Of a stretch of 64,000 nucleotides of DNA, positions 1 to 64,000 are shown in pieces. The stretch's first letter is position 1. Each line of letters starts with the position of its first letter. A program made the position numbers and the translations under genes. This DNA comes from Escherichia phage allfine. The notes below the pieces were generated by a model. The model did not search any database, was not told the origin of the DNA, and was given only the letters and a program-made list of their open reading frames with translations. The stretch lies in sequence record MN850633.1, one strand, 5' to 3'.

Positions 1-323
1 TGAGCATTCTTTGCAAATGCTTCTAAGGTATTTGAAGGGTCTGTGTTGAGACTGCTAAGTTGCTTATATAGATTCTTCTTAGTCTGCTCTAACAAGGTCT
101 GTTTGTTTAGCATCATAGTGATTTCAAACAACCTACGATATACTTTACCAGAAGCTGAAGGAACCCCAATAACTTCTTGTAAATACATTAAAGCAGGATA
201 AGAAAAACCAGAGCTATGTTGACCTTGTTCTTGAAAATACCCAACTTGAGCATTAGCCGTTTGCAAGTTCTTCATAGCCCCGACTAATTTTGCTCTAGCG
301 GGGTGAATAACCCTTTTAACCAT
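1..323 (-). CDS. hypothetical protein, partial (N-terminal part only; gene runs off the window start)
   Basis: Minus-strand ORF starting at 323 (ATG overlaps stop of upstream gene, TAATG) and open to position 1; N-terminus MVKRVIHPARAKLVGAMKNLQ; lies downstream of capsid gene in head module. Confidence 0.4.
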   Translation of the reverse strand, partial: MVKRVIHPARAKLVGAMKNLQTANAQVGYFQEQGQHSSGFSYPALMYLQEVIGVPSASGKVYRRLFEITMMLNKQTLLEQTKKNLYKQLSSLNTDPSNTLEAFAKNA

Positions 324-772
324 TATTCATCTCGCTCGATAATAAATACGCCATTAACACGGTTGCAGTAATCTCTGCCTTCGTATCTGGCAGCATCACC
401 ATATTCTGTGTATTTCTTGACAGAGCAAGGATTCTGACGACGCATGTCAATATCACACTGATTAATACCACCTGCATAGGGTAGTCCTGAAACAGAGCTT
501 TTAACAAGGTCATCATAAACAGCTTTCAGAGATTTGAATCTGGAAGAGTTACGTAAATAAACACCACCAACCTTCTCATCTCCCATCTTGGCTACTTGAA
601 AGAGTAAATATTTAAGAGCTTTGATGGCTGCTTTCTTTTCATCCTTTCCAGATTCTAGATAGAACCACTCTAGCACAGACTGCTCAATAAGAATTTCATC
701 GTTATTGGTGTCTGTGCAGAGGATTCTTACTCTATCAAGAGGGTTATTGGCTGGGTCGCCTGTATAACACAT
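323..772 (-). CDS. hypothetical head-module protein (149 aa)
   Basis: ORF immediately downstream of putative major capsid gene, same strand; no recognisable motif. Confidence 0.5.
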   Translation of the reverse strand: MCYTGDPANNPLDRVRILCTDTNNDEILIEQSVLEWFYLESGKDEKKAAIKALKYLLFQVAKMGDEKVGGVYLRNSSRFKSLKAVYDDLVKSSVSGLPYAGGINQCDIDMRRQNPCSVKKYTEYGDAARYEGRDYCNRVNGVFIIERDE

Positions 773-793
773 TCATAACCCTCCTTAAGAATA

Positions 794-1900
794 TTAGTCA
801 GCTTTAGCGTCAGCGCGAACATCTACCAGCAACTGAGGACGGGTGCAGTATGGCAGCATGTAAGAGTGAGCTTCGAAGTCAATACCTTCGTCACGGTCTT
901 TTTCGTATTCGAATACGTACAGTTCCTGACCAAGTGTATTTGCATAACCCATCTTAGGACATGGACCATATGCAACTTCGAAGATGTTGTTTGCTTCACC
1001 CAGCATAGAAACGTTAGGGAAAGCATGACCAACACCAACAGTGTCTGCTACGCTATCAATGCTCACCAGAGTGTGAACCTTACCACGCTTGTCTTTGAAC
1101 TTACCGTTGTACTGGACAAACTTAACACCACCGTAGTAGAAAGTGTTCATATGAGCCTGAACGCCGTCAGTACCACCAGTTCTCAGAGAACCAGTAATCT
1201 GTTGCCAAGCCAGTGGAGTCTGCTGTGCAAGATAAGCGTCACGAATCTTAGGGTGTTTAGTCAGCTTGCTGAAGAACACACGGTCAACAACTACGTGAAT
1301 TTCTTCACCGTTGATTACAGTGCCAGTCTTAGCTTCATCTTCCATGTGCATACGCAGTTCTTCGATAGAAGCGTCGATGTCAGCATTAGGGTTGTCAAGG
1401 TCGAAGTAGATAGTCTTCTTAGTTACATCGAACTGTTTGTACAGGTCTGCGTACAGCGTACCACGAGCATCAACAACTTTACCCTTCAGAGCTTGCATAA
1501 ATAGGAACTCACGAGTAATATCGAACTTGGTACGAATCTTCATCAGCTTCTTAGCACGTACTACAGCTTCAGTAGTCAGTTCGTTTGCAGTGCCTGGCTG
1601 ACGTACACCCTGAATTTCATCAGGAGTGATGCTTTCAACTTCTTTGAAGTACATCATTGGGAAGCTGATTTGACGAACACGCTCAGGTGCGCTAGTCTCT
1701 GCTTTACGGCTATCACGGTCTACCGCATCAAGCAAGCTAACATCCCAATCAGTCAAGTCCATAAGGAAAGTAGTTTGGGTGATTGGTGCTGAACGGAACA
1801 GACCTAAGTTGGAAATATACCCATAAGTATTTGGGATAGACTGGACTTCACCAGTCAGGTCAGCAAGGAAAAATCTGCTTTTTTCAGAATTAGTCAACAT
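794..1900 (-). CDS. putative major capsid protein (368 aa)
   Basis: Size and position: follows terminase-portal-protease/scaffold-small head protein in canonical head-module order; no motif confirmation possible without search. Confidence 0.6.
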   Translation of the reverse strand: MLTNSEKSRFFLADLTGEVQSIPNTYGYISNLGLFRSAPITQTTFLMDLTDWDVSLLDAVDRDSRKAETSAPERVRQISFPMMYFKEVESITPDEIQGVRQPGTANELTTEAVVRAKKLMKIRTKFDITREFLFMQALKGKVVDARGTLYADLYKQFDVTKKTIYFDLDNPNADIDASIEELRMHMEDEAKTGTVINGEEIHVVVDRVFFSKLTKHPKIRDAYLAQQTPLAWQQITGSLRTGGTDGVQAHMNTFYYGGVKFVQYNGKFKDKRGKVHTLVSIDSVADTVGVGHAFPNVSMLGEANNIFEVAYGPCPKMGYANTLGQELYVFEYEKDRDEGIDFEAHSYMLPYCTRPQLLVDVRADAKAD

Positions 1901-1933
1901 TGTAAAATTCTCCAGAATGTCTTATTATTGTTA

Positions 1934-2311
1934 TTACAGGCCAGTTGGTACGAAATCAATACCTTTAGCAGCCAGAGCTTTCTTGACTTCATCAGCATTA
2001 ACGCTTGATTCAAGAGTTAGCATGTCTTTCAGTTCTGCGTCACGGTAAATACCAACAACTTTCAACTGACCGTGGTAAGACAGTTGCAGGTCTGCATAAA
2101 AGTTAACGATACATACAGAATCAGCCTGAGCTTCTTCCCCTGCTGCAACTTTAGTACCATCTGCTTTCAGAACTTCACCTACACGATATTCTGTGGATGC
2201 CTGTGGAGTGTACTCTTTACGAGAGTGGCCTGTTGGGGTAACCTGTTCCCAAAGAATGATATCATTCAGAGGTTCTCTTTTACCTAACTTAGTAAAACCT
2301 TGATATGCCAT
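1934..2311 (-). CDS. small head protein, possible decoration protein (125 aa)
   Basis: Small ORF between protease/scaffold and capsid genes. Confidence 0.4.
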   Translation of the reverse strand: MAYQGFTKLGKREPLNDIILWEQVTPTGHSRKEYTPQASTEYRVGEVLKADGTKVAAGEEAQADSVCIVNFYADLQLSYHGQLKVVGIYRDAELKDMLTLESSVNADEVKKALAAKGIDFVPTGL

Positions 2312-2322
2312 TATTGTGTTCC

Positions 2323-3669
2323 TTATTTGATAAGAGATTTTAGAGCATTCTGGAGAGCCAGTTTGCGTTGTTCAGCGGTGTCTTCGGAAGCATTCTTAGC
2401 TGGTTCTTTTTCTTCTTCAACCAAATCAGCTTCGCCGTCATTACCCACTTCTTCCATAGCGTTGGAGTGTTCAAGAACAGCACCAGCAGTTTCTTTCAGC
2501 TTGGTAATTTCTGATTCTTTTTCTTCCATTGCAGAAGCGTGGGATGCGATAGTTTCATTAAGTTTCTGGTTAGCACCTTCCATAGCATTCATAAACAGAA
2601 CACTCAGAGGGTTATCAAGACCAGCACCTAAAATAGTCGTTGCAGCTTCTTTTGCATCAAATCCAAAAGCTTCAGCAGAAGCAGAAATCTTATTAGTCAA
2701 ATCTGACAAAGCAGCTTCCTGTTCTTTAGCTTTCATTTGAGCAACCTGAAGACGCAAAGCTTCTAGTTCTTGCTTTTCTTGTTCAGTCATTTCTTCACCT
2801 GAATTGTTAACGTTTAAACTTACAGGAGCCTCTTCAGAACCTTGTAAGTAATTTAAGAAATCATCTTGAGACATGATTGAGTTAATTAAACCAAGTTCAA
2901 GAGCTTCCTGAGCAGAATAAACATTCGCCTCAGTATTCTTTACAGCTTCTTCAGAGAGATTACGAGATTCGGCTACAAAACCTGTAAAGGTTGCGTAGGT
3001 ATCATTAATTCTCTTTTGAAGTCTTTCTTTGCTTTCTTCTGAAAGTGCTTGGAATGGTGAACCCATACCTTTAAACTCACCAGCTTTAATGACGTTAATT
3101 GTTACGCCATTCTTTTCAAATGCCTTAGTTAATTCCTGATGAACCATGATTACACCAATAGAACCAACATCTGCATCTGGTGATGCAATAATTTCTTCAG
3201 CAGAAGATGCAAGAGCGTATGCAGCGGAACAAGCGAACTCATCTACATAAGCAATAATTTTCTTTTGGCCTCTTGAAGCCATAATGTGACGTGCTAATTC
3301 AAAGCAACCTGAAGCTTCACCACCACCAGAATCAATGTGCAGAACAATAGTCTTAATTGACTCATCTGCTAAAGCTTCGTCAAAGCCTCTACGCAAACCT
3401 TCATAAGAGCTTAAACCACCTGTACACATTGCATCAATGAATGTCATACGATGGGTTAAACCACCCATAATAGGGATAATAGCAATGTCATCTTTCACTT
3501 TTAAAAGACTTCTTGCTTCACCTTTGGGTTTATCAAAGTTTACTGCTGCTTGGACATCACCCAGCAATCTGTTATTCACATAAGTTGCTGCTGAGTGAGC
3601 TAATGATTCAGTGGCTAGTAAAGGTTGGTTGAACAATCTATCAGCAAGTCTGAAGATATTCGAACTCAT
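2323..3669 (-). CDS. prohead protease (S49/ClpP-like) fused to scaffold-like coiled-coil domain (448 aa)
   Basis: N-terminal region resembles signal-peptide-peptidase/ClpP fold (IPIMGGL...HIDSGGGEASG); C-terminal half is Glu/Lys/Ala-rich coiled coil typical of scaffolds; located between portal and capsid. Confidence 0.7.
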   Translation of the reverse strand: MSSNIFRLADRLFNQPLLATESLAHSAATYVNNRLLGDVQAAVNFDKPKGEARSLLKVKDDIAIIPIMGGLTHRMTFIDAMCTGGLSSYEGLRRGFDEALADESIKTIVLHIDSGGGEASGCFELARHIMASRGQKKIIAYVDEFACSAAYALASSAEEIIASPDADVGSIGVIMVHQELTKAFEKNGVTINVIKAGEFKGMGSPFQALSEESKERLQKRINDTYATFTGFVAESRNLSEEAVKNTEANVYSAQEALELGLINSIMSQDDFLNYLQGSEEAPVSLNVNNSGEEMTEQEKQELEALRLQVAQMKAKEQEAALSDLTNKISASAEAFGFDAKEAATTILGAGLDNPLSVLFMNAMEGANQKLNETIASHASAMEEKESEITKLKETAGAVLEHSNAMEEVGNDGEADLVEEEKEPAKNASEDTAEQRKLALQNALKSLIK

Positions 3670-3680
3670 TTTTACTCACC

Positions 3681-4013
3681 CTATTTGTTTAAATCTACAG
3701 AGACTGAAGAGATAACATAGATACCTTCTTCAGCGAAGAATTGAGGTTTGCTAAGAGCACCAGTTGCCACGCATTTATCGTTAGCATCCCACAAGCTATA
3801 GTGTGAGACCGTTGCAGAAGCTGGAACAGTAATATTAACTGTGTCTTCTGAGGCAATTAAGCCATTATCCGGTTCAGAAAAATAAATAGCCACTGGCTGA
3901 GTAACCTTATTTGCTGTAGGGTCTGCCGTTGGGTCTACATTGTGTAAAATAATAGTCGTTGGGGTTAGCGTGGCGAGGATTTTATTCTTACCATCAATAG
4001 TTAATGTTCCCAT
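3681..4013 (-). CDS. hypothetical protein (110 aa)
   Basis: ORF in head module, stop/start abutting neighbours. Confidence 0.45.
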   Translation of the reverse strand: MGTLTIDGKNKILATLTPTTIILHNVDPTADPTANKVTQPVAIYFSEPDNGLIASEDTVNITVPASATVSHYSLWDANDKCVATGALSKPQFFAEEGIYVISSVSVDLNK

Positions 4014-4513
4014 TAATTAAACCTTACTTTTTGTTTAAGGACTGTTGAATGGTTACCAGATTCATCTACCACATTTACAATCATATCATATACTTTGCCT
4101 TTGACAAGTACTTTGTAATCATTTTGTGAAAAAATGTATTCAAGTCTGTTTGTTTCTTTATTAACCGTCATTGGAGATTGAAATGCAGTGTCGAGGGTAA
4201 TGAAAGCGGCTTCAATGCTATTAACATTGATACGTTTATTCTCGCAGTTATATAACTTTACACCCAAAAGGCATGAACTGTCAAATGGAATTTTAACAAT
4301 TTCACTACAATTTCCTGAAATAAACGGTTTTCCACTCATTGGTGCATCAAGTAACCTGCAAATAGTGAAAACGTCAGAGGTTCCACCATCACTTACATAA
4401 CCTGAAAGGCTGACCCTTGAGCCAGCCTCTACAGATAACTTGTCAGTAATGATAAGAACACCTCTATACGAATGCACTCGTGTAGCATTTGAAATAGAGA
4501 TAACTTCAGCCAT
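4013..4513 (-). CDS. hypothetical protein (166 aa)
   Basis: ORF between portal and protease genes. Confidence 0.45.
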   Translation of the reverse strand: MAEVISISNATRVHSYRGVLIITDKLSVEAGSRVSLSGYVSDGGTSDVFTICRLLDAPMSGKPFISGNCSEIVKIPFDSSCLLGVKLYNCENKRINVNSIEAAFITLDTAFQSPMTVNKETNRLEYIFSQNDYKVLVKGKVYDMIVNVVDESGNHSTVLKQKVRFN

Positions 4514-5988
4514 TATTTATTTGCCTTATTTGCTGTGCTTGGGTCTTTCGCTGAAGGTGTCTTTGCAGTACCTTCTCCAGCGGTCTTATAACCATCTCCT
4601 GAACGGCTTTGGCTATTCGGAGAAAGCTTTTCAGATACTGGTTGAGACTCATCAGCAGGAGGAAGACCAATATGCTCTCTAAGCTTGTTAGATAGCTCTT
4701 TGTCAACTTCCAAAGCACCTACTGCAACGGTCTTCTGAATATAAGAACCAATTGCTTCAAGGTCTGGAGTTTCGATATCATCATAAGTGATTTGTACATG
4801 TTCTTCATCGTCCCACATATTAAGAGCATAAGTCTGTGCAACTAAATCACGGTTAATTACGTTCTTAATTTGCTTCAGCAGAATATCTACTGACATTGCT
4901 AGTAAGCTTGTCTTAGAATCTGCAAGAGAGAATGAACCATATTTTGACTGACCCATAGCAAGAACATCTGACATAAATGCCATCATAATCTGCTTGGAAT
5001 ATCTGTCAATAATAGAACCTGTATCGTATGCTTTAGCACCCTGTCTAGAAACTAATGAGAACTCAAAAATATCCTCTTTAGTATCTGGGTCGATATATCT
5101 AGGCCAGATTAAACCTGCTCTGTCGTTAGCAATCATATCATTAACAACAGTTTTGCAGTATTGTACGAAAGCTTTCTTTTCAGGTTCTGCATTTTCATCC
5201 AGATAGTCTGGTGGTAAACCAATCTTTGGCATACCTACCAAGTCTCTTGAAACACCAACAGCTTCATACTCTTCAATCTGTACTTTATACTTCCACGGTA
5301 CATAAGCGTTAAGTAATGGTGAACGACCTTCTGGGTTACCATACTCATCATCATACTTAAACAGCATGAATTTAGCTCGTGGAAGTTTTCTTGTTAGTGG
5401 TCTTTCTCCAAGATTAATTGCTCCAGCAATATGTGAAACATTTCTCAGATTCTGTCTAACACCAGTAACTTTTCTAAAGTCTTCGTCAAAATACCACTTA
5501 TCAAGTGTTGATTGGTTTCTGATTGGTAATTTAGCCCACCCAATTAGACCATCATCAAATTTTGACTGGTACTTTCCTTTTTTACCCTGACGTTTCTTAT
5601 AAACCTTTTCGTTAACACAGAACCCATAAGTGCAGAATGACATTACAGAGTTAATAAAATCTGCCCAATCATGCTCCATGTCATCCATTAAAGAATTAAA
5701 GAAGTCTGCTCTTTCAAGCATTTTAGGGTCTTGCTCTTTTCCCTTTGGAGGTACGAATCTCCAGTTGACTTTTCTGACAAACATCTTAATAATATTTACA
5801 GATGCTGCTACAGCAGGGTCACGCATCATTAATTGGAAAGTTTTAATACTTTCAGGGAACCTTAGTGCCTGACGAGGTTCTTCATAGATTCTTCCATTCT
5901 TAACCTTCAGACCCAAAGAACCTACTTCACCCATTCTAAATGGTGGTAAGCTTTCTTGTGTTTCTGTAATATCTGCCATTCTTCTCAC
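4513..5988 (-). CDS. putative portal protein (491 aa)
   Basis: Large ORF immediately downstream of large terminase on same strand; size typical of portal; no motif verification. Confidence 0.6.
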   Translation of the reverse strand: MRRMADITETQESLPPFRMGEVGSLGLKVKNGRIYEEPRQALRFPESIKTFQLMMRDPAVAASVNIIKMFVRKVNWRFVPPKGKEQDPKMLERADFFNSLMDDMEHDWADFINSVMSFCTYGFCVNEKVYKKRQGKKGKYQSKFDDGLIGWAKLPIRNQSTLDKWYFDEDFRKVTGVRQNLRNVSHIAGAINLGERPLTRKLPRAKFMLFKYDDEYGNPEGRSPLLNAYVPWKYKVQIEEYEAVGVSRDLVGMPKIGLPPDYLDENAEPEKKAFVQYCKTVVNDMIANDRAGLIWPRYIDPDTKEDIFEFSLVSRQGAKAYDTGSIIDRYSKQIMMAFMSDVLAMGQSKYGSFSLADSKTSLLAMSVDILLKQIKNVINRDLVAQTYALNMWDDEEHVQITYDDIETPDLEAIGSYIQKTVAVGALEVDKELSNKLREHIGLPPADESQPVSEKLSPNSQSRSGDGYKTAGEGTAKTPSAKDPSTANKANK

Positions 5989-5995
5989 CTAGCTA

Positions 5996-7612
5996 TCAAC
6001 GTCTAAGCCCCTCATATGGGTTTCCTCTCACTAAGTCTGTGTGAGCACCCATTGATGGTGGCTTGAATAATTTAACTTCGTTAAGACTGTTGAAAGCATC
6101 ACTGGTAGCGTCCACTTGGTCATCTTTAGTTTTACCATCACCACAAAAGCCTTCAAGCTCTTGAAAGTAAGCTTCATTCCAACTACCTCTCAAGACTTTT
6201 ACAAGTCCAGCTTCAGAAGCAGCAGAAAACCCCGCAAATCGGGTAACTTTATCTTTATTTGTTGGTTTGGCTCTTGCTCGATAACCTTTCTCGGCAAGTT
6301 TCCTGATGAGGGATGTTGCGTAGGATTTACCAGCAGCGCCTGGGTCTTGAGGGATAAAAATACCAGTTCGCTTACCGTCACTTTCAGCAGTCAAATTAAT
6401 TTGTGTTTCGACTCCAGAGGGTCTATCTCTAAATCTTACTACATCAATGATATAATAGCAACCGTCTTTTTTAGATTTACCCATCTTAACACCTGCTGTC
6501 CAGTCTGGATTAGGGTTAATCTCAGATGGTAAAGTTGCTGCTAAGTCCCATGCTCTAACATCGAATACATCTTCTGGGAGTGAATCAACAATTTCACACC
6601 ATTGTCTTTGCCAATAGTTTGAACCTTCTGCACGAGCCTTCCAGTTACCGAAACGAAGTCTTGCAACGTTTACAGGGGTGTTATTTTCCAACTTACCGCG
6701 ATACTTTGGTTCTAAAAAGTCAAGAATTGGGTTATCATCAATCGTACCAGAGATGAAGGTGTATGTTTGAGGAATCTCAAGAGGGAACATTTCAAGAATC
6801 TTGTCTCTCTCCCAATCAGAAACCATCACACCATCATTCATAACATACCAACGAATACGACCACACTTTTCAGGGTCTGGATAACCTTCTTCATCTAAGA
6901 ATGGTTCTACCCAATCATAAATAAAGTGGTCTCTGTCTGGGTTCATGGAAATCTTCATGTATGAATCACCTTCAGCACCAGAACGTAGACGGGTTTGTAG
7001 GTATGAAATCTGTGAAGCAGAGAAGTGTGTACCTTCGTCAAAGTAAATAGCTGAGTATTCAATACCCTGATGGCCTTCAGCGTGCTTTTCAAGTTCTAGG
7101 TAGGTAAACTTGATAGTTGCCCCAGAAGGGAATGTGATAGTCATTTTCTGCTCGTGAGGAATCCCACCAAACTTACCAAATAGTTTCTTTGCAGCAGGCC
7201 ATAAACCACCTTGCAACTGTGTTGTATTTCGACGGAAATATACAGCATTATAGTTAGGGTCTTCAATAAATCTTAAAGAGTCCATTAACAATGCGGCAGT
7301 CTTACCAGCACCAGCAGCACCACCATAGAGAACCAAGTCAGCATTAGTATTTAAAAAGACCTCTTGAGAACCCGGCTGAGGGGCTACATAGTTCTTATCA
7401 GTCATCAATTTAAAGATGAGGCGAACTTGGTCTGGTGTGTATCTTAATAAAGTCAGAATTTGAGTTGGAAGGAATTTAGAGGGGTCTTTACCGAATGATT
7501 TGATAATTTCTTTTACTTCATCAGAAAGCCCCAACTCTCCAGCTAGGACTTTCCTAACATCTTCCACTCGCTTCTGCTTAACAGCATTTAAGTCCATTAA
7601 GCGCCTCCGCAA
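5996..7612 (-). CDS. terminase large subunit (538 aa)
   Basis: Walker A P-loop LYGGAAGAGKTAAL near N-terminus, nuclease-type C-terminal half, position at start of head module. Confidence 0.85.
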   Translation of the reverse strand: MRRRLMDLNAVKQKRVEDVRKVLAGELGLSDEVKEIIKSFGKDPSKFLPTQILTLLRYTPDQVRLIFKLMTDKNYVAPQPGSQEVFLNTNADLVLYGGAAGAGKTAALLMDSLRFIEDPNYNAVYFRRNTTQLQGGLWPAAKKLFGKFGGIPHEQKMTITFPSGATIKFTYLELEKHAEGHQGIEYSAIYFDEGTHFSASQISYLQTRLRSGAEGDSYMKISMNPDRDHFIYDWVEPFLDEEGYPDPEKCGRIRWYVMNDGVMVSDWERDKILEMFPLEIPQTYTFISGTIDDNPILDFLEPKYRGKLENNTPVNVARLRFGNWKARAEGSNYWQRQWCEIVDSLPEDVFDVRAWDLAATLPSEINPNPDWTAGVKMGKSKKDGCYYIIDVVRFRDRPSGVETQINLTAESDGKRTGIFIPQDPGAAGKSYATSLIRKLAEKGYRARAKPTNKDKVTRFAGFSAASEAGLVKVLRGSWNEAYFQELEGFCGDGKTKDDQVDATSDAFNSLNEVKLFKPPSMGAHTDLVRGNPYEGLRR

Positions 7613-7618
7613 ATAGAA

Positions 7619-7819
7619 TTATTCAGAGTCTGTAGCAGTCTCTTCTTTTTTAACTTCGAACTTTTCATCAACAGCATCAAGAAGTGCATCCATAGATGCT
7701 TCTTTAATATCAATACCTGTTGCTACAGACAATCTGTCTGCAATTGCCATGATAGTATTCTGCATAAATTCTAGCTTCTTATTAGCTTCATAAAGTTCTT
7801 TATAAACGGTCTCGCTCAT
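7619..7819 (-). CDS. hypothetical small protein (66 aa)
   Basis: ORF with GGAG Shine-Dalgarno about 10 nt upstream of ATG; directly upstream of large terminase. Confidence 0.45.
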   Translation of the reverse strand: MSETVYKELYEANKKLEFMQNTIMAIADRLSVATGIDIKEASMDALLDAVDEKFEVKKEETATDSE

Positions 7820-7854
7820 TATGTTTTCTCCAAATAGTTAACCATGTTTCCCCT

Positions 7855-7879
7855 TAAAAAAGACGGCACAGAGACCGTC
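7855..7879 (-). terminator. rho-independent terminator (minus strand)
   Basis: On minus strand GACGGUCUCUGUGCCGUC hairpin followed by UUUUUU; sits between tRNA array and head module. Confidence 0.5.
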
Positions 7880-7944
7880 AAGGAGAAACCACAATGTACG
7901 TCAGAGACATACTGTATAAGTCTTCTTATAAAGTATAACTCTGT

Positions 7945-8018
7945 AAAAAAGCCCTGTCTAAAAATACTCTTCGGTAGCGAAAGGAAGAATACTTATAGCA
8001 GGGCATTATTATTATTTT
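7945..8018. terminator. long hairpin with flanking A/T tracts, possible bidirectional terminator after tRNA array
   Basis: GCCCUG ... CAGGGC closing stem around an internally paired region, A6 tract on one side and ATTATTATTATTTT on the other. Confidence 0.4.
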
Positions 8019-8041
8019 AATTGAGAGAGAGTAAAATAACT

Positions 8042-8117
8042 TGGAGAATCCGAAGGGACTCGAACCCTTATAAACCTGTTTTGCAGACAGGCACATAGCC
8101 ATTTCTGTCACGGATTC
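8042..8117 (-). tRNA. tRNA-Cys (GCA)
   Basis: Hand fold: acceptor GAAUCCG/CGGAUUC, anticodon stem CCUGU/ACAGG with loop CUGCAAA, T-loop UUCGAGU, encoded CCA. Confidence 0.7.
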
Positions 8118-8121
8118 AAAT

Positions 8122-8214
8122 TGGAGGAAGATACCAGACTTGAACTGGTACACCGATTTCTCAGCTACTGGCAGTTTAGCAAACTGCTCCCTTACCTTTT
8201 AGGGTTAATCTTCC
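8122..8214 (-). tRNA. tRNA-Ser (GCU), type II with long variable arm
   Basis: Acceptor GGAAGAU/AUCUUCC, anticodon loop UUGCUAA, T-arm ACCAG-UUCAAGU-CUGGU, 93 nt. Confidence 0.6.
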
Positions 8215-8215
8215 A

Positions 8216-8950
8216 TTATTTCTGTAATGCGCTCTTCATTTCTGGTGTTGCAATAGTGTCAATTACACCAGTTTTACAGGCATCATCAAACCAGTCTGGT
8301 AAGATACCTGCTAAGAACCCATTGATATTCGTTTTAAGGTACTCTGCAATAAGGGCAGCTTCTTCTTCAATCATCTGCACAACTTCATCTGCATAAGCTG
8401 TAATCTTTGAGATACCTTCATTAATCTTACTGACAGCTTGGTTAGCTAAATCAGAAACAGTATCAAGACCCTTGTCAATAGCGTCTTGTAAGTCACTTAA
8501 TACATCGTTAACACTCTCTAGTGTACTGTTAATCGTATCAATAGCTTTTTGACCATATTCTGTAGCAACACCCATAATACCACTGAACGGTGTACAACCA
8601 ACTTGTTCTCCTGCTGCACCCATAACATTGGAATATCCCTTTGCTACCTGCATACGTGATGAAAACTCATCAATAGACTTTTGACCGTAGTCTGTTAGGG
8701 TCTTAGTAGTTGCTGTAGTGCTTGTAAGGCTTGTTGTAAAGCTGTTTAGAAGGACTGTTGTAAGTCCAGCAGCAACAAGTTTCTCCTGCATTGTAGGGTC
8801 TGTTACAGAACTAATAGAGCTTACAAGTGATGTAGAAGCAGCTACGGTTCCACCGAGAACTGCTGCACCAGTAATAAGTGGGTTAGAAAACCCTTTACCG
8901 GTTTTTAAGAGATTAAAAATCTCCTTACCTTGTTCTGTCATCTCTTTCAT
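8216..8950 (-). CDS. hypothetical Ser/Thr-rich protein (about 244 aa from internal Met)
   Basis: ORF 8216-9013 in track; upstream 60 nt overlaps a tRNA, so start placed at Met 22 (8950); embedded inside tRNA array. Confidence 0.45.
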   Translation of the reverse strand: MKEMTEQGKEIFNLLKTGKGFSNPLITGAAVLGGTVAASTSLVSSISSVTDPTMQEKLVAAGLTTVLLNSFTTSLTSTTATTKTLTDYGQKSIDEFSSRMQVAKGYSNVMGAAGEQVGCTPFSGIMGVATEYGQKAIDTINSTLESVNDVLSDLQDAIDKGLDTVSDLANQAVSKINEGISKITAYADEVVQMIEEEAALIAEYLKTNINGFLAGILPDWFDDACKTGVIDTIATPEMKSALQK

Positions 8951-8969
8951 TAAGCACCTTTGAAATTGG

Positions 8970-9043
8970 TAGTCCAGTGGGATTTGAACCCTCTTCTCAT
9001 GTTTTTCAGACACGCGCTTTAACCATATAAGCTACTTGGACTA
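8970..9043 (-). tRNA. tRNA-Phe (GAA), imperfect fold
   Basis: T-arm GAGGG-UUCAAAU-CCCAC, acceptor UAGUCCA/UGGACUA, anticodon stem CGUGU/ACAUG loop CUGAAAA; D-arm register ambiguous. Confidence 0.5.
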
Positions 9044-9048
9044 TAAAT

Positions 9049-9124
9049 TGGGGTGACCTACGGGATTTGAACCCGTATAGACCATGTTCACAGCATGGGT
9101 CATTACCATTTATGATAAGGCCAC
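9049..9124 (-). tRNA. tRNA-His (GUG)
   Basis: Acceptor GUGGCCU/AGGUCAC, D-stem UCAU/AUGA, anticodon stem CCAUG/CAUGG loop CUGUGAA, T-arm ACGGG-UUCAAAU-CCCGU, CCA encoded. Confidence 0.8.
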
Positions 9125-9155
9125 ATTTAAGGACTCTCGTAAGAATCCTTAGAAG

Positions 9156-9231
9156 TGGCAGCGGCATAAGGATTTGAACCTTAATAAGACAGCTTCAGAG
9201 ACTGCTGCATTGCCAGTTATGCTATACCGCT
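9156..9231 (-). tRNA. tRNA-Gln (CUG)
   Basis: Acceptor AGCGGUA/UGCCGCU, D-stem GCAU/AUGC, anticodon loop CUCUGAA, T-arm UAAGG-UUCAAAU-CCUUA. Confidence 0.7.
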
Positions 9232-9236
9232 AAATT

Positions 9237-9315
9237 TGGTACTCCATATCGGATTCGAACCGATACATAACACAGATTTTAAGTCTGGCCTCTCTGCCAA
9301 TTGGAGTAATGGAGC
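9237..9315 (-). tRNA. tRNA-Leu (UAA)?, Leu-like D-loop AAUUGGCAGAG but short variable region
   Basis: T-arm AUCGG-UUCGAAU-CCGAU, acceptor GCUCCAU/AUGGAGU, anticodon loop CUUAAAA; atypical for a type II tRNA. Confidence 0.45.
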
Positions 9316-9317
9316 AT

Positions 9318-9392
9318 TGGCGGGGGATGTTGGAATTGAACCAACTTCTTCGATTTCAAAGACCGAGGTTTTAACCTTGTAAACTAATCCCC
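9318..9392 (-). tRNA. tRNA-Gln (UUG)
   Basis: Anticodon stem UCGGU/AUCGA loop CUUUGAA, T-arm GUUGG-UUCAAUU-CCAAC; acceptor pairing imperfect. Confidence 0.55.
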
Positions 9393-9401
9393 TTTAAATC
9401 T

Positions 9402-9959
9402 TTACTTTCTCAGTGGATGAATAAAGAATGCCAACATAACTCTTTCCCTTGAGAATGCTCTTTCTTCTGGGACAACACTTTTTAGTTTCCATCCAATATA
9501 AATTCTCCAGTAAAATTGTTTACCAAAGATTTTAATTGATGGGATAAAAGCGAATAATCCCCAAGCATTCCTGTTCCACATTAGGAGATAACCAGTCTGA
9601 TTATCTTCAGGGTTAGAACTTACGTTGATATTACCTTTCCACTTAGTAACATCTTTTACATCTCTTCCTAACACATGGTAAGAGAAGTTATAAGCTTTGT
9701 TTCTCCAGAGCCATCCAACTCTTTGCATGTAGACACCTAGTTTACCAATCCATCTAATATTAGCCCATCTTTTAACGTGACCTTCATCACCATCAATTGG
9801 GTTGTCATAGGTCTCCATCCATCTGAATCCAAAAGGTAGATGTCCTTTCTTCTCACTGTAGAATGGAACTACAAAAGGTGCTAAGATAACTGCTAAGATT
9901 GCTGCAAATGGCTCTAACAAAGCTAAGAAAATCCATGAAGCATACTTCAAATATCTCAT
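9402..9959 (-). CDS. hypothetical membrane protein (185 aa)
   Basis: ORF with strongly hydrophobic N-terminus (two predicted TM helices), Trp-rich; embedded in tRNA array. Confidence 0.45.
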   Translation of the reverse strand: MRYLKYASWIFLALLEPFAAILAVILAPFVVPFYSEKKGHLPFGFRWMETYDNPIDGDEGHVKRWANIRWIGKLGVYMQRVGWLWRNKAYNFSYHVLGRDVKDVTKWKGNINVSSNPEDNQTGYLLMWNRNAWGLFAFIPSIKIFGKQFYWRIYIGWKLKSVVPEERAFSRERVMLAFFIHPLRK

Positions 9960-9978
9960 CTAAATAGCCTCTTTAAAT

Positions 9979-10054
9979 TGGCGCAGGATAAGGGATTCGA
10001 ACCCCTATTAACAGCTTCGTAGACTGTTGCTCTATCCATTTGAACTAATCCTGC
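9979..10054 (-). tRNA. tRNA-Arg (ACG)
   Basis: Acceptor GCAGGAU/AUCCUGC, D-stem GUUC/GAGC, anticodon stem ACAGU/GCUGU loop CUACGAA, T-arm AGGGG-UUCGAAU-CCCUU, CCA. Confidence 0.8.
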
Positions 10055-10059
10055 AAAAT

Positions 10060-10137
10060 TGGTGTTCCAAGACGGATTCGAACCGTCACTAGTACAAGGT
10101 TTGAGCTTGCATCCTCTGCCAATTGGGATACTGGAAC
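10060..10137 (-). tRNA. tRNA-Leu (CAA)?, Leu-like D-loop, short variable region
   Basis: Acceptor GUUCCAG/UUGGAAC, anticodon stem GCAAG/CUUGU loop CUCAAAC, T-arm GACGG-UUCGAAU-CCGUC. Confidence 0.5.
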
Positions 10138-10138
10138 A

Positions 10139-10213
10139 TGGTACTCACTAAAGGACTTGAACCTTTTTCTTCATCTTGTAAGGGTGATGTTTTACCATAT
10201 AAACTAAGCGAGT
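10139..10213 (-). tRNA. tRNA-Val (UAC)
   Basis: Acceptor ACUCGCU/AGUGAGU, D-stem GUUU/AAAC, anticodon loop CUUACAA, T-arm AAAGG-UUCAAGU-CCUUU. Confidence 0.65.
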
Positions 10214-10306
10214 ATGAAAGAGGTCTGGAGTTGTGCCGCTAACTCAACTCCGTGGAATTTGTTACGGTCTTCAGTTGACTCAAAGCGGTCTTTCACTTGA
10301 CCTCTG
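10214..10306. ncRNA. structured non-tRNA element inside tRNA array (candidate small RNA)
   Basis: Terminal 7-bp pairing AGAGGUC/GACCUCU enclosing hairpin GGAGUUG...CAACUCC; no T-arm consensus; fills gap between tRNA-Val and tRNA-Thr. Confidence 0.3.
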
Positions 10307-10309
10307 AAT

Positions 10310-10386
10310 TGGTGCTGCTCACAGGACTCGAACCTGCATTTCCATCCTTACAAGGGATGTGTAATAGCCAATTATACGAAAGCAGC
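10310..10386 (-). tRNA. tRNA-Thr (UGU)
   Basis: Acceptor GCUGCUU/GAGCAGC, anticodon stem CAUCC/GGAUG loop CUUGUAA, T-arm GCAGG-UUCGAGU-CCUGU. Confidence 0.8.
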
Positions 10387-10392
10387 ATTGTT

Positions 10393-10467
10393 TGGAGCAT
10401 CCAGAGGGAATCGAACCCTCAACCTCAGTTTGGAAGACTGTAATTTTCCCGTTTAAACTATGGATGC
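10393..10467 (-). tRNA. tRNA-Gly (UCC)
   Basis: Acceptor GCAUCCA/UGGAUGC, D-stem GUUU/AAAU, anticodon loop CUUCCAA, T-arm GAGGG-UUCGAUU-CCCUC. Confidence 0.75.
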
Positions 10468-10473
10468 ACTAAT

Positions 10474-10549
10474 TGGTGGAGAAGCAGGGAATTGAACCCT
10501 GTACTTAAGTTTGCAAAACTTATGTTTTAACCATGTAAACTACATCCCC
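10474..10549 (-). tRNA. tRNA-Ala (UGC)
   Basis: Anticodon stem UAAGU/ACUUA loop UUUGCAA; acceptor carries the G3-U70 wobble pair characteristic of tRNA-Ala; T-arm CAGGG-UUCAAUU-CCCUG. Confidence 0.8.
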
Positions 10550-10555
10550 ATTGTT

Positions 10556-10631
10556 TGGTACAGGTGGAGGGAATTGAACCCATCGTCTTACTGATTAAGA
10601 GTCAGCCGCATAACCATTTTGCTACACCTGC
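10556..10631 (-). tRNA. tRNA-Lys (CUU)
   Basis: Acceptor GCAGGUG/CACCUGU, anticodon stem GCUGA/UCAGU loop CUCUUAA; paralogous to the tRNA at 11790-11865. Confidence 0.6.
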
Positions 10632-10638
10632 ATTAATT

Positions 10639-10716
10639 TGGTAGGAGACAAGGGATTCGAACCCTCAAACATCTCGTTCTAAGCGAGATAGGTTTACCAA
10701 TTACCGTCAATCTCCC
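10639..10716 (-). tRNA. tRNA-Leu (UAG)?, atypical
   Basis: Acceptor GGGAGAU/GUCUCCU, anticodon stem UCUCG/CGAGA loop CUUAGAA, T-arm GAGGG-UUCGAAU-CCCUU; D-arm irregular. Confidence 0.5.
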
Positions 10717-10975
10717 ATTAAATCTTTTTAGAGAACTTCTAAGAACCTAAGCAACAAGGTTCCACAACAAGCTGTAATAACCTTAGAAGCCCTCTAAAAA
10801 GACCTAAAAAGGTCTTTGCATAGTCTTGTTTAATCCGGTGACTAGAACCTTTGGAGAGCTTGATATTATCTCTTCTCCGTGACACCTACTAGGTGCTTTA
10901 CTGTGCGTGTACGACAATACACTAGGGATACCAAAGCAACATCCGAATGAAGCTTGGCTTTAAATCTTATTAGGC

Positions 10976-11061
10976 GGTAAGTAAAGGAGTCGAACCCTCA
11001 CCGTATCTCTACAGTGGCAACTGTTTTCAAGACAGTTTGGCTACCATTAGCCGCTACCTAC
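10976..11061 (-). tRNA. tRNA-Ser (UGA), type II
   Basis: Anticodon stem ACUGU/ACAGU loop CUUGAAA, long variable arm, acceptor GUAGGUA/UACUUAC; boundaries approximate. Confidence 0.6.
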
Positions 11062-11075
11062 CCCTAATAAGACTT

Positions 11076-11158
11076 TGGCATGGGACGGAGGAGTTGAACC
11101 ACTTTGAAACGGTTTTGGAGGCCGTTGCTCATGCCTTAGAGTCTTAACATCGTCCCAC
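11076..11158 (-). tRNA. tRNA-like, possible tRNA-Trp (CCA), atypical 5-prime half
   Basis: Acceptor GUGGGAC/GUCCCAU with encoded CCA, anticodon-like arm ACGGC-CUCCAAA-ACCGU, about 7 extra nt in D region. Confidence 0.4.
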
Positions 11159-11301
11159 ACTATAATTCGAAGCTTACCGTATTTTCACAACACTGTAAAG
11201 CCCCTTCTCAGATTATTTACATGTTCTGGAAAACATGAGATACAGACCACCTCCTTACACGGAGACCCGATAAGGTCGTCTAAGTAATCTGCTAACTAAA
11301 T

Positions 11302-11383
11302 TGGTCGAGGCGGCAGGACTCGAACCCGCATACTCCACTTACTCGGTTAACGGCGGTTTAGAAGACCGCTGAGATACGCCCCG
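11302..11383 (-). tRNA. tRNA-like, possible tRNA-Arg (UCU), lacks canonical D-arm
   Basis: Good T-arm GCGGG-UUCGAGU-CCUGC and acceptor CGGGGCG/CGCCUCG plus CCA; anticodon arm GCGGU-CUUCUAA-ACCGC directly after acceptor; 23-nt extra segment. Confidence 0.4.
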
Positions 11384-11631
11384 TAATTATCTTTAAAGAC
11401 TCTCTTAGAAAGCCCTTAAAGATGCCCACCTTATTAATCATACCGTGGGCTAGTACGCCAAATTCTTTGATGAGGGATTGGAAGACCTCACTGGTGTTTA
11501 GCCTATCAAGCTACTGCCAGAAAAACATTGTCGTTTGCATTTATTTTAAATTTGCAAAATAGACGCTACGCAACGAAAACTAAGGTTACTATAAAGTAGT
11601 CACATCTCAATGTCAACAACTTTATTGAAAT

Positions 11632-11707
11632 TGGTACTGGTAGGTGGAATCGAACCACCGATGTTCCCTTATCAGGGGAGTGTTATAACCTTCTTAACTA
11701 TACCAGC
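11632..11707 (-). tRNA. tRNA-Ile (GAU)
   Basis: Acceptor GCUGGUA/UACCAGU, D-stem GUUA/UAAC, anticodon loop CUGAUAA, T-arm GGUGG-UUCGAUU-CCACC. Confidence 0.75.
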
Positions 11708-11708
11708 T

Positions 11709-11785
11709 TGGAGGTTCAGATGGGAATCGAACCCACATTCATAGGGCTTATGAGACCCTTGCATTACCTTATCTGCGACTGAACC
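11709..11785 (-). tRNA. tRNA-Met (CAU), elongator-type acceptor
   Basis: Acceptor GGUUCAG/CUGAACC, anticodon stem AGGGU/GCCCU loop CUCAUAA, T-arm GUGGG-UUCGAUU-CCCAU. Confidence 0.75.
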
Positions 11786-11789
11786 ATAT

Positions 11790-11865
11790 TGGTAGAAGTG
11801 GAGGGATTCGAACCCATCGCCTGTCAGATTAAAAGTCTGCCGCATAACCATTTTGCTACACTTCC
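11790..11865 (-). tRNA. tRNA-Lys (UUU)
   Basis: Acceptor GGAAGUG/CACUUCU, anticodon loop CUUUUAA, D region identical to tRNA-Lys(CUU) paralog. Confidence 0.65.
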
Positions 11866-12122
11866 ATTAAATTACCTTTGTAGATAAGCTACCCAGACTT
11901 GCTTAAGGTCTGTAGCGATGTGCCTTGTTGGGTTTAAATCTAGAATTTACCCTTTCACCCTTTGTGGTCGCATACTCACAGGTAAGCTTAATAACTTATC
12001 TACAAAGATAATTACCAGACCGTTGTTTATCATCTTAAGTGCTACCATTACACCAACTCGACATCTGCCGAGTGAAGGAATCGAACCTTCGCCTTTTCTT
12101 TACCGGAGAAATAGATTGTTTA

Positions 12123-12152
12123 AGTTTTGCTGTAAACGGTCTTCTGTAAATT
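12123..12152. repeat. repeat motif TTGCTGTAA-N2-GGTCTTCTGTAAA, copy 1 of 4 in tRNA array
   Basis: Near-identical copies at about 12205-12232, 12596-12629 and 12763-12790; CCAGACC partner forms long-range inverted repeat with GGTCTTCTG. Confidence 0.5.
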
Positions 12153-12204
12153 TGTTGAGCCAGACCAAGTTTTAAATTTTCAAAATTAAATTGGCTTGAA
12201 ATTT

Positions 12205-12232
12205 CATACATTCTTGCTGTATTTGGTCTTCT
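12205..12232. repeat. repeat motif copy 2 (TTGCTGTATTTGGTCTTCTG)
   Basis: Shares core with copies at 12123, 12596, 12763; upstream partner CCAGACCAAG at about 12163. Confidence 0.45.
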
Positions 12233-12294
12233 GCTCCTTTAAAGAATACTCGTAAGAACTCTTTAAGGGAGGGGCTAAATAGCCCTCTCAAAAT

Positions 12295-12371
12295 TGGCGG
12301 CTACGATGAGACTTGAACTCACATCATCTCCCGTGACAGGGGAGTATTTTCTCCAGTTAAACTACATAGCC
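12295..12371 (-). tRNA. tRNA-Asp (GUC)
   Basis: Acceptor GGCUAUG/CGUAGCC, anticodon stem CUCCC/GGGAG loop CUGUCAC, T-arm GUGAG-UUCAAGU-CUCAU, CCA encoded. Confidence 0.85.
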
Positions 12372-12376
12372 TTTAT

Positions 12377-12464
12377 TGGTGTGCCGTGTAGGAGTCGAAC
12401 CTACCGAGTCTCAATGACAAGGGATTTACAGTCCCCACCGCTACCATCTACGGGATAACGACAC
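12377..12464 (-). tRNA. tRNA-Tyr (GUA), type II
   Basis: Acceptor GUGUCGU/ACGGCAC, anticodon stem GGGGA/UCCCU loop CUGUAAA, long variable arm, T-arm GUAGG-UUCGACU-CCUAC. Confidence 0.75.
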
Positions 12465-12476
12465 ATTTAAATTTTG

Positions 12477-12550
12477 CGGTTAGTCAGGGATTCGAACCCT
12501 GTGCCATTCGCTTAACAGGCGACCGCACATACCTTATGTGCTTCCTAACC
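12477..12550 (-). tRNA. tRNA-Asn (GUU)
   Basis: D-stem GCAC/GUGC, anticodon loop CUGUUAA, T-arm CAGGG-UUCGAAU-CCCUG; CCA not encoded. Confidence 0.75.
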
Positions 12551-12595
12551 TTAATACATTGCCAGACCGTGTTTTTCTTTTATCCGCAAAAAGTA

Positions 12596-12629
12596 GTTTG
12601 TTGCTGAATACGGTCTTCTGTAAATTTGG
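12596..12629. repeat. repeat motif copy 3 (TTGTTGCTGAATACGGTCTTCTGTAAATTTGG) with upstream CCAGACCG partner at about 12571
   Basis: Same core as 12123 and 12763 copies. Confidence 0.5.
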
Positions 12630-12703
12630 AGGCGGGTGCAGGAGTCGAACCTGCCGATACCATGCTAATGAGACATGTGAGACGCCCTTTCTCTATACCC
12701 GCA
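12627..12703 (-). tRNA. tRNA-Met or Ile2 (CAU)
   Basis: Anticodon stem CAUGU/GCAUG loop CUCAUUA, D-stem GAGA/UCUC, T-arm GCAGG-UUCGACU-CCUGC; position 1-72 mismatch in one register. Confidence 0.6.
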
Positions 12704-12762
12704 ATTCTTAATGACCAGACCAAATATCTTCTTTGTCCGATTTCGTGTCAGATGAGTAGATT

Positions 12763-12790
12763 AAGTTTGCTGTAATTGGTCTTCTGTCAA
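12763..12790. repeat. repeat motif copy 4 (TTGCTGTAATTGGTCTTCTGTCAAAA) with upstream CCAGACCAA partner at about 12714
   Basis: Same core as other copies; on minus strand reads TTGACAGAAGACC. Confidence 0.5.
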
Positions 12791-12793
12791 AAC

Positions 12794-12871
12794 TGGCGTT
12801 CCAGAAGGGATTTGAACCCTCAAATATCCACTTTGAAAGAGTGGTGACTTTACCATTTTGTCTACTGGAAC
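12794..12871 (-). tRNA. tRNA-Glu (UUC)
   Basis: Acceptor GUUCCAG/CUGGAAC, anticodon stem CCACU/AGUGG loop CUUUCAA, T-arm GAGGG-UUCAAAU-CCCUU, CCA. Confidence 0.8.
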
Positions 12872-12878
12872 ATTAATT

Positions 12879-12955
12879 TGGTCTCTGTTGGAGGACTTGA
12901 ACCTCCGGCCTTACCGCCCCAAACGGAACGCTCTACCAAGCTGAGCTAAACAGAG
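12879..12955 (-). tRNA. tRNA-Pro (UGG)
   Basis: Acceptor CUCUGUU/AACAGAG with C1-G72 typical of bacterial tRNA-Pro, D-stem GCUC/GAGC, anticodon loop UUUGGGG, T-arm GGAGG-UUCAAGU-CCUCC. Confidence 0.8.
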
Positions 12956-13072
12956 ATAAATTTTTCAAACTCTATGTAACCACTTTAACATTATTTTTTA
13001 GTGATTGTCAAGAACTTTTTTAAAATATCTTTCAGTATCTTAGAAAAGCTCTCGTTTCGTTTCTATGTAGAA

Positions 13073-13101
13073 CATATTAAAGGGTATTAAACACATTGTC
13101 A
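13073..13101 (-). promoter_or_regulatory. sigma70-like promoter TTGACA-N17-TAATAT with hairpin in spacer, facing tRNA array
   Basis: Minus strand reads GTATTGACAatgtgtttaatacccttTAATATG; 9-bp inverted repeat AAGGGTATT/AATACCCTT overlaps spacer; about 110 nt upstream of first tRNA. Confidence 0.5.
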
Positions 13102-13120
13102 ATACCCTTTTTAAAACTTT

Positions 13121-14536
13121 TTACCAGATGTAACGGTCAATCATTACTGCTTTGAGCATTACGCTGATTGGGTCAAACTTCTCACCACCAAGCAGAGCTT
13201 TTAAAGTGGCTGGAGAGAACCCTGATACCATTGCTACACCGTTATCCTTAACAGATACTTCGCAAGTACCATTACGGTTTGCTAAGTACCAGAATACCAG
13301 TTGTGGCATCTCATATCCAGCTTTTTTGTACTTACTCTGAATTGCTTCAAAGTTTGTACGACCGTTAGCTCCATCAACCTGATTGAACTCCATATCGGAG
13401 AAGATGATAAGCTTACTTGGCATATCTTTCTGAGTCAAGTTGTTTCTTTTACCTGTTTCAAGAATGCGGTCAAAAGCTGCTTGTAAGTTAGTTGAGCCAT
13501 ATTCAACGTGTCGCATCACCTGACGATGACGGTTTCGTAAATCACCACTCAGTTCGATGAAGTGAGGGTTTGTTGAGTAAACCATTAACTCATTCTTAAA
13601 GCAACCAGTATTGCGTTCTGCTACATACAAGGCAAGTGATACACCAATATCAAGGGCAGTGATTGAACCAAGATTCACCCAAGACATTGAGCTTGAAACA
13701 TCGGTCATACACAAGATGTTCTCACCTTCTGCCATCCAGTTTGGTAGTGCTTTCCACTGCTCATTGGCAACATCTGCATTACCATGCTTGATAGACTTAA
13801 TCACATCGTATGGGTAAACAGCACCAGCGTTAATCTTAGCCTCACCCTTTGAGAGTGATTCGATGTAAGCTTTGTAACGTTCTCCATCTTTACGGTTAAA
13901 GAGCTTTTGGTAACGTGCAGCAGCGAGTGAAGGAATCTTGCTGTAGTCAATCTTACCAAACTCATTAGCAGAGATTTTTTGCTCAACTGTATCAGATAGT
14001 GCAGACAACAGTGTGCGGTACTCTTTCTCACTCAAGTTGGCAAACTTGCAGAAACGTTTTATAAACTGCTTATGACGTGGTTTGACTCGTGGTAACCACT
14101 TAGCCGCCAAACCTGCTGTTGCAGGGTCTAGTAATGCTGCTTCTAGATGTTTGAAGGCATCTGTCTCGAAACGAGTACCTACGAAGATTTTGAAGTCATC
14201 AAAACGACCAAGTTCTGCAATCTTATCCATAATGCGAAGAACCTGCGTAGGCTCTAAAACTTTGTCTTCAATCGCTTGAAGTAAAACAGTTCTGAAGGCT
14301 TTACGCTCACCCATACCTTCTCGTACATCTCGCATATGAAGCAAAATACGAACTGCAACATCAACATCCTCACGCAAAGCTTTGTAGAACAGGTCTGGTA
14401 AGATTTCTACGTTGCTACGGCTTGAACCAGCAGCTTTGTAAAAGTCTACAAGAGCAGACATTGATGAAGTATGGTTTACAGCACCATTTTCAGTTCGACC
14501 TGCATGAAGGTGCGCATGTTTAAATAATTCGCTCAT
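13121..14536 (-). CDS. vWA-domain protein, possibly TROVE/Ro60-like (471 aa)
   Basis: MIDAS-type motif MTDVSSSM followed about 100 aa later by LIIFSDMEF beta strand (vWA fold) in C-terminal third; N-terminal 270 aa helical; co-directional and immediately upstream of tRNA/tRNA-like array. Confidence 0.5.
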   Translation of the reverse strand: MSELFKHAHLHAGRTENGAVNHTSSMSALVDFYKAAGSSRSNVEILPDLFYKALREDVDVAVRILLHMRDVREGMGERKAFRTVLLQAIEDKVLEPTQVLRIMDKIAELGRFDDFKIFVGTRFETDAFKHLEAALLDPATAGLAAKWLPRVKPRHKQFIKRFCKFANLSEKEYRTLLSALSDTVEQKISANEFGKIDYSKIPSLAAARYQKLFNRKDGERYKAYIESLSKGEAKINAGAVYPYDVIKSIKHGNADVANEQWKALPNWMAEGENILCMTDVSSSMSWVNLGSITALDIGVSLALYVAERNTGCFKNELMVYSTNPHFIELSGDLRNRHRQVMRHVEYGSTNLQAAFDRILETGKRNNLTQKDMPSKLIIFSDMEFNQVDGANGRTNFEAIQSKYKKAGYEMPQLVFWYLANRNGTCEVSVKDNGVAMVSGFSPATLKALLGGEKFDPISVMLKAVMIDRYIW

Positions 14537-14617
14537 ATTTTACTCTCTTCTCTCATTTGTTTGTTGATGTGACAGACTTTAGAGCAACTTTGTAGAGTCT
14601 GTCAACACCTTTTAAAA

Positions 14618-14989
14618 TTATTTTTTGAGAGTCGCTACAGCAGAGAACGTTGGTTTGTTATCTGTCTGAGACTGACCACCATTATCAGGGGTCTTCTTAG
14701 TGTCTGCTGCAATCGCTTTCATCTCACCTGCTGAGTGAGTCATGATGGTTTTACCAGCCTCCATCATCGACTTCAGGTTTACATCGTCAGTCGTCAAACC
14801 GAACTCTGCAAGCTTAGCAGCATCCCTTGTAACAACCGCCTCAAACAACTTTGCAGCAAACTCAGCAGAATTATCAATGGTCAGTTGAGCTTTTACAAGT
14901 GAGCTTTTGTTACGAGAGCCTTTTGGTCTTCCAGATGGGTTTCCAGACTGGCCTTTTTTAAACTGGCCTTTGTTTGTTCTGTTTTTCAT
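14618..14989 (-). CDS. hypothetical basic protein with GNPSGRPKG motif (123 aa)
   Basis: N-terminal KGQSGNPSGRPKGS motif seen in small phage DNA-binding proteins; first gene of minus-strand unit. Confidence 0.5.
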   Translation of the reverse strand: MKNRTNKGQFKKGQSGNPSGRPKGSRNKSSLVKAQLTIDNSAEFAAKLFEAVVTRDAAKLAEFGLTTDDVNLKSMMEAGKTIMTHSAGEMKAIAADTKKTPDNGGQSQTDNKPTFSAVATLKK

Positions 14990-15116
14990 TGGTATGCCTC
15001 TTATAAGACCTCTTAAAAGGCTTTTAAGATAAAAGATAGATATCCAGAAAGATATCTGTTTAAATAGCCTTTTTAGAGGAACCTTTTAAGTTATCTTCTA
15101 AGTATTTATAAGCCTA

Positions 15117-15138
15117 CACCTTGTCAAGTACTTTGTCA
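15117..15138. promoter_or_regulatory. conserved 22-bp motif CCTTGTCAAGTACTTTGTCAAC at strand-switch region
   Basis: Near-identical copy at 60186-60207 in the other divergent region; contains two TTGTCAA half-sites around AGTAC; related shorter variants in array cassettes. Confidence 0.45.
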
Positions 15139-15160
15139 ACAACTTTTTTAACTTGCAATA

Positions 15161-15189
15161 GTTCTTGACTTGTTGTATGGATTACTGTA
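15161..15189 (+). promoter_or_regulatory. candidate promoter TTGACT-N17-TACCAT for plus-strand small-gene block
   Basis: -35-like TTGACT and weak -10 about 50 nt upstream of first plus-strand ORF. Confidence 0.3.
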
Positions 15190-15238
15190 CCATCTTACTT
15201 AAAGCTGTAGGTCTGCCTTGTTCTACAAAGGAGACTTA

Positions 15239-15400
15239 ATGAGAAAATCAAACAACCCGAAGAAAGGTAAAAATACCAATCACTGTAAGGAATCAAAAAG
15301 GGTAGAGTTACTCTACTATTCATCCTCTGAAATTGGTCTGTACCTGTTCTTTCAAAATTACAGAAGACAAGAGGATTATCTATGTGTAGTTCCCAATTAG
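15239..15400 (+). CDS. hypothetical small basic protein (53 aa)
   Basis: ATG at 15239 preceded by AAGGAGA Shine-Dalgarno; track ORF 15218 used an upstream alternative start. Confidence 0.4.
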   Translation: MRKSNNPKKGKNTNHCKESKRVELLYYSSSEIGLYLFFQNYRRQEDYLCVVPN

Positions 15401-15615
15401 AAATCGCAGATATTATAGATTTATATCAAACTGCAAAGAGTCATGGCTATATAACCTCAATTGGAAAGAATAGTCACTATGATGCTTTGACTGGAATGTA
15501 TTTCAGGGCAATGGCTCAATCTAGTGAACAACACTTAATGGTTTCTTCCAGTGAGTTTACTTCGTTTCTCTATTGCAGCAAAATTATAAATCGCAGGAGA
15601 ACTGAAAAATGTTAA
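15382..15615 (+). CDS. hypothetical protein (77 aa)
   Basis: ORF in tightly packed plus-strand block. Confidence 0.4.
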   Translation: MCSSQLEIADIIDLYQTAKSHGYITSIGKNSHYDALTGMYFRAMAQSSEQHLMVSSSEFTSFLYCSKIINRRRTEKC

Positions 15616-16199
15616 CAGTAAGTTTTAATTACAATAGTGATGGCTCTGTATCAATTAACTCACCTTATGCAAATGACCTACTTAAAGAGCTAGTCAATCA
15701 GTGTGAGAGGGGTCTTCACTATGTTCAAAATTCTTTTAAACAGAAGACTATTGCTAATAACTTGATGCGTGTAACAGTGACGGCATCGAATCCAAATTAT
15801 GACTTTGATAGCGAAAGTCCGTACTCATTAGTTGCGCTTGGAGAGAGCAGCCAATTCAAACTTGTTTGCCACGACTCAGAAACATTTCTTAAGGTATTTT
15901 CCAACCTTATCCATAATAATAAGTACAGCTACGTTGATGGTAGTGTAAACTTCTATCCAGCAAACTATACATGTTTGTTGGTTGATAATATGAGAAAAAG
16001 TAAGCAAGAGCCTACAGAAATTTCATTTGATGTGAACTCTAGTCCAGACGCAGAAACAAGTAAGAACTTTGATATGAGTTACGCATTGTCACTCAGTAAG
16101 AAATCCGAGTTCATTGATTATGTCAATGGATTTGGTTTTAAGTTTGATGAGAGTATGAATCTTAAAAAACTTAAGAACCTACTTAAGACCAAAGCTTAA
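15609..16199 (+). CDS. hypothetical protein (196 aa)
   Basis: ORF overlapping upstream stop; no known motif. Confidence 0.5.
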   Translation: MLTVSFNYNSDGSVSINSPYANDLLKELVNQCERGLHYVQNSFKQKTIANNLMRVTVTASNPNYDFDSESPYSLVALGESSQFKLVCHDSETFLKVFSNLIHNNKYSYVDGSVNFYPANYTCLLVDNMRKSKQEPTEISFDVNSSPDAETSKNFDMSYALSLSKKSEFIDYVNGFGFKFDESMNLKKLKNLLKTKA

Positions 16200-16246
16200 G
16201 TGTGAATAGGGGCTGATGCCCCTTTAACTATTTATAAGGATATTTA

Positions 16247-16618
16247 ATGAAAGCTAAGAGTGCAAAAGACTTTTATTGCTTCCTACAATCCTATATCAAT
16301 TCCGTGCAAAATGGTGAAAGGTACAACCTTAATGATGTTATCCCAACACCTTTGACATGGAGACTCAGTAAATGGCCTGAAGAAGATATTACACCAACAA
16401 GCGAACAGCGTACCTACAAACCTGAAATCAATATTCCAGATTCTGAGAATCTATTATATCCAATGTTCCATATCGTTGGTCTTGGAAGATTCCTTATGGA
16501 TATCCAGTATGTAATTGGTAAAGGTTATAAGGTTAAAGTTATTGTTGTTGGTGATGTATCTCCGCATCACAAAGGTTATTTTAGACTAAACGCACATTTA
16601 GAGGCTAAAAAGAAATGA
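16247..16618 (+). CDS. hypothetical protein, paralog of N-terminal domain of next gene (123 aa)
   Basis: Shares Y..F..I..V..G.RY...........W/LSKWPE.DI....E...YKP.......LLY with N-terminus of 16615-17499. Confidence 0.5.
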   Translation: MKAKSAKDFYCFLQSYINSVQNGERYNLNDVIPTPLTWRLSKWPEEDITPTSEQRTYKPEINIPDSENLLYPMFHIVGLGRFLMDIQYVIGKGYKVKVIVVGDVSPHHKGYFRLNAHLEAKKK

Positions 16619-17499
16619 TTAAAGCAAAGACTTACCCAGACTTCAAAGAGTTTGTGAAGGGTTTCATTGCAAATGTAAAGGCTGGTAAGAGATATGATTT
16701 TAGAACATATCAAGAGGCTATTTTACCACTTACCTATAGTTCATATTGGCCTGAAGCTGATATTGCAGAAGTTGAGAAGTTTGACTACAAACCAGACTAC
16801 AAAGTTCCATTTAGTGATGAATTGCTTTACAGTGTTGGTGCACAGATGAGAACTGCTGATTTCTTCATGGATTTGCAGTATGCAATCATCAATGGTAAAG
16901 ATGTTGACACAATTTACTGTGAATGGTTGGCAAGAGTTAAGCCGTTCTCAATGTTGAATGCTAAGTTGAAGGATGCTATTAAGCCACCATCAATTACTCA
17001 GCAACCAACAGGTCAAACAGTCAATGAGGGTGGCACACTTACTCTAAGCATTCTAGCAACTAACGCCACTGGATATCAATGGAAAAAGGATGGTGAGGAC
17101 ATCCCTAGTGCCAATTCTGCAACTTACACAAAACAGTCAGTAGCACCTTCTGACGCTGGTTCATACACTTGTGTTGTATCTGGAGAGGGTGGAACAAGTG
17201 TTACCTCAGATGCAGCAACAGTTACTGTGAATGCACTTCCAGTAATCACTCAACAGCCAACCAATCAAGAAATCACTGAAGGTGATACCTTAACGCTGAA
17301 TGTTGTGGCAACAGGTGCAACAAGTTACCAGTGGAAGAAAGGTGAGGAAGACATCCTCGATGCAACTACTGCAACTTACACCAAAGAAGGTGCAACCGCT
17401 GCTGATTCAGGAAGCTACACCTGTGTAGTTACTGGTGCAGGTGGCTCTGTAACATCTAACGCAGCAACAGTTACAGTTAATCCAGCAGGGGAGGCATAA
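16615..17499 (+). CDS. protein with two tandem Ig-like domains (294 aa)
   Basis: Two about 80-aa repeats ITQQPT.Q...EG.TLTL...ATGA.SYQWKK.GEDI...TSATYTK......DSGSYTCVV.G.GG...S.AATVTVN typical of Ig-like domains; N-terminal domain paralogous to previous ORF. Confidence 0.6.
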   Translation: MIKAKTYPDFKEFVKGFIANVKAGKRYDFRTYQEAILPLTYSSYWPEADIAEVEKFDYKPDYKVPFSDELLYSVGAQMRTADFFMDLQYAIINGKDVDTIYCEWLARVKPFSMLNAKLKDAIKPPSITQQPTGQTVNEGGTLTLSILATNATGYQWKKDGEDIPSANSATYTKQSVAPSDAGSYTCVVSGEGGTSVTSDAATVTVNALPVITQQPTNQEITEGDTLTLNVVATGATSYQWKKGEEDILDATTATYTKEGATAADSGSYTCVVTGAGGSVTSNAATVTVNPAGEA

Positions 17500-17963
17500 T
17501 GCAACTCTCAAGAAAAGGTTTAGAGGCTATTAAGTTCTTTGAAGGTCTGAAGTTAGAGGCTTACGAAGACTCTGCCGGAATCCCAACAATCGGTTATGGA
17601 ACAATCCGTATTGGTGGGAAGCCTGTTAAGATGGGTATGAAAATTACGGCTGAACAAGCTGAACAGTATCTTCTTGCAGATGTTGAAAAATTCGTTGCAG
17701 CAGTTAACAAAGCTATCAAGGTTCCAACTTCTCAGAATGAGTTTGATGCACTTGTAAGTGAAACATACAACATTGGTATCACGGCTATGCAGGACTCCAC
17801 ATTTATCAAGCGCCACAATGCTGGTAATAAGGTTGGTTGTGCAGAAGCTATGCAGTGGTGGAACAAGGTCACAGTCAAAGGTAAGAAGGTCACTTCAAAC
17901 GGCCTGAAAAACAGACGTAGAATGGAAGCTGACATTTATCTTGACAGTGTATATCCAAAGTAA
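17499..17963 (+). CDS. lysozyme/endolysin, T4-lysozyme-like GH24 (154 aa)
   Basis: N-terminal catalytic pattern LEAYEDSAGIPTIGYG aligns with T4 lysozyme E11/D20/T26 region. Confidence 0.85.
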   Translation: MQLSRKGLEAIKFFEGLKLEAYEDSAGIPTIGYGTIRIGGKPVKMGMKITAEQAEQYLLADVEKFVAAVNKAIKVPTSQNEFDALVSETYNIGITAMQDSTFIKRHNAGNKVGCAEAMQWWNKVTVKGKKVTSNGLKNRRRMEADIYLDSVYPK

Positions 17964-17973
17964 TATCTTCATA

Positions 17974-17997
17974 GGCTCCTTCGGGAGCCTTTTTTAT
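17974..17997 (+). terminator. rho-independent terminator
   Basis: GGCUCC-UUCG-GGAGCC hairpin followed by UUUUUU immediately after lysozyme stop. Confidence 0.8.
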
Positions 17998-18014
17998 TTT
18001 CTAAGGAGAAAACT

Positions 18015-18413
18015 ATGAAGCTTTGGGCTAGTGACTTTGGGACTTTTAAGTACACTCGTGATGGTTCAATGGTGAGAATTATTGGCAGCCAGATTGTAGT
18101 AATGGGTGATGAGGTTTGTACAAAGTTCACTGTAGAGTTAGCTGAACTATCACCTATTACCCGTGCTAAGAATGGGTTTTTCAGGTTCGAGACTTACAAA
18201 GTAGATGAGTACGGGAGGTTCAACCCTCTTGGAGAGAGTGGATTAGATATTATTTCTGAACACCCATTGACAGCAGAGCAATTGTCAGGTTATTATAAAA
18301 CTCTACTTGAAAGAGAGTTAGCAACCCATGAGTGTGAAGCAAAATACCACATAGAGCGTTGTGAAACTCTCAAAGAAAAGATAAAACTAGCAGAGAGAGG
18401 TTTTTATGAATAA
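18015..18413 (+). CDS. hypothetical protein (132 aa)
   Basis: ORF with GGAGAA Shine-Dalgarno, after terminator. Confidence 0.5.
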   Translation: MKLWASDFGTFKYTRDGSMVRIIGSQIVVMGDEVCTKFTVELAELSPITRAKNGFFRFETYKVDEYGRFNPLGESGLDIISEHPLTAEQLSGYYKTLLERELATHECEAKYHIERCETLKEKIKLAERGFYE

Positions 18414-18801
18414 TAACAGTCATATCCATGTTAAAGTTGATGTCAGTCGTTACAGCGAAAATGAGGAACTAGACCTGCAAGATGCTCTTCTCTTTGAGAA
18501 GAATGGCAATCTTCATTTGCATTTTGAAGGTACGAATACATATCTCCACAGATGCCGAGATGATGCAGACGGTTGTCCTGTTTTTGCTTGGTATAATTTA
18601 GAGTTTCCTCTTTATGCAATCCACTATCCAGATGGTGGAGAAGACTGGACAACTCAATCAATCTTTGATGAGCTTAATGGTGTTCCCGTTGAGCAAGAAG
18701 AGCAAGAACCTGTTGAACTTACATTCACTTTTATCAAAGAAGAGAAAGTAGGTGACTTGTCAGTAACTGAAGCAATTCAAGTCTCACAGGTTATTCGTTA
18801 A
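18406..18801 (+). CDS. hypothetical protein (131 aa)
   Basis: ORF overlapping neighbours by a few nt. Confidence 0.5.
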   Translation: MNNNSHIHVKVDVSRYSENEELDLQDALLFEKNGNLHLHFEGTNTYLHRCRDDADGCPVFAWYNLEFPLYAIHYPDGGEDWTTQSIFDELNGVPVEQEEQEPVELTFTFIKEEKVGDLSVTEAIQVSQVIR

Positions 18802-19094
18802 TGAGTAAATTACAGGTTGTTTTCCCTATTTGTGACTTCTCACTAGAGCGTGAACTTGACCTGTACGAAGAAATTACTGACGAAATTATCTGGTCTGTTG
18901 TAGAAGAGGCTATCAAGAAGCTGTATGGTGGCCTCTTAAATCCATCAAGTAAGAAGTTAAGCACTAAGCAAGTAGCTGACCCATATATTTCATACGATGC
19001 CTACAACAAACCTTTTGAAAATACCTGCTTTGACCTTATGGTAGGTAATAACAAAGTCAACTATTTCTTCGTCAGAGAGTTTAACGATGAGTAA
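18801..19094 (+). CDS. hypothetical protein (97 aa)
   Basis: ORF, start overlaps upstream stop. Confidence 0.5.
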   Translation: MSKLQVVFPICDFSLERELDLYEEITDEIIWSVVEEAIKKLYGGLLNPSSKKLSTKQVADPYISYDAYNKPFENTCFDLMVGNNKVNYFFVREFNDE

Positions 19095-19431
19095 GCTCCA
19101 TGTCACAGTGTACAAAAACTTCTCAGATATTAAAGAGTCTTTAACAAATAAGCTTGACTTACAACGTAAAAGACTCTTTTTAATGTACGATATAGACAAC
19201 TACAACCATCCTAAAGAGTTTAACTACAAAGATGGTACAAAGGTTGTTGAGTTTGAAGATTCTGTGACGGTATATGTCAAGCATGACTTACCAGCAAAGT
19301 ACATAGGGATGCTAGAGTACTACATATTCAAACATACTGGTATGCGTGGTGAATCTGTCAAGATATCTTCTATAGAAGTTTTTGAGAAACCTAACACACA
19401 ACTTAAAAAGTATTTAATGAGGAAACTGTAA
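19087..19431 (+). CDS. hypothetical protein (114 aa)
   Basis: ORF in plus-strand block. Confidence 0.5.
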   Translation: MSKLHVTVYKNFSDIKESLTNKLDLQRKRLFLMYDIDNYNHPKEFNYKDGTKVVEFEDSVTVYVKHDLPAKYIGMLEYYIFKHTGMRGESVKISSIEVFEKPNTQLKKYLMRKL

Positions 19432-20012
19432 TGTCCGAAGAGCAACAGGATATCATTCCACAAGTAACACTTGTACAACACTTTGGAAATATTGAAGGGT
19501 GTGTTGCACTTTTTCAACCAAGCATCAACTCTCCTGCAAAAGTTTGCAAGCTGACTATGAATGTTAACAACATCAGTGTTTGCCTTGTGGAAGAAGTTCA
19601 ATATTTCAAGTTTAATGACAGAGAGGTTGATGCTGCACTCTTGAAGTATCGAGCAAACCTCGAAAAAGATATTGACCACAAAGAACTTGTAACATTGTTT
19701 GGTGACCTTCACAAGCTTCTTGAAAAGGTTATTAAGCGCACATATTACATGAACAATGGTTCAATCATCACCACTTTGATTTCACCATGTATTTCAGAGC
19801 CAATTTTAACTGATGACGGTGGATACTACGTGGTAGCATCAGCAGACTCTGATTGGTGGATGAAGAACACAGCACTTAAAACAGTGATTGAGGCTATCCG
19901 CGAACATATCCCTTCATTCAGCCCGTGGAAAGGTAAAAGTGATGATTTCATTGCACTATTGAGTGAAGAGAGTAACAAGCGCAGTGCATTGCTGCCTAAA
20001 AAATACTCTTGA
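19431..20012 (+). CDS. hypothetical protein (193 aa)
   Basis: ORF in plus-strand block. Confidence 0.5.
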   Translation: MSEEQQDIIPQVTLVQHFGNIEGCVALFQPSINSPAKVCKLTMNVNNISVCLVEEVQYFKFNDREVDAALLKYRANLEKDIDHKELVTLFGDLHKLLEKVIKRTYYMNNGSIITTLISPCISEPILTDDGGYYVVASADSDWWMKNTALKTVIEAIREHIPSFSPWKGKSDDFIALLSEESNKRSALLPKKYS

Positions 20013-20095
20013 CCGAGTATACAATATTGACTATGATGGGAGCTATCGAGAGGTAGTTCCCTTTTTAGTTTCTAGATAAGAGACATGGTAAAAGA

Positions 20096-20314
20096 ATGAA
20101 AAAGTTAACTACAGTTGAAGATTACTACAAACTTTCCCTGTTAGAACAGTATCGTAGAAGCCAGAATATCAGAAAATGCTACGGTAAACACGCTGAAGGT
20201 GACTTTTACCGTTGCTATGATGCAGATTTAAAAGGCGTAACACCTAGAGGGAAAGTCCTGCAAAGACTTGTTGACCTTGAGTGGAACAAACGATTGAGAG
20301 GGGTTGGAAAATGA
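20096..20314 (+). CDS. hypothetical protein (72 aa)
   Basis: ORF with upstream AAGA-rich RBS. Confidence 0.45.
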   Translation: MKKLTTVEDYYKLSLLEQYRRSQNIRKCYGKHAEGDFYRCYDADLKGVTPRGKVLQRLVDLEWNKRLRGVGK

Positions 20315-20814
20315 TTTACGAAGAAAGATACAAGATAGATTTTCAAGATACTTGCCATCATACTTCTTTAAGAGTGACGAAACCAAATGGAGAGGTTGGT
20401 ATCATAGCACATTTTGGTGGTGATTATTGGTATGGTACAGGTTGCTTTGAAGGCTACACTCAAGAATACCTGAAAGCTTTCTACAGAGACTTTGCAAATG
20501 ACTACAACAGAGTTGTTGACGAAAAGAATAAGTGCATTAAGCATGAACACCATGCCAGAGGCTGCCTAAGTATTGTTATGGTACTGGCGTTCTTCTTAGC
20601 AATGCTACTGGCAGTATCAGCAATTAGCTGCATAGCTCAAGATTTGACAATTACACAGATTACTACAAAGATACACGATATCTGGTACTTGTATGCTGTT
20701 CCTTTAGCTGGTATCATCATCTCACTAATAAGGTTCAGAGTTCATAAGAAACGCCTTAAGGACTCTGAGGTTAAACTTGAAGAGGTAAGTAAAGAATGCA
20801 ACCTACAATTATAG
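20281..20814 (+). CDS. hypothetical membrane-anchored protein (177 aa)
   Basis: Two hydrophobic helices in C-terminal half (LSIVMVLAFFLAMLLAV, LYAVPLAGIIISLI). Confidence 0.5.
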   Translation: MEQTIERGWKMIYEERYKIDFQDTCHHTSLRVTKPNGEVGIIAHFGGDYWYGTGCFEGYTQEYLKAFYRDFANDYNRVVDEKNKCIKHEHHARGCLSIVMVLAFFLAMLLAVSAISCIAQDLTITQITTKIHDIWYLYAVPLAGIIISLIRFRVHKKRLKDSEVKLEEVSKECNLQL

Positions 20815-20890
20815 CTGTATGTGTTCGTTTTGCAATCGCTGAAATGATTAACAAGGCAATCTTAAAAGATGCCTATGGAGAGACTAAGTA

Positions 20891-21115
20891 ATGATTAAAA
20901 CACCTGTACCAATTTTTGGATTTCCTTCTATAGAAGAGTTTAAAGTTTATCTTGACAAAAACTTCTACAACGAGCAGCCTGTTACTTTGCTGAAGAGTGA
21001 CTTATCAGAGCTTCTTGATATGGTTATCAAGGCAACTCCTGAGAAGGAGCCTGAACAGAAAGCTGAGAAGAAGACTAGTAAGAAATCCGATAAGAAGACT
21101 GAAAAGTCTGAGTAG
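20891..21115 (+). CDS. hypothetical protein with Lys/Glu-rich tail (74 aa)
   Basis: ORF in plus-strand block. Confidence 0.45.
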   Translation: MIKTPVPIFGFPSIEEFKVYLDKNFYNEQPVTLLKSDLSELLDMVIKATPEKEPEQKAEKKTSKKSDKKTEKSE

Positions 21116-21169
21116 TAACTTGAGGGGTTACTTGATAGCCCCTTTGTAGAAACTTAGAAGGTAGCGAAT

Positions 21170-21721
21170 ATGCAAGTTTTTAAAGATGTAAAAGAGGTTG
21201 AAGGTAACTACCTAGTACTTGATTGGAATGATATTCGGGAAGCACTCTCCGAAGAAAATCTTGACTGGTTTGAACAAATTATCTTTGCAGTACGGCATAA
21301 CAGAGAAGTTGAAAATGGTAAAGAGCCATTAGAAGGAATCTTTGTAGAGAAGTCTTATCAGTTCTATGAAGACACTTTACAGAAAGTTAAAATGTACTTC
21401 AGACAGAAGAACCGTAAAGTGGTCACTATGGTGTCTCTTGGTGGACAGAGTATGTCTATTATGGAAGATATCAACCCTAAGAGGCCGAGTAAAGGTGTCT
21501 GTATAAAAATCACAGGCCATGAAGAGTATATCTCAGCAAGTGATTTTAGTGTATTCTGTAATGGTTCTGCTGTATTTAATGGGTTTCATTATGATATCCG
21601 AGTGTACCCAATTAAGGGAGATGATATCATGATGCAGGTATTCGATAACAACAATGGGTTCACTCATTTTTACCAGACAACTAAGTCATCCTTGAAGACA
21701 GTTTTAGAAAGCCTGATTTAA
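21170..21721 (+). CDS. hypothetical protein (183 aa)
   Basis: Last ORF of plus-strand block, AGGTAGCGAATATG RBS. Confidence 0.5.
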   Translation: MQVFKDVKEVEGNYLVLDWNDIREALSEENLDWFEQIIFAVRHNREVENGKEPLEGIFVEKSYQFYEDTLQKVKMYFRQKNRKVVTMVSLGGQSMSIMEDINPKRPSKGVCIKITGHEEYISASDFSVFCNGSAVFNGFHYDIRVYPIKGDDIMMQVFDNNNGFTHFYQTTKSSLKTVLESLI

Positions 21722-22936
21722 AATATCTTAAGAGCCTCCTTAATTGGGGGTTTTTTAATTTTTTATAAAATTTTATCGGTTGTCCCAACCTCTGGGTCAC
21801 CATCATATGTGAATAAAGTATCTATCCTTTTTAACAACCTTCTTAATCTTACTCTCTATATAGTTATATAGTACTATATAGTATCTTAGTATCTATCTAG
21901 TGGTCTTAATAGCCCCTCTGTATAACCCTTCTAACAAGCCCTCTAACAAGCCATCTAAACACTCTTCTAACAAGCCTTCTAAACAACCTATACAATCATC
22001 TTAACCATCTCTCTATATCCTCTTAGAAGCTCCTATACACCTCTTAATCTCTAGGTTAGCTATGTTACCCTCTATAGGTGTTCACTAGGTACTACTAAGC
22101 CTCTATATAGACTGTTTTAACAAACTTAACAGGAATATCTTCACAGACCTTATCTCACAAGGTCTAACACGGTACTAACAAGGTATCTTATAAGCCTGTT
22201 ATTACCTGTATTTTTAAAAGACTGTCTAGGTAATTATTCAGAATCTTAAAATTTTTATAAAATAGGACTATCAAGTCATTTTTTAGGGTCTTTGAAGGAA
22301 CTGAAAAATATCTGATTAGGATGTATATCTGCTTGGTAGCCCTTAACAGCTCCCTTACAAGTACTTTGCAAAATTTTAAAATATCCTTAACAATTTCTTA
22401 ACAACTCTCTCAAGCTCTTAACAAATCTTCAAAGGTCTTAACAGATTCTTAACAGAACTAACAAGGATGTAACAGTTTCTTAACAGTTGATACATAGTCT
22501 TTACAGAGTCTTAACAGATGACTAACAAGAGTTAATTAGTTAATTTTAAAGAGTTATTTTGTTAAGATAATTAACAAGTTCCTAACAAGTGTTTAATCTT
22601 TTTAACAAGCTATTAACATGGTCACTATCTCTTGGTCTATAGTTCCCTTTCCTTCTTAGTGATTCTTTAAACATACCTCTTAAAAGCTCTCTATAGCTCT
22701 TCATAGGCTCTTTTAAGTCTCTTCCTAGTAGTTACACCCCAACTGTACAGACACCTCTTTATAGGGCTTTACAGGAGCTTTTAAGGCTATGTCAAAGACT
22801 CTTACAAGGCTTTTACGTGGTCTTAACAGAGATTTAACAAGGGGCTAACAAGTTGCTAACAAGTGCCTTAAAAGCATAACTATGTAGGGATTGTTAAGAA
22901 ATTGTTAAGAAAATGTTAAGGGGGCTAGCATTTACG

Positions 22937-22990
22937 TAACTTTTAAACTACTTCAAAATAACTTTTAAACTACTTCAAAATAACTTTATA
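22937..22990. repeat. tandem direct repeat, 22-bp unit TAACTTTTAAACTACTTCAAAA x2 plus partial third
   Basis: Perfect tandem duplication read directly in sequence. Confidence 0.85.
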
Positions 22991-23309
22991 GCCCCCTTCT
23001 TAGATATTCACAAGATAGCTAACGAGATAATAAAGCTTACACCCTTATAAGATTCTTTTAAGTCTCTGGGAAGCTTTATAAAGGGCTTTTTAGGGTGAGT
23101 TAATGCAATCCCTTAAGTTAGGTTGATAAGGCTGTTATAGAGCTTTATAGAGCGTTTAAACGGTTGCCCTTCCCTTTCGGGTTATGGGCTTATATTTAAG
23201 TTGATTTGATAAAAGGCTATAGAGTAGACTATAGAGTTATTGCTTTTTAAGGTCTGATAAGATTCTGGAAAGGAAAGGGAAAGGGTTGTATAAGGGATTT
23301 GATAAGACG

Positions 23310-23336
23310 TAAAAAAGCCCCTATGGGAAAGGGGCT
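23310..23336 (-). terminator. rho-independent terminator at end of small-ORF array
   Basis: Minus strand AGCCCCUUUCCCAUAGGGGCU hairpin followed by UUUUUU, just downstream of stop at 23375. Confidence 0.7.
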
Positions 23337-23374
23337 GTAAAGGTATCTGGGGCTATTTAGCCCCGTTGCGGCGT

Positions 23375-23623
23375 TTAGTTAGTGCCTTTTTTGTCGTAGT
23401 ACAGGGAGACAATTTTTTCACCCCAGTAGTGGTATGTATAACCCTCTTTGAGAACTTCCTGTTTTGTTTCTTTCCAGAATTCATCAGAGGGGTTGTAGTC
23501 ACTGATGGTCTGGCTGATAAGGCCTTTCACCATTTCAAAGGTGTTATCAGTACCTACAAGGTCAAATTTAACGTCCAGAGAGTAGAAGCCGAATTCGTTA
23601 ACAGTTGCGCGGATAGTAGCCAT
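23375..23623 (-). CDS. hypothetical protein (82 aa), array gene 15
   Basis: ORF preceded by conserved cassette (GGAG RBS plus stem-loop). Confidence 0.55.
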   Translation of the reverse strand: MATIRATVNEFGFYSLDVKFDLVGTDNTFEMVKGLISQTISDYNPSDEFWKETKQEVLKEGYTYHYWGEKIVSLYYDKKGTN

Positions 23624-23700
23624 TTTAGAATCTCCAGTTTAGGAAGTTGATTAAGGGTTTTATTTAGTGGGGAAGGTCATTCCCTCCCCGTTGATTGACA
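23624..23700 (-). repeat. intergenic cassette type A: RBS CTAAACTGGAGATTCTAAAATG plus hairpin GGGGAGGGAAUGACCUUCCCC
   Basis: Near-identical copies at 24234-24300, 24796-24870, 26020-26090, 26884-26960. Confidence 0.7.
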
Positions 23701-23702
23701 AT

Positions 23703-24233
23703 TTACAGACTTTTGATTGTCTCGTCAATATCTTTTTCAATATCTTTTAAAGTTTTTTCTAAGTTCTTGATATTGAAAGATAAGCCCTCTCCTAGTGTCT
23801 TAGAGTAACCGCTAGGACGTGAGTTATATAGTTCGATTTCTTCCACTTCGAAGAGACTAACCAACTCACCGCTTACACTGTAAGCCATTGAAACAGTATT
23901 TACAGGGGCTTTATAAAACTTGTTTAAGGACTTGATAGAACGTTCATAAGCCATTTTATAACCGTTTAAAAGGTTTTTAACGTGGTTACGAACGTTTTTG
24001 CACTCATCTAAGTAAATCTCTAAGAATAACGGTAATAATTCCGCTACAGCTTGCATAAAGTGAGAGACTACAACAGTAGAAACATTACGGCGATGAATGT
24101 AATAAGCCCCGTTTTCTGACTTAGTGATGGTTGCAAAGTGTACCCCATTGCAGCGAAATTCGTATGTGTCTTTTACAGGTTTTGACATTACAGCATTTGA
24201 ACGAATGAAGTTGATAGCTTTAAACTTGTTCAT
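23703..24233 (-). CDS. hypothetical protein (176 aa), array gene 14
   Basis: ORF preceded by type A cassette. Confidence 0.55.
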   Translation of the reverse strand: MNKFKAINFIRSNAVMSKPVKDTYEFRCNGVHFATITKSENGAYYIHRRNVSTVVVSHFMQAVAELLPLFLEIYLDECKNVRNHVKNLLNGYKMAYERSIKSLNKFYKAPVNTVSMAYSVSGELVSLFEVEEIELYNSRPSGYSKTLGEGLSFNIKNLEKTLKDIEKDIDETIKSL

Positions 24234-24300
24234 TTTGACTCTCCTAGTTTAAGGATTTTATTTAGTGAGGAAGGTCATCCCTCCCGTTGATTAGTAATTT
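24234..24300 (-). repeat. intergenic cassette type A
   Basis: CATTTTGACTCTCCTAGTTTAAGG...GAGGAAGGTCATCCCTCCC copy. Confidence 0.65.
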
Positions 24301-24453
24301 ACTTGTTTTGATAGCTGATTGCAAGCAATTTTTTAAGCTTATCTATAAAGAATCTTTTAAGTGAATCCCTTTTAGATAAACCCCCTCGAACAAAGTTACC
24401 AATGTCAAGGGGTATTGTCAACACTTTTTTAAAAGTTTTTTGTAAGTTATTGA

Positions 24454-24795
24454 TTAACTGATGAATATTTTTTCAGGCTTTACATAGCTGATACGTTGAC
24501 TTTTTAGAAGGTCATCCCAGATTATCGCGGCAATGTGACCATATCCGGCCTCACGTAAGAGCTTCATTGCTTTACTTCTCGTTTCAAAACGGCTTGCGTA
24601 GTACTCACTATTCAGAGTTGTTTTCTTCCCTTCATTGTCTACATGAATAATCTGCATTACGTGAAAGGGGCTTGTGTCCTCGCCTTTGTTCCACTGTTCA
24701 AAGTATTTTAGGCACTGCATAGGCGACATCTTATCACTAACCTGAGTTGACCAAGATGCGCCAGCTTTATCGGTAATTACGGTTACATAAGCCAT
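24454..24795 (-). CDS. hypothetical protein (113 aa), array gene 13
   Basis: ORF preceded by type A cassette. Confidence 0.55.
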   Translation of the reverse strand: MAYVTVITDKAGASWSTQVSDKMSPMQCLKYFEQWNKGEDTSPFHVMQIIHVDNEGKKTTLNSEYYASRFETRSKAMKLLREAGYGHIAAIIWDDLLKSQRISYVKPEKIFIS

Positions 24796-24870
24796 TTTTA
24801 GAATCTCCAGTTTAGGACTTCATTTAGTGGGGAAGGTCATTCCCTCCCCGTTGATTGACAATTTACAGAC
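24796..24870 (-). repeat. intergenic cassette type A
   Basis: Conserved RBS block and hairpin GGGGAAGGTCATTCCCTCCCC. Confidence 0.7.
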
Positions 24871-24885
24871 TTTTATCAGGCTTGT

Positions 24886-25119
24886 CTAGTCTTTTTCAAT
24901 GATAATTTCATATTGACCGTCAACGCTGTCAAAATAGATGCCGTCTTTATCTTCTGTCTTAAAGTAGCATTGTATATCATCACTTGCGGGATAGTCTTGC
25001 CGTGCTATCTGGCAAACTTGAATAGCATTTTCTTTACTTCCTGTAAACTCTTCAAGCCCTTTAAAATCGCATGAATGACCATTACAGATGGAAAGGATGA
25101 GGTAAACGGTTGTAAGCAT
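24886..25119 (-). CDS. hypothetical protein with hydrophobic N-terminus (77 aa), array gene 12
   Basis: ORF; N-terminus MLTTVYLILSICNG may be signal or lipoprotein-like. Confidence 0.45.
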   Translation of the reverse strand: MLTTVYLILSICNGHSCDFKGLEEFTGSKENAIQVCQIARQDYPASDDIQCYFKTEDKDGIYFDSVDGQYEIIIEKD

Positions 25120-25162
25120 GATTTAAGCCCCCTAAAAGCCCCTACAAGGGGCTGATTAGTGT

Positions 25163-25729
25163 TTATAAGGTGATTGCATAGGTTTTTAAAAAAAAGCTCT
25201 TTAAATCCTCTTCTGCGATGTTTCCTGCCAGTGTATCCATGATGTCACAAAAAACCTGAATGCTGTCCGACTGTTGAACGCTTTTAGCAAGAAGCTCCAG
25301 AGACTCATCAAGATAGTTTAAATTTGGGTTATCCAATGAAGGAAGACAAAAAGGCGAAAACATCGCATTAAACTCGGTTACGTAAACCTTTTTAATCCAA
25401 TTTAAATCGAAGTATTCTGTAAAACTTGCTACGCCAGACATATTATCACAAGAATAATCATCATTTAATTCGTCCTCTGGAATATCAAGTTCCAAGATAA
25501 CAATGTTTTGGGTTTTCATCTGGAAAGCTGCCGTGATAGTGGCATTTCCTAACGCCTGTTGAATACCTTCGGATACTATCTCTTCCTCATCGTCACCATA
25601 GATTTTATTTTCTGGGTATACGTAAAAATTGCCATCCATATCCGAACAATTCCATGCACCTGATGGCTTATCACCATTATTAATCAGGTTGATAAAGTTT
25701 TCTTGAGTAGTACCGTGAAAGCATTTCAT
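25163..25729 (-). CDS. hypothetical acidic protein (188 aa), array gene 11
   Basis: ORF preceded by type B cassette. Confidence 0.55.
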   Translation of the reverse strand: MKCFHGTTQENFINLINNGDKPSGAWNCSDMDGNFYVYPENKIYGDDEEEIVSEGIQQALGNATITAAFQMKTQNIVILELDIPEDELNDDYSCDNMSGVASFTEYFDLNWIKKVYVTEFNAMFSPFCLPSLDNPNLNYLDESLELLAKSVQQSDSIQVFCDIMDTLAGNIAEEDLKSFFLKTYAITL

Positions 25730-25815
25730 TTTTTGAATCTCCAGTTTAGGATTTAGTGGTAAAGCTCTTTATCTGGGGCTTACTTTATCGAACTATAAGC
25801 CCCTTGTAAAGTACT
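25730..25815 (-). repeat. intergenic cassette type B: RBS CTAAACTGGAGATTCAAAAAATG plus hairpin GGGGCTTATAGTTCGATAAAGTAAGCCCC and upstream AAAGTACTTTACAAGG motif
   Basis: Copies at 26525-26610, 27594-27685, 28199-28286, 28545-28633, 29015-29102. Confidence 0.7.
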
Positions 25816-26019
25816 TTATTTGTTATTTTTGACAACTTTTAAGACTGCAAGATACCCTAAGCAATAAGAATCACCGAAGAGAGTCCTACCCATGAAAGAA
25901 TCCTCTTTGATATCCTTTGTAGTGACAGTTTTTTCTACGCCGTGGGAAAGGACTATATCGCCAACTTTGATATCTTTGATGTGTGTAGTTTCAATGTTTA
26001 AGCCGTTAATAATAGCCAT
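25816..26019 (-). CDS. hypothetical protein (67 aa), array gene 10
   Basis: ORF preceded by type A cassette. Confidence 0.5.
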   Translation of the reverse strand: MAIINGLNIETTHIKDIKVGDIVLSHGVEKTVTTKDIKEDSFMGRTLFGDSYCLGYLAVLKVVKNNK

Positions 26020-26090
26020 TTTAGAATCTCCAGTTTAGGACTTTACTTAGTGGGGAAGGTCATTCCCTCCCCGTTGATGTGTAATTTAAT
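26020..26090 (-). repeat. intergenic cassette type A
   Basis: Conserved RBS block and hairpin. Confidence 0.7.
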
Positions 26091-26119
26091 CTATCTAAAA
26101 ACCGGTGTCAACAAAATTT

Positions 26120-26524
26120 TTAGAGTTCTGCATAAATTGCATCACAGACATCACGAAAATCGTGATTTGTCAAATTACGTTGTAACCAAGTGGCAAAGAA
26201 ATCAGCGATTGCAAAATTAGCGTCATACTCGACGGATAGCCATACTTTAACAGCAAATCGAAACATTTTTAAATCAAGCTCTTTATTCATTATCTTTGAT
26301 TTGCCTAACATGTCAGCCATTTCATATTGTGCGCCGTCTAGCGTGATACCTGATGCAACGTCAGCCAATGATTTTTTTACGTTTTCAACGTCTAAGATAA
26401 CGCTTTGAATCTTCCCGATAATGTTGTGCAATGTCTCATCAGGCGCTGATGACGTGATAACATTAATCCGGTTAACGGTCAAACGTGCTTTTAAGATTGA
26501 TAATTCACGGTTATTAATAGCCAT
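26120..26524 (-). CDS. hypothetical protein (134 aa), array gene 9
   Basis: ORF preceded by type B cassette. Confidence 0.55.
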   Translation of the reverse strand: MAINNRELSILKARLTVNRINVITSSAPDETLHNIIGKIQSVILDVENVKKSLADVASGITLDGAQYEMADMLGKSKIMNKELDLKMFRFAVKVWLSVEYDANFAIADFFATWLQRNLTNHDFRDVCDAIYAEL

Positions 26525-26610
26525 TTTTAAGTTCTCCAGTTTAGGATTTAGTGGTAAAGCTCTTTATCTGGGGCTTACTTTATCGAACTATAAGCCCCCT
26601 GTAAAGTACT
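26525..26610 (-). repeat. intergenic cassette type B
   Basis: Conserved RBS block and hairpin. Confidence 0.7.
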
Positions 26611-26883
26611 TTACACTAAATGCAGCTTTTTACCTTTTACTATGATGTAACTCGATGCGCTATTGCTTTGCACATCCTGATAAATTCTGCGCAAACGGCC
26701 TTCGTAGTATACTTTCCAACTGGTTGGAATCTTTTTCCCGTATCCTGTAGCAGTTTTTTGTAGTCCTGCAAGTTGCCAATCTAAGATATGTTGTTCGGCT
26801 TGTAAATCTTCGAAGTGCATTACACCGTTCACATAGTGACGAATGGTTACGTTTAAGGTGCGACCGTTGTTAGTAGTGTACAT
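26611..26883 (-). CDS. hypothetical protein (90 aa), array gene 8
   Basis: ORF preceded by type A cassette. Confidence 0.55.
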   Translation of the reverse strand: MYTTNNGRTLNVTIRHYVNGVMHFEDLQAEQHILDWQLAGLQKTATGYGKKIPTSWKVYYEGRLRRIYQDVQSNSASSYIIVKGKKLHLV

Positions 26884-26960
26884 TTTGAATCTCCTAGTTT
26901 AAGGACTTTACTTAGTGGGGAGGTTATTACCTCCCGTTGATTAGTAATTTACTTGTTTTA
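26884..26960 (-). repeat. intergenic cassette type A variant
   Basis: CATTTTGAATCTCCTAGTTTAAGG...GGGGAGGTTATTACCTCCC. Confidence 0.65.
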
Positions 26961-26970
26961 AAAACCAAAA

Positions 26971-27303
26971 TCAAGAGGAATTTTTTCGTTTGCTCAATTC
27001 TTGAACAATTACAGCGTAGTAGTCTTTTAAGTCACTGACATTTAAAGCATTTATCAGAGAATTATAATCATCGACTAACTGAAAATCATCTTTGAAAATG
27101 TCGCTGATTTGATAAGTTTTTGATTGAAATCTGAAGCTCATTTCTAACCGTTTTATTTGTTCATCACTTAAACGCTCCAGAAAGCTCATTACAAGGCTAT
27201 TATTGACCTGTTGCGTGATTGCCTTATTTGCTAGATTATAGGCTTTATATGCCTTATATAGCGCGAAAATGGCAAGGATTGCGGTGATGCCAGTCATTAA
27301 CAT
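26971..27303 (-). CDS. hypothetical membrane-anchored protein (110 aa), array gene 7
   Basis: N-terminal TM helix MLMTGITAILAIFALYKAY. Confidence 0.5.
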   Translation of the reverse strand: MLMTGITAILAIFALYKAYKAYNLANKAITQQVNNSLVMSFLERLSDEQIKRLEMSFRFQSKTYQISDIFKDDFQLVDDYNSLINALNVSDLKDYYAVIVQELSKRKNSS

Positions 27304-27593
27304 GGTGTTTCCTCTTTACGTGATACTTTGCCATTTACAGTTATCTCATAGGATTCTAATAAGTCACTTTTAGACTTTACTGGACTTTTAAAAGTATCAT
27401 CATAAATATTTACTTGCAATACAGGTTTTTTATACTCCCTGCAACTATTCCATAAGCAAATCACTACGCGACGGCCTTTTATTTTGCCGTGCAACCATTC
27501 CATAACATCATGATTATTTCTTGATGTCTCGATAAAATCAATTTTGTTGAGTAATTTGCTCAGATTTTCACGCACTTGATTTGATAATTTCAT
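27297..27593 (-). CDS. hypothetical protein (98 aa), array gene 6
   Basis: ORF preceded by type B cassette; overlaps downstream gene start by 7 nt. Confidence 0.55.
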   Translation of the reverse strand: MKLSNQVRENLSKLLNKIDFIETSRNNHDVMEWLHGKIKGRRVVICLWNSCREYKKPVLQVNIYDDTFKSPVKSKSDLLESYEITVNGKVSRKEETPC

Positions 27594-27685
27594 TTTAGAA
27601 TCTCCTAGTTTAAGGGCTTTATTTGATAAATCTCTTTATCTGGGGCTATCTTACCAGCTTGATAACCCCGTGTAAAGAAATCTAT
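27594..27685 (-). repeat. intergenic cassette type B variant
   Basis: Conserved RBS block; hairpin GGGGCTATCTTACCAGCTTGATAACCCC. Confidence 0.6.
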
Positions 27686-28198
27686 TTAGTTCTTAAAGAT
27701 ATTCATCACTGAGTCTTTCAACGATTCCAAACGTTCTAATACTTCAGTTTCTGCGTCTGAATTGTTCACCTCTTCTTTTAGTCTATCTTCTAAATCCTCA
27801 CCGTCACTATAGCACCAATCGAAAGCGTAACCAATATAAAAGCTGTCTAAAACCGTTTTACCGTTTGCATCTACAACTTTCGCGGCAATGTTATACTCTG
27901 AAGCTTCTAAATCTCTTTCTAGTTCTTTTTGTAAGCTGATGTAAGCCTCTTTTGATGGATTTTCCCGGCCTTGTTTTGCATAGTCACTTGAAAGCTGTTT
28001 AAGGCTGTAATGCAAAGGGATTGCATATTTAAATGCATTATGCTGATAGTTAGGATTTTTAACAGTCACGCCGCCTTGATGGTCATCTGTAAACTTCCAA
28101 TTATCAAGGTTATGGCTTGCTTCGTAGCAATTTACCGCTTCATAGATAATGGTGAATTTTTCTTTTACAACTTCAAAAGTAGCGTCTACAGTTTTCAT
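27686..28198 (-). CDS. hypothetical acidic protein (170 aa), array gene 5
   Basis: ORF preceded by type B cassette. Confidence 0.55.
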   Translation of the reverse strand: MKTVDATFEVVKEKFTIIYEAVNCYEASHNLDNWKFTDDHQGGVTVKNPNYQHNAFKYAIPLHYSLKQLSSDYAKQGRENPSKEAYISLQKELERDLEASEYNIAAKVVDANGKTVLDSFYIGYAFDWCYSDGEDLEDRLKEEVNNSDAETEVLERLESLKDSVMNIFKN

Positions 28199-28286
28199 TT
28201 TTGAATCTCCAGTTTAGGATTTAGTGGTAAAGCTCTTTATCTGGGGCTTAAGATATCAACTTTTAAGCCCCTTGTAAAGTACTTTA
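28199..28286 (-). repeat. intergenic cassette type B
   Basis: Conserved RBS block and hairpin. Confidence 0.7.
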
Positions 28287-28544
28287 TCAGATTAAATTGC
28301 CAGTTAATGATAAGTGCATTTTATAGCCTTTTTTGGTAAAGACGTTCACTTTACCGAGTGATTTTACACCTTTAAAAAGGTTGTTTGAACTGCGTTTTAA
28401 GGTTAGTTGTTTATCAGCCTTTACTCCCCATCTTACAGCGGATTGTTTTCCGTTGTCAACCACTTTCCCGCATAACTTTTTAGCCATAACGCGAGCGTCA
28501 TCACGAGTTTTTGCAGCAATTACAACGTTTTTGATAATAGCCAT
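28287..28544 (-). CDS. hypothetical basic protein (85 aa), array gene 4
   Basis: Start placed at Met 6 of track ORF because conserved cassette RBS is positioned for ATG at 28544. Confidence 0.5.
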   Translation of the reverse strand: MAIIKNVVIAAKTRDDARVMAKKLCGKVVDNGKQSAVRWGVKADKQLTLKRSSNNLFKGVKSLGKVNVFTKKGYKMHLSLTGNLI

Positions 28545-28633
28545 TTTTAAGTTCTCCAATTTAGGATTTAGTGGTAAAGCTCTTTATCTGGGGCTTACTT
28601 TATCGAACTATAAGCCCCTTGTAAAGTACTTTA
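28545..28633 (-). repeat. intergenic cassette type B
   Basis: Conserved RBS block and hairpin. Confidence 0.7.
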
Positions 28634-29014
28634 TCAGTTAATTTTGAAAATTGTCACATAGCCGTCACTGCCGATTATTTGAGACACTCCAGCTTTTTCC
28701 ACTGAATAGCCCATATTTTCAAGATGATAAACAGCATCATCATAACCATATGCGCCACCCTGATAACGTCTCTTATCGCATCTTATCAGGTTTTTACCAC
28801 GTCCTGCAAGTGCATTCAGTACAGCTTTTTCACTTGATAGCGTACCATCTAACATGGTTGCCGTGTAATGGTTGATTTTATTCCCGTTAATATCATACTT
28901 AAAATTGAATGCGTGAATAACAATCAATTTGCCGTTAAATTTTTCATCAAGTGACTTCTCCAGTGCGTTGCGGAAGTTGTCTTTGTTGATGAATTTCGGT
29001 GCACGATAAGCCAT
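28634..29014 (-). CDS. hypothetical protein (126 aa), array gene 3
   Basis: ORF preceded by type B cassette. Confidence 0.55.
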   Translation of the reverse strand: MAYRAPKFINKDNFRNALEKSLDEKFNGKLIVIHAFNFKYDINGNKINHYTATMLDGTLSSEKAVLNALAGRGKNLIRCDKRRYQGGAYGYDDAVYHLENMGYSVEKAGVSQIIGSDGYVTIFKIN

Positions 29015-29102
29015 TTTTGAATCTCCTAGTTTAAGGTTAATGTAGTAAAGCTCTTTATCTGGGGCTTACTTTATCGAACTATAAGCCCCTTGTAAAGTAC
29101 TT
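29015..29102 (-). repeat. intergenic cassette type B
   Basis: Conserved RBS block and hairpin. Confidence 0.7.
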
Positions 29103-29309
29103 TTATCTATCGTAATAGTAAACCGCTGTCTGTTTTATATGTCGCTTTGTATTCTTCGTAAGGTAGCAATTAGAGTTGATTGCCGTTTCTACATAGTTGC
29201 AATAATCAGCTTCTGATATTCTACGCCATGCGCCGCACACTTGCATGTAAAAACGTTTTACCTTTGTATTAACGTTGGTTGTAACCATCAATTCACGGCT
29301 GTAAATCAT
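29103..29309 (-). CDS. hypothetical protein (68 aa), array gene 2
   Basis: Start taken at ATG overlapping upstream stop (TAATG) rather than track start 29324. Confidence 0.45.
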   Translation of the reverse strand: MIYSRELMVTTNVNTKVKRFYMQVCGAWRRISEADYCNYVETAINSNCYLTKNTKRHIKQTAVYYYDR

Positions 29310-29497
29310 TATTTCGCGCTCCATTTCTCAAAGAGTTCAGCAGGGAAACGTTCGCTATAACCTTTTAAGGAAAAAGTGTTATCTTTGTGGATAGCTTCCA
29401 CCTGATAAACCTTATAAGAACGTATAGTTAGCATTTTGTAAGAGTATTCGTGCTTAATGTTAACCTCATCGCCAACTTTAATTTTTCTTGATGCCAT
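29309..29497 (-). CDS. hypothetical protein (62 aa), array gene 1
   Basis: First ORF of array, preceded by GGAGAATCTAAGAAATG RBS and candidate promoter. Confidence 0.5.
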   Translation of the reverse strand: MASRKIKVGDEVNIKHEYSYKMLTIRSYKVYQVEAIHKDNTFSLKGYSERFPAELFEKWSAK

Positions 29498-29548
29498 TTC
29501 TTAGATTCTCCAGTTTAGGAAGTGGGCTTGATTGCCCGTCTGATGCAG

Positions 29549-29577
29549 ATATTAGATAACCATACTCAAAGAGTCAA
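29549..29577 (-). promoter_or_regulatory. sigma70-like promoter TTGACT-N17-TAATAT driving small-ORF array
   Basis: Minus strand reads TATTGACTctttgagtatggttatcTAATAT, about 45 nt upstream of first array ATG; same -10 as tRNA-array promoter. Confidence 0.5.
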
Positions 29578-29754
29578 TAGGAATTTTAAAAATATTTTTT
29601 TTTGCAAAGATTGTAATGAAACGGGTGCGCGCGACTACCATAAAACAGAACTACAATCAAGAATTATTTTTCAATCCGCTACAAATTTTTCTGTTGACTT
29701 TTATTTCCAGATGTGGTAGCCTTGTGAGAAATGGCGACATCCCTACCTGCACCC

Positions 29755-29945
29755 ACCTACCTGCACAATTCTAAAATGATTTTTCTTGCCCGACCTGATT
29801 TTTCTCTGCACGTTTTGAAAATGAAAAAGCTCTTTGGAGATTACCTGCACAGTTTGAAAATGAATTTTCCCTTTGGAGTTCAAAATTTTCTCTACAGATT
29901 TCTCTACAGAACTCTACCTGCACAATCCTGAAATGAAAAAGCCCC
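29755..29945. repeat. four direct repeats CTGCACA(A/G)T(T/C)(C/T)TGAAAATGA in non-coding leader region
   Basis: Copies at about 29762, 29806, 29852, 29922; region 29498-30009 has no convincing ORF. Confidence 0.6.
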
Positions 29946-30009
29946 CCTTACCTGAAAAATTTACCAGATAAGAAAGGCTTAGTCTATTGTGAATACTATA
30001 CAGAATTTC

Positions 30010-30795
30010 TTAGTTCTTTGCGTCTAAGAAGGTTACTTCCGGTGAAGAGAAAACCGTCTCGATATCCTCATCATTTCTTGCATAGATGTAAGCATCTGCA
30101 TCACTGCCAAATGTTACTGCAATTCTGTGATTGCTCTTCGACAGGTGGGTAACTAGAGCGTTACTTAGAGACATCTTCTCAACCGGAGGGTTACTTTGAT
30201 GTATCTTACCTTTTCTTCGTCTGAAGAGGGTAACTGTATCATCTGTGAACATTACTACACCTGCAAAGTATTCTGGTTCACAGTAGTTATTCCAACCTGA
30301 GCGTAACTTGTGGTACATCTCTCCTTCGTAGACATACAGATAAACATCTACACTCTTCATCACCTGATTAATGATAACTGTGACGGCTTGAGGGTCTAGC
30401 CCACCGATACCTGCACCAATCATAGGTAGACCAACTTTCTTCAACTGATTGACTTCACAGTATCTGTTAAGCTGTTTCAAAGATGATTCTAAAGCACTGT
30501 ATCGGGCATCTTTACCAGTCTTAAGCTGAGTGTAAAGGTTAGCTATTCGACCTTGTTTTAAACGTGCTACAGAGAAATTACCCAGTAAATTTTCACAGGG
30601 TTTGTGTCCTATACCACCTGCATATAGATAAACTTCTGTATCGGTCTCATATGCTTTTGGGTAAAGTTTAGAAATCTTGTCAGCGATACCTGCACCCATT
30701 AAATTCATACAGTTGCAACCGTGACCGATGATGTCAAACTTACCTTTATCAAATGCGGCAAAGATATCACCATTGATTATTTTTACAATACCCAT
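30010..30795 (-). CDS. macro-domain protein (ADP-ribose binding/hydrolase family) with about 100-aa C-terminal extension (261 aa)
   Basis: Macro-domain signatures IINGDIF...DIIGHGCNCMNLMGAGIA and VGLPMIGAGIGGLDPQAV. Confidence 0.7.
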   Translation of the reverse strand: MGIVKIINGDIFAAFDKGKFDIIGHGCNCMNLMGAGIADKISKLYPKAYETDTEVYLYAGGIGHKPCENLLGNFSVARLKQGRIANLYTQLKTGKDARYSALESSLKQLNRYCEVNQLKKVGLPMIGAGIGGLDPQAVTVIINQVMKSVDVYLYVYEGEMYHKLRSGWNNYCEPEYFAGVVMFTDDTVTLFRRRKGKIHQSNPPVEKMSLSNALVTHLSKSNHRIAVTFGSDADAYIYARNDEDIETVFSSPEVTFLDAKN

Positions 30796-30996
30796 TTAAC
30801 ATCTCTCCCAAGATTCTTTATCTTCTGAAGGTTTTACACGTTGTCCTTCGTGGTCTACCCAGATACATCCACAACCTTCACAGATTACTGGCATTGCATA
30901 GCCAGCTTTAAAGTCATCTTCAGTGATAAGACCTTTTAAGTCACCTGTATCACGTCCGAACATTTCGATAGAACAGTCTTTGCAGAAGTCAGCCAT
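30796..30996 (-). CDS. small Cys-rich zinc-ribbon-like protein (66 aa)
   Basis: CKDC ... CEGCGC pattern; start placed at internal Met MADFCKDC; stop/start coupling with macro-domain gene. Confidence 0.45.
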   Translation of the reverse strand: MADFCKDCSIEMFGRDTGDLKGLITEDDFKAGYAMPVICEGCGCIWVDHEGQRVKPSEDKESWERC

Positions 30997-31216
30997 GAAT
31001 AATTGCCTCTTGAATGATGATGCCTTTACCACAACGACTTTTAAAGTCTTCCAACGGTTGGGAGATGAAGCCGCGCAAGCAATCACTAAATACTAAGTTT
31101 TTCCTGTAAGCTATCACAAAGTTTGTTGTAAACGGGATGACTTCATTTCTTCCAATGAATACTGCTGACCGGATGAGTTTCCGTGTCTTTTTATCTCTGG
31201 CTAGAATTACTCTCAT
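30989..31216 (-). CDS. hypothetical protein (75 aa)
   Basis: ORF in operon-like run. Confidence 0.4.
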   Translation of the reverse strand: MRVILARDKKTRKLIRSAVFIGRNEVIPFTTNFVIAYRKNLVFSDCLRGFISQPLEDFKSRCGKGIIIQEAIIHG

Positions 31217-31517
31217 AATTTACCTTCTCAGTTAGCTCATATAAATCAACATGCTCAATACTATCAATGTTGATATCAATCTTTTTGAAACGTTCCATCA
31301 CTTCATTGTCAGTCATCCATATCAGACACCAATGATTGTGGATGGATTCTTCAAGAAGGTCAACACAATCTTTAAAAGTTTTTGTATCACTTCTTGTTCC
31401 TACTACTGCGATTGTTCCATATAGCCACTTACCATTGCCATAGGTTACCTGTGCTACACCAACTTCTTTATTGTTATCATAGTAAACGGCTACAAAGTCT
31501 CTTCCATTAATCTGCAT
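31191..31517 (-). CDS. hypothetical protein (108 aa)
   Basis: ORF in operon-like run. Confidence 0.5.
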   Translation of the reverse strand: MQINGRDFVAVYYDNNKEVGVAQVTYGNGKWLYGTIAVVGTRSDTKTFKDCVDLLEESIHNHWCLIWMTDNEVMERFKKIDINIDSIEHVDLYELTEKVNYESNSSQR

Positions 31518-31519
31518 AG

Positions 31520-31789
31520 CTACTTCCTCGTTTTAAGAACTGCTAAGATTTCTTTAGAATCTGGTAAGAACCATGTGTAGTGATTCTCTTTGATTTCTGG
31601 ATGAGTGTCAACCTTTATTTTGCACTCTTTGCCAACATGCTTAAGTTGTGCTGTGACACCTTGCATAAAGATATGACACATCACGTTATCCATAATGGTT
31701 GGTGAGAAATCAATTCGCATATAAGTCTCTTTTGGTCGTGGTAGCAGTAAGTACCCTTCTACGTAAAAAGTATCTTGATTCTCTGTCAT
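31520..31789 (-). CDS. hypothetical protein (89 aa)
   Basis: ORF in operon-like run. Confidence 0.5.
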   Translation of the reverse strand: MTENQDTFYVEGYLLLPRPKETYMRIDFSPTIMDNVMCHIFMQGVTAQLKHVGKECKIKVDTHPEIKENHYTWFLPDSKEILAVLKTRK

Positions 31790-32055
31790 TGCTGCTTATT
31801 CCCTAATAAAATCATGTCAATAAGGTTATTAGCTTTGATTGTACACTGGTAAAATCCGTCACGGTAGAACTCAAGTGCTGCTGCTACATCACTACCTGTG
31901 TTGCCTTTGATGATATACCGTGATTCTTCTTGAGTGTACTTATCACTCTCACTTACTTGGGAGTTTTTGAATGTACTGCTCACTTTGTTCGTTGAACACC
32001 CTGACATAATTATCAGTAACACAAACATTATAAAACTCTGGCTTAGTCTTTTCAT
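31786..32055 (-). CDS. lipoprotein, o-spanin-like (89 aa)
   Basis: Signal peptide with lipobox IMSGC; start embedded in 3-prime end of upstream membrane-anchored gene in another frame (Rz/Rz1-like overlap). Confidence 0.5.
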   Translation of the reverse strand: MKRLSQSFIMFVLLIIMSGCSTNKVSSTFKNSQVSESDKYTQEESRYIIKGNTGSDVAAALEFYRDGFYQCTIKANNLIDMILLGNKQQ

Positions 32056-32296
32056 ACGTTAGTACCTCTTTTGTATGCTTATTCTTAGCAAGCACATCTT
32101 TCAAATCATTTTTGTAATTGGTGCTCAGTGTGGCTAAACCTTCCTGATAAGCATCTTTGGCAACACTTATTAGTTTCTCATTATTTAGCTCAGTTTCAGC
32201 AACTTGATAGTCTCTGTAAGAGTATCCTCCCCAGACACCTGCACCAACTAAGAAAACAATTATGAAAGTAGCTTGACAGAACTCTTTAAATGTCAT
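31949..32296 (-). CDS. type II membrane protein, i-spanin-like (115 aa)
   Basis: N-terminal TM helix FIIVFLVGAGVWGGY followed by helical periplasmic domain; overlaps lipoprotein gene. Confidence 0.5.
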   Translation of the reverse strand: MTFKEFCQATFIIVFLVGAGVWGGYSYRDYQVAETELNNEKLISVAKDAYQEGLATLSTNYKNDLKDVLAKNKHTKEVLTYEKTKPEFYNVCVTDNYVRVFNEQSEQYIQKLPSK

Positions 32297-32315
32297 TTAA
32301 CAATCTCCTAAAATG

Positions 32316-32336
32316 AAAAAGGCTCCCGAAGGAGCC
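32316..32336 (-). terminator. rho-independent terminator
   Basis: Minus strand GGCUCCUUCGGGAGCC hairpin plus UUUUU after stop at 32349. Confidence 0.75.
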
Positions 32337-32348
32337 TGTATCTTAACC

Positions 32349-32813
32349 TTAACCGAGGACTTTAGCAAGGATATTCGCAGCCATCGAAGAAGCTTTTGCA
32401 GCAGCAACTACGCCAGCTTTGACAGTGCTATCCTTAATAGCAGATACCGTTGCAGCATCAGTAAAGAGATAAGTGATTGTTTTAGAACCACTTGTAAAGG
32501 AAAGCATAAGAGTAGTTTCCAGATTGAAAGAGCGATACGGAGCACCTTCTTTAACGATACCTTCAGCACCTAACTCTGAAGCCTTGCCCATATCATAGAT
32601 AGTCATCAGGTTTTCTTTGTGTGCAGTCGTTGAACCAGCACCTTTGACGTGTTTCTTAACATTTAAAAGAGCACGATACTCCCGAATGTTACCGTCTGCT
32701 TTTACATTGACAGCACGGAAGATTTTACCCTCAAAGTTGCTCTTGATAATGTTACGAACTACTTCAGATTTGTTTGCTGTAACGTCCAGTGCTACCGTGA
32801 TAATGTTGTTCAT
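32349..32813 (-). CDS. hypothetical protein (154 aa)
   Basis: ORF followed by strong terminator; Ala/Val-rich C-terminus. Confidence 0.5.
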   Translation of the reverse strand: MNNIITVALDVTANKSEVVRNIIKSNFEGKIFRAVNVKADGNIREYRALLNVKKHVKGAGSTTAHKENLMTIYDMGKASELGAEGIVKEGAPYRSFNLETTLMLSFTSGSKTITYLFTDAATVSAIKDSTVKAGVVAAAKASSMAANILAKVLG

Positions 32814-32823
32814 AAGTTTTCTC

Positions 32824-33519
32824 TCAATGTTTAACTAACATGGTTTTGATGTGTGGAAGGATTCTATTCACCTTCTGCACATTCTTCTCTGTATCTTCTA
32901 TAAAACATACTATATTAAAGTAAGGCAGAATGCAAGACTGAATCATCCTCACTTTCAAACTTTCTGCACTTATAGAGTTAGTCCCAAAACCACGCATAAA
33001 AAGCATGTAGTCATGCTCTGTGTTATGCCTTAAAAACATCTCAGTAGGTATTCTCTGAGATTCGCCTCTCGCTGTCAAGAGTCCAACGGCAGCATGATTA
33101 GCAATTGCATCAATGATATTGAAAACATACGTTGGTTTTGCTCTTACAGAGTCAAGAAGATTAGTGTACTGTGAAAATGAACCATCAGTCAGTTCCGTTG
33201 AACAATCTTCGTGATTAAAATTTGTAAGAACACCATCAATATCTGCTAAGATGAGATTCCCTTTTTCTATAAGGTCTTTATTGACTATGACTAAACTATC
33301 ACGTTTTACACCTATGGATTGTCCAGTCTTTTTGTCCACAACGTTCACAATTGGTTCTGACGTGTGGAACTCTTCAAGTGAACATACAACTTCTCTTGCG
33401 GTGTCTTCAAAGTCTCTACACTGTTCTGGAGTCCATACACAGGAATCAAGACCTAACTCATGAGGATGTAAGTCATAAGCATGACACAGTACTTCATCAG
33501 ACTTTTTTAATTTTTTCAT
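32824..33519 (-). CDS. HAD-superfamily hydrolase, possible 5-prime nucleotidase (231 aa)
   Basis: HAD motif I LADIDGVLTNF in central region. Confidence 0.5.
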   Translation of the reverse strand: MKKLKKSDEVLCHAYDLHPHELGLDSCVWTPEQCRDFEDTAREVVCSLEEFHTSEPIVNVVDKKTGQSIGVKRDSLVIVNKDLIEKGNLILADIDGVLTNFNHEDCSTELTDGSFSQYTNLLDSVRAKPTYVFNIIDAIANHAAVGLLTARGESQRIPTEMFLRHNTEHDYMLFMRGFGTNSISAESLKVRMIQSCILPYFNIVCFIEDTEKNVQKVNRILPHIKTMLVKH

Positions 33520-34045
33520 GGTTTACCTTAGAAATGTTTGTTGCAAATTCACATTGAGCAATAACTTTCATGTTGTTATAGACATCTTGAGAATATTTCT
33601 TAGCTTTAGGGATTTTGTACGAATACCCAGCATTATATGATGCTAAAACTTTTTGTAAAGTCTTCTTTGACTTTGGCTGACCATGCACCTTTGTCCAAAA
33701 CTCAAGCTCTTTGTGAGTTTCCTTCGCAGCATAATCAAAGTCTCTTAAGAGTTTCTTTTTAGCCACATTAGGACTAATTTTGTTACGCTTTACAACAGTC
33801 TTCAAGTGATTCTGGAAGATACCATAATCATGTGTCTTTTTATTCTCTACCTTCAGACCTAACTCTGACTCTTGTAAGGCTATAGCAGCTAGAGTGATAC
33901 CCCAACCTTTACCCATGTTATTCTCACCATACTGGTAAGCTTTTAACATGTTTACTTTTTGGCTAATTGATAGCTCTGGGCAGTCAACTGCATAAGATAA
34001 GTGTGCTGTAAACATTAAGCACAAACCTAGAATCAATTTCTTCAT
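33497..34045 (-). CDS. secreted lytic transglycosylase-like protein (182 aa)
   Basis: N-terminal signal peptide MKKLILGLCLMFTAHLSYA; QESELG ... YGIFQ resembles SLT catalytic ES and GLMQ motifs. Confidence 0.45.
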   Translation of the reverse strand: MKKLILGLCLMFTAHLSYAVDCPELSISQKVNMLKAYQYGENNMGKGWGITLAAIALQESELGLKVENKKTHDYGIFQNHLKTVVKRNKISPNVAKKKLLRDFDYAAKETHKELEFWTKVHGQPKSKKTLQKVLASYNAGYSYKIPKAKKYSQDVYNNMKVIAQCEFATNISKVNHEKIKKV

Positions 34046-34103
34046 TGGTTCTCCTGTTTAGTTTATCGTGACAACAATTATACAGCACTCTGCACAAAAT
34101 ACA

Positions 34104-34128
34104 AATAAAAAAGGCCGCCGAAGCAGCC
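34104..34128 (-). terminator. rho-independent terminator
   Basis: Minus strand GGCUGCUUCGGCGGCC hairpin followed by UUUUUUUAUUU after stop at 34146. Confidence 0.6.
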
Positions 34129-34145
34129 TTTTAAGAAATTACTTA

Positions 34146-35255
34146 TTAGATTTCACGTTTACGTTGGGAGATTAGTTCACCAGCAGTGCCAACGATGACA
34201 TGCAAAGCTTCAGTCTTGCCATCCCATTCTTTCAGCACTTTACGTTGATTATCAACGATTGCTGCAACTTCATAACGAGACGAACGCATCTTCATATCGT
34301 TGTAATCAGTTGGAACAGATACAACATCTCGTGGATGGACACGAACCTTCAGGATTGTATCACCTGAGAAGCAACGAACATAATCCCAAGCACCAACGTG
34401 AAGACCCTGAGAGCAAGTCACGTTACGGTTATTATCAACCATCCAACGTGGCATTTCTACAATGTTACCCAAATCATTAGGTACTCTGTAGGTGTGGGAG
34501 TCAACCAGCTTGCCTTCATGAGTAGAGACTTTCTTCCAACCAATGATGTAGCCTTCTTCATCAATTTCAACATCAAGGTGAGATACGAATCCCCAAAGTT
34601 GTTCTACAGAGTCTTTAGATGGGTTTTCCATCAGTTTTTCGAAGAACATCACAAGGCGTTCAAAACCCTTATCTCCAGTCTTCATCATGTGAAGAATACG
34701 GTCAACCAGAGTAGAACGCATCTCAACAGCACCGTAGAATAACTTGTCACCTTTGATGGTGATAGCACCCTGAGTGAAGTTTTCGATAGACTTACGAATG
34801 TTCATCAGTTCGAAAGCTTTCTTATACTCACCGGATACAACAGCCATCACGATTTCTTTGTAGTTCGGATGGGTAGATTCAACGATTTCAGAATCTGCAC
34901 CGAAAGTCATGATAACAGAGTCGCCAGTAATCATGTACTCAATCTGGTTGCCATTCTGCATAGCTTCATGCAGTTTATTTACCGGAGCTTTCTGTACATC
35001 CTCGTTAACAGCCTTTTTAACTGGCTTGTCAGCTTTCTTTTTAACTGATTTAGCAACTTGCTTCAAAGTCTTCGTAGCTGGTTTAGAAGCTACCTTTTTC
35101 TTACCTTTTAAGGTTGCTTCATGACGCTCTACAGCACGACCAACTGAACGGGTTGAGGTGTTAAATTTCTGTGCAATAGCTGTTTTAGTCAGCTTACCCT
35201 CTTTAACCAGTTTGTAAATTTCTGCGTCAATCTGTGCTTTAGTTTTAGTAGTCAT
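34146..35255 (-). CDS. rIIB-like protein (369 aa), tentative
   Basis: Immediately downstream of rIIA-like gene; N-terminal HTH-like segment and Lys-rich linker; assignment by synteny only. Confidence 0.35.
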   Translation of the reverse strand: MTTKTKAQIDAEIYKLVKEGKLTKTAIAQKFNTSTRSVGRAVERHEATLKGKKKVASKPATKTLKQVAKSVKKKADKPVKKAVNEDVQKAPVNKLHEAMQNGNQIEYMITGDSVIMTFGADSEIVESTHPNYKEIVMAVVSGEYKKAFELMNIRKSIENFTQGAITIKGDKLFYGAVEMRSTLVDRILHMMKTGDKGFERLVMFFEKLMENPSKDSVEQLWGFVSHLDVEIDEEGYIIGWKKVSTHEGKLVDSHTYRVPNDLGNIVEMPRWMVDNNRNVTCSQGLHVGAWDYVRCFSGDTILKVRVHPRDVVSVPTDYNDMKMRSSRYEVAAIVDNQRKVLKEWDGKTEALHVIVGTAGELISQRKREI

Positions 35256-35299
35256 CTTATTACTCTCTCTTGTTAGTTAATAAATCATTTTGTGAGACT

Positions 35300-35329
35300 A
35301 TTCTAAGGGGCTTCAAAGCCCCTTGTCAA
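35300..35329 (-). promoter_or_regulatory. sigma70-like promoter TTGACA-N18-TAGAAT with GGGGCUUUGAAGCCCC hairpin in spacer
   Basis: Minus strand GTTTGACAaggggctttgaagccccTTAGAAT about 45 nt upstream of ATG at 35255. Confidence 0.5.
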
Positions 35330-35334
35330 ACACT

Positions 35335-37701
35335 TTAATCGTAAATTGTAGTCCCTTCTGGAACACACTTCACATCAAAGCCCAAGAACTTACTCACTTC
35401 GATGGGTGACACTTTATTCCAATCTAAATGAGAAAGCAAGAAGTTTTCTTGTTTCCTTTTTGAGAAGTAGTTTGTCACCTTAATAAACATACGGTCACCA
35501 GCTTTCTTAATTTTCTTGTAAAGCTTTGTATCATTATCAAGACACCTTTTCAAATCTTGCAACACACTAATAGTGTAAGTGTATGCAAATTGTGCAGCAA
35601 TGTATTGGATTTTACCGAACATTGCCTCAACAGCATCTTCATTACCTTCTAGGAAGATAGTTTTGTTTGTATCCCGTGAATAGCAATAACCATCAGAAAT
35701 CTTCCTGTTATTGAACGTAAAGTTTCTGGTAATAATCCAACAGCTTGTAAGGTCTAGGACACCACGCATACAGACGCGTGTCATATACCTGTTATGATTA
35801 ATCCAATGAACATCAGTTAAGCTGTCGTTCAAGAGCTTCTCATCTACTTCAATCCAGTCTTCTGGTATCTTTTTCCAATTTGCTTTTCGGAAAACATAGA
35901 CTGTCTTTCCAATGACATTGGCAACTGACTTAGCTACATCATCTGGAGATGAGCAAAAACATTCGCCATCAACTGTGTCACCTACTGCCTTAATATAAAG
36001 CTGAGGCTCTTCAATCGTGTCTAAGTCTTCTGACACCTCTGTGTATGAGGCTACACCTTCTGCTGGAACAGCTTTCCAGAGTTTTACAACACCTCTTACA
36101 GCTTCTTTACGCTGATAGTGATGTTCCTTATCAGACATCTTCACAATCTTTAACAAGCTTTTATCAAGTTTGTGTAGGTTGATTAAGTCATCTAGCTCTT
36201 TTTCAGTCGAGAATACAAACACAATACCATTATATCTGTGAAACAGACTTGACTCACTGGCGTAATCTCGACATGCACCACGCAGAATCTGATTGCGGCC
36301 TACAGTCTTCTCAGTGCCATTTTTATTACGACGGTCATTAATCACGAACAAAAACTGTTCAATTTGGCTTTTACGCATTGCACCAAAGATATTGAACATA
36401 CTTGCCTCTTGAGTGTAGGAAAGTGCTGTTGCACGAATCTTACTCTCTAAAGAGTTGAACTTGACATAAGCAACTGGATTATAAAGATAATCCACTTTAG
36501 GGATATTGTTCCCGTTCCTATCAACCTTGATATTACCTTTACCGTCACGTTCATAAATGACTGAGCCGTCTTCTGCGTAGATAATCCCACGACGGATGTT
36601 TAGTAATTCTACTTCCAGAGAATCAAGCTTAACGCCTCCCCACTCTAGCTTTGGACACACAACATTAAACATCTCTCGTGAGTTCAAACGTAACTCAGCA
36701 TAAGCCTGTGCAGCATCCATGAGTGTAGGTTGGCTGTTAACTTTCTTGATAACATCCTTTGTAATGGCTTCAGTTATCTTTTTAGTAGCCTCAATGATAA
36801 CATTTTTTGTCGTATCATTCATCTGCAATGCTTCACGAGAAGCTGCAATAGCAACTGAACCAATAGGCATGTAAATGTTTACAAGGTCTACGCTCCTACG
36901 GAAAAACTCTGGCAAGACTTTGAAGAAATCATCACCAAGTAATGCTTCCATATTAACTGGATAGGCAATATTACCCATCACCACATTAAACTCTGTCCTG
37001 TTACCACTAGAACGCCAGCTTTGCTTATGAATCATAGCGTCATAAACACCTTCTTCACGAGCAATGACATTCATGTCTGCTAACACGTCATCATATACAA
37101 TATTACTTTCTGGTTTTACAGCAAAGTATGAGTATACGTGACCAGCCTCTTCAAAGAACTTTGAAATACGGTGGTCAGCAACTGCCACACGTACAGCTAA
37201 ACCATTAGGTTCTTTTGTTGGGTTAGTGGTCAGCTTAGTTACTTGAGGGATACCATTCTCAAGGTAAACAGAGTACTTATTAACAACACCATCAACATAG
37301 CTAGATACTGTGAATGACTGAGCAATTGCAAATGGAGATTTTGAACCGATACCCATTGCACCAATGTAATCATTAGAGTCATTCTTCGTAGAAGCCCCGT
37401 AGTTTAGGTACAAACTCATAACTTTATCATGAGTCAATCCAGTTCCAAAATCACGGACTTCAAAGTAAGGCTCAAAACGAGTAGGTAAATGCACATGGAA
37501 CGGGATATTCTCTTTTCCAGCTTCTTTCTGAGCATCTACTGCGTTACATGACAGTTCACGAATCACTGCCCTTTCTTTAAAGGTATATACACCAGAACTC
37601 AAAAGGCTGAACATTTCAGGTGTCATTGTAATCTGTGCTTGAGATGTCTCCAAAGAAGTTGAACTCTTAATCACTTCTGCGTGGTCATTTACCATGCGCA
37701 T
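35335..37701 (-). CDS. rIIA: rIIA-like protein with N-terminal GHKL-type ATPase fold (788 aa)
   Basis: Bergerat-fold N box RELSCNAVDA and G1 box RDFGTGL near N-terminus; size and pairing with downstream gene as in T4 rIIA-rIIB. Confidence 0.55.
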   Translation of the reverse strand: MRMVNDHAEVIKSSTSLETSQAQITMTPEMFSLLSSGVYTFKERAVIRELSCNAVDAQKEAGKENIPFHVHLPTRFEPYFEVRDFGTGLTHDKVMSLYLNYGASTKNDSNDYIGAMGIGSKSPFAIAQSFTVSSYVDGVVNKYSVYLENGIPQVTKLTTNPTKEPNGLAVRVAVADHRISKFFEEAGHVYSYFAVKPESNIVYDDVLADMNVIAREEGVYDAMIHKQSWRSSGNRTEFNVVMGNIAYPVNMEALLGDDFFKVLPEFFRRSVDLVNIYMPIGSVAIAASREALQMNDTTKNVIIEATKKITEAITKDVIKKVNSQPTLMDAAQAYAELRLNSREMFNVVCPKLEWGGVKLDSLEVELLNIRRGIIYAEDGSVIYERDGKGNIKVDRNGNNIPKVDYLYNPVAYVKFNSLESKIRATALSYTQEASMFNIFGAMRKSQIEQFLFVINDRRNKNGTEKTVGRNQILRGACRDYASESSLFHRYNGIVFVFSTEKELDDLINLHKLDKSLLKIVKMSDKEHHYQRKEAVRGVVKLWKAVPAEGVASYTEVSEDLDTIEEPQLYIKAVGDTVDGECFCSSPDDVAKSVANVIGKTVYVFRKANWKKIPEDWIEVDEKLLNDSLTDVHWINHNRYMTRVCMRGVLDLTSCWIITRNFTFNNRKISDGYCYSRDTNKTIFLEGNEDAVEAMFGKIQYIAAQFAYTYTISVLQDLKRCLDNDTKLYKKIKKAGDRMFIKVTNYFSKRKQENFLLSHLDWNKVSPIEVSKFLGFDVKCVPEGTTIYD

Positions 37702-37729
37702 AATACTTTCCTCTTAGTTTACTGTTAAA

Positions 37730-37906
37730 TTACTTATTAAACATTTTACCAGAACCACCACACATAGGGCAACAACCTGCTCTTGTATACCCTTCCCCAT
37801 TGCAGTAATCACACTTCTTGTACTCTGCATAGTACTTGCAAAGAAGGTAAACAAAAACTGCTACACTACTAAGTGACAGTAAAATTTCTATCCAATATGC
37901 TTGCAT
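37730..37906 (-). CDS. small membrane-anchored protein with two DnaJ-type CxxCxGxG zinc-finger repeats (58 aa); absent from ORF track
   Basis: Hand translation MQAYWIEILLSLSSVAVFVYLLCKYYAEYKKCDYCNGEGYTRAGCCPMCGGSGKMFNK; start overlaps upstream stop. Confidence 0.4.
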   Translation of the reverse strand: MQAYWIEILLSLSSVAVFVYLLCKYYAEYKKCDYCNGEGYTRAGCCPMCGGSGKMFNK

Positions 37907-38223
37907 GACTCACCTCTCATATTTTTGTAAAGGATAAAGCTTCTGTCATGGACGATACTTGTAGATACTGCAAAGTTACTTTCAAGCATCTGTTTGTTTG
38001 GATTGTAGAAGCTTTCTTTAAACTCGTCAAGCGCAAATTGGTGATGTTGTGGAAGACCTTTTACACATATTTTTATTGTGATTGCTGCTGCAATCTTGCC
38101 AGTCAGTTCTTCTTTAGCTGCTACTAGAATTTTGCTAAGGAACTTTTTACCATCTTCAGGTTTCTTAATGTTCTCCCAACGTTCTTCTAAGACAATGTTG
38201 ATATTCATCTCTTTGATTTTCAT
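37888..38223 (-). CDS. hypothetical protein (111 aa)
   Basis: ORF after terminator, GGAGAAAACTATG RBS. Confidence 0.5.
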   Translation of the reverse strand: MKIKEMNINIVLEERWENIKKPEDGKKFLSKILVAAKEELTGKIAAAITIKICVKGLPQHHQFALDEFKESFYNPNKQMLESNFAVSTSIVHDRSFILYKNMRGESCKHIG

Positions 38224-38240
38224 AGTTTTCTCCAGAAATT

Positions 38241-38261
38241 AAAAAGGCTCCCGTAGGAGCC
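38241..38261 (-). terminator. rho-independent terminator
   Basis: Minus strand GGCUCCUACGGGAGCC hairpin plus UUUUU after NAMPT-family gene stop. Confidence 0.75.
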
Positions 38262-38276
38262 TCTTATCATATACTT

Positions 38277-40058
38277 TTAAAGCTGCTTGTCAATATTATT
38301 TCGAATATCACCAAGAGTTGTGTAACCGAACTGTTCAGAGTCACTAAAAATTAAGCGTAGAGCACAAGCTGGGTGGTCAAGTGCATCTGCAAAGCTCTGG
38401 AATCCATAGCCATCTACAGCTTTCAGCTTCTCACCATCCCACATAGGTGCTACACCACCAAAGGCAGATTTCTTAACACCACTATCTGTTTTAGGGTCTT
38501 TTGCAAGCATAATCTCTTTACCACCAATGCTTGCAAGAGTTGCTTTGACAGCAAATGCAAAGGTGTCACGAGTCATGTACTGGTAAGTGTAAGAACCTAC
38601 GCCAAACACTACGTTAGAGCTTGCAAAACCCATTTCATACAGACGCTTCAGGATTTCGTTTGCACGTTCCAGCGTGATAGAGTCACCATAGATAAGTCCG
38701 ATATGCTCATCCAGTACCTTAAACCCTTTAGAGTTAATAGTTCCCCCAAAGATGTTGTACAGTGTCTTAATAGCTCCATCAATCTCAGCTACAGGACGTG
38801 TTACAACGTTTGCAGAACCAACCATATAAGCATTTTTCAACAGCACTGTATCAGCAACTTCAAAGTCTTCTCTGTCAACAACCATTTCGTAGCCTTCTGA
38901 CAGTAGCCATCCAGCAATACCATAATTGATGTTTTCAAGCTTCATGTTCAGGACAGAGTTCAGCATTGTGTCACTTGCCTCTAGCTTGCTTAGGTGCTCG
39001 TAATAAGCCTTCTTAGCACACTCTAAGTGGATTGCTTTATAGCCTGTGACAATATGTACAGGGTCTCCAGAGTCAGGACGAATTACCAGTTTGCCATCAC
39101 GTTCCATAATTTCTTTACGGAGTGCTGGTAAGATTTCTGACACAGTTCTCCAGAAGTTATAAGTATCTGAAACAATACTTACAATACCAGTTGGGTAAGT
39201 TTCTGTTAAGAAACGACGGAAGGTTTGTAACTCACCTTTAAAGCGTCTTTCTTCTTCAATCAGTTCATTACCACCTTCCCAAGCAATGTTTGCACACATT
39301 ACAGAGTGTTCAGTGGCTGGTACAGAACTACCAATATCAGAAATTGGGTAAGACTGTCCATAGATGCGTTTAGCCGTGTATACAGCAGGGAAACTATCAG
39401 TTCCTTTAAAGCTGGTTAAGTGACCTACAGCATTAAATGCGTCATCGGTAAAGCCGGACATACCACGCATAGCAAAGTCATGGCACTGATAAGGTAAATG
39501 TAAGTCGTTATCGCAAGTAAGGTCAGCCCACTTCTTACAGATACGTTTGTAGTGCAATGCGATAGTTGCAATGGTGCAAGCCTTCCAAATCTCAGCAGAG
39601 AAAGCATCTTCCAGATAACCTGCTACCCAATGGAAACCTGAAACAGTGTTCTGGAAGACAATCATTGGGACACGCATCGGGACAACTGTGCCTTCTTCTA
39701 CAGCGTATACTTCAACTGGCAGATAACCTAAGTCGTGAAGTGCTTCCCAATGCTCTCGACCGATAGCATCTTTACCCAGAACACCATTCATGACTTCTAA
39801 GATTTCGTCAATTGCTTCTTTTTTATCACGTTCAAAGAAAGTGGCGTTCCAGTGGTCTATCAAGTAATCTTTAACAAAACGTTGAATACCAAAAGCCACT
39901 ACACCATCAATTGCTAAAGGGCTGTTAAACCATTTGTCGCTACGTGGTGTCAGGTTGAACATCAAGTACTCTGTTGCACTAGGATACTGGTAAACATGAC
40001 CAGATTTGTAAGCATCTGCGTTTAAACCTGCTGGTACTGCATAAAGCGATTTAGTCAT
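38277..40058 (-). CDS. nicotinamide phosphoribosyltransferase family protein (NAMPT/NadV or Namat-like, 593 aa)
   Basis: N-terminal DAYKSGHVYQYP matches NAMPT DSYKVTHYKQYP; C-terminal GDSITLE...FGVGSYTYQ matches NAMPT core. Confidence 0.85.
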   Translation of the reverse strand: MTKSLYAVPAGLNADAYKSGHVYQYPSATEYLMFNLTPRSDKWFNSPLAIDGVVAFGIQRFVKDYLIDHWNATFFERDKKEAIDEILEVMNGVLGKDAIGREHWEALHDLGYLPVEVYAVEEGTVVPMRVPMIVFQNTVSGFHWVAGYLEDAFSAEIWKACTIATIALHYKRICKKWADLTCDNDLHLPYQCHDFAMRGMSGFTDDAFNAVGHLTSFKGTDSFPAVYTAKRIYGQSYPISDIGSSVPATEHSVMCANIAWEGGNELIEEERRFKGELQTFRRFLTETYPTGIVSIVSDTYNFWRTVSEILPALRKEIMERDGKLVIRPDSGDPVHIVTGYKAIHLECAKKAYYEHLSKLEASDTMLNSVLNMKLENINYGIAGWLLSEGYEMVVDREDFEVADTVLLKNAYMVGSANVVTRPVAEIDGAIKTLYNIFGGTINSKGFKVLDEHIGLIYGDSITLERANEILKRLYEMGFASSNVVFGVGSYTYQYMTRDTFAFAVKATLASIGGKEIMLAKDPKTDSGVKKSAFGGVAPMWDGEKLKAVDGYGFQSFADALDHPACALRLIFSDSEQFGYTTLGDIRNNIDKQL

Positions 40059-40104
40059 CTTTTAATCTCTCTCAAAATGGGGCTTAAAAGCCCCCTATAA
40101 AGTT

Positions 40105-41004
40105 TTAATCAAGGTTTGCTACAGTAACTTGACCATAATGTGTTAAGCCACGGTCTTTAGCTTCCCCTAAAGAGTTTGTAGTGTAAATGTGGTCAATACC
40201 ATTGTCAAGAAGGTTTTCAACACCTTTAGAGAAGATACCATGTGTTACATAGAGTTCCACACGTTTTGCACCTGCTTCACGAAGATGTTTAGCTGCTTCT
40301 ATGAATGTTCGACCACCATCACAGATATCGTCGAGAATCATAACAGTTTTATCGGTCAAATCAACATCATCAAGGATTCGCATACCAGTAATTTCACCAG
40401 TCTTAAGGTTACGTACTTTAGACATTGTGATGTATGGTTTATCCACCTCTTTAGCAGTCTCTGCAATCTTCTTAGAAGCACCTGCATCTGGGGCTACTAA
40501 GTAATCAACCAGAGGGTCATTCGCATAGTGAACTGCGACTTCCTTTTGAGGAATGCTTTGGAAGCAGTTAAATAGGTTGTCTGGTACATAACTGTGAGGG
40601 TCAACTGCACAGACTGCACCAAACCCCATTGCATTAACCTGTTTAGCAAAAACCTTCAAAGCTGCTGCATCACCTTTAAACATGTGACGGTCATATCGTG
40701 CATTTGGTAAGTAGTAAAAAATGACAGTCTTTAAGGCATATTCATGAGGAACTAAATCATCAATTGCTTCTTTAGCAAGTGCCACAGCAAACAATGTGTC
40801 TTTATCATAACCTTTTACAATCATAATCACATTGTTGATGGATGATGCTGCGTGAGCAGTAAAGTCAACAAGCTCTTGTGAAAAGTGTCCACCAATCTCA
40901 CCAGAAGGGAACTGGATGAGGTTAAACTCTTCTTCATGAGACCCTTTTGTCGGTGAATGAATTATAACACGGATAGATGTTTTCATAGTTTTACTCTCAA
41001 TCAA
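40105..41004 (-). CDS. ribose-phosphate pyrophosphokinase (Prs) family protein, possible ADP-ribose pyrophosphokinase (299 aa)
   Basis: Type I PRTase/Prs motif MILDDICDGGRTF; size and N-terminal domain like Prs; adjacent to NAMPT-family gene. Confidence 0.7.
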   Translation of the reverse strand: MIESKTMKTSIRVIIHSPTKGSHEEEFNLIQFPSGEIGGHFSQELVDFTAHAASSINNVIMIVKGYDKDTLFAVALAKEAIDDLVPHEYALKTVIFYYLPNARYDRHMFKGDAAALKVFAKQVNAMGFGAVCAVDPHSYVPDNLFNCFQSIPQKEVAVHYANDPLVDYLVAPDAGASKKIAETAKEVDKPYITMSKVRNLKTGEITGMRILDDVDLTDKTVMILDDICDGGRTFIEAAKHLREAGAKRVELYVTHGIFSKGVENLLDNGIDHIYTTNSLGEAKDRGLTHYGQVTVANLD

Positions 41005-41275
41005 AAGTCACGAATGTCACAGCCATAGCTGTTTTGCATTTTTGTGGATTCACAATGTGATAGATTACTGAACAGTTACCTGTGCTATCTGGTACTGGTT
41101 TTGTCCAAGTGCGTTCAACATTTGGTTCACCTAGTTCTTTGTAGAATCCGTTTGTGTGACGGTCAATCATCTCAAGAGCTAATGGGTCTGGTATATGGCC
41201 ACGAAGCATATACATCTCACAACCATTTCCAGCATCACTTATTAGGTCTTTTATTTCCCAATCTGCTTTAGCCAT
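40997..41275 (-). CDS. hypothetical protein (92 aa)
   Basis: ORF overlapping neighbours by 8 nt each side. Confidence 0.45.
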   Translation of the reverse strand: MAKADWEIKDLISDAGNGCEMYMLRGHIPDPLALEMIDRHTNGFYKELGEPNVERTWTKPVPDSTGNCSVIYHIVNPQKCKTAMAVTFVTFD

Positions 41276-41783
41276 TGTAAGTTGCCCTATAAACTGTCTC
41301 GAACTTCAACAGGAGAGATATTGCCAAATCTGTATAGCTGTTGTCAAGCACATCTGGCATATTGTTTTTGATATATTTCTCTTGCTCTTCATAGGTCATC
41401 TTAGAGGTGCTTAAAAGTCTATCTCCTTGCTTCTGATTATCAGCTTTAGTCTGGATAAACCAGTTTGCACAGTGATGTTCACCACCTTTTGTAACAGGCT
41501 TGTGGTGGCCTAATGTGAAGGACTGGTTACCTGTGTATCTGCAAAGCTTATTGAGTACTGTAATGGTGTTCTTCACAACAAAACATTCATACAGGTTATC
41601 TATGGTGTAATGTGGGTAATAGTGGAATAGTGCTCTTTCACGAGTACTCTCACGATTCCAGAGAATCATGTGATTGGAGTTGGAAGGGTCATATTGGTGG
41701 GAGTCAATGAACTCTTGACGTTCCTCAAAGCTGAGCCTTAACACTGACATTGCAGCCGAACGTTTCAGGTTTGACAGGTACAT
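41268..41783 (-). CDS. hypothetical protein with HNH-like motif (171 aa)
   Basis: GHHKPVTKGGEHHCANW resembles HNH nuclease core. Confidence 0.4.
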   Translation of the reverse strand: MYLSNLKRSAAMSVLRLSFEERQEFIDSHQYDPSNSNHMILWNRESTRERALFHYYPHYTIDNLYECFVVKNTITVLNKLCRYTGNQSFTLGHHKPVTKGGEHHCANWFIQTKADNQKQGDRLLSTSKMTYEEQEKYIKNNMPDVLDNSYTDLAISLLLKFETVYRATYNG

Positions 41784-41834
41784 ATTATCTCCAAAATAAA
41801 AAGGGAACCTTTACAGTTCCCTAATCATAGACTC

Positions 41835-42146
41835 TTACTGAACTAATTTCAATACTTTGAAGAAACCTTCTTCACCAATTGCATCATAGACCTTTTCAGT
41901 TGGCTTGATAAGGTTGTTCAAGCAGATTATTTTCTTACGTTTCTTATCATAAGAAAGTTTAAGCTGCTTCAGCTCTTTATCATCTTCAGGGTGCTCATTG
42001 TACATCTTTACAGCCTCTTTGAAGCTAATGTAACCGCCGCCAAGAGTAAGGAAACCTGTGCCACAATAATGTGAATTGTGCTTATCAGCCATAAACTGAC
42101 ACAGAATAGAAATCTGAATTTTACGGGTGTTATAAATCTTTTCCAT
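41835..42146 (-). CDS. hypothetical protein (103 aa)
   Basis: ORF. Confidence 0.45.
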   Translation of the reverse strand: MEKIYNTRKIQISILCQFMADKHNSHYCGTGFLTLGGGYISFKEAVKMYNEHPEDDKELKQLKLSYDKKRKKIICLNNLIKPTEKVYDAIGEEGFFKVLKLVQ

Positions 42147-42157
42147 TTTGGTTATCC

Positions 42158-42415
42158 TTACTTGTTGCGTTTACGGTTACGAGCTTTCTTAGCTGCTCGT
42201 TTAATAGCTGCTGCACCAGACGGACGGTGGGCTTGCTTCTTACCACCTTTACCACGTCCAACATGAATGTAAGGCTGCTGTTCAATCTGGCTTGCAAGAA
42301 CCTGTGCAACTGCTGAAGCATCTACACCGACCTGCTTACCCGTCATAGAAACAATTGCTGCTGCTTTTGCCAGTGCAGCTAAGAAACCAGCTTTCATATT
42401 ACCTAAAATTCCCAT
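42158..42415 (-). CDS. hypothetical protein with basic C-terminus (85 aa)
   Basis: ORF; C-terminal KRAAKKARNRKRNK. Confidence 0.45.
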   Translation of the reverse strand: MGILGNMKAGFLAALAKAAAIVSMTGKQVGVDASAVAQVLASQIEQQPYIHVGRGKGGKKQAHRPSGAAAIKRAAKKARNRKRNK

Positions 42416-42430
42416 TTTTAGCCTCTCTCA

Positions 42431-42712
42431 TTAAAGTTTAATACAGAACTGGTCTAGTTCTTCTTTTTCAATACCAACTTGAACATCTCCGTATGCTACG
42501 TCAGTGAAAAATGTCTGTCCATCATTAAATGCGCTTTCTGAATCAACGTGGAAAGTAACACGTTTAACAATCTCTGCTAGAGCTACTAACCCACTTTTCC
42601 CAAACTTCTCATGGGTCTTTACCATCCACTCATCAAGTGAGTTAATATTATAAGTCCACTTACCGGAGTAGCTACTCTGCTCTCCACTGACAGTCACCTT
42701 GCCACCCATATT
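42431..42712 (-). CDS. hypothetical protein (about 93 aa)
   Basis: Track ORF 42431-42790 trimmed to internal Met to limit overlap with nrdG. Confidence 0.4.
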   Translation of the reverse strand, partial: NMGGKVTVSGEQSSYSGKWTYNINSLDEWMVKTHEKFGKSGLVALAEIVKRVTFHVDSESAFNDGQTFFTDVAYGDVQVGIEKEELDQFCIKL

Positions 42713-43157
42713 CTTTTCTCCACAAGTTTTGGTTGTCTGAACCACGATATGGTTTGTTCGTTGGTTTAGAAGAATCATACTTACCATCAATTACAACGTC
42801 AACATATTTCATCACTTCATGGTGGATTTTTTCGTGTAACTGAAAACCTGTCCAAAGCCATATAGATTTTTCTGGGTAAACAGTTTTAATACGTTTGCAT
42901 ATGTTGGTGACCTCTTGAATGTTTCTGTCATCCAGAGGCTCTCCACCAAGTATTGACAACCCACTAATGGCCTTATCATCCATTAACTTAATGATGCCGT
43001 AGAGGTTTGCATAAGTAAACTCTTTACCAGCATTAAACTTCCAAGACTCCCTGTTAAAGCAGCCTTCACAGTGATGTTTACAGCCAGCTACGAAGAGGCT
43101 TACCCGAACCCCTTCACCATTAGCTGTGTCAAATGGTCGAATCTCCATGTAATTCAT
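42672..43157 (-). CDS. nrdG: anaerobic ribonucleotide reductase activating protein (radical SAM)
   Basis: Radical-SAM CxxxCxxC motif CKHHCEGC near N-terminus; size and proximity to nrdD. Confidence 0.8.
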   Translation of the reverse strand: MNYMEIRPFDTANGEGVRVSLFVAGCKHHCEGCFNRESWKFNAGKEFTYANLYGIIKLMDDKAISGLSILGGEPLDDRNIQEVTNICKRIKTVYPEKSIWLWTGFQLHEKIHHEVMKYVDVVIDGKYDSSKPTNKPYRGSDNQNLWRKEYGWQGDCQWRAE

Positions 43158-43192
43158 CTAGTTACCTCACCAATACTATTTAATTGTTTTAC

Positions 43193-43588
43193 TCATTCAA
43201 ACACTACCTGACAAGGAACCTGTTTAGTAATAAACTCTTCACAGTGCTCTTTAATGAAGTTTTGTAATGGAACACAGTCTTGTGCACAAGTCATTAGCAT
43301 AATGTACTCTGGGTTCATGATGTTTTCAAGGGTGTAGAAGACAACATCGTCAGATAGTTCGTGACCATCTTCTTCAGACCAAGTTCCAGAGACTACAGCC
43401 AGTTTATCAAGTAATTCATTAGGCAATACTACACCATCTTCTACAGAATCACTTAGAACATTTTCACCGATATACAATGTGAAGACCGTGTGGAATGTTG
43501 AGTACCTTACGTGATTCTTTTCACAAGAGCCACACTCTGAGGCGTAATCCTTAATCCACTCTAACTGTTTTTGGCTCAACTTAATCAT
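43193..43588 (-). CDS. hypothetical protein (131 aa)
   Basis: ORF. Confidence 0.5.
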   Translation of the reverse strand: MIKLSQKQLEWIKDYASECGSCEKNHVRYSTFHTVFTLYIGENVLSDSVEDGVVLPNELLDKLAVVSGTWSEEDGHELSDDVVFYTLENIMNPEYIMLMTCAQDCVPLQNFIKEHCEEFITKQVPCQVVFE

Positions 43589-43800
43589 AATTTCACCTTA
43601 GTTGGTAATGCACTGAATGCTATAGCTAACCCTAAAAATGGTTTGAAACATGACCATAAATCCATCTGACCATGATATGAGAGACTCCATTGTGGGTCTG
43701 AAAAACCCCATACCATGACACTAACCCCAAAGAAGAAGATTAGTATGTGGAGTATGGGTATCAATACTTTTAAGAGTGTTGTCATTGTTAATTCCACCAT
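43585..43800 (-). CDS. hypothetical small membrane protein (71 aa)
   Basis: Two hydrophobic segments. Confidence 0.4.
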   Translation of the reverse strand: MVELTMTTLLKVLIPILHILIFFFGVSVMVWGFSDPQWSLSYHGQMDLWSCFKPFLGLAIAFSALPTKVKL

Positions 43801-44174
43801 ATAGTTTTACCATTATCACATGTGTAAAGATACTCTACAGAAGTTTGTGGTACAAGTATAGTGGTGCTACCACTAAGTACACTCACAAAATGAGTAACCT
43901 CACGATGCTGATGAGTTTTTACACAATTGTTTGCCTCCATCCATATCACAGTTTTGTATGAATAGAACACTGCCAAGACACAAAGGACAATAACCCCAAC
44001 TATCATGGCAAACTCAGGCAAAAAATCTGACTGTATGATGTCTCTAAATCGCATTACTCCAAGAATAAATAAGATTATCAGACATACAATCCCACAAACT
44101 GCTACATAAAGCCACAAGTCCATAATGTAACTCCAAATAAAAAGGTGATGTAAGCCTATCAAGACCCACACCAC
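43788..44174 (-). CDS. hypothetical membrane protein (128 aa)
   Basis: Multiple hydrophobic helices. Confidence 0.45.
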   Translation of the reverse strand: MVWVLIGLHHLFIWSYIMDLWLYVAVCGIVCLIILFILGVMRFRDIIQSDFLPEFAMIVGVIVLCVLAVFYSYKTVIWMEANNCVKTHQHREVTHFVSVLSGSTTILVPQTSVEYLYTCDNGKTIWWN

Positions 44175-44185
44175 CTTGTCAAGTT

Positions 44186-45133
44186 TTACATAGAGACTCT
44201 ATCACGAATCTCAGCGATTTTTGCATCATTCATTCGAGACTGACCTTTAATTTTTGTGAATGACAAGTACCCGCACACCCTGTTAATCACAGAAATATCA
44301 TGTGAATGACAAACCTCACATTCTTCAACATCAGCCTTTGGTCTGTCACCACAATGTTCACAGATTGCTAAGTCAAAGTTAAGTCCCTGATAGAAACCTT
44401 TCAACATCCCTCTTGTAATACAACTCTTAAGTGCTGATAAGTTTTCTGGATTAGCTACCCTTACATACTGGATTCTGCCGCCTCTACAGATATGGAAGAA
44501 GGGTTCTTCTAAGTCCTGCTTCTCAAATGGTGTAATATCTGCTGCAACATTCATATGGAAACTATTTGTAAAGTATTCTTTATCAGAAACACCTTTGATA
44601 ACGCCAAACATATCTCTGAACTGTTTTAACTGAGTTCCACAAAGTGATTCTGCTGGAGTGCCATATACCGCATACAAGAAGCCATCTTCGTTCTTAAACT
44701 CTTCAGTTTTCATGTTAATGTATGCCAGAACATCGTATGTAAAACTACAGCTTCCAACTTCATGAAGCCGTTTACCTTCAGCAAGAACAGATAGCTCATC
44801 AAGCGCAGTAACCCCAAAAGAAGCTGTGAAGGACTTCACAATATCCCAACCAACCTTGTCAGTAGGCTTCTTAGTTCCTTTGTACAGACCACCTTGTGTA
44901 AATGCAAGAGGGTTAGAACTTGCTGGCATATTGGCAATCATTTCATAGCGTTTCTTGTGGAAACTACGAATCATCTCTAGGTACTTATCAAGCTCTTTCC
45001 AGAAATCTAAACCATTCTCTTTAGAATACTGGTAAATCATTGGTAAGTTCAAAGATACAGCACCAATGTTAGCACGACCAACATAGAACTCTTCCCCATT
45101 ATCGTTAAGATATGGTGATAAGAACGCTCTACA
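44186..45133 (-). CDS. nrdD: anaerobic ribonucleoside-triphosphate reductase, exon 2 (C-terminal part)
   Basis: Begins CRAFLSPYL directly after predicted 3-prime splice site; C-terminal CEHCG...CEVC zinc site and glycyl-radical motif RVCGYL. Confidence 0.8.
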   Translation of the reverse strand, partial: CRAFLSPYLNDNGEEFYVGRANIGAVSLNLPMIYQYSKENGLDFWKELDKYLEMIRSFHKKRYEMIANMPASSNPLAFTQGGLYKGTKKPTDKVGWDIVKSFTASFGVTALDELSVLAEGKRLHEVGSCSFTYDVLAYINMKTEEFKNEDGFLYAVYGTPAESLCGTQLKQFRDMFGVIKGVSDKEYFTNSFHMNVAADITPFEKQDLEEPFFHICRGGRIQYVRVANPENLSALKSCITRGMLKGFYQGLNFDLAICEHCGDRPKADVEECEVCHSHDISVINRVCGYLSFTKIKGQSRMNDAKIAEIRDRVSM

Positions 45134-45875
45134 CTTGTTGTTCAGGTAAGTTCGCTAAGCTTACCCCGCTTTATTCAAGCTGCTTACTGTCGCCAGTAAG
45201 TCCAGACTATATCTTCTACTTATTTCTAAGTAGCGTACCATTTCGAGTCGCTTGACCCTACACCGCTACATTCATCACGGTTAGTCGTTCGGCATTTAGA
45301 TGTATTCAAACTCATATTCGAAGTTATTATGCTCTTTTACACCCTTCAATATTGAAGAGATGGTCTTGCGATTGTGTCCAAGTATATTGGATAACTCTCG
45401 TATTGACTTAGTAACAATAACTTCCTTTGTCACTTTGTGTGTGGCTTTCACGGCATATGAACGCTTGTGGAACTTGTAACATCCGTTCTCATAACCCTCT
45501 TTAGCATTCTCAGAATGAGTACCCCATTCTAAGTTAGATGCGTGGTTATTTAGTTTGTTATCGTCCTTATGTTTTACAATTGGAAGATTATTCGGGTTAG
45601 GTACATATTTCTCAGCAACTAACCTGTGGACATACATGTCACGATTCTTCTTACCGTAAAACCTCACTTTCATATACCCAGTGTTGGATTTCCACTGCGT
45701 AAGCTCTACACCATTTTCCCTAAAGACTTTTCCATCTTCAGTGACGTGATAGTTTGGCATGTAAGACTCCTATGTTGTATAGTTTCTTACATCGTACATC
45801 ATTTAGCACAGGATTGTCTACATCTGTAGAGTTTCCCTGTTTAGGCACGTTTTAGATGAGCTATAGAGCTTGTTA
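45134..45875 (-). mobile_element. putative group I intron in nrdD carrying HNH homing endonuclease ORF
   Basis: Exon 1 ends ...ISPMG then stop; exon 2 resumes CRAFLS in frame, reconstituting conserved PMGCR motif; upstream exon ends in U, intron ends in G; P7-like pairing CGACUAA / UAUAGUC. Confidence 0.65.
45296..45760 (-). CDS. HNH homing endonuclease (intron-encoded, 154 aa)
   Basis: HNH core HRLVAEKYVPNPNNLPIVKHKDDNKLNNHASNLEWGTHSEN; own AGGAG RBS. Confidence 0.8.
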   Translation of the reverse strand: MPNYHVTEDGKVFRENGVELTQWKSNTGYMKVRFYGKKNRDMYVHRLVAEKYVPNPNNLPIVKHKDDNKLNNHASNLEWGTHSENAKEGYENGCYKFHKRSYAVKATHKVTKEVIVTKSIRELSNILGHNRKTISSILKGVKEHNNFEYEFEYI

Positions 45876-47072
45876 ACCCATCGGTGAAATTACCTTGCCA
45901 GAACGCTCAAAAGCTTCTGCTACAGCACCATGACCAGATACACTTAAGAAATCTGGATACATTGCTTTAGAGCAGCACTCAATAGCTTTACTGTACAGGT
46001 GGCCTTGACAGATATTCTCATTATGTCTCTTCTGGTCATAAATATAAACCAGTTTAGGGAATACAACAGGCTTCTTGCTCTTACCTTGTCCATTCATACG
46101 AACATCTAGGAGAGTACTTGCAATTATATATTGCAGTCGGTTATCTTCATTGGACATATCTGAGTCAAGTAACCCGAATGTCAAAGTTGTGAATGCAAAA
46201 TCCCCACGACTACAAGGTACAGTATTTAGTTTCATTTCAAGTGACTGGAAACCTTGAGTTAGCTCAATCTGTAGCTGCTCCATGACATAATTGTGGTAAT
46301 GCTCTTTAGGAATACCATAAGATGCTGCTTTCTCAGCATGATAGCGTAGAGACTTCTTAGCATACGGTACAAGTACCTTATCAATCTCTGCTAAAGTAAA
46401 GCCACCAAATTGCTGTGCAGTTGCTGAAAGAACTACATCGCCAATAACCTGTAATGCTGACAGTACAGACTTCGGTTCACAATATTCAATGCCAGACATT
46501 TCAAAGCCACCTTTCAGCACTTTACCAATGTCAAACAGGCAACAGTTGATACCACCAAAAATTAGGTCTCTTAAATCATGGATATAGATAAACCCTTTTT
46601 CAATGGCTTCAAGTTCCTCTGGTGTTAAATGGTACTGCTTAAAGATTTCTTTAGTCAGGTAACCACGAATAATTGAACCTTTTGTAGAAATTAAACTGCT
46701 GTCAAAGTTAGCATTCTCCCTGTCACCTAAGAAGAGTGTATCTTTGGTCTTCTGGTAAAGTTCATCCCAATTTTGAGCAACCTCTTTACGGTAATTTCTA
46801 TATGTTGAGTAAGACTCATAAATCTCGTGATTGACTTCTGCCAAAGCACCCTCAACAATACTGTGAATATCATTTACAGAAATTAGCAAATTATTCTGTT
46901 TAGTAGATTTTACCAGAATCCTCATAAATGCTGACTCAAGAGCTTGGGTAACATCTGGTGGGAGTTCTTTATATCCAACCCTATTAGCTGACTTTGTGAC
47001 TGCTGCTAAAACTTTTTTGATATCAGGTTCTTCGAGTGAGCCATTCTTTTTAATAATCTGTACTTTGTTCAT
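45876..47072 (-). CDS. nrdD: anaerobic ribonucleoside-triphosphate reductase, exon 1 (N-terminal part)
   Basis: N-terminal ATP-cone-like start MNKVQIIKKNGSLEEPDIKKV; ends SPMG at predicted 5-prime splice site. Confidence 0.8.
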
Positions 47073-47090
47073 TATTGCCCCTTTACATGC

Positions 47091-47111
47091 TAAAAAGGTC
47101 TCCGAAGAGAC
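47091..47111 (-). terminator. rho-independent terminator
   Basis: Minus strand GGUCUCUUCGGAGACC hairpin plus UUUUU. Confidence 0.7.
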
Positions 47112-47120
47112 CCTTTCATT

Positions 47121-47327
47121 TTAAATCTTTTTAGAAAACTTCGCAAAGAGTTCTCTTAGTTTTTCAGTGATACCTAGCTGTATCTCTAATATTTCAAAGA
47201 TAACCCATAGTAACATGGCTCCAAACAATGAACCTTGTTCAAAATCAGTAAATAGGTTAACAACAAGCATACCAATCACAATAGCTGGTGCATCAACAAC
47301 CAAACCTTCCCAAAGGCGTTTAAGCAT
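47121..47327 (-). CDS. hypothetical small membrane protein (68 aa)
   Basis: Two hydrophobic helices. Confidence 0.4.
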   Translation of the reverse strand: MLKRLWEGLVVDAPAIVIGMLVVNLFTDFEQGSLFGAMLLWVIFEILEIQLGITEKLRELFAKFSKKI

Positions 47328-47562
47328 TATTCACCTCTGCCATAAAATTCTGTAGCGTTCCAACAGGTTTTAGGTTTTGACCGTCAGTTTTCATGATGAA
47401 TGGCATCTGACGAACTGGCATCTGTGCAATATCCATCAGGTCTGGCAGTTCATAATCCTGCCCTAACATTCTCACAACATGGTCAATACCACGAGCTTTC
47501 GCAAAATTCTTTGCAGTCTCACACTGAGGGCATCCAGTTTTGGAGTAAATTACATAAGTCAT
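47320..47562 (-). CDS. glutaredoxin/NrdH-like redoxin (80 aa)
   Basis: CPQC active-site motif near N-terminus; sits between RNR genes. Confidence 0.7.
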   Translation of the reverse strand: MTYVIYSKTGCPQCETAKNFAKARGIDHVVRMLGQDYELPDLMDIAQMPVRQMPFIMKTDGQNLKPVGTLQNFMAEVNNA

Positions 47563-48635
47563 TAAGGAACCTCTAAAAATCCACTATTCAAATCATCTAC
47601 AACAGTATTCAATAAATACGCACCGTTCTGTTGCTCCTGATTAGCATTCTGCTCTTTATCAATTTCCATCTTCTTAATCATATACTTCAAAGGTGGTTCT
47701 TTAGGAGCTACAAAATCTCTGGGAATGCCAAACATGTCATACAGTGGGGCAGCATTATAGTAAACCCACTCATGAAGAAGCTTTGTATTTAACCCAACTA
47801 CAGCACGTCCTTCGGAGAAGATATAATACGACCATTTCTCTTCACTTTCAACCACTTCATCTAAGATTACTTTAATCTCTGGAAGAATTTGTTGGAAAGC
47901 TTTTTGCCACTCATCATCTCTTAAAGTTTCTTTTAAAACTTCAATATCAATTTTAGTGTGAAGGATTTCGTCAAGCATAATTTTCTGGACAGCTTGAGCA
48001 ATACCCTGAAATTTATCTTGAGCATCAAGTGCAAAAGTACATGCAAAGGATGCCATAAAAGATATACCTTCCAGTGCAGTCACTGCAAATAGACCTTTCA
48101 GAATCACTTTATGGAAGTGCAAAGGGTCTTTGTCCAGAAGTGAGTCACGCACATAACTCAGACGATAGTTTATACCTTCATCCAGTAATTCTTCAAGAAC
48201 ACGATTCACAGTTTTTAATCGGTCTTGCACAGCAACATTCTGGTTAATCTCATCTAAGATTGTTTCAGGGTTTTTAATACATTGCCTTACAATCTCTGAG
48301 TAAGTAAGGGCATGTAGGTTTTCAATCTCAGACTGCTTCATAATTGCAGTTGCATAGATGTCATCAGAGATAAAGGGTGCAAAGGCAAATGCCAAGCTCT
48401 TAGCAACTTGAGTATCTGCTTCCCATTGCCACTTAAGAATCTCAAGCATTACACCTGACATTGATGCTGGAACACTCTCAAAATCAAGACGTGATTGTTC
48501 AAAAGGGAACTCATCTTCTGACCAGTCTTGTGCTTTTTGTTGTTTATAAAGTTCAAAGATTTTTGGGTAGTGCTTATTAAGTGAGTCAAAAGTTTTTCTC
48601 TCACCACCTAAAAAGATTGGGTGCTGGTTAATCAT
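47562..48635 (-). CDS. nrdB: ribonucleotide reductase small subunit
   Basis: Ferritin-like di-iron protein directly downstream of nrdA; start set at MINQHPIF with AGGAG RBS. Confidence 0.8.
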   Translation of the reverse strand: MINQHPIFLGGERKTFDSLNKHYPKIFELYKQQKAQDWSEDEFPFEQSRLDFESVPASMSGVMLEILKWQWEADTQVAKSLAFAFAPFISDDIYATAIMKQSEIENLHALTYSEIVRQCIKNPETILDEINQNVAVQDRLKTVNRVLEELLDEGINYRLSYVRDSLLDKDPLHFHKVILKGLFAVTALEGISFMASFACTFALDAQDKFQGIAQAVQKIMLDEILHTKIDIEVLKETLRDDEWQKAFQQILPEIKVILDEVVESEEKWSYYIFSEGRAVVGLNTKLLHEWVYYNAAPLYDMFGIPRDFVAPKEPPLKYMIKKMEIDKEQNANQEQQNGAYLLNTVVDDLNSGFLEVP

Positions 48636-48889
48636 AGCGTGATTTCTCCTTTCTTTATCATTTCTAAGGCTTGTTTTCTGTCTAAAACTTCCCAATTTTC
48701 TTTGTTGAACATCTCATAAGGTCTTGCGTAGATTTTACCATCTGCTGTAGAGATGTAAGAGATACCAGCAACCCATGAGTCATCCTTTTGTTTTATCATC
48801 ATGTCTGTGCTACTCACATAGTACATCGTTTTCCGAGGCTTGTGGAGCAAGTATATAGGTCGCTTATGTTTTTCTATTAAATCTTTCAT
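48632..48889 (-). CDS. hypothetical protein between nrdA and nrdB (85 aa)
   Basis: Start at internal Met MKDLIEKHK with GGAGAGAC RBS. Confidence 0.45.
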   Translation of the reverse strand: MKDLIEKHKRPIYLLHKPRKTMYYVSSTDMMIKQKDDSWVAGISYISTADGKIYARPYEMFNKENWEVLDRKQALEMIKKGEITL

Positions 48890-48944
48890 GGTCTCTCCAA
48901 AGTTATTTTTAGAGGGTCTTTTACGACCCTCATAGTTGTTAAAA

Positions 48945-51179
48945 CTAAACACCACAACCCTCGCAATAAGCATCTTGCAGTGCGGATTTACCTACACCAA
49001 TGCGGCTGTTAAGGTAGTACATGGTTTTCATACCTACCGAGTTGGCATAAATCATGTACTTCAAAGCTTGAGCCAATGATACCTTCTTAGACTTTGCATA
49101 GTCAACATAGAAGTCTGAAGAGATAGCTTGACCAGTGAACTTTTGAACAATTGCATAACAGTCAATCATATCAAAGGTGTCGATATCCCAAGCAATTTCA
49201 TAGACATACTTCAACTCTTCATAATCTGGAACAATAAACAGCACGTTACCAGTTGCAGACTTTTTAGTTAAAATAAAGTCACGAATTGGGTACAAGCCAT
49301 TTGTCGTATTAGTTGCTAGTGAAGAACTCTCATTAGGCATGTAAGCTTCTAATACAGAGTTTCGGATGCCACCGTTTTCTTTGATACGTTGTGCTAAGTC
49401 ATCCCAATCATATCTTAGTTTTGCATCATGCTTCTCATCAATCTTCTTGTTAGCTGTCTTTGGAGGAACCCAGCCTTCAGGGTACTTAGTGAACTTCATG
49501 TACTCTGGAACACCACGCTCTTTAGCAAGTCTCAGAGAGGCTTCATGCAGATAGTAAGAGTGCATCTCTGCAAGTTCATGAAGTTTCGTTTTACCTGCTC
49601 GTGAAGAGTAGTTCACGTAGTTCTTCGCAAGGTAATGAGCCACATTTGTAAGGCCAATCCCAACAGAACGACGCTTCTGAACATGGTTACGCATCGACGG
49701 ATACGGATAATCCATAAGGTCAATAACGGAGTCAACCATTGCAAGAGCATAATAAGCAACGTCAGCGTATTCATCTTCTGAAATTCTCCCTGCAACCAAA
49801 CTAGCTAGGAAGCAAAGAGCCACCTCACCATCCTCTTTCACAGCATCATCTCTGTAAAGGTCTGTCTCTTTCTCAAAACCATACACTGGCAACACAATTT
49901 CCATACAAAGATTTGACATCTTCAATGGTTCTTTAAATGGTGTATGTGTGTTCGCATTGTTAGTGAAGAATGGATACACACGACCTGTAGCATAACGCTG
50001 TTGAATAAACAGCTTAGCAATTTCACGAGCCTTGACTCGTCTATGTTTAACACCTGAATGTACTGCATGACCAACTGCCATAGCAAACTCATCAGCAGAT
50101 GCTGTGTAGAACATGTCATAGAGTTTTGGTGCATCTTTGTAAGAGAATAGCAACCAATCTGTATCATACTGAACACACTGCCAGAAATAATCGTTTGTGC
50201 CGAATGAGTAGTCCATCTCGTTAATGCGTTTAGAAGGAACCGTTGTAGGGTGCTTCAAACGCAGTAAATCTTCAATCTGCGGGTCTAGAGCAGTGTAGAA
50301 GTTATTAGCTGAACCACCACGACTCTTCTGTTTATTTGCCTCTACAGATGAACGTACAAGCTTGTAATAAGGTAGCTTACCCATGTGCTCAATAGTATTT
50401 TGACGGATACCATCACCAATAGTGCGAGTCTCCATCAGCATACCAATACCAGCTTGCTTTGTAGTCATATCATAAGCAACCTTTGCAGCAATACCAAGTG
50501 ATTCAGCAGTATCATTTGCCTTAATCAAACAGCATGACGCATAACCTGATTTAGTAGCTCTTAAACTATTTAAATAAGGTGTAGGAGCGTTAATCTTCAG
50601 GTCAGATAGGTAAGTGTACAGCTTGATAACATCTTGCAGTCTACGGTGCTTTGGTTGCTTCTCAAAGGCTTTCATAGCCATACCCATAAACATAAATTGT
50701 GGTGACTCAAAAAGTCTTCCCGTTTTAATATCACGGATACCATACTTGTCTCTGAACTGTTTCAAGACTGCATAACCGTAAGAGATATCTTTTGAGTGCA
50801 CGATGTAACCTTGCAGGTATTCAAGCTCTTCCTGTGAGTAATCCATCTTCTCCCAAAGTCCTGCTCTCTCCATATTTTTAACGAAGGTAATCAGCGTAGG
50901 AACCTTAGTAAAGCCTCCAAAGGCTTCTTTGTAGATAATCCCCAGAAGTAGCCGTCCAGCCATATCTGAGTACTCTTGAGTTTGTTTATCAACACAAACA
51001 TCAATCATGGCTTGGTGCATCTCTTTTGTAGTGCAACCCTCATAGACACGTTTCATAGCTTCCATAGTGACTTCTGACCAGATAATTCCACGCTTATCTG
51101 CCCATGATGCCCACTTATTCAGTCTTTCTGGGTCAAAGTTTACTACTGTACCATTTGATTTTTTAATTGTCTTAATCAT
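48945..51179 (-). CDS. nrdA: ribonucleotide reductase large subunit
   Basis: N-terminal ATP cone; class I active-site motif KMSNLCMEIVLP; 744 aa. Confidence 0.9.
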   Translation of the reverse strand: MIKTIKKSNGTVVNFDPERLNKWASWADKRGIIWSEVTMEAMKRVYEGCTTKEMHQAMIDVCVDKQTQEYSDMAGRLLLGIIYKEAFGGFTKVPTLITFVKNMERAGLWEKMDYSQEELEYLQGYIVHSKDISYGYAVLKQFRDKYGIRDIKTGRLFESPQFMFMGMAMKAFEKQPKHRRLQDVIKLYTYLSDLKINAPTPYLNSLRATKSGYASCCLIKANDTAESLGIAAKVAYDMTTKQAGIGMLMETRTIGDGIRQNTIEHMGKLPYYKLVRSSVEANKQKSRGGSANNFYTALDPQIEDLLRLKHPTTVPSKRINEMDYSFGTNDYFWQCVQYDTDWLLFSYKDAPKLYDMFYTASADEFAMAVGHAVHSGVKHRRVKAREIAKLFIQQRYATGRVYPFFTNNANTHTPFKEPLKMSNLCMEIVLPVYGFEKETDLYRDDAVKEDGEVALCFLASLVAGRISEDEYADVAYYALAMVDSVIDLMDYPYPSMRNHVQKRRSVGIGLTNVAHYLAKNYVNYSSRAGKTKLHELAEMHSYYLHEASLRLAKERGVPEYMKFTKYPEGWVPPKTANKKIDEKHDAKLRYDWDDLAQRIKENGGIRNSVLEAYMPNESSSLATNTTNGLYPIRDFILTKKSATGNVLFIVPDYEELKYVYEIAWDIDTFDMIDCYAIVQKFTGQAISSDFYVDYAKSKKVSLAQALKYMIYANSVGMKTMYYLNSRIGVGKSALQDAYCEGCGV

Positions 51180-51196
51180 TTTTGAATCCTACAGAT

Positions 51197-51218
51197 GAAA
51201 AGAGCCTCCGAAGAGGCT
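51197..51218 (-). terminator. rho-independent terminator
   Basis: Minus strand GAGCCUCUUCGGAGGCUC hairpin followed by UUUUC. Confidence 0.6.
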
Positions 51219-51225
51219 CCCTAGT

Positions 51226-51564
51226 TTAAATCTTGAAAATTTGCTCATTCTGCCACATATCGTAAAACTTATCACTTACTTTTGTGACTGAAGAAGTGTG
51301 CATACAATTCAGGGAGAACCATGATGATGTATTATCATCCATAAGTGTTTCAAGTTTTTGTGTAACATTCACACCCATGTCTGCAACAACGTAATTGCCT
51401 CGCATCTTGCAAACAATTCTTCCAAACAAGATTGCACTTCTCCCTCTTTGGTCATCACAGTACATAACTGTGTCTCCGTGCTTAACATCTTGTCCGATAC
51501 TATCAACACCTAATTTAGCACCTAAGATAATGTCATCATAAGATAGCTTTTTTGCTTTAGACAC
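51226..51564 (-). CDS. hypothetical protein (112 aa)
   Basis: ORF. Confidence 0.5.
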   Translation of the reverse strand: MSKAKKLSYDDIILGAKLGVDSIGQDVKHGDTVMYCDDQRGRSAILFGRIVCKMRGNYVVADMGVNVTQKLETLMDDNTSSWFSLNCMHTSSVTKVSDKFYDMWQNEQIFKI

Positions 51565-51889
51565 GGTATTTCTCCAAGTTTCTTTTTAGATACAACCAAC
51601 CATCGTCAGTTCTTTCTACACCCATAAAGAGGGGAGCCATCACGACTTTACCGAAAGTATTTCTGTGTTGGCAGATTTCAAAAGAATATTCTTTCTCAAT
51701 ATCAATCCCGTATTTGTACAGGACTGCTTTTAAAACTTGTTCATTGTCCAGAAGTGTATCTGGAGTCTCACCATACTTTTCAAGTAACGGGTCATTCATA
51801 AACACCGTCATAGAAATATTGTAGTTTGAGAAGTGGCTCTTCTGAGCCACACCCTCTTTATTAATGTTCTGTGAATCCATTATAACCAA
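51557..51889 (-). CDS. hypothetical protein (110 aa)
   Basis: ORF. Confidence 0.5.
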   Translation of the reverse strand: MVIMDSQNINKEGVAQKSHFSNYNISMTVFMNDPLLEKYGETPDTLLDNEQVLKAVLYKYGIDIEKEYSFEICQHRNTFGKVVMAPLFMGVERTDDGWLYLKRNLEKYRV

Positions 51890-52616
51890 CCCCTTTTAAC
51901 CAGCACTTCAGGTTATTAGCATCATAATTCAGTTTCGGGTATGAGGTTACATGGAACTGCTCACCATCATAGTAGACAATATCTGCAATCCATAGTCCAT
52001 TCTCTTTACAGAAGTCTTTATCTGCTTTAGAGGTAATTGGATTAACTTCTACAAAACCATCTACACCCAAATCCTTTAAGCTACCTACAAGACCTTTGCA
52101 GATAACGCATGTCTCAGATACTACCACAAAAAGTTCTTGGCTTTCAAGTTCTACAATGTATTCACCAAGCTGTACTTTAGGGAGATTCGATTGCTTCATA
52201 ATCTTCCCATCTGCTGCACGAACAATTGCATACCACTCTTTACCATCAACTACTGACATTCTGATAATACACTCTTGACCAGTACGCTTTTCAATGTCTG
52301 CAAGACGCTTTAAAGCTTCTTCATAGTCATCTGTGTACTTCAGGTCATTATTATGGCAAACAGCTTTCATAGCACCGTTATGGTCATGTTGTGACAGGTA
52401 AATCAAGCCGTCAAGAACATATTGTAAATCTGCCTGAGCATCCAGTGTCTCAATGGGGTCTTTCTCTTCAATTGCTTTTACAAGCTCTTTTGCTTCTTCA
52501 AGCATACACAGAGATTGAGATTTTAAAGATTCCCAATACTCATCACTGTAAGGTTGCTTTTGAGTGTTTCCACAACGAAGGTTCCAGTTTTTTACTGATT
52601 CTCTTGAGTTAAACAT
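51861..52616 (-). CDS. hypothetical protein (251 aa)
   Basis: ORF; acidic helical N-terminal region, CxxC (CVIC) in C-terminal half. Confidence 0.5.
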   Translation of the reverse strand: MFNSRESVKNWNLRCGNTQKQPYSDEYWESLKSQSLCMLEEAKELVKAIEEKDPIETLDAQADLQYVLDGLIYLSQHDHNGAMKAVCHNNDLKYTDDYEEALKRLADIEKRTGQECIIRMSVVDGKEWYAIVRAADGKIMKQSNLPKVQLGEYIVELESQELFVVVSETCVICKGLVGSLKDLGVDGFVEVNPITSKADKDFCKENGLWIADIVYYDGEQFHVTSYPKLNYDANNLKCWLKGVGYNGFTEH

Positions 52617-52855
52617 TCGGACTCCTTAAAATATTTGTTAACCTTTAGCTCTCGTGTTTCAATATATTCTAGATGTTCACGTAGCTCTTGACGTTTAAGC
52701 ATTAGGTGCTGCATTTGAGATTCAACAGCTTCAACTTCTTTAATTATTGACTCTTTAGCATTTGCAAGAATGCGCTCAAGTTCTTCAATCTTGCTGTCAA
52801 CTTTTGCTACATGGCTTACAGCTTTACTTTTGTTAAACATTTTATTCTCTCTCAA
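52592..52855 (-). CDS. hypothetical coiled-coil protein (87 aa)
   Basis: ORF, Glu/Lys-rich helical. Confidence 0.45.
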   Translation of the reverse strand: MRENKMFNKSKAVSHVAKVDSKIEELERILANAKESIIKEVEAVESQMQHLMLKRQELREHLEYIETRELKVNKYFKESECLTQENQ

Positions 52856-52861
52856 TAGTTA

Positions 52862-53359
52862 TCAAGCACAATTTGCTTTCATTACCTTATGGATTCTTTT
52901 TTCAGCATCTTCATAAGTTTCTTTAGTAATAAACTTAATTGCTGCAATATTGGCATTGTAGAAGAGTCTGAGCTTCGAGTCAATCCTTTTTGTCATTACA
53001 TCGAACTTATGTTGAAGGTTTGCTTCACCATAAACTAGACCACCTTTTGTGCAGTAGGTTTGGATAATGTAAAAGTCAAAAAATTCTTTTCCAAAGCTCT
53101 CAATATCTTTTTTAATATACTCAGAAGAAGTCTCGTAAGTCATCCAATCACTCTCCTTAGTGACTACCTTCTTCCGAGTCTTCCCAGCAACTTTTCTTTT
53201 GGTCACACTGTTAAACTGTTTCTTTCCTATATAATATTGTCCAGTCTTCTTACAATGTACTAAATAGACAAAGCCAAAATGTTTAGTTGGGTCAACTTCC
53301 CCACATAAAGATACCCAATGACCATAGGTGGGGCAATTGCCAAATCCTTTAATCTTCAT
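52862..53359 (-). CDS. GIY-YIG family nuclease, possible free-standing homing endonuclease (165 aa)
   Basis: N-terminal FGFVYLVHCKKTGQYYIGKK matches GIY-(10)-YIG motif. Confidence 0.6.
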   Translation of the reverse strand: MKIKGFGNCPTYGHWVSLCGEVDPTKHFGFVYLVHCKKTGQYYIGKKQFNSVTKRKVAGKTRKKVVTKESDWMTYETSSEYIKKDIESFGKEFFDFYIIQTYCTKGGLVYGEANLQHKFDVMTKRIDSKLRLFYNANIAAIKFITKETYEDAEKRIHKVMKANCA

Positions 53360-54389
53360 TCATACAAGGCTCCCAATTATATTTCTTAAAAGTAAAATCG
53401 TCTTTCTTGTTTCTTTCCTGATAAGCTAAGAAAAAGTGTTGCTGCATTAACTCTAAAGGTGTTCTGGTAATTGTTTGACCATCCCACGAGACATAAGTGT
53501 ATGACTCTTTCTTAGCATAAAGTTCATAGATAGCATCAAGACACTCTTTGTAAGTGGTTTTACCTTCAAGGGCTTTCATTATAGTAGCCTTACCAACACC
53601 CTTTAAACCAAAATAATTATCCGCATTATCACCAGCCACAGCTTGGTAACAAAGGAATTTAAAACCTACCCCAACTGTCTTCTTAGCTTTTGGTGTCGAT
53701 TTTATTGGACAATCCCAAATTTCACCAACGTTGTTATCAGCAATGAAAATCAAAGGTGACTTTTCATAGGTCATATCAATACAGTAAGTCCCTTCAGCTT
53801 GGCGAAGGTCTTTATCAATACTCATTAAGGCAGCCTTTTTTCCCATCTTTTCAGCTTTAGCAATAACGATAGAGTCAGCTTCAAATCCATCAAGAATCAA
53901 TTTGAACTCTGGTCTTGACAGAAGATATTCACGACAAGCAACTAAGTGTGTTGGTGTGACAGCATCTTTACGGTTACCTTGGTATTGGTGCTCAAGACCT
54001 TTAATGTCTTTGTGTTTATGCACACCTTTCTCTGTTAAATAACCTACCCAAGTTCTCTCTTTACCAACAACCTTAAGCCATTCCTGAAGCACCTGTTGAG
54101 TAGCCATGATAGCTTCTTTTTCACTCTTAGCTTCTTTCCAAGTCTGTCTTTCCCATTCATCTTCATCAAATGTCAGGCCAAGTTCTTCCACAAGGATTCT
54201 CTGGTCTGCTAACCATCTTGCAGCATCTTTTGCATTATCAAATGGTTCAGATTCTTCTGCTGTGAGTTTATTGACATATTTATATTTTGCTTTCTCAACT
54301 ACACAAGCACCTTTATAGGCAATGCTGTCAGAGTCAATAAAAACATGTGTAACTGAATCGGGAAGTTTTGTTAATGTGTACTTCTCCAT
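53349..54389 (-). CDS. 5-prime-3-prime exonuclease / flap endonuclease (346 aa)
   Basis: PIN-like N-terminus HVFIDSDSIAYKG, acidic cluster LILDGFEADS, H3TH motif GLKGVGKATIMKAL. Confidence 0.8.
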   Translation of the reverse strand: MEKYTLTKLPDSVTHVFIDSDSIAYKGACVVEKAKYKYVNKLTAEESEPFDNAKDAARWLADQRILVEELGLTFDEDEWERQTWKEAKSEKEAIMATQQVLQEWLKVVGKERTWVGYLTEKGVHKHKDIKGLEHQYQGNRKDAVTPTHLVACREYLLSRPEFKLILDGFEADSIVIAKAEKMGKKAALMSIDKDLRQAEGTYCIDMTYEKSPLIFIADNNVGEIWDCPIKSTPKAKKTVGVGFKFLCYQAVAGDNADNYFGLKGVGKATIMKALEGKTTYKECLDAIYELYAKKESYTYVSWDGQTITRTPLELMQQHFFLAYQERNKKDDFTFKKYNWEPCMNED

Positions 54390-54451
54390 TATGGCTCTCC
54401 ATATGAAAAAGCCCCATACTAAGTACAGGGCTTTAAAGTAACTTTTAGAGA

Positions 54452-55318
54452 TTAGTCTTCTGTATCGAAGTCTTCATCTTCTTCGTCATCTGGGTCTGGC
54501 AAATCTTCATCATCACCGTCATCAGAATCATCAGAATCATTCGAAGGTTTGTGGTCTGTTGCGTCTTCTTCAGTGATTTCACCGTTATCTTCAACACCAT
54601 CAAGACCAAGCATAGCCAGTTCATCTTCATCCAGTTCAGGTTCACCATTAGCACCGTTACCACCAGTGTAAGGTACAAGAGTATCAATGATAAACTGTTC
54701 CTGAATAGGTTTTGTCAGAACATTGTTCTCAAAAGTGTAGAAGTGAGTAGAAAGAATCACACTACCAAAAGAACCGTTACCAACTGCAATATCTGGATGA
54801 ATTACATCATAGTTCTTGTCATCTTCATGTTTATCAGATGCTTGAGCTTTAATTTTCTTCATCGGCTGTTTAACAGCTACACGCTTACCATTTACTTCTT
54901 CAATAAGCATAACAGGGAATGACTGTTTAGCTGTCCATACAGCACCATCTTTATAAGCTGCTGCACGACTTACTTTCAAGATGTAGTAAGTGTCTGCTTC
55001 AAATGGTGGTTTGCAGCCAAACTTCTCTTCGAAGTCATCTGCATCAACTGCTTCAGTAGTAACTTTATCCCAACCTTCTGGGTTCTTCTTAGACTTAGTA
55101 AACTCTTTAAAGAGCTTGTTACCATCTTCTGCCAGAATTGAAACACTGTAGTTGCAGTCTTTTCCTGGGAATTTCTTATCAATGGATTTACCTTTACCCG
55201 GACGTGGTGAAGTGTTCAGGTAATAAAACCAGACATCTTTCAGCAGGTAACGCAGAGTTTGACGTTCAGTACCGTTGTACTTCTCTACCGGAGCTTTCAT
55301 TTTAACAACTTTAGACAT
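54452..55318 (-). CDS. single-stranded DNA-binding protein-like, acidic C-terminal tail (288 aa)
   Basis: Position between primase-helicase and exonuclease; extremely acidic C-terminal tail ending DEEDEDFDTED. Confidence 0.5.
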   Translation of the reverse strand: MSKVVKMKAPVEKYNGTERQTLRYLLKDVWFYYLNTSPRPGKGKSIDKKFPGKDCNYSVSILAEDGNKLFKEFTKSKKNPEGWDKVTTEAVDADDFEEKFGCKPPFEADTYYILKVSRAAAYKDGAVWTAKQSFPVMLIEEVNGKRVAVKQPMKKIKAQASDKHEDDKNYDVIHPDIAVGNGSFGSVILSTHFYTFENNVLTKPIQEQFIIDTLVPYTGGNGANGEPELDEDELAMLGLDGVEDNGEITEEDATDHKPSNDSDDSDDGDDEDLPDPDDEEDEDFDTED

Positions 55319-55390
55319 TATTTAAACCTCTATCTCAATTTATGAAGAGTACCAATTCTAATTTGTTGATACTCTATTGTCAAACATTAA

Positions 55391-55540
55391 TTACTGGAAG
55401 TTGTGCTTATCTTTAGAAGCTGCTTTACGTGCGGTTTTTCCAGTTCTTACACGCTTCTCTTCATAGTATTTTGCTGGTTTTCCAGCAGTGGCTTTTAAGG
55501 AATCCCCAAAAACTTTTTCAAATGCTTTAGAGTGTTTCAT
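55391..55540 (-). CDS. small basic protein (49 aa); absent from ORF track
   Basis: Hand translation MKHSKAFEKVFGDSLKATAGKPAKYYEEKRVRTGKTARKAASKDKHNFQ; ATGA overlap with upstream ORF and GGAG RBS. Confidence 0.35.
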   Translation of the reverse strand: MKHSKAFEKVFGDSLKATAGKPAKYYEEKRVRTGKTARKAASKDKHNFQ

Positions 55541-55824
55541 GATATTCTCCGATATACTTGATATTCAAACACATTTTCTTTAATTATAAACAGCCAACTG
55601 ATATTATGCTTAGGCAGTGCAACGATGACTGTAATCGTGCTTTGGTAGAAATCTTCTTTTATCTCAACCTCCCCATTGCATTTCATGAGGAGCATTCTAT
55701 AGAACCTATCAATCTTTGTCAAACACTCTTCCTGAAATTCATTTAAACTTTTTTCTTCAAAGAAGGGTATAAACCCCTCTCTTTTATAACTATCACTCAG
55801 TTTCGAACGGGCAGTCATCTGCAT
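55537..55824 (-). CDS. hypothetical protein (up to 95 aa)
   Basis: ORF overlapping 3-prime end of primase-helicase gene; true start may be an internal Met. Confidence 0.35.
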   Translation of the reverse strand: MQMTARSKLSDSYKREGFIPFFEEKSLNEFQEECLTKIDRFYRMLLMKCNGEVEIKEDFYQSTITVIVALPKHNISWLFIIKENVFEYQVYRRIS

Positions 55825-57784
55825 CCTCGCTTAATACAGGTGGAATTGTTGAACTTTGACGCTGTTCTTCAGTATAGACTTCACCAGTCTCACGGTCAAA
55901 CACTTCATCCTCATAATGAGGTAAAGAGTCATCGTAATGGTCTTCAGCTTCACCAATGCCAAACTGTTGACGAATATTTTCTGCTGCACCATCAATGTCA
56001 ACACCACATCCAGAAGCTTTGATAAGGCGGCCTGTATCTGGATTGTACCAAGTATGACCAGCAATACCTGTTGACTTACCATGACGACGACACTTAGTTA
56101 ACTTGATTTTTGTCAAGTTTTTCTTAACAGGGTCTGGGTCAACCTTGTTACGCATTAACAGAATGTTGTTCATGGAAATCTGGAAATACGCACCAGAACC
56201 TTTAATGTCCTCTTCAGAGATATCTCCACCTTCAGAGTTAGCTTTCTGACCACCTGCACTCTTACGAACGTGACAGACGTTCACCTGTGCGTACTGGTAG
56301 CGTTTGCAACGACGCAATAGCTCAGACAAAACTTCCTCTTCATCCGTATCTGAACGTGACAGAGCCAACGTAATAGGGTCAAGAATGATAATCTTACAGT
56401 CTAAACTATTAACAAGATAGTCAACAAACTCCAGCAGGTTATCTTGGTCAATTGCCCCTTGATGGTCAACGATATGGATGCGACGACCTTTTGAAAGCTC
56501 GGCGTGTGCTCCCTTTAGTTCATCCCAATCTCGTTCATCATAAGGAATCTCAGAAATCTGCTTGCTTAGGTGGATTGCACAGAGCATCTCCATCAACTCT
56601 TCATAGGTATCTTCTACAGGAATTACACCGATATTATAATCAGTTTCTTTCCAAGCTGAATAAATCATCTCACGAGTGTAAGCTGATTTACCTACTGAAG
56701 ACGGTGCTGCAATAGTCGTAATCTCACCTAAACCGTAACCACCATAAGTCAACCTGTTCAAATCTCCGAAAGATTCTGGGAAGGGAATCAATGGAATCTG
56801 ACCACGATTCTTCATTGCCTCAAAACCATCTGCGAAGTTCTTGATACCAGCAGGGCAGTAACGAGGTGCGTTGTAGATACGCTGTTTAAATCCTTCCAGA
56901 ACTGTGTCTTTCTCTTTATAGAACTTTGTCCACCATTCGTTAAGGTCTTTTACACCTTCTGGATACTGGAATAAACGAACCTTCTCAATAGGTAGGATAC
57001 CAGCAGCTTCTTTGGTAGCTTTAGCACCTGCTTCATCGTTATCAAAGCACAAGTAAATCTCATCAAATGATGTAATGTACTGATAGTTGTCTTTGATAGA
57101 CTTAATGTTTGCACCTGATGGAACAGATACGTGACAGTAATTCTTACGACGAGACTTGTCCTTAATCGCCAAAGAAGTCATGTAGATAGCTGTCGCACAT
57201 TCCATCTCACCTTCCCAGATGAATAGACGGTTACCACCTTCTGGAGCAATCCATGAACCGAACATTGCTAGTTCACCTTTAATGTCTCCAACACCACCAG
57301 AAAAGTCTTTTAGCTTACCACGTAGGTGCTCTTTTGGATGGTCTTCTGGGTAACGGTGACGAACACGGTAGCCAACATGTTCTAGCTTACCATCTTCATT
57401 ACGTTTGTAAGTTGGATAGAAGTGCGCATCAATTTCACCGTCACTGTCAATGTCAACCTTGATACCTAAGCGTTCAAGGACTTTTGCAGGAATCTTCCTA
57501 TCCTTTAAGTCCATTGCTTCAAGGTTTTCTTTCACATCGTCTAAATCCATTCCACGGAAAGTACGGTTTTTATTGTCTGAACCAGTAGAATAAGTGCTCA
57601 CGATTTGTCCTTTATCAAAATCCCACTCTGGGAAACCTTTGTTACAACTAAAGCAAGTCATTGAATAAGAATCATTGTCATGATGATAGATTGAACCAGC
57701 ATCTGATGAACCACAACGTGGACATGCACAATGACCAATAAACTGACCAGCCTCTTTCAATTTACGACCTTTAGACATTAGCAC
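55793..57784 (-). CDS. DNA primase-helicase, T7 gp4-like (663 aa)
   Basis: N-terminal zinc ribbon CPRCGSSD...CFSCNKG, central TOPRIM-like region, C-terminal helicase Walker A APSSVGKSAYTREM. Confidence 0.85.
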   Translation of the reverse strand: MLMSKGRKLKEAGQFIGHCACPRCGSSDAGSIYHHDNDSYSMTCFSCNKGFPEWDFDKGQIVSTYSTGSDNKNRTFRGMDLDDVKENLEAMDLKDRKIPAKVLERLGIKVDIDSDGEIDAHFYPTYKRNEDGKLEHVGYRVRHRYPEDHPKEHLRGKLKDFSGGVGDIKGELAMFGSWIAPEGGNRLFIWEGEMECATAIYMTSLAIKDKSRRKNYCHVSVPSGANIKSIKDNYQYITSFDEIYLCFDNDEAGAKATKEAAGILPIEKVRLFQYPEGVKDLNEWWTKFYKEKDTVLEGFKQRIYNAPRYCPAGIKNFADGFEAMKNRGQIPLIPFPESFGDLNRLTYGGYGLGEITTIAAPSSVGKSAYTREMIYSAWKETDYNIGVIPVEDTYEELMEMLCAIHLSKQISEIPYDERDWDELKGAHAELSKGRRIHIVDHQGAIDQDNLLEFVDYLVNSLDCKIIILDPITLALSRSDTDEEEVLSELLRRCKRYQYAQVNVCHVRKSAGGQKANSEGGDISEEDIKGSGAYFQISMNNILLMRNKVDPDPVKKNLTKIKLTKCRRHGKSTGIAGHTWYNPDTGRLIKASGCGVDIDGAAENIRQQFGIGEAEDHYDDSLPHYEDEVFDRETGEVYTEEQRQSSTIPPVLSEDADDCPFETE

Positions 57785-57971
57785 CTCTTCGTTGTAGTTC
57801 TGCCTTCAATCCGTTTTCAATCTTGTCCAGTTCATGAATTTCATCTGCAATCTCTTTCCTTCGTGATTCAACTCTCTTAAGACGTTCAATCATTACCTCA
57901 TTGGAAAGAGATGAGAGTTCCACTAAACGGTGGTCAATAACTTTAAAATTGTCTTTTACTCTCATCTTCAT
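57771..57971 (-). CDS. hypothetical protein (66 aa)
   Basis: ORF, coiled-coil-like. Confidence 0.45.
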   Translation of the reverse strand: MKMRVKDNFKVIDHRLVELSSLSNEVMIERLKRVESRRKEIADEIHELDKIENGLKAELQRRGANV

Positions 57972-57979
57972 TCTCTCTT

Positions 57980-58723
57980 TTAAACTTTAATGATGGCTCT
58001 TAGCTTGTTCTCAAGGTCTGCAAGAGTACCATTATTATGAATAATGTCACGCTCATATTTTGTAGAAATCCCATTTTCTGAAACATGTGATGAAACTTTG
58101 TCCACATTGTCTCTTTTTACTTCAATAGTTTGGTGTGCAAATCTACTCAGCCATTCAGCTTCAGAGTCAAATCTTAAATCACTGATTAAGACAAAACCAT
58201 ATTGGTTTCTAAGTGAGCACATTTCATGGAATCTAACCATTCGTTTTTCGAGGTCTTTAGCCCAGAACTTGTCACCCATAACTTTACGGATGACTTCAGT
58301 GCCCCAAATCTGTTGGATTTGTCTTGATGAGAATTTATACTTCTTGCTAAATCCCAGACGTGTTAATAGAGTCGGTTTAGCAACCTTCTTAAGCTCCATA
58401 ATTAATCGCCCGGTTAGTTCTGACATAAGCTTAAAATCCATATGGTAACGCTCACCTTTGAAGGTAAACTCCATAGCTTCTGTAACTTTGAACATCAGTT
58501 CAGGATATGATAAGTCAAAAACCTGTGGAGTCTCTTTAGTTTCACCATACAGGTCATTCCAAGTTAGGTCAAATATCTTTGATGCAGATAGCTTAAGGTT
58601 GTCTGCATAAGCCATTACTGCAACATTGTAGCCGTACTCATCCTCTAAGATGTTCTTCACAATAGAACATGATGTGTCTTTTCCAGAACGTGCCTTTCCA
58701 GTAAATGCAATAATATTACTCAT
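57980..58723 (-). CDS. deoxynucleoside monophosphate kinase, T4 gp1-like (247 aa)
   Basis: P-loop AFTGKARSGKDT matches T4 dNMP kinase LSGVKRSGKDT. Confidence 0.75.
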   Translation of the reverse strand: MSNIIAFTGKARSGKDTSCSIVKNILEDEYGYNVAVMAYADNLKLSASKIFDLTWNDLYGETKETPQVFDLSYPELMFKVTEAMEFTFKGERYHMDFKLMSELTGRLIMELKKVAKPTLLTRLGFSKKYKFSSRQIQQIWGTEVIRKVMGDKFWAKDLEKRMVRFHEMCSLRNQYGFVLISDLRFDSEAEWLSRFAHQTIEVKRDNVDKVSSHVSENGISTKYERDIIHNNGTLADLENKLRAIIKV

Positions 58724-58784
58724 TTTATCTCCCTTAATTACTAAAAAGCCCCCAACTAAGGAGGCTTGTAAAATTTATAAAGAC

Positions 58785-59585
58785 TTAGTGCAGTTGCTCA
58801 GCATACTCTTTTTCAGCCATAGCTGAGATTTGCTTCACAAAATCATCACCGAAGTTAATGCGTAGTTTCTCTTCAATGATTGAAGCACCAATGTTCACCA
58901 AAACATCATTGATTGCTTGCATACTGACGCCACCAGTCATCTCTTCAATGAACTCAATACTCACACCCATCATCTGTGAAAGTTGGATTAGTGCAACAAT
59001 ATTCATCATCGTAGAGATAGCTGGAATCATCAGTGCAACTTTCACCTGAAGTGGTTCTATATCAGCTACAGAGTCATTTTCAACAGCTTCTTCCAAAGAC
59101 TCTTTAGTTTGCTGTATAATCTCTTTGATTCGTGGGTTTAATTCTTCTACGCCCCAATCAAGTTTTTCATATCGTGAAAGTTTCTCTTCCATACGCTTCT
59201 CAAGAACAGCCATAATAGCACTCGTTGATGAGATAAGCATATCAATAATGAAATCAGTGTCCTTAGTCAGCAACAGTTCCTTATCTTCGTCTGACATCCT
59301 GATATAGTCATTCTTTTGCATTTCATAAAAAATGAACTCAGCAAGTGCATCAACACCAACCGCAATAGATGCCAGAGCAAGTGTAGTGTCTGTCAACATC
59401 ATATTAACCTGTTCTGCAAAAGCACCGTTATCAGACTTGTCTTCAGGCAAGTTATAGCTTGCAGGCATAAACTGTTCTGTGTAGTTGTTGCCACGAAGAA
59501 TCATAGCCATGCTTTCTACGGCATTGATTAAGAACGCTTCGTCAATACCTTTTTCTTCAAGCATCTTTTCTACATCGATATTCAT
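58785..59585 (-). CDS. hypothetical protein (266 aa)
   Basis: ORF. Confidence 0.5.
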   Translation of the reverse strand: MNIDVEKMLEEKGIDEAFLINAVESMAMILRGNNYTEQFMPASYNLPEDKSDNGAFAEQVNMMLTDTTLALASIAVGVDALAEFIFYEMQKNDYIRMSDEDKELLLTKDTDFIIDMLISSTSAIMAVLEKRMEEKLSRYEKLDWGVEELNPRIKEIIQQTKESLEEAVENDSVADIEPLQVKVALMIPAISTMMNIVALIQLSQMMGVSIEFIEEMTGGVSMQAINDVLVNIGASIIEEKLRINFGDDFVKQISAMAEKEYAEQLH

Positions 59586-59586
59586 A

Positions 59587-60009
59587 TTATTTCTCTCTCA
59601 GTTGGTTAAGTTTCTTTCTAGAACATTTTAAGTTTTCGGATGAAGAAAAGTCAAGTGTCTTTTCAGAACGTGGATAATAGTGTCTATCCCAAGAAGTTTC
59701 AACATCGTTAATCAGTGACGCTAGATTACACAGGTCTGTACCACTTTGCAACCTCTTTTTAAGAGAATCTAGTAAAGCAACTGTGTCTTTAGCTTTACGT
59801 CTTGCTGTAGCAACATCTTTCATATGCTCAAATACAGAGCATTTTAAGTCATCTTCATAGTTTTCAGACAACTCTATTTCATGTTGTATATCAACCATTC
59901 TCCTGTGATGGTGAGCATATTCCCGTTGAGCAGCAATGTCAAGTTCTTCCAACTTCTGCAAAGCTCTAACAAAGTCAGCTATGTCTGGGTGAACAAACAT
60001 TTTCTGCAT
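59587..60009 (-). CDS. hypothetical protein (140 aa)
   Basis: First ORF of minus-strand unit next to divergent region. Confidence 0.5.
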   Translation of the reverse strand: MQKMFVHPDIADFVRALQKLEELDIAAQREYAHHHRRMVDIQHEIELSENYEDDLKCSVFEHMKDVATARRKAKDTVALLDSLKKRLQSGTDLCNLASLINDVETSWDRHYYPRSEKTLDFSSSENLKCSRKKLNQLREK

Positions 60010-60185
60010 GTAAGCCTCTTTTAAGTAACTATTAAGTTTTAATCTTTTATCTTAACGTATTCTATACGTTATACTTTAAAGCTTTTTAAAAGCTATTAAA
60101 TAATCTTTTAAGAGTTTTAAAGTATCTGTATAGTTAAACTGTTAAGTAACCTTTTAAGTAAAAACCCACTTCGCAAAGATTAACA

Positions 60186-60207
60186 CCTTGTCAAGTACAT
60201 TGTCAAC
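60186..60207. promoter_or_regulatory. conserved 22-bp motif CCTTGTCAAGTACATTGTCAAC in divergent region upstream of DNA polymerase
   Basis: 21 of 22 identical to motif at 15117-15138; surrounded by repeated CTTTTAAG motifs in AT-rich 258-bp spacer. Confidence 0.45.
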
Positions 60208-60267
60208 TTGCTTTTTATAATTTTTTGCAGTAATGTATGAGGTTAATGGTTTTAGAGGGAGTAAAAA

Positions 60268-62410
60268 ATGGAAAACGTAGATTTTAAAAACTTACATTTG
60301 GTTGGTGATACAGAGACTGATGGTTTACTCCTTGAGTTCACTAAAGTTCACGTAATGGCTTTTGCAGACTATAAATCTGACGATGAAGAGCCTCCTGTAT
60401 GGGTCTTTACAGATGAGCCTATCCTCGGTCACAAGTACACTAAGTACATCAAGGGTGGTTTACGTGAAGGTGTTGAATTTGTGTTAAAGGCAAAACGTCT
60501 TTGCATCCATAATGGTCTCGGTTATGACTGGTGGGTTTTCAATCACATTGCACCTGATTTATGGAACTTTGATAATCCAAAATGTAAGCCGTGGAGTAAT
60601 TTCTTTCAGGATTCTCTTATCCAGTCTCGTGTTCAGTGGATGGATAGACCAACTCCAAAGGGTTATAAAGGTGCTCATGGCTTGGCTGCATGGGGTGCTC
60701 GTGTTGGTGTCCGTAAACCAGAGATTGAGCATTGGGGTGTGTGGAATGCAGAAATCTTCACTCGTGTTGTAGAAGATATCCGTATTAACGCCAAAACTAA
60801 ACGGGCACTTGATAACGAGTATCTCAAGCTTAAGAAGTGTGGCATAGACACTTATGAAACCTACATGCGAGCTAAAGAAACATCTTTCTGGATGAGTCAA
60901 CAAGCTATCAATGGTTGGAAAGCTGATAAAGAGCTTATGGAGTTCCATGTAAAGGAACTTGACAAGTTGACTAATGAGCTTGCTTCAGAGGTTGAACCAC
61001 ATCTACCTCCAACTATTAAGACCAAAGGTAAAGTCACTGGAGAAGAGTTTGCAAAAGCTTGGAATGAGTATGTTGAAGCATTTGGTCATGCAGATGGACT
61101 GAAAAGAATTACCAAGTACCCTAAGACAAAGTATCGTCAGCAGGTACGTAATGGTGAGATGCAGACATACGAAATCAAACCATTTGGTAAGCCAACTACA
61201 AAGATTTTTAACATTGAAAAGAGAAATTGCTATACACCAACCAACTCTGTAACTGGTGAAGAGTACAAGGAAGGCTTTGTAGCAATGAAGGATGCTCGTG
61301 CAATTTGCAATGAGTTGAATGCAAAGATTGGTAAGAAATGCAAAGACTGGAAGCCAGTAAAAACAGTCAAAACTGTGAAGTACTATAACAGCCACGTTGT
61401 TAACCACTTTGAACTTGAGTCAAGTCGCTACACAGGTTTGATTGATGCACCATATACACCAATTGAGTTTGAAGTTTCTCGTATGACTCAGGTAGCAGTT
61501 GTTAAAGACTACTTGAAATCAGTTGGTTGGATTCCAGATGACTGGAACTACAAGAAAGACTCAGACGGTCGCCCTGTAAAAGTTTGTCGTTTCAAAGACA
61601 ATAAAAAGATGATTACAAAACATCCTAAGTGGCAGGAAATGGTTGAGCGGTGTGGTTTGAGTTATGTTGAACATGAAGGTGTGCAGTACATTGAGCATAA
61701 CTGGTCCGTGAAGAAATACACAGACTTGCTTGAGCCTTGCTTAATCCGTACTTCACCAAAACTTACTGAATCATCTTATGATACGATTGAAGGTGAACTT
61801 GGACAGAAGATTGCTAAGTACTATACTTTGATGCACAGACGCAGAACTATTGAGAACTCAAAGGATGATGAAAAAGGTTGGTTGAACCAGATTCGTCCTG
61901 ATGGTCGCCTTAGTGCTGGTGCGATGGTGTTCGGTACTTCAACTGGACGTATGACACAATATGGTATTGTAAACGTACCGTCTGGTGCTGCTGTCTATGG
62001 AGCACCTATGAGGGAGGTGTGGATTTGTGAAGAGGGGACTAACATTGTTTCTGTTGACCAGAACTCAGCTCAGCTTGTTTTACTGTGTAACTTTATGGGT
62101 GATAAAGATTTCACCAAAGCGGTAACTGAAGGTAAAGAGTTTGTAGAGTTCACTAAACAGGATGATGGACGATACTACTGCAAGCATCTTGATAAGTACC
62201 TAAATCCAGAGGCTGATAAATATTGTCGTTACGATGCTGATAACGATTTGTATGAAGTCTATACAGGTACTGATGCGCATACACTTAACAGTATCTATTT
62301 TGCATTGAACAAAGAAGAAGATATTATCCGTTGTAGAGAGACACAGGATGAGGAACTTCTTCACGAGATAACTAAAGGCCGTAAGAAGGCTAAGAATGGT
62401 ATCTATGCGT
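60268..62410 (+). CDS. DNA polymerase, family A (Pol I/T7-like), exon 1
   Basis: Exo I motif DTETDG at N-terminus, motif A VDQNSAQL, O-helix start RKKAKNGIYA truncated at predicted splice site. Confidence 0.85.
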
Positions 62411-63215
62411 CAGTGGCGCATGTAAAACGTTGTGAATTGCTGGAAGCCTAAGTCTGTAAAGATATGGTAATCAGCAGCGAAGTCTCTGTTAGGACTCCTA
62501 TAGTAGAAATGGGAGAGAGACAATGGCAGGTTATAAAGAAAGAGTTTGTTCCAGATGTGGCGAAGAGTTTAAGCCATATCAGTACAATCAAAAACGTTGT
62601 AGAAACTGCGTTCTTGAAGTAGACAGAAGAGCAGCAAGTCGTGTCATAGAAAAGGTATGTCCAAGCTGCAATAACCAATTCACACCTAGAACAGCAAGAC
62701 AGACATATTGCAGTTCTACATGTGGAGAAAAGGGAAGGGTAAAGAACTACTACTTAAGGACTTACGGCCTAGAAAGAGAAGAGGTTGAAGAGTTGTTAAG
62801 TAAATGTGGCCATAAGTGCCAAATCTGTGGCGGTGAAGGTTTCATCATGAATGGCTCAAGACATAAAGCTAAACTTGTTGTTGACCATGACCACAAAACA
62901 GGTAAGGTGAGAGGGATGTTGTGCCACAACTGTAACAGAGGTCTTGGCTTGTTCTCAGACAGTGTAGATAATATGCAGAGAGCAATTGCATACCTTAGTA
63001 AACAATAGTATTTTAGAGTTCCTAACAGAGAAACGTTCAGAGACTATCGAAAAGCATACTTAATGTGTGAACTGAGTAGAGTAGGATGGTAAGCTAATGA
63101 CCATTCCCAAGTGCAACGGTAGTATTACTACTACGTGATATAGTCCGACACTCCGTAGAAATGCGGAGAAGTTCATAAGAGAACTGGTACACCTTGCGAG
63201 TGTATTGACCAGATG
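62411..63215 (+). mobile_element. putative group I intron in DNA polymerase gene carrying endonuclease VII-type HNH ORF
   Basis: Splicing 62410 to 63216 gives in-frame ...KNGIYALLFGAGDEK..., matching T7 O-helix IYGFLYGAGDEK; exon ends in U, intron ends in G; P7-like pairing AGACUAU / AUAUAGUCC. Confidence 0.65.
62523..63008 (+). CDS. HNH endonuclease, endonuclease VII-type (intron-encoded, 161 aa)
   Basis: Multiple CxxC zinc knuckles plus LVVDHDHKTGKVRGMLCHNCNRGLG His-Me finger motif; own RBS. Confidence 0.8.
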   Translation: MAGYKERVCSRCGEEFKPYQYNQKRCRNCVLEVDRRAASRVIEKVCPSCNNQFTPRTARQTYCSSTCGEKGRVKNYYLRTYGLEREEVEELLSKCGHKCQICGGEGFIMNGSRHKAKLVVDHDHKTGKVRGMLCHNCNRGLGLFSDSVDNMQRAIAYLSKQ

Positions 63216-63772
63216 TATTGTTCGGTGCAGGTGATGAGAAGTTTGCCAAAACCATTAAGGCAGCTTCTACAGAGGAAGGTGCATTGACTAAGCAGACCTA
63301 CTATATGCGTCTACCAAAGATTAAGAAGCTACTTGACAGGTTAGAGGAAGACTTCAAAGCAACTAAGAAGGCACTTGAAGAGGTTTTTGGAAAAACTTCT
63401 GCAATTGCCAAAGGTGGTTATATCAAAGTCGCTGGAGCGTGGTTATGGTGTAAATCTCCACATAAGTTATTGAATTTCACACTCATGGGTAGTGAGGCGC
63501 AGGTTCAGAATGAAGCAATCAACCTTGCTTGCAGAAGAATGATTGATGAAGGTTTGATGAAGTTGAACGGTCGTAAACCAGCTATAGGTGCTCGTTTATT
63601 GTGCTCCTATCACGACGAGACGAGTTGGGAATGCCCAGAAAGTATGACGGCAGAAGTGAAAGCAGTTACTGACTGGTATTATGGACAAGCTTCTAAGAAC
63701 TTAGGTCTTAAGAAAGAAACACTTGTTACAGGTACTGGTAAGGTTGGTAAATCGTGGTATGAGGTACACTAA
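63216..63772 (+). CDS. DNA polymerase, family A, exon 2 (C-terminal part)
   Basis: Begins (L)LFGAGDEK completing O-helix; contains motif C LCSYHDE. Confidence 0.8.
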
Positions 63773-63828
63773 TTAGTATTGACAAGGTGCTCAGGGAAGA
63801 GTACCTTATACTATATCTTGTATAGGAG

Positions 63829-64000
63829 GACTTATGAGCCACCGTGGAAGAACCCATGCAGCAATGATGAAAGGTGCTTCAAAGGAAACTATCAAGAATC
63901 GTAAACAGAAGTTGTTTGAGAGAATGAACAGGTTAATTGAAAATTCATCTCTTTCAGGTTCTGAAAAGGTTTTCTTGAAAGGTAATCTGAAAAGTATTGC
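63829..64000 (+). CDS. hypothetical protein, partial (runs off window end)
   Basis: ATG at 63829 preceded by AGGAGGA RBS; N-terminus MSHRGRTHAAMMKGASKETIKNRKQKL; open to window end. Confidence 0.45.

What the first reader, a model, noticed from the sequence alone, without database searches (positions are those of the whole stretch)
8042..12955. About 27 tRNA genes in one strand-uniform array, with anticodons covering all 20 amino acids
Hand folding gives tRNAs for every amino acid, including Ala with the G3-U70 identity pair and Pro with C1-G72. A full complement is unusual and implies strong translational autonomy. Several members are atypical: three Leu-anticodon tRNAs keep a Leu-type D-loop but have short variable regions, and one Arg-like element lacks a D-arm.
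Basis: seen in the sequence. Interest (0 to 1): 0.5.

Follow-up and report, generated by a model that had tools for sequence, protein, structure and literature searches.

The report
Felix O1-type phage tRNA gene cluster
This is the well-known tRNA gene cluster of a Felix O1-like phage, but two of its 27 members are conserved tRNAs with non-standard shapes, and two unannotated RNAs (one resembling the coding part of tmRNA, one resembling a Y RNA) lie among the tRNA genes.

Summary
ARAGORN finds 25 tRNA genes, all on the minus strand, at 8042-12955, covering 19 amino acids.

- **Arg(UCU) tRNA without a D-arm (11302-11383).** It has 32 distinct relatives in unrelated phages. 99% of base pairs are kept and 14 of 17 pairs show compensatory changes.
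- **Trp(CCA) tRNA with a 10-nt connector (11076-11158).** Its stems covary across related phage genera.

The three Leu tRNAs do have 4-7 nt variable regions.

The window is a Felixounavirus, about 97% identical to phages AYO145A and momo, whose records already annotate most of these genes. The array itself is therefore known.

"Strong translational autonomy" is overstated. The 25 canonical tRNAs read 88.8% of the window's codons. There is no tRNA for GGU/GGC, which make up 79% of glycine codons, and charging depends on host enzymes.

Two unannotated RNAs sit inside the array.
- **tmRNA-like coding RNA (11424-11580).** It has its own promoter and a conserved 10-codon tag (ANDNVFLAVA). It has no tRNA-like domain. 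Its 5' arm is antisense to host tmRNA. Copies occur in many phage families, including P1.
- **YrlA-like RNA (12015-12145).** It lies downstream of a Ro60-like gene.

The parts
12879..12955 (-). tRNA-Pro(UGG), C1-G72, CCA encoded
   Evidence: ARAGORN; Rfam 57.7 bits
12794..12871 (-). tRNA-Glu(UUC)
   Evidence: Rfam 60.6 bits
12627..12703 (-). tRNA-Met(CAU), with a U1xC72 mismatch; called by ARAGORN only
   Evidence: no Rfam hit even at E<=10; annotated tRNA-Met in phage momo
12476..12550 (-). tRNA-Asn(GUU), CCA not encoded
   Evidence: Rfam 48 bits
12377..12464 (-). tRNA-Tyr(GUA), long variable arm
   Evidence: Rfam tRNA-Sec model 29.6 bits
12295..12371 (-). tRNA-Asp(GUC)
   Evidence: Rfam 60.6 bits
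12015..12145 (-). Embedded YrlA-like (Y RNA-like) candidate. A closing stem encloses a V hairpin, a T-arm, a capped acceptor-like hairpin and a D-arm.
   Evidence: RNAfold; consensus fold with compensatory changes in the capped hairpin; the V-T-AS-D topology is described in PMC4201824
11790..11865 (-). tRNA-Lys(UUU)
   Evidence: Rfam 54.3 bits
11709..11785 (-). tRNA-Met(CAU), GGG/CCC in the anticodon stem, U73
   Evidence: Rfam 55.6 bits
11632..11707 (-). tRNA-Ile(GAU)
   Evidence: Rfam 62.3 bits
11588..11616 (-). Sigma-70-type promoter TTGACA-17-TATAGT (11 of 12 matches) in front of the tmRNA-like RNA
   Evidence: TTGACA and a -10-like box are also present in Hena2 and KMM4
11424..11580 (-). 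Embedded tmRNA-like coding RNA without a tRNA-like domain. It has a 5' arm GUUUUCG..., resume codon GCA at 11538-11536, tag ANDNVFLAVA (11538-11509), stops at 11508-11503, and two pseudoknots.
   Evidence: Rfam tmRNA partial hit; cross-family alignments; covariation; tag-frame selection
11302..11383 (-). Arg(UCU) tRNA lacking a D-arm: acceptor stem, UAUCUCA, anticodon arm (loop CUUCUAA), C plus a 22-nt conserved segment, T-arm, A73, CCA
   Evidence: Rfam 31.7 bits; family covariation; a canonical allele occupies the same slot in SUT_S820 and KMM4
11076..11158 (-). Trp(CCA) tRNA-like with the 10-nt connector GAUGUUAAGA, a 3-bp D stem, G73 and CCA
10973..11062 (-). tRNA-Ser(UGA), long variable arm, CCA not encoded
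   Evidence: Rfam 33.2 bits
10639..10716 (-). tRNA-Leu(UAG), 4-nt variable region, A73
   Evidence: Rfam 44.5 bits
10556..10631 (-). tRNA-Lys(CUU)
   Evidence: Rfam 56.9 bits
10474..10549 (-). tRNA-Ala(UGC), G3.U70
   Evidence: Rfam 62.7 bits
10393..10467 (-). tRNA-Gly(UCC)
   Evidence: Rfam 59.6 bits
10310..10386 (-). tRNA-Thr(UGU)
   Evidence: Rfam 54.7 bits
10139..10213 (-). tRNA-Val(UAC)
   Evidence: Rfam 60 bits
10060..10137 (-). tRNA-Leu(CAA), 5-nt variable region, A73, D loop CAAUUGGCAGA
   Evidence: Rfam 43.6 bits
9979..10054 (-). tRNA-Arg(ACG)
   Evidence: Rfam 59.8 bits
9402..9959 (-). Protein gene inside the array (185 aa, DUF7338, function unknown)
9318..9393 (-). tRNA-Gln(UUG)
   Evidence: Rfam 56.6 bits
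9237..9315 (-). tRNA-Leu(UAA), 7-nt variable region, A73
   Evidence: Rfam 47.5 bits
9156..9231 (-). tRNA-Gln(CUG)
   Evidence: Rfam 58.7 bits
9049..9124 (-). tRNA-His(GUG)
   Evidence: Rfam 53.3 bits
8967..9042 (-). tRNA-Phe(GAA)
   Evidence: Rfam 45 bits
8216..8950 (-). Protein gene inside the array (244 aa, DUF7217, annotated as a putative membrane protein)
8122..8214 (-). tRNA-Ser(GCU), long variable arm
   Evidence: Rfam 46.2 bits
8042..8117 (-). tRNA-Cys(GCA)
   Evidence: Rfam 56.4 bits
12982..13102 (-). Two promoter-like sites (TTGACA-17-TAATAT and TTGACA-18-TAAAGT) between the Ro60-like gene and tRNA-Pro
   Evidence: consensus matches only, and the total number in the region is no higher than in shuffles
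7862..7879 (-). Intrinsic-terminator-like hairpin followed by a T run, downstream of tRNA-Cys
13121..14536 (-). Flanking gene directly upstream of the array (471 aa; DUF2828 + DUF7788; PHROG 850 'RNA-binding protein'). It occupies the position of Bas63 gp130, which is reported to be Ro60-like.
   Evidence: PMC11482910; no sequence match in the PDB

Best explanation
The region is the tRNA gene cluster of a Felix O1-like myovirus (genus Felixounavirus). It holds 25 ordinary tRNA genes and two structurally aberrant but conserved tRNA genes, Arg-UCU without a D-arm and Trp-CCA with an extended connector. All point the same way. They are interrupted by two small protein genes and two other RNA genes.

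Shown here: the genes, their folds, their conservation and their synteny.

Inferred from general knowledge of tRNA biology and from the cited papers:
- The cluster is transcribed leftward from promoters just downstream of the Ro60-like gene and from internal promoters, up to a terminator near 7870.
- Host RNase P and 3' nucleases cut out the tRNAs. Twenty-two of the 25 canonical genes, and both odd ones, already encode CCA.
- Host synthetases charge them.
- They feed translation of phage mRNAs, whose codon usage they fit. For example, AGA is 32% of phage Arg codons.
- They may also serve as spare or nuclease-resistant copies when host tRNAs are depleted or cut by defence nucleases.

The D-armless Arg-UCU is most likely a working decoder of AGA/AGG. 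It replaces a canonical tRNA-Arg(UCU) at exactly the same slot in sister phages.
For: - **Identity.** 314 phage records match the region, 236 of them over at least 80% of it, at 80-99% identity. The best matches are Felixounavirus. Gene order is the same as in momo and AYO145A.
- **tRNA calls.** ARAGORN gives 25. Rfam gives 24 at or above the gathering score.
- **D-armless Arg-UCU.** There are 32 distinct 79-nt relatives, counting the window and the phage-record copies. Most come from 49 IMG/VR loci, on contigs of 11-360 kb. Of 510 cells, 99.2% are paired, and 14 of 17 pairs show compensatory change. The covariation score is 0.861, against 0.215 for shuffles and at most 0.19 for slid controls. 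The anticodon loop CUUCUAA is invariant. SUT_S820 (same genus) and KMM4 (Mooglevirus) carry a canonical Arg-UCU between near-identical flanks.
- **Trp-like.** RNAalifold gives a cloverleaf, and 7 of 20 pairs are compensatory in only 4 sequences.
- **Codon fit.** The 25 canonical tRNAs cover 88.8% of codons. AGA plus AGG make up 40% of Arg codons.
- **Leu tRNAs.** They keep A73 and G18G19 in the D loop. These are the elements E. coli LeuRS needs, whereas the long variable arm is dispensable (PMC9976931).
- **Function proposed in the literature.** Codon compensation and escape from tRNA-targeting defences (PMC10264068; PMC11482910).
Against: - No expression, processing or charging data exist for this phage. 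All function here is inferred.
- E. coli ArgRS relies mainly on A20 in the D loop (PMC9976931). The D-armless RNA has no D loop, so charging with arginine is uncertain.
- In the window's Trp-like copy the T stem has a U-U mismatch and the T loop is UUCAACU. The copy may be decaying.
- tRNAscan-SE labelled four members (Cys, His, Leu-UAG, Tyr) as pseudogenes in the AYO145A record.
- Bas63 tRNA genes were mostly dispensable on laboratory hosts.
- The number of promoter-like sites in the region is no higher than in shuffled sequence.
Confidence: 0.85

Rival explanations
1. The two aberrant elements, and perhaps some low-scoring members, are not decoders. They are tRNA mimics: decoys that soak up host anticodon nucleases or tRNA-modifying enzymes, or partners of the phage Ro60-like protein, in the way Y RNAs carry tRNA-like modules.
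For: - The D-armless RNA lacks the D loop that holds the main ArgRS determinant, A20, yet keeps an invariant anticodon loop. That is what a decoy for an anticodon nuclease would need.
- A Ro60-like gene sits directly upstream of the array. The authors of PMC11482910 guessed that some Bas63 'tRNA genes' are Y RNAs.
- A clear YrlA-like module does exist in the array.
Against: - The D-armless RNA has a free 7-bp acceptor stem and a purine discriminator in 29 of 32 copies. CCA is encoded in 20 of 32. Those are features of a chargeable tRNA.
- It replaces a canonical Arg-UCU gene at the same slot.
- AGA is a major phage codon.
- It occurs in many phages, including T5-like, Vequintavirinae, Stephanstirmvirinae and jumbo phages. 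I did not check whether those phages have a Ro60-like gene.
Confidence: 0.2
2. The cluster is mostly evolutionary baggage. It would be a recombination-prone cargo region in which tRNA genes are gained, lost and decay, with little present function.
For: - Bas63 tRNAs were mostly non-essential.
- HNH endonuclease genes are inserted at this locus in many relatives.
- Four members were labelled pseudogenes by tRNAscan-SE in AYO145A.
- The Arg-UCU slot has undergone cassette exchange.
Against: - The order and sequences are kept at 95-99% identity in 162 records. The same anticodon repertoire is kept in the distant Erwinia phage Hena2.
- Stems covary rather than decay.
- The intergenic RNAs are more conserved than neutral DNA would be.
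Confidence: 0.1

Closest known systems
tRNA clusters of Felix O1 and other Felixounavirus genomes (AYO145A KR014248, momo MN850580, garuso MN850566)
   Same: About 97-100% nucleotide identity. Same gene order, flanking genes and strand.
   Different: Nothing essential differs. Public records annotate 20-25 of the genes. In the records I inspected that carry these forms, the D-armless Arg-UCU, the Trp-like gene, the tmRNA-like RNA and the YrlA-like RNA are all unannotated.
Large tRNA sets of other virulent phages, such as T5, for which escape from tRNA-targeting defences was proposed (PMC10264068)
   Same: Many co-oriented tRNA genes in a lytic phage of enterobacteria. The proposed roles are the same: codon compensation and defence escape.
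   Different: In T5 the escape was attributed to anticodon-loop mutations. Here the striking changes are in the tRNA body (no D-arm, short variable arms, long connector). The Arg-UCU anticodon loop is unchanged.
D-armless mitochondrial tRNA-Ser(AGY) of animals
   Same: A decoder that lacks the D-arm but keeps the acceptor, anticodon and T arms.
   Different: The phage RNA is not shortened. It carries an invariant 22-nt segment between the anticodon arm and the T arm (xUUAAYCGAGUAAxxGGAGUAU) and an invariant UAUCUCA after the acceptor stem. Together these could form a strand-swapped D-stem and D-loop mimic; this is my inference and is untested. The host is a bacterium, whose tRNAs are all described as canonical cloverleaves (PMC11551756 abstract).
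Class II tRNA-Leu of bacteria
   Same: A73 in all three; G18G19 in the D loop of all three; a 3-bp D stem and an AAUUGGYAGA-type D loop in Leu-CAA and Leu-UAA; Leu anticodons.
   Different: The variable region is 4-7 nt instead of a long arm. [quoted passage not shown] The Erwinia phage Hena2 Leu tRNAs are also 77-78 nt.
tmRNA (SsrA), including the two-piece forms made from permuted genes
   Same: The embedded RNA has an A-rich leader, resume codon GCA, a 10-codon tag of the form ANDxxxLxAA or ...LAVA plus a stop, a helix that includes the tag's 3' end, and two downstream pseudoknots.
   Different: No tRNA-like domain is constantly attached. It scores below the Rfam thresholds (15-25 bits against 47). 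Its 5' arm is antisense to host ssrA nt ~73-106.
YrlA-type bacterial Y RNAs bound by Ro60 (PMC4201824)
   Same: The order of V hairpin, T-arm, capped acceptor-like stem and D-arm, all closed by a stem. A Ro60-like gene lies on the same strand nearby.
   Different: There is no Rfam YrlA hit. The GNCGAAN0-1G Ro-binding motif is not found in the closing stem. Ro60 likeness of the protein rests on a preprint about a relative, and there is no sequence match to solved Ro60 structures.

Membership tests
Bacterial-type tRNA genes (Rfam RF00005 / ARAGORN cloverleaf) | Four-arm cloverleaf scoring above the finder's threshold | tested here: met
   25 of 27 by ARAGORN. 23 of those 25 also reach the Rfam gathering score. 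The D-armless Arg-UCU passes Rfam (31.7 vs 29 bits) without a D-arm. The Trp-like fails both default finders.
Bacterial-type tRNA genes (Rfam RF00005 / ARAGORN cloverleaf) | Base-paired stems kept by compensatory changes in relatives (tested for the two aberrant members) | tested here: met
   Arg-UCU: 14 of 17 pairs compensatory, 99.2% of cells paired. Trp-like: 7 of 20 pairs compensatory.
Bacterial-type tRNA genes (Rfam RF00005 / ARAGORN cloverleaf) | Expression, 5'/3' maturation and aminoacylation | not testable with these tools
   Needs tRNA sequencing, Northern blots or acid gels.
Felixounavirus tRNA cluster | High nucleotide identity and the same gene order between the terminase-side genes and the DUF2828 (Ro60-like) gene | tested here: met
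Class II (long-arm) tRNA-Leu | Long variable arm with its own stem | tested here: not met
   Variable regions of 4, 5 and 7 nt.
Class II (long-arm) tRNA-Leu | A73 discriminator and G18G19 in the D loop, as required by E. coli LeuRS | tested here: met
   the requirements are taken from PMC9976931.
tRNA-Arg as recognised by E. coli ArgRS | A20 in the D loop, C35, U/G36, A/G73 | tested here: inconclusive
   C35, U36 and A73 are present (G or A at 73 in 29 of 32 relatives). There is no D loop, so no canonical A20. The conserved UAAxUGGA segment might supply an equivalent.
tRNA-Ala / tmRNA acceptor identity (considered for the D-armless element) | Invariant G3.U70 | tested here: not met
   The 3:70 pair is G-C in 13, G-U in 6, A-U in 5, C-G in 3 and U-A in 3.
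tmRNA (for the embedded RNA at 11424-11580) | tRNA-like domain: acceptor stem with G3.U70, T-arm and a CCA end | tested here: not met
   ARAGORN finds no tmRNA in the window or in four of the five non-Ounavirinae loci. Its single call, in L003, borrows the 3' end of an ordinary tRNA-Met and gives an implausible tag. T-arm motifs near 115 copies have no constant position, and many copies have none.
tmRNA (for the embedded RNA at 11424-11580) | mRNA-like domain: resume codon after an A-rich leader, and a short tag ORF ending in hydrophobic-Ala-Ala plus a stop, under selection on the peptide | tested here: met
   Tags are always 10 codons followed by a stop. Single-base codon differences are 555 synonymous to 478 non-synonymous in the tag frame, against 22/873 and 131/691 in the other frames.
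tmRNA (for the embedded RNA at 11424-11580) | Score at or above the Rfam gathering threshold | tested here: not met
   15.4 bits (tmRNA), 25.2 bits (tmRNA_permuted) and 21.8 bits (beta_tmRNA), against thresholds of 47-84.
YrlA-type Y RNA (for 12015-12145) | tRNA-like module in the order V, T-arm, capped acceptor stem, D-arm, closed by a stem | tested here: met
   The capped stem occurs in three fully compensatory versions.
YrlA-type Y RNA (for 12015-12145) | Ro60-binding motif GNCGAAN0-1G on the 5' strand of the closing helix; match to the Rfam YrlA model | tested here: not met
   The only motif match lies at the V/T junction. There is no Rfam YrlA hit at this place.
YrlA-type Y RNA (for 12015-12145) | Encoded next to a Ro60 (TROVE) ortholog and bound by it | tested here: inconclusive
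   The gene 13121-14536 is on the same strand, about 1 kb upstream. It matches Pfam DUF2828/DUF7788 and PHROG 'RNA-binding protein'. Structural likeness to Ro60 is reported for Bas63 gp130. Sequence searches found no PDB match. Binding cannot be tested here.

The most novel reading that the evidence does not exclude
The unannotated RNA at 11424-11580 is a phage 'coding piece' for trans-translation that has no tRNA-like domain of its own. Its 5' arm would pair with host tmRNA across the host's resume codon (ssrA nt ~73-106). That would mask the host tag template and present the phage's own resume codon and tag (ANDNVFLAVA here; ANDDVVLMAA, ANEEMYLAVA and ANDDLMMVAA in other phages, including P1). 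Rescued ribosomes in infected cells would then add a phage-specified tag.

A second non-excluded reading concerns the finding itself. The D-armless Arg-UCU and the long-connector Trp would be fully functional non-cloverleaf decoders working on bacterial ribosomes.
Probability: 0.2. Interest if true: 0.9.

Novelty: new variant of a known kind. Interest (0 to 1): 0.5.

Why it matters
The array as such adds nothing new. It is the annotated tRNA cluster of a common, much-sequenced phage genus.

What could matter lies inside it.

1. **A non-cloverleaf tRNA family.** The D-armless tRNA-Arg(UCU) family is widespread in phages of bacteria and has strong covariation support. It would be an exception to the statement that all bacterial tRNAs are cloverleaves. 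It is a ready test case for how ArgRS, EF-Tu and the ribosome tolerate a rebuilt tRNA core. It may also be a route by which phages escape tRNA-directed defences.

2. **Short-arm Leu tRNAs.** They are an exception to a textbook rule.

3. **Two unannotated RNA genes.** The tmRNA-like RNA and the YrlA-like RNA are missed by standard annotation in the public records I inspected, including P1. Matching sequence occurs in several hundred phage records.

4. **Links to open questions.** They bear on how phages deal with host ribosome rescue, and on what the phage Ro60-like anti-defence protein binds.

Tried and rejected
- **The D-armless element as an Ala-accepting tRNA-like domain for the neighbouring tag RNA.** I suspected this because the window copy has G3.U70, A73 and CCA. 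Rejected: the 3:70 pair varies freely in 30 relatives. The two RNAs occur separately in other phages. A canonical Arg-UCU sits at the same slot in sister phages.
- **The half-tRNA at 12073-12123 plus the following 5' half as a permuted or split tRNA gene.** Replaced by the YrlA-like reading once the closed four-way fold and its covariation were seen.
- **A constant tRNA-like partner next to the tmRNA-like RNA.** ARAGORN and Rfam on five loci and T-arm motif scans on 115 copies found only sporadic T-arm modules at varying positions.
- **Cis pairing of the 5' arm with its own tag region.** It is weaker and inconsistent (-12 to -26 kcal/mol at scattered sites) compared with pairing to host ssrA. 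RNAalifold finds no conserved structure in the first ~80 columns.
- **The Rfam YrlA model.** Its only hit in the array is a 17-bit match over Phe/His.
- **Sequence searches of the Ro60-like protein** against PDB and NCBIfam. Nothing found.
- **Literature.** I found nothing on a tmRNA-like RNA in these phages or on D-armless phage tRNAs. The P1 genome paper could not be opened.
- **Not used.** Structure prediction, fold search and the large protein-homology searches. They would not have changed the verdict on the tRNA array.

Full report
**1. What is there**

ARAGORN finds 25 tRNA genes in the whole 64-kb window. All lie between 8042 and 12955 and all are on the minus strand. Rfam's tRNA model confirms 23 of them at or above its gathering score. 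Tyr matches only the related tRNA-Sec model, and one Met(CAU) gene (12627-12703) is called by ARAGORN alone. The canonical anticodons cover 19 amino acids, with Trp missing.

- Ala has G3.U70.
- Pro has C1-G72.
- The three Leu tRNAs (UAG, CAA, UAA) have variable regions of only 4, 5 and 7 nt, and all have A73.
- Leu-CAA and Leu-UAA have a 3-bp D stem and the D loop CAAUUGGCAGA. Leu-UAG has the D loop UAAUUGGUA.
- Twenty-two of the 25 genes encode CCA.

**2. The two elements that make 25 into 27**

*The Arg-like element.* Rfam also calls 11305-11383 (31.7 bits). Its alignment shows an acceptor stem, no D-arm, an anticodon arm with loop CUUCUAA (anticodon UCU), a long segment in the variable-region position (22 nt by my parse) and a T-arm. 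With A73 and CCA it spans 11302-11383.
- Similar sequences occur, mostly unannotated, in a jumbo Klebsiella phage, Stephanstirmvirinae, a T5-like Sugarlandvirus and Vequintavirinae.
- A pattern scan of IMG/VR gave 49 loci. Together with the window and the phage-record copies they give 32 distinct sequences.
- On an ungapped alignment of 30 sequences, 99.2% of 510 cells are paired and 14 of 17 pairs show compensatory changes. The covariation score is 0.861, against 0.215 in shuffles (0 of 500 reach it) and at most 0.19 when the partners are slid.
- Invariant parts are G7-C66, UAUCUCA, the anticodon loop, the 22-nt segment xUUAAYCGAGUAAxxGGAGUAU and the T loop.
- I suspect that C11-U12-C13 pairs with the first GAG of that segment, and that UAAxUGGA mimics the D loop (a strand-swapped D element). 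Both parts are invariant, so covariation cannot test this.
- Felixounavirus SUT_S820 and Mooglevirus KMM4 carry an ordinary tRNA-Arg(UCU) between near-identical flanks. The D-armless gene is therefore an allele of a real decoder.

*The Trp-like element.* The element at 11076-11158 has a 7-bp acceptor stem (G1.U72), G73 and an encoded CCA. It has an invariant 10-nt connector, GAUGUUAAGA, where U8-A9 normally sit. It also has a 3-bp D stem, an anticodon loop CUCCAAA and a weak T-arm.
- In Mooglevirus phages and Yersinia phage P778 the D stem (CUC/GAG versus CAC/GUG) changes in a compensatory way.
- The anticodon stem does the same (AACGG/CCGUU, GUAAG/CUUAC, GUAGG/CCUAC).
- RNAalifold predicts the cloverleaf on its own, and 7 of 20 pairs are compensatory in four sequences.

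**3. What genome this is**

The region matches 314 phage records. The best matches, at 96-97% identity (100% for garuso over a sub-region), are Felixounavirus genomes. In momo and AYO145A the same order of tRNA genes is annotated, between terminase-side genes and a "vWFA / RNA-binding" gene. Genome papers report up to 26 tRNAs for such phages. The array is therefore already known. The records I inspected do not annotate the D-armless Arg, the Trp-like gene or the two RNAs described in section 5.

**4. How it probably works, and how far "autonomy" goes**

I took 63 non-overlapping ORFs from the window (15,498 codons). Under standard wobble rules the 25 canonical tRNAs read 88.8% of the codons, and the two odd ones add 2.9%. 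The rest is mainly GGU (4.05%) and GGC (0.8%), for which there is no phage tRNA. AGA is 32% and AGG 8% of Arg codons. From my own knowledge these are rare codons in E. coli, so a phage Arg-UCU decoder makes sense.

No synthetase gene turned up in the four ORFs I scanned in and beside the array. In the relative Bas63 the tRNA genes were mostly dispensable on four laboratory strains. The current view in the literature is codon compensation plus escape from tRNA-targeting defences (PMC10264068).

[quoted passage not shown] It also states that E. coli LeuRS needs A73 and the D/T-loop contacts, not the long arm. The phage Leu tRNAs are thus unusual but plausibly chargeable.

For Arg the same review names A20 in the D loop as the main ArgRS determinant. 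Charging of the D-armless RNA is therefore an open question.

Transcription signals are weak evidence. The best promoter match in the region (11 of 12) is at 11616-11588. Two further matches lie upstream of tRNA-Pro, and a terminator-like hairpin lies at 7879-7862. The number of promoter-like sites overall is no higher than in shuffled sequence.

**5. Two unannotated RNAs inside the array**

*(a) tmRNA-like coding RNA, 11580 to 11424.*
- Rfam gives a partial tmRNA match (15 bits, below threshold) over AAAAUAAAU-GCA-AAC-GAC....
- The stretch is conserved at 72-82% identity, unannotated, in several unrelated phage groups. These are a T1-like phage, Kuttervirus (Ackermannviridae), the Schitoviridae phage Pollock, a Q-encoding (lambdoid-looking) Enterobacter phage and the Erwinia Kolesnikvirus Hena2.
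- Of 5,426 complete E. coli genomes, 137 carry a near-full copy, and about 590 matches lie on plasmids. The one plasmid inspected is P1-like and holds a full but diverged copy.
- In P1 itself the element lies between the annotated "dicF-like region" and trnA, and it is unannotated.
- Every copy has a 10-codon frame starting at GCA and ending in a stop. Examples are ANDNVFLAVA here, ANDDVVLMAA, ANEEMYLAVA, ANDEQFLAVA, and ANDDLMMVAA in P1.
- Single-base codon differences are 555 synonymous to 478 non-synonymous in that frame. In the other two frames the counts are 22/873 and 131/691.
- Downstream, a helix joining tag codons 7-8 to a segment after the stop covaries. So do a hairpin whose loop pairs further downstream and a second pseudoknot.
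- No tRNA-like domain is constantly attached.
- The conserved 5' arm is antisense to E. coli K-12 ssrA nt ~73-106. In the common type, AGUUUUCGU, GCGACU and UUGCGG pair with ACGAAAACU, AGUCGC and CCGCAA, giving -33 kcal/mol against about -23 for shuffled ssrA. The window type pairs in a different register, at -26 kcal/mol. In 13 of 16 copies the best site ends at ssrA nt 105-106. The copies are related to one another, so this is suggestive and not proof.
- My hypothesis is that the RNA docks on host tmRNA and blocks or replaces its tag template.

*(b) YrlA-like RNA, 12145 to 12015.*
- The minimum-free-energy fold and the consensus fold both give a closing stem around a V hairpin, a T-arm (GAAGG-UUCGAUU-CCUUC), a capped acceptor-like hairpin and a D-arm.
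- The capped hairpin exists in three fully compensatory versions across Felixounavirus, Suspvirus and Mooglevirus.
- This is the topology described for YrlA Y RNAs.
- About 1 kb upstream on the same strand is a 471-aa DUF2828/DUF7788 protein gene.
- A preprint describes the protein at the same position in Bas63, gp130, as Ro60-like and as a counter to the ppl defence. Its authors guessed that some "tRNA genes" might be Y RNAs.
- The Rfam YrlA model does not hit this element, and the Ro-binding motif is not in the closing stem. I therefore do not file it as a YrlA member.

**6. Verdict**

The array itself is ordinary and already known.

All functional statements are inferences. The experiments that would settle them are listed under next steps.

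Noticed in passing
window 11424-11580 (-), promoter 11588-11616: An unannotated tmRNA-like coding RNA with the tag ANDNVFLAVA, two pseudoknots and no tRNA-like domain. It is conserved in many unrelated enterobacterial phages and prophages, including P1. Its 5' arm is antisense to host ssrA nt ~73-106.
   Followed up: partly
window 12015-12145 (-): A YrlA-like four-way RNA (V hairpin, T-arm, capped acceptor-like hairpin, D-arm) with compensatory changes. It is restricted to Felixounavirus, Suspvirus and Mooglevirus, and it is unannotated.
   Followed up: partly
window 13121-14536 (-): A DUF2828/DUF7788 'RNA-binding protein' gene directly upstream of the array. A preprint reports the protein at the same position in Bas63 (gp130) as Ro60-like and as a counter to the ppl defence. 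It has no sequence match to solved structures.
   Followed up: partly
window 12150-12294 (-): The intergenic stretch upstream of the YrlA-like RNA is almost invariant across three genera (alignment A3). It contains hairpins such as GAGAGGGC...GCCCCUC. It may be a second non-coding RNA.
   Followed up: no
window ~12228-12262 and ~11385-11418 (-); L008 ~1678-1700: A repeated hairpin motif, CUUUAAAG..UUCUUACGAG / UUCUAAGAGAG..CUUUAAAG, occurs twice in the array and again in Erwinia phage Hena2. It may be a processing or regulatory signal.
   Followed up: no
window 11230-11257 (-): A near-perfect Shine-Dalgarno-like block, TAAGGAGGTGGTCTGTATCTC, is invariant in the window, Mooglevirus KMM4 and Erwinia phage Hena2. 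In the window it is followed by only a 7-codon ORF (MFSRTCK), and that ORF is not conserved.
   Followed up: no
L008 (Erwinia phage Hena2) 1295-1462: An unannotated ~168-nt tRNA-like RNA lies between tRNA-Arg(UCU) and the tmRNA-like RNA. It has the acceptor stem GGGUGAUU/AAUCACUC, a T-arm, GCCA and a ~100-nt insert. Its 5' end resembles the tmRNA 5' end (GAUUCUG).
   Followed up: no
L041, L029, L026, L064, L025, L056 (prophage-type copies), flanks of the tmRNA-like RNA: Repeated long hairpin modules, GGUAAGRGCAUU...AGUGCUCUUUCC, flank the tmRNA-like RNA. Some enclose a T-arm. In Q-encoding (lambdoid-type) prophages the whole set starts right after a terminator-like hairpin that follows the Q gene. 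Together they suggest a large structured leader RNA.
   Followed up: no
window 10717-10972 (-): The 256-nt gap between tRNA-Leu(UAG) and tRNA-Ser(UGA) holds a long hairpin (weak Rfam microRNA-precursor-like hits at 10712-10811). AYO145A annotates only a 48-aa ORF there.
   Followed up: no
relatives of window 7800-13200: Many sister phages carry HNH homing-endonuclease genes inserted at various points of the tRNA cluster. This window has none.
   Followed up: no

What the first reader, a model, noticed from the sequence alone, without database searches (positions are those of the whole stretch)
10214..12095. Non-tRNA structured elements and spacers inside the tRNA array
The array has gaps with no tRNA and no credible ORF (about 10214-10306, 10717-10975, 11160-11300, 11384-11625, 11866-12060) that contain stable hairpins. 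The 10214-10306 element has a 7-bp terminal helix enclosing an internal hairpin. At about 12056-12095 a perfect T-arm-like hairpin is followed by a second hairpin rather than an acceptor stem. These may be small stable RNAs, Y RNA-like molecules, tRNA remnants or processing signals.
Basis: seen in the sequence. Interest (0 to 1): 0.45.

Follow-up and report, generated by a model that had tools for sequence, protein, structure and literature searches.

The report
Phage Y-like RNAs beside Ro homolog
Several non-tRNA spacers in this Felix O1-type phage's tRNA cluster belong to a widespread, unannotated family of small structured RNAs that sit next to a Ro60-like protein gene in many unrelated phages, so they are most likely the phage's own 'Y RNAs', one of them a tRNA mimic.

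Summary
The window is a Felixounavirus. Its tRNA array is on the minus strand, directly downstream of a 471-aa DUF2828/DUF7788 gene (13121-14536) whose AlphaFold model matches only Ro60 structures over its full length.

The T-arm plus second hairpin at 12056-12095 is exact.

That element is the core of a 126-nt RNA (Y-A, 12016-12141). A 7-bp closing helix and a single-stranded UACAGCAA enclose a V hairpin, T arm, closed acceptor-like hairpin and D arm. This is the YrlA order.

Three shorter RNAs share the helix and motif: Y-B 12161-12228, Y-C 12563-12615, Y-D 12716-12781.

The signature A-G-N5..N-U-[A/U]CAGCAA..N5'-C-U-G recurs beside DUF2828 genes:
- 110 hits on the gene strand, 6 on the opposite strand, 3.8 in shuffles.
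- Replicated as 136, 5 and 6.4 in 80 independent loci.
- Found in phages of Gram-negative, Gram-positive and mycobacterial hosts, often with no tRNA nearby.
- The helix covaries heavily. Rfam 15 has no match.

Best reading: Y-RNA-like partners of a divergent phage Ro60, a new variant of a known kind. The other gaps (10214, 10717, 11160, 11384, 11866) are conserved only within Ounavirinae, contain a promoter and structured elements, and remain unclassified.

The parts
13121..14536 (-). Gene for a 471-aa Ro60-like protein: helical ring domain plus vWA domain with MIDAS motif DVSSSM. Pfam DUF2828 + DUF7788; PHROG 850 'RNA-binding protein'.
   Evidence: Pfam. PHROGs. AF2 model has pLDDT 88 and pTM 0.88. 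The top 11 Foldseek PDB hits are all Ro60 over the full length, E 4e-9 to 5e-7. D279/S281/S283 are invariant in 46 homologs.
12982..13102 (-). Two sigma-70-like promoters with perfect TTGACA (13102-13074 and 13011-12982), between the Ro-like gene and the first tRNA.
   Evidence: The same -35/UP block is repeated at 11609-11630 (family D13). Conserved in SUSP2 and Moogle.
12716..12781 (-). Y-D, a short Y-like RNA. It fills the spacer between tRNA-Glu and tRNA-Met. Helix GACCAAU/AUUUGGUC, motif UACAGCAA, 3' CUG.
   Evidence: Scanner. CM R1 43 bits, but this element was in the seed. Repeat family D7.
12563..12615 (-). Y-C, a short Y-like RNA. It fills the spacer between tRNA-Met and tRNA-Asn. Motif variant UUCAGCAA.
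   Evidence: fold.
12161..12228 (-). Y-B, a short Y-like RNA with an internal UUUCAA/UUGAAA hairpin.
12016..12141 (-). Y-A, a YrlA-like RNA. Closing helix with flanks 12143-12135 / 12024-12015; UACAGCAA 12134-12127; V (anticodon-arm-like) hairpin 12113-12094; T arm 12090-12074; closed acceptor-like hairpin 12073-12056; D arm 12053-12039.
   Evidence: Coordinates. RNAalifold on 13 homologs from distant phages recovers the closing helix, T, AS and D arms, with 19 of 24 pairs showing compensatory changes. The Rfam tRNA model aligns only positions 7-64 at 22 bits, below the threshold of 29.
11866..12015 (-). Long-stem structured element: a closing stem of about 25 bp around about 100 nt. It includes an inner hairpin with conserved loop CUUWAGCAA. 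Unclassified.
   Evidence: z -5.4. Six pairs with compensatory changes between the Felixounavirus and the Suspvirus/Mooglevirus versions.
11384..11631 (-). Internal promoter TTGACA-17-TATAGT (11616-11588), followed by a conserved structured leader of about 200 nt ahead of the Arg-like tRNA.
   Evidence: Promoter scores 11/12. z -3.8. One hairpin has 3 compensatory pairs.
11305..11383 (-). Atypical tRNA-Arg(UCU)-like gene with a long variable arm.
   Evidence: Rfam tRNA 31.7 bits. Not called by ARAGORN. The position-equivalent gene (same place in the gene order; no alignment was found) is annotated tRNA-Arg TCT in Sf14 and Moogle.
11160..11304 (-). Conserved spacer with three hairpins. Unclassified.
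   Evidence: z -2.4. 92-98% conserved across three genera, with only 1 compensatory pair.
11076..11158 (-). Degenerate tRNA-like gene: anticodon loop with CCA, imperfect T arm, and an encoded 3' GCCA end.
   Evidence: Fold. SUSP2 has an intact T arm at the homologous site. Not called by ARAGORN or Rfam.
10717..10972 (-). Spacer whose central part of about 110 nt is nearly invariant across three genera. It ends in a hairpin of about 27 bp. Unclassified RNA element.
   Evidence: z -3.1. Alignment A7 shows only 1 compensatory pair, and an indel breaks the small ORF.
10214..10309 (-). 96-nt element between tRNA-Thr and tRNA-Val, with a 7-bp terminal helix plus a long irregular hairpin. It contains three GACC segments that resemble the Y-stem strand (AAAGACCGC, GAAGACCGU, CCAGACCUC). 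Unclassified.
   Evidence: z -3.8. 95-98% identical in Suspvirus and Mooglevirus, with no covariation available. No homolog found outside Ounavirinae.

Best explanation
The phage encodes a divergent Ro60-type ring protein (DUF2828 plus vWA). Immediately downstream, inside its tRNA operon, it encodes four partner RNAs of a Y-RNA-like family.

Each RNA is closed by a 7-bp helix formed by its own 5' and 3' ends, with consensus 5'-A-G-N5 ... N5'-C-U-G-3'. The 5' strand is followed, after two nucleotides ending in U, by the invariant single-stranded [A/U]CAGCAA.

Y-A additionally carries a tRNA-like module (V hairpin, T arm, closed acceptor hairpin, D arm), as bacterial YrlA does. Y-B, Y-C and Y-D are short versions.

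Inferred mechanism:
1. The RNAs are transcribed with the tRNAs from the promoters at about 13100 and 13000.
2. They are released when RNase P and the 3' processing enzymes cut out the flanking tRNAs. Y-C and Y-D each fill a whole inter-tRNA spacer.
3. The Ro-like protein binds them through the helix and the ACAGCAA junction.
4. The resulting RNP acts on RNA metabolism during infection. The tRNA-like module may tether or decoy tRNA-recognising factors.
5. In the relative Bas63 the orthologous protein is needed to overcome the host 'ppl' defence (literature).

Shown here: the RNA family, its structure, its linkage to the gene, and the protein fold. Inferred: binding, processing and biological role.
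For: Protein:
- AF2 model pLDDT 88.
- The top 11 PDB matches are all Ro60 (phage phiLo, Xenopus, Deinococcus, human) over the full length.
- The MIDAS residues are invariant.
- Homologs are annotated 'Ro-like RNA binding protein' in mycobacteriophages.

RNA family:
- The scanner gave 110 hits on the gene strand, 6 on the opposite strand and 3.8 in shuffles, over 82 loci plus the window.
- Density is 0.24 per kb within -2/+2.5 kb of the gene and 0.016 per kb further away. Of 46 positive loci, 28 have no tRNA nearby.
- Independent replication on 80 genome-derived loci gave 136, 5 and 6.4, with 61 of 80 loci positive.
- Elements are present next to the gene in Klebsiella, Listeria, Campylobacter, Staphylococcus and Mycobacterium phages.

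Structure:
- Helix sequences differ completely between loci.
- The pair -1:+1, which the scanner did not impose, is AU in 59, UA in 12 and unpaired in 6 of 77 sequences.
- RNAalifold on natural sequences predicts exactly this 7-bp helix, with 6 of 7 pairs compensatory.
- In the tRNA-like members, 19 of 24 pairs are compensatory.

Context:
- A Listeria phage locus also carries an RtcB-type ligase and tRNAs, echoing the bacterial rsr-yrlBA-rtcBA operon (PMC4201824, PMC7790460).
- Bas63 gp130 is Ro60-like, lies upstream of the tRNAs and counters ppl. The authors only guessed that Y RNAs hide among the tRNAs (PMC11482910).
Against: - There is no expression, processing or binding data for any of these RNAs.
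- The canonical Ro-binding motifs (GGUCCGA; bacterial GNCGAAN0-1G) are absent. The one GGCGAAGG in Y-A is not conserved.
- Rfam Y RNA and YrlA models do not match.
- The window RNAs are not thermodynamically exceptional, with z -0.8 to -2.4.
- In 13 relatives, an element lies ≤30 nt upstream of the gene's start codon, abutting its ribosome-binding site. This fits a cis-regulatory role as well as, or instead of, a trans role.
- About a quarter of DUF2828 loci show no element under the strict pattern.
Confidence: 0.7

Rival explanations
1. The elements are cis-acting operators or UTR elements of the Ro-like gene. The protein would bind a hairpin next to its own ribosome-binding site to auto-regulate translation. 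The copies in the tRNA array would be by-products or decoys, not functional trans RNAs.
For: In 13 loci an element ends ≤30 nt upstream of the start codon, directly abutting the Shine-Dalgarno sequence, for example ...UAACCUGAAGGAAAAUAAAAUG. Vibrio phage ValKK3 keeps only a 5' half-site in the 5' UTR.
Against: In the window all four copies are downstream of the stop codon, 340-1400 nt away and separated from it by tRNAs. The gene's own leader has no copy. Most loci carry 2-4 copies. One copy per genome often carries an elaborate, covarying tRNA-like module, which an operator does not need. The two roles are not mutually exclusive.
Confidence: 0.15
2. The elements are processing or punctuation signals (RNase E, RNase III or RNase P guides) of the polycistronic tRNA precursor, or tRNA pseudogenes left by array turnover.
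For: They lie between tRNAs. Y-A has T and D arms. One GenBank record calls the region a 131-nt 'tRNA-Thr'. Several other spacers in the array do look like long processing stems.
Against: 28 of 46 positive metagenomic loci have no tRNA within 3 kb. The same signature occurs in phages of Gram-positive, Gram-negative and mycobacterial hosts, whose RNases differ. The permuted T-AS-D order with a loop-closed acceptor is maintained by compensatory changes and is not decaying. Linkage is to the DUF2828 gene and its strand.
Confidence: 0.08
3. The hairpins are chance or generic secondary structure in AT-rich spacers, with no specific function.
For: The thermodynamic z-scores of Y-A, Y-B and Y-D are unremarkable. 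Promoter-like and terminator-like counts in the region do not exceed shuffles.
Against: Strand-specific enrichment is about 20-fold or more in two independent locus sets. There is an invariant motif and heavy covariation.
Confidence: 0.02

Closest known systems
Bacterial YrlA / YrlB Y RNAs with Rsr (Ro60) (Chen et al. 2014, PMC4201824)
   Same: - Encoded next to a Ro60-type gene and on the same strand.
- The 5' and 3' ends pair to close the RNA.
- A conserved purine-rich single-stranded motif follows the 5' strand.
- One RNA per locus carries V, T, acceptor-like and D arms in exactly that order.
- It is accompanied by shorter RNAs that lack the full module.
- RtcB and tRNA context occurs in some loci.
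   Different: - The partner protein is DUF2828, with no Pfam TROVE hit. It resembles Ro60 only at the fold level.
- The motif is [A/U]CAGCAA at a fixed 8-nt distance from the outer G, not GNCGAAN0-1G.
- There is a 3' C-U-G signature.
- No Rfam match.
- Here the RNAs are embedded in a 25-gene tRNA array.
Metazoan Y RNAs with Ro60
   Same: A small RNA closed by a terminal stem that is the presumed protein-binding site, with a variable internal module.
   Different: - No bulged-C helix and no GGUCCGA motif.
- No Pol III or La features.
- No tRNA-like module in metazoan Y RNAs.
Thermus phage phiLo Ro60 with Yrl1/Yrl2 (PMC12135203)
   Same: A phage-encoded Ro60-fold protein (the best Foldseek hit, 9kop) with two adjacent Y-like RNAs. 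The authors propose hijacking of host RNA machinery.
   Different: - phiLo Ro60 is a recognisable TROVE protein.
- Its Yrls carry the CGAA motif and lie upstream of the gene.
- No tRNA array.
Bas63 gp130 (PhageMaP preprint, PMC11482910)
   Same: The orthologous protein in the same phage genus. It was noted as Ro60-like, lies upstream of the tRNA genes, and counters the ppl defence.
   Different: The preprint only speculated that some annotated tRNAs might be Y RNAs. The RNAs identified here are the non-tRNA spacers, not the tRNAs.
Phage T4 stable RNAs 'species 1 and 2' (rnaC, rnaD) in the tRNA cluster (own knowledge, not tested)
   Same: Small non-tRNA RNAs encoded within a phage tRNA cluster and released by tRNA processing. 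This is the nearest analogy for the unclassified elements at 10214, 10717 and 11866.

Membership tests
Y RNA / YrlA class (Ro60-associated RNAs) | Encoded adjacent to, and on the same strand as, a Ro60-type protein gene | tested here: met
   The four elements lie 340-1400 nt downstream of the gene on the same strand. Across loci there were 110 hits on the gene strand against 6 on the opposite strand, and 136 against 5 in the replication.
Y RNA / YrlA class (Ro60-associated RNAs) | 5' and 3' ends base-pair into a closing stem | tested here: met
   A 7-bp helix with compensatory changes at 6 of 7 pairs, including the non-imposed AU/UA pair.
Y RNA / YrlA class (Ro60-associated RNAs) | Conserved Ro-binding motif GGUCCGA (animals) or GNCGAAN0-1G (bacteria) near the 5' end | tested here: not met
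   The motif here is [A/U]CAGCAA. The single GGCGAAGG at 12093-12086 overlaps the T stem and is GGAGAAGG or GAGAGAAGG in relatives.
Y RNA / YrlA class (Ro60-associated RNAs) | tRNA-like domain with V, T, acceptor-like stem-loop and D arms in that order (YrlA) | tested here: met
   Y-A coordinates. Consensus fold of 13 homologs with 19 of 24 covarying pairs, and conserved T-loop and D-loop sequences.
Y RNA / YrlA class (Ro60-associated RNAs) | Match to curated covariance models (Rfam Y_RNA, YrlA) | tested here: not met
   No such hit at E<=1 over 6 kb, E<=10 over 311 nt, or at gathering score in 8 related loci. I could not verify independently that a YrlA model is in the library.
Y RNA / YrlA class (Ro60-associated RNAs) | Physically bound by the Ro60 protein; stable in vivo | not testable with these tools
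   Needs RIP/CLIP, EMSA and Northern blots.
Ro60 / TROVE proteins | Sequence match to the TROVE domain (PF05731) or to solved Ro60 chains | tested here: not met
   Pfam gives only DUF2828 + DUF7788. phmmer against PDB finds nothing significant.
Ro60 / TROVE proteins | HEAT-repeat ring plus C-terminal vWA domain with MIDAS motif (fold) | tested here: met
   The top 11 Foldseek hits are all Ro60, TM 0.49-0.66, covering about the full length. DxSxS is invariant.
tRNA | Cloverleaf with a free-ended 7-bp acceptor stem and an anticodon arm, recognised by tRNA finders | tested here: not met
   ARAGORN makes no call in the gaps. The Rfam tRNA model aligns only positions 7-64 of Y-A at 22 bits, below 29. 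The acceptor is closed by a loop.
Intrinsic terminators / sigma-70 promoters (for the other gaps) | Consensus hexamers, or a GC hairpin followed by a U tract, on the array strand | tested here: inconclusive
   Strong promoters at 11616-11588, 13102-13074 and 13011-12982. No canonical terminator on the minus strand inside the gaps. Total counts are not above shuffles.

The most novel reading that the evidence does not exclude
The [A/U]CAGCAA-helix RNAs are a previously unrecognised, very widespread class of phage non-coding RNA. They would be the obligate RNA subunit of DUF2828 'Ro-like' ribonucleoproteins across Caudoviricetes, in phages of Gram-negative, Gram-positive and mycobacterial hosts. 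The recognition code would be distinct from canonical Y RNAs, with a tRNA-mimic member. The RNP, rather than the protein alone, would be the agent that counters host defences such as ppl or repairs or decoys tRNA-targeting attacks.
Probability: 0.5. Interest if true: 0.78.

Novelty: new variant of a known kind. Interest (0 to 1): 0.66.

Why it matters
Ro60-Y RNA particles are known from animals and some bacteria, and their function in bacteria and phages is still poorly understood.

This work gives concrete, testable RNA partners, with coordinates and a sequence/structure code, for a Ro-like protein family. That family is present in more than 700 sequenced phages, including model and therapeutic phages: Felix O1, Listeria P100-like phages and Campylobacter Fletchervirus. 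In one relative the protein has already been linked genetically to escape from a bacterial defence system.

It also explains part of the puzzling non-tRNA content of phage tRNA arrays. It flags mis-annotations, namely 'tRNA-OTHER', a 131-nt 'tRNA-Thr' and antisense 'hypothetical proteins'. It also supplies a seed for a new RNA family model.

Tried and rejected
- Rfam 15 scans of the region, of a 311-nt sub-window at E<=10, and of 12 related loci gave only tRNAs, chance hits (MIR473, snoRNAs, tmRNA fragments overlapping tRNAs), and one ROOL RNA in a Listeria phage. There was no Y RNA or YrlA hit.
- phmmer of the protein against PDB found nothing. Structure prediction was needed.
- nhmmer of all gap elements against non-Ounavirinae loci found no homologs of 10214, 10717, 11160, 11384 or 11866.
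- CM R1 found no further member in the 64-kb window. The 17-bit candidate at 59065-59128 lies inside a 266-aa ORF and its helix is poor, so it was rejected as chance.
- The GNCGAA motif was considered and rejected, because it is not conserved.
- Small ORFs in the gaps were rejected. They are short, antisense or frame-broken.
- A ToxI-like type III antitoxin repeat was considered and rejected from the sequences. The copies are not identical tandem repeats, and the protein is not a nuclease fold.
- Literature searches for DUF2828, 'Ro-like', YrlA with phage, and Bas63 found no description of these RNAs. Two Wolin-lab reviews and the supplementary tables of Chen 2014 could not be read.
Full report
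**Identity of the window and the array**

The 3.2 kb around the finding is 94-97% identical to many Felix O1-like phages, genus Felixounavirus. ARAGORN finds 25 tRNA genes, all on the minus strand, between 8042 and 12955. Rfam adds a weak tRNA at 11305-11383. Everything below is therefore read on the minus strand.

They contain no credible ORF. They fold better than dinucleotide shuffles, with z -3.8, -3.1, -2.4, -3.8 and -5.4 for 10214-10309, 10717-10972, 11160-11304, 11384-11631 and 11866-12015. The two specific descriptions are exact:
- The 7-bp terminal helix at 10214-10309.
- The perfect T arm at 12090-12074, followed by a second hairpin at 12073-12056.

**The neighbouring gene**

Immediately upstream of the array in the direction of transcription lies a 471-aa ORF at 13121-14536 (-). 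It carries Pfam DUF2828 + DUF7788 and PHROG 850 'RNA-binding protein'. It has no sequence-level match to solved structures.

An AlphaFold2 model built from 46 homologs has pLDDT 88 and pTM 0.88. Its eleven best PDB matches are all Ro60: Thermus phage phiLo, Xenopus, Deinococcus Rsr and human. They align over essentially the whole length (E 4e-9 to 5e-7, TM 0.49-0.66). The next hits are isolated vWA domains. The MIDAS residues (DVSSSM) are invariant.

Homologs occur in 709 phage records. In mycobacteriophages they are annotated 'Ro-like RNA binding protein'. A 2024 preprint on the Felixounavirus Bas63 noted that the ortholog gp130 resembles Ro60, lies upstream of the tRNA genes and counters the 'ppl' defence. 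It speculated that some annotated tRNAs might be Y RNAs, without identifying any (PMC11482910).

**The RNA family in the window**

Four spacers share a 28-nt block (repeat family D7). Each folds so that its 5' and 3' ends pair:

| RNA | Coordinates | Position |
|---|---|---|
| Y-D | 12716-12781 | fills the tRNA-Glu/tRNA-Met spacer |
| Y-C | 12563-12615 | fills the tRNA-Met/tRNA-Asn spacer |
| Y-B | 12161-12228 | between tRNA-Asp and Y-A |
| Y-A | 12016-12141 | upstream of the 11866-12015 element |

The common core is 5'-A-G-N5 (helix), then N-U, then [A/U]CAGCAA, then a variable insert, then N5'-C-U-G-3'. The distance from the outer G to the motif is fixed at 8 nt.

Y-A's insert contains, in order:
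- an anticodon-arm-like hairpin (12113-12094)
- a T arm (12090-12074)
- a loop-closed 7-bp acceptor-like hairpin (12073-12056)
- a D arm (12053-12039)

This is the V-T-AS-D order that defines bacterial YrlA (PMC4201824). It therefore cuts Y-A and omits Y-B, Y-C, Y-D and the protein gene.

**Comparative evidence**

In Klebsiella phage FBKp34 (a different subfamily, protein 52% identical) the DUF2828 gene again precedes a tRNA array. The intervening 480 nt holds three elements with the same motif but different helix sequences. One of them has a T arm, a 7-bp acceptor hairpin and a D arm.

A mechanical scanner was used: G-N7-[AT]CAGCA, a 6-bp complementary strand within 260 nt, and a UG or AG tail.
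- On 82 loci plus the window it found 110 hits on the gene strand, 6 on the opposite strand and 3.8 in shuffles.
- In 75 non-Felix metagenomic phage loci, 46 had at least one element within -2/+2.5 kb. The density was 0.24 per kb near the gene and 0.016 per kb elsewhere.
- 28 of those 46 loci have no tRNA nearby. The linkage is therefore to the gene, not to tRNAs.
- The result was replicated on 80 loci fetched afterwards from bacterial and archaeal genome assemblies: 136, 5 and 6.4, with 61 of 80 loci positive.

Named phages with the elements directly beside the gene are Listeria VAfA18 (3 upstream), Campylobacter F365 (2 upstream), Staphylococcus S-CoN_Ph13 (3 downstream), and Mycobacterium Kingsolomon and Acquire49 (3 downstream, one tRNA-like). 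Vibrio ValKK3 has only a half-site in the 5' UTR. Over 165 loci, 127 have at least one element, usually 1-4 copies with a median length of 77 nt. 24 loci have a member with a strict T arm.

**Structure support**

The six scanner-imposed pairs are uninformative about pairing as such, but their sequences differ almost completely between loci.

The features that were not imposed are informative:
- Position -1 pairs with +1 as A:U in 59, U:A in 12 and unpaired in 6 of 77 distinct cores. The 3' 'AG' variants have U at -1.
- The U before the motif and the A after it are conserved.
- RNAalifold run on 36 natural short members predicts exactly this 7-bp helix and nothing else. Six of seven pairs show compensatory changes.
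- For 13 tRNA-like members from distant phages, RNAalifold recovers the closing helix, T arm, acceptor-like hairpin and D arm. 19 of 24 pairs are compensatory, and the T-loop and D-loop sequences are conserved.

**Comparison with what is known**

The architecture and genomic logic match Ro60-Y RNA systems, especially YrlA/YrlB. Two defining features are not met. The canonical Ro-binding motif is absent: GNCGAAN0-1G is replaced by [A/U]CAGCAA, and a lone GGCGAAGG in Y-A is not conserved. No Rfam model matches. The protein is Ro60-like only at the fold level.

I therefore file this as a new variant of a known kind, not as a member of YrlA. No paper in the held library describes these RNAs. One GenBank record annotates a 131-nt 'tRNA-Thr' across Y-A.

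**Mechanism**

Shown: the family, its fold, its linkage to the gene, the protein fold, promoters with perfect -35 boxes at 13102-13074 and 13011-12982, and the fact that Y-C and Y-D each occupy a complete inter-tRNA spacer.

Inferred:
- co-transcription with the tRNAs
- release by tRNA end-processing
- binding of the helix and ACAGCAA junction by the Ro-like ring
- a role in RNA quality control, RNA repair or anti-defence

This role is suggested by the RtcB ligase and tRNAs in the Listeria phage locus and by the Bas63 genetics.

In 13 relatives an element ends ≤30 nt upstream of the start codon, abutting the gene's Shine-Dalgarno sequence. Autoregulation is therefore a plausible additional or alternative role.

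**The remaining gaps**

- **10214-10309** is 95-98% identical across three Ounavirinae genera, as conserved as the tRNAs, but offers no covariation. It contains three GACC segments that resemble the Y-stem strand.
- **11866-12015** is a long-stem element with six compensatory pairs between genera.
- **10717-10972** has a nearly invariant 110-nt core and a hairpin of about 27 bp.
- **11384-11631** starts with the best promoter in the region (TTGACA-17-TATAGT, 11616-11588). One of its hairpins has three compensatory pairs.
- **11160-11304** is conserved, with one compensatory pair.
- **11076-11158 and 11305-11383** are degenerate tRNA-like genes.

None of these elements has a detectable homolog outside Ounavirinae or an Rfam match. 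They may be stable RNAs comparable to the T4 tRNA-cluster RNAs, or processing or regulatory elements. Sequence alone cannot decide.

**Verdict**

The other gaps remain unclassified.

Noticed in passing
L002 8003-8116 (Klebsiella phage vB_KpM_FBKp34): An annotated 114-nt 'tRNA-Asp' (Rfam tRNA 47.7 bits) carries an extra hairpin, AACUUCU-UAG-AGAAGUU, followed by UUACAGCA between the D arm and the anticodon arm. A Y-type helix and motif is thus inserted into an otherwise complete tRNA with a CCA end. It is the circular permutation of the YrlA-like design.
   Followed up: partly
L088 1427-1978 and 5700-7019 (Listeria phage vB_Liva_VAfA18): A ROOL RNA match (RF03087, 89.8 bits, E 4e-17, just under the gathering score of 99.1) lies about 1 kb upstream of the DUF2828 gene, among tRNAs. 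A putative RtcB-type tRNA-splicing ligase lies 1.2 kb downstream. The result is an RNA-centred gene cluster.
   Followed up: no
window 9126-9150, 11392-11416, 12239-12263 (minus strand): A three-copy hairpin family (repeat D11; for example UUAAAGAGUUCUUACGAGUAUUCUUUAA), two copies abutting a tRNA or tRNA-like gene and one about 30 nt downstream of tRNA-Asp, conserved in Suspvirus and Mooglevirus. It may be a processing site. Function unknown.
   Followed up: partly
window 11609-11630, 13004-13025, 13095-13116 (minus strand): Three copies of a conserved A/T-rich block plus a perfect TTGACA (repeat D13). This looks like a phage promoter family that drives the tRNA/Y-RNA operon in at least two segments.
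   Followed up: partly
L171 807-937 (Escherichia phage REP5), equivalent to window ~12194-12064: The GenBank record annotates a 131-nt 'tRNA-Thr (GGT)' across Y-B/Y-A. Other records call this region 'tRNA-OTHER', 'tRNA pseudogene' or antisense 'hypothetical protein'. These are probably mis-annotations of the Y-like RNAs.
   Followed up: partly
13 related loci, e.g. L011 1765-1796, L041 5907-5946, L067 5879-5943, L089 2938-3016: A minimal copy of the element ends ≤30 nt upstream of the start codon of the DUF2828 gene, directly abutting its Shine-Dalgarno sequence. This suggests translational autoregulation by the protein.
   Followed up: partly
window 11488-11467 (minus strand), within the 11384-11631 leader: A hairpin whose stem changes UGAGG/CCUCA to CAGGG/CCCUG in Mooglevirus, while the loop UCUUCCAAYC stays nearly constant. 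The loop resembles an anticodon loop (CU-UCC-AA).
   Followed up: no
window 8216-9013 and 9402-9959 (minus strand): Two protein genes (DUF7217, 265 aa; DUF7338, 185 aa with hydrophobic segments) are embedded inside the tRNA array on the same strand. They split the array into three blocks.
   Followed up: no
window 59065-59128 (minus strand): A sequence with a near-perfect 5' half of the motif (AAAGAGAUUAUACAGCAAAC) lies inside a 266-aa ORF. CM score is 17 bits, E 0.17. Judged a chance match.
   Followed up: yes
L087 2950-3000 (Vibrio phage ValKK3): The 5' UTR of the DUF2828 gene has AAAGACAUUUUACAGCAAUUAA just after a promoter, but no complementary 3' strand. This is a half-site rather than a full element.
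   Followed up: no
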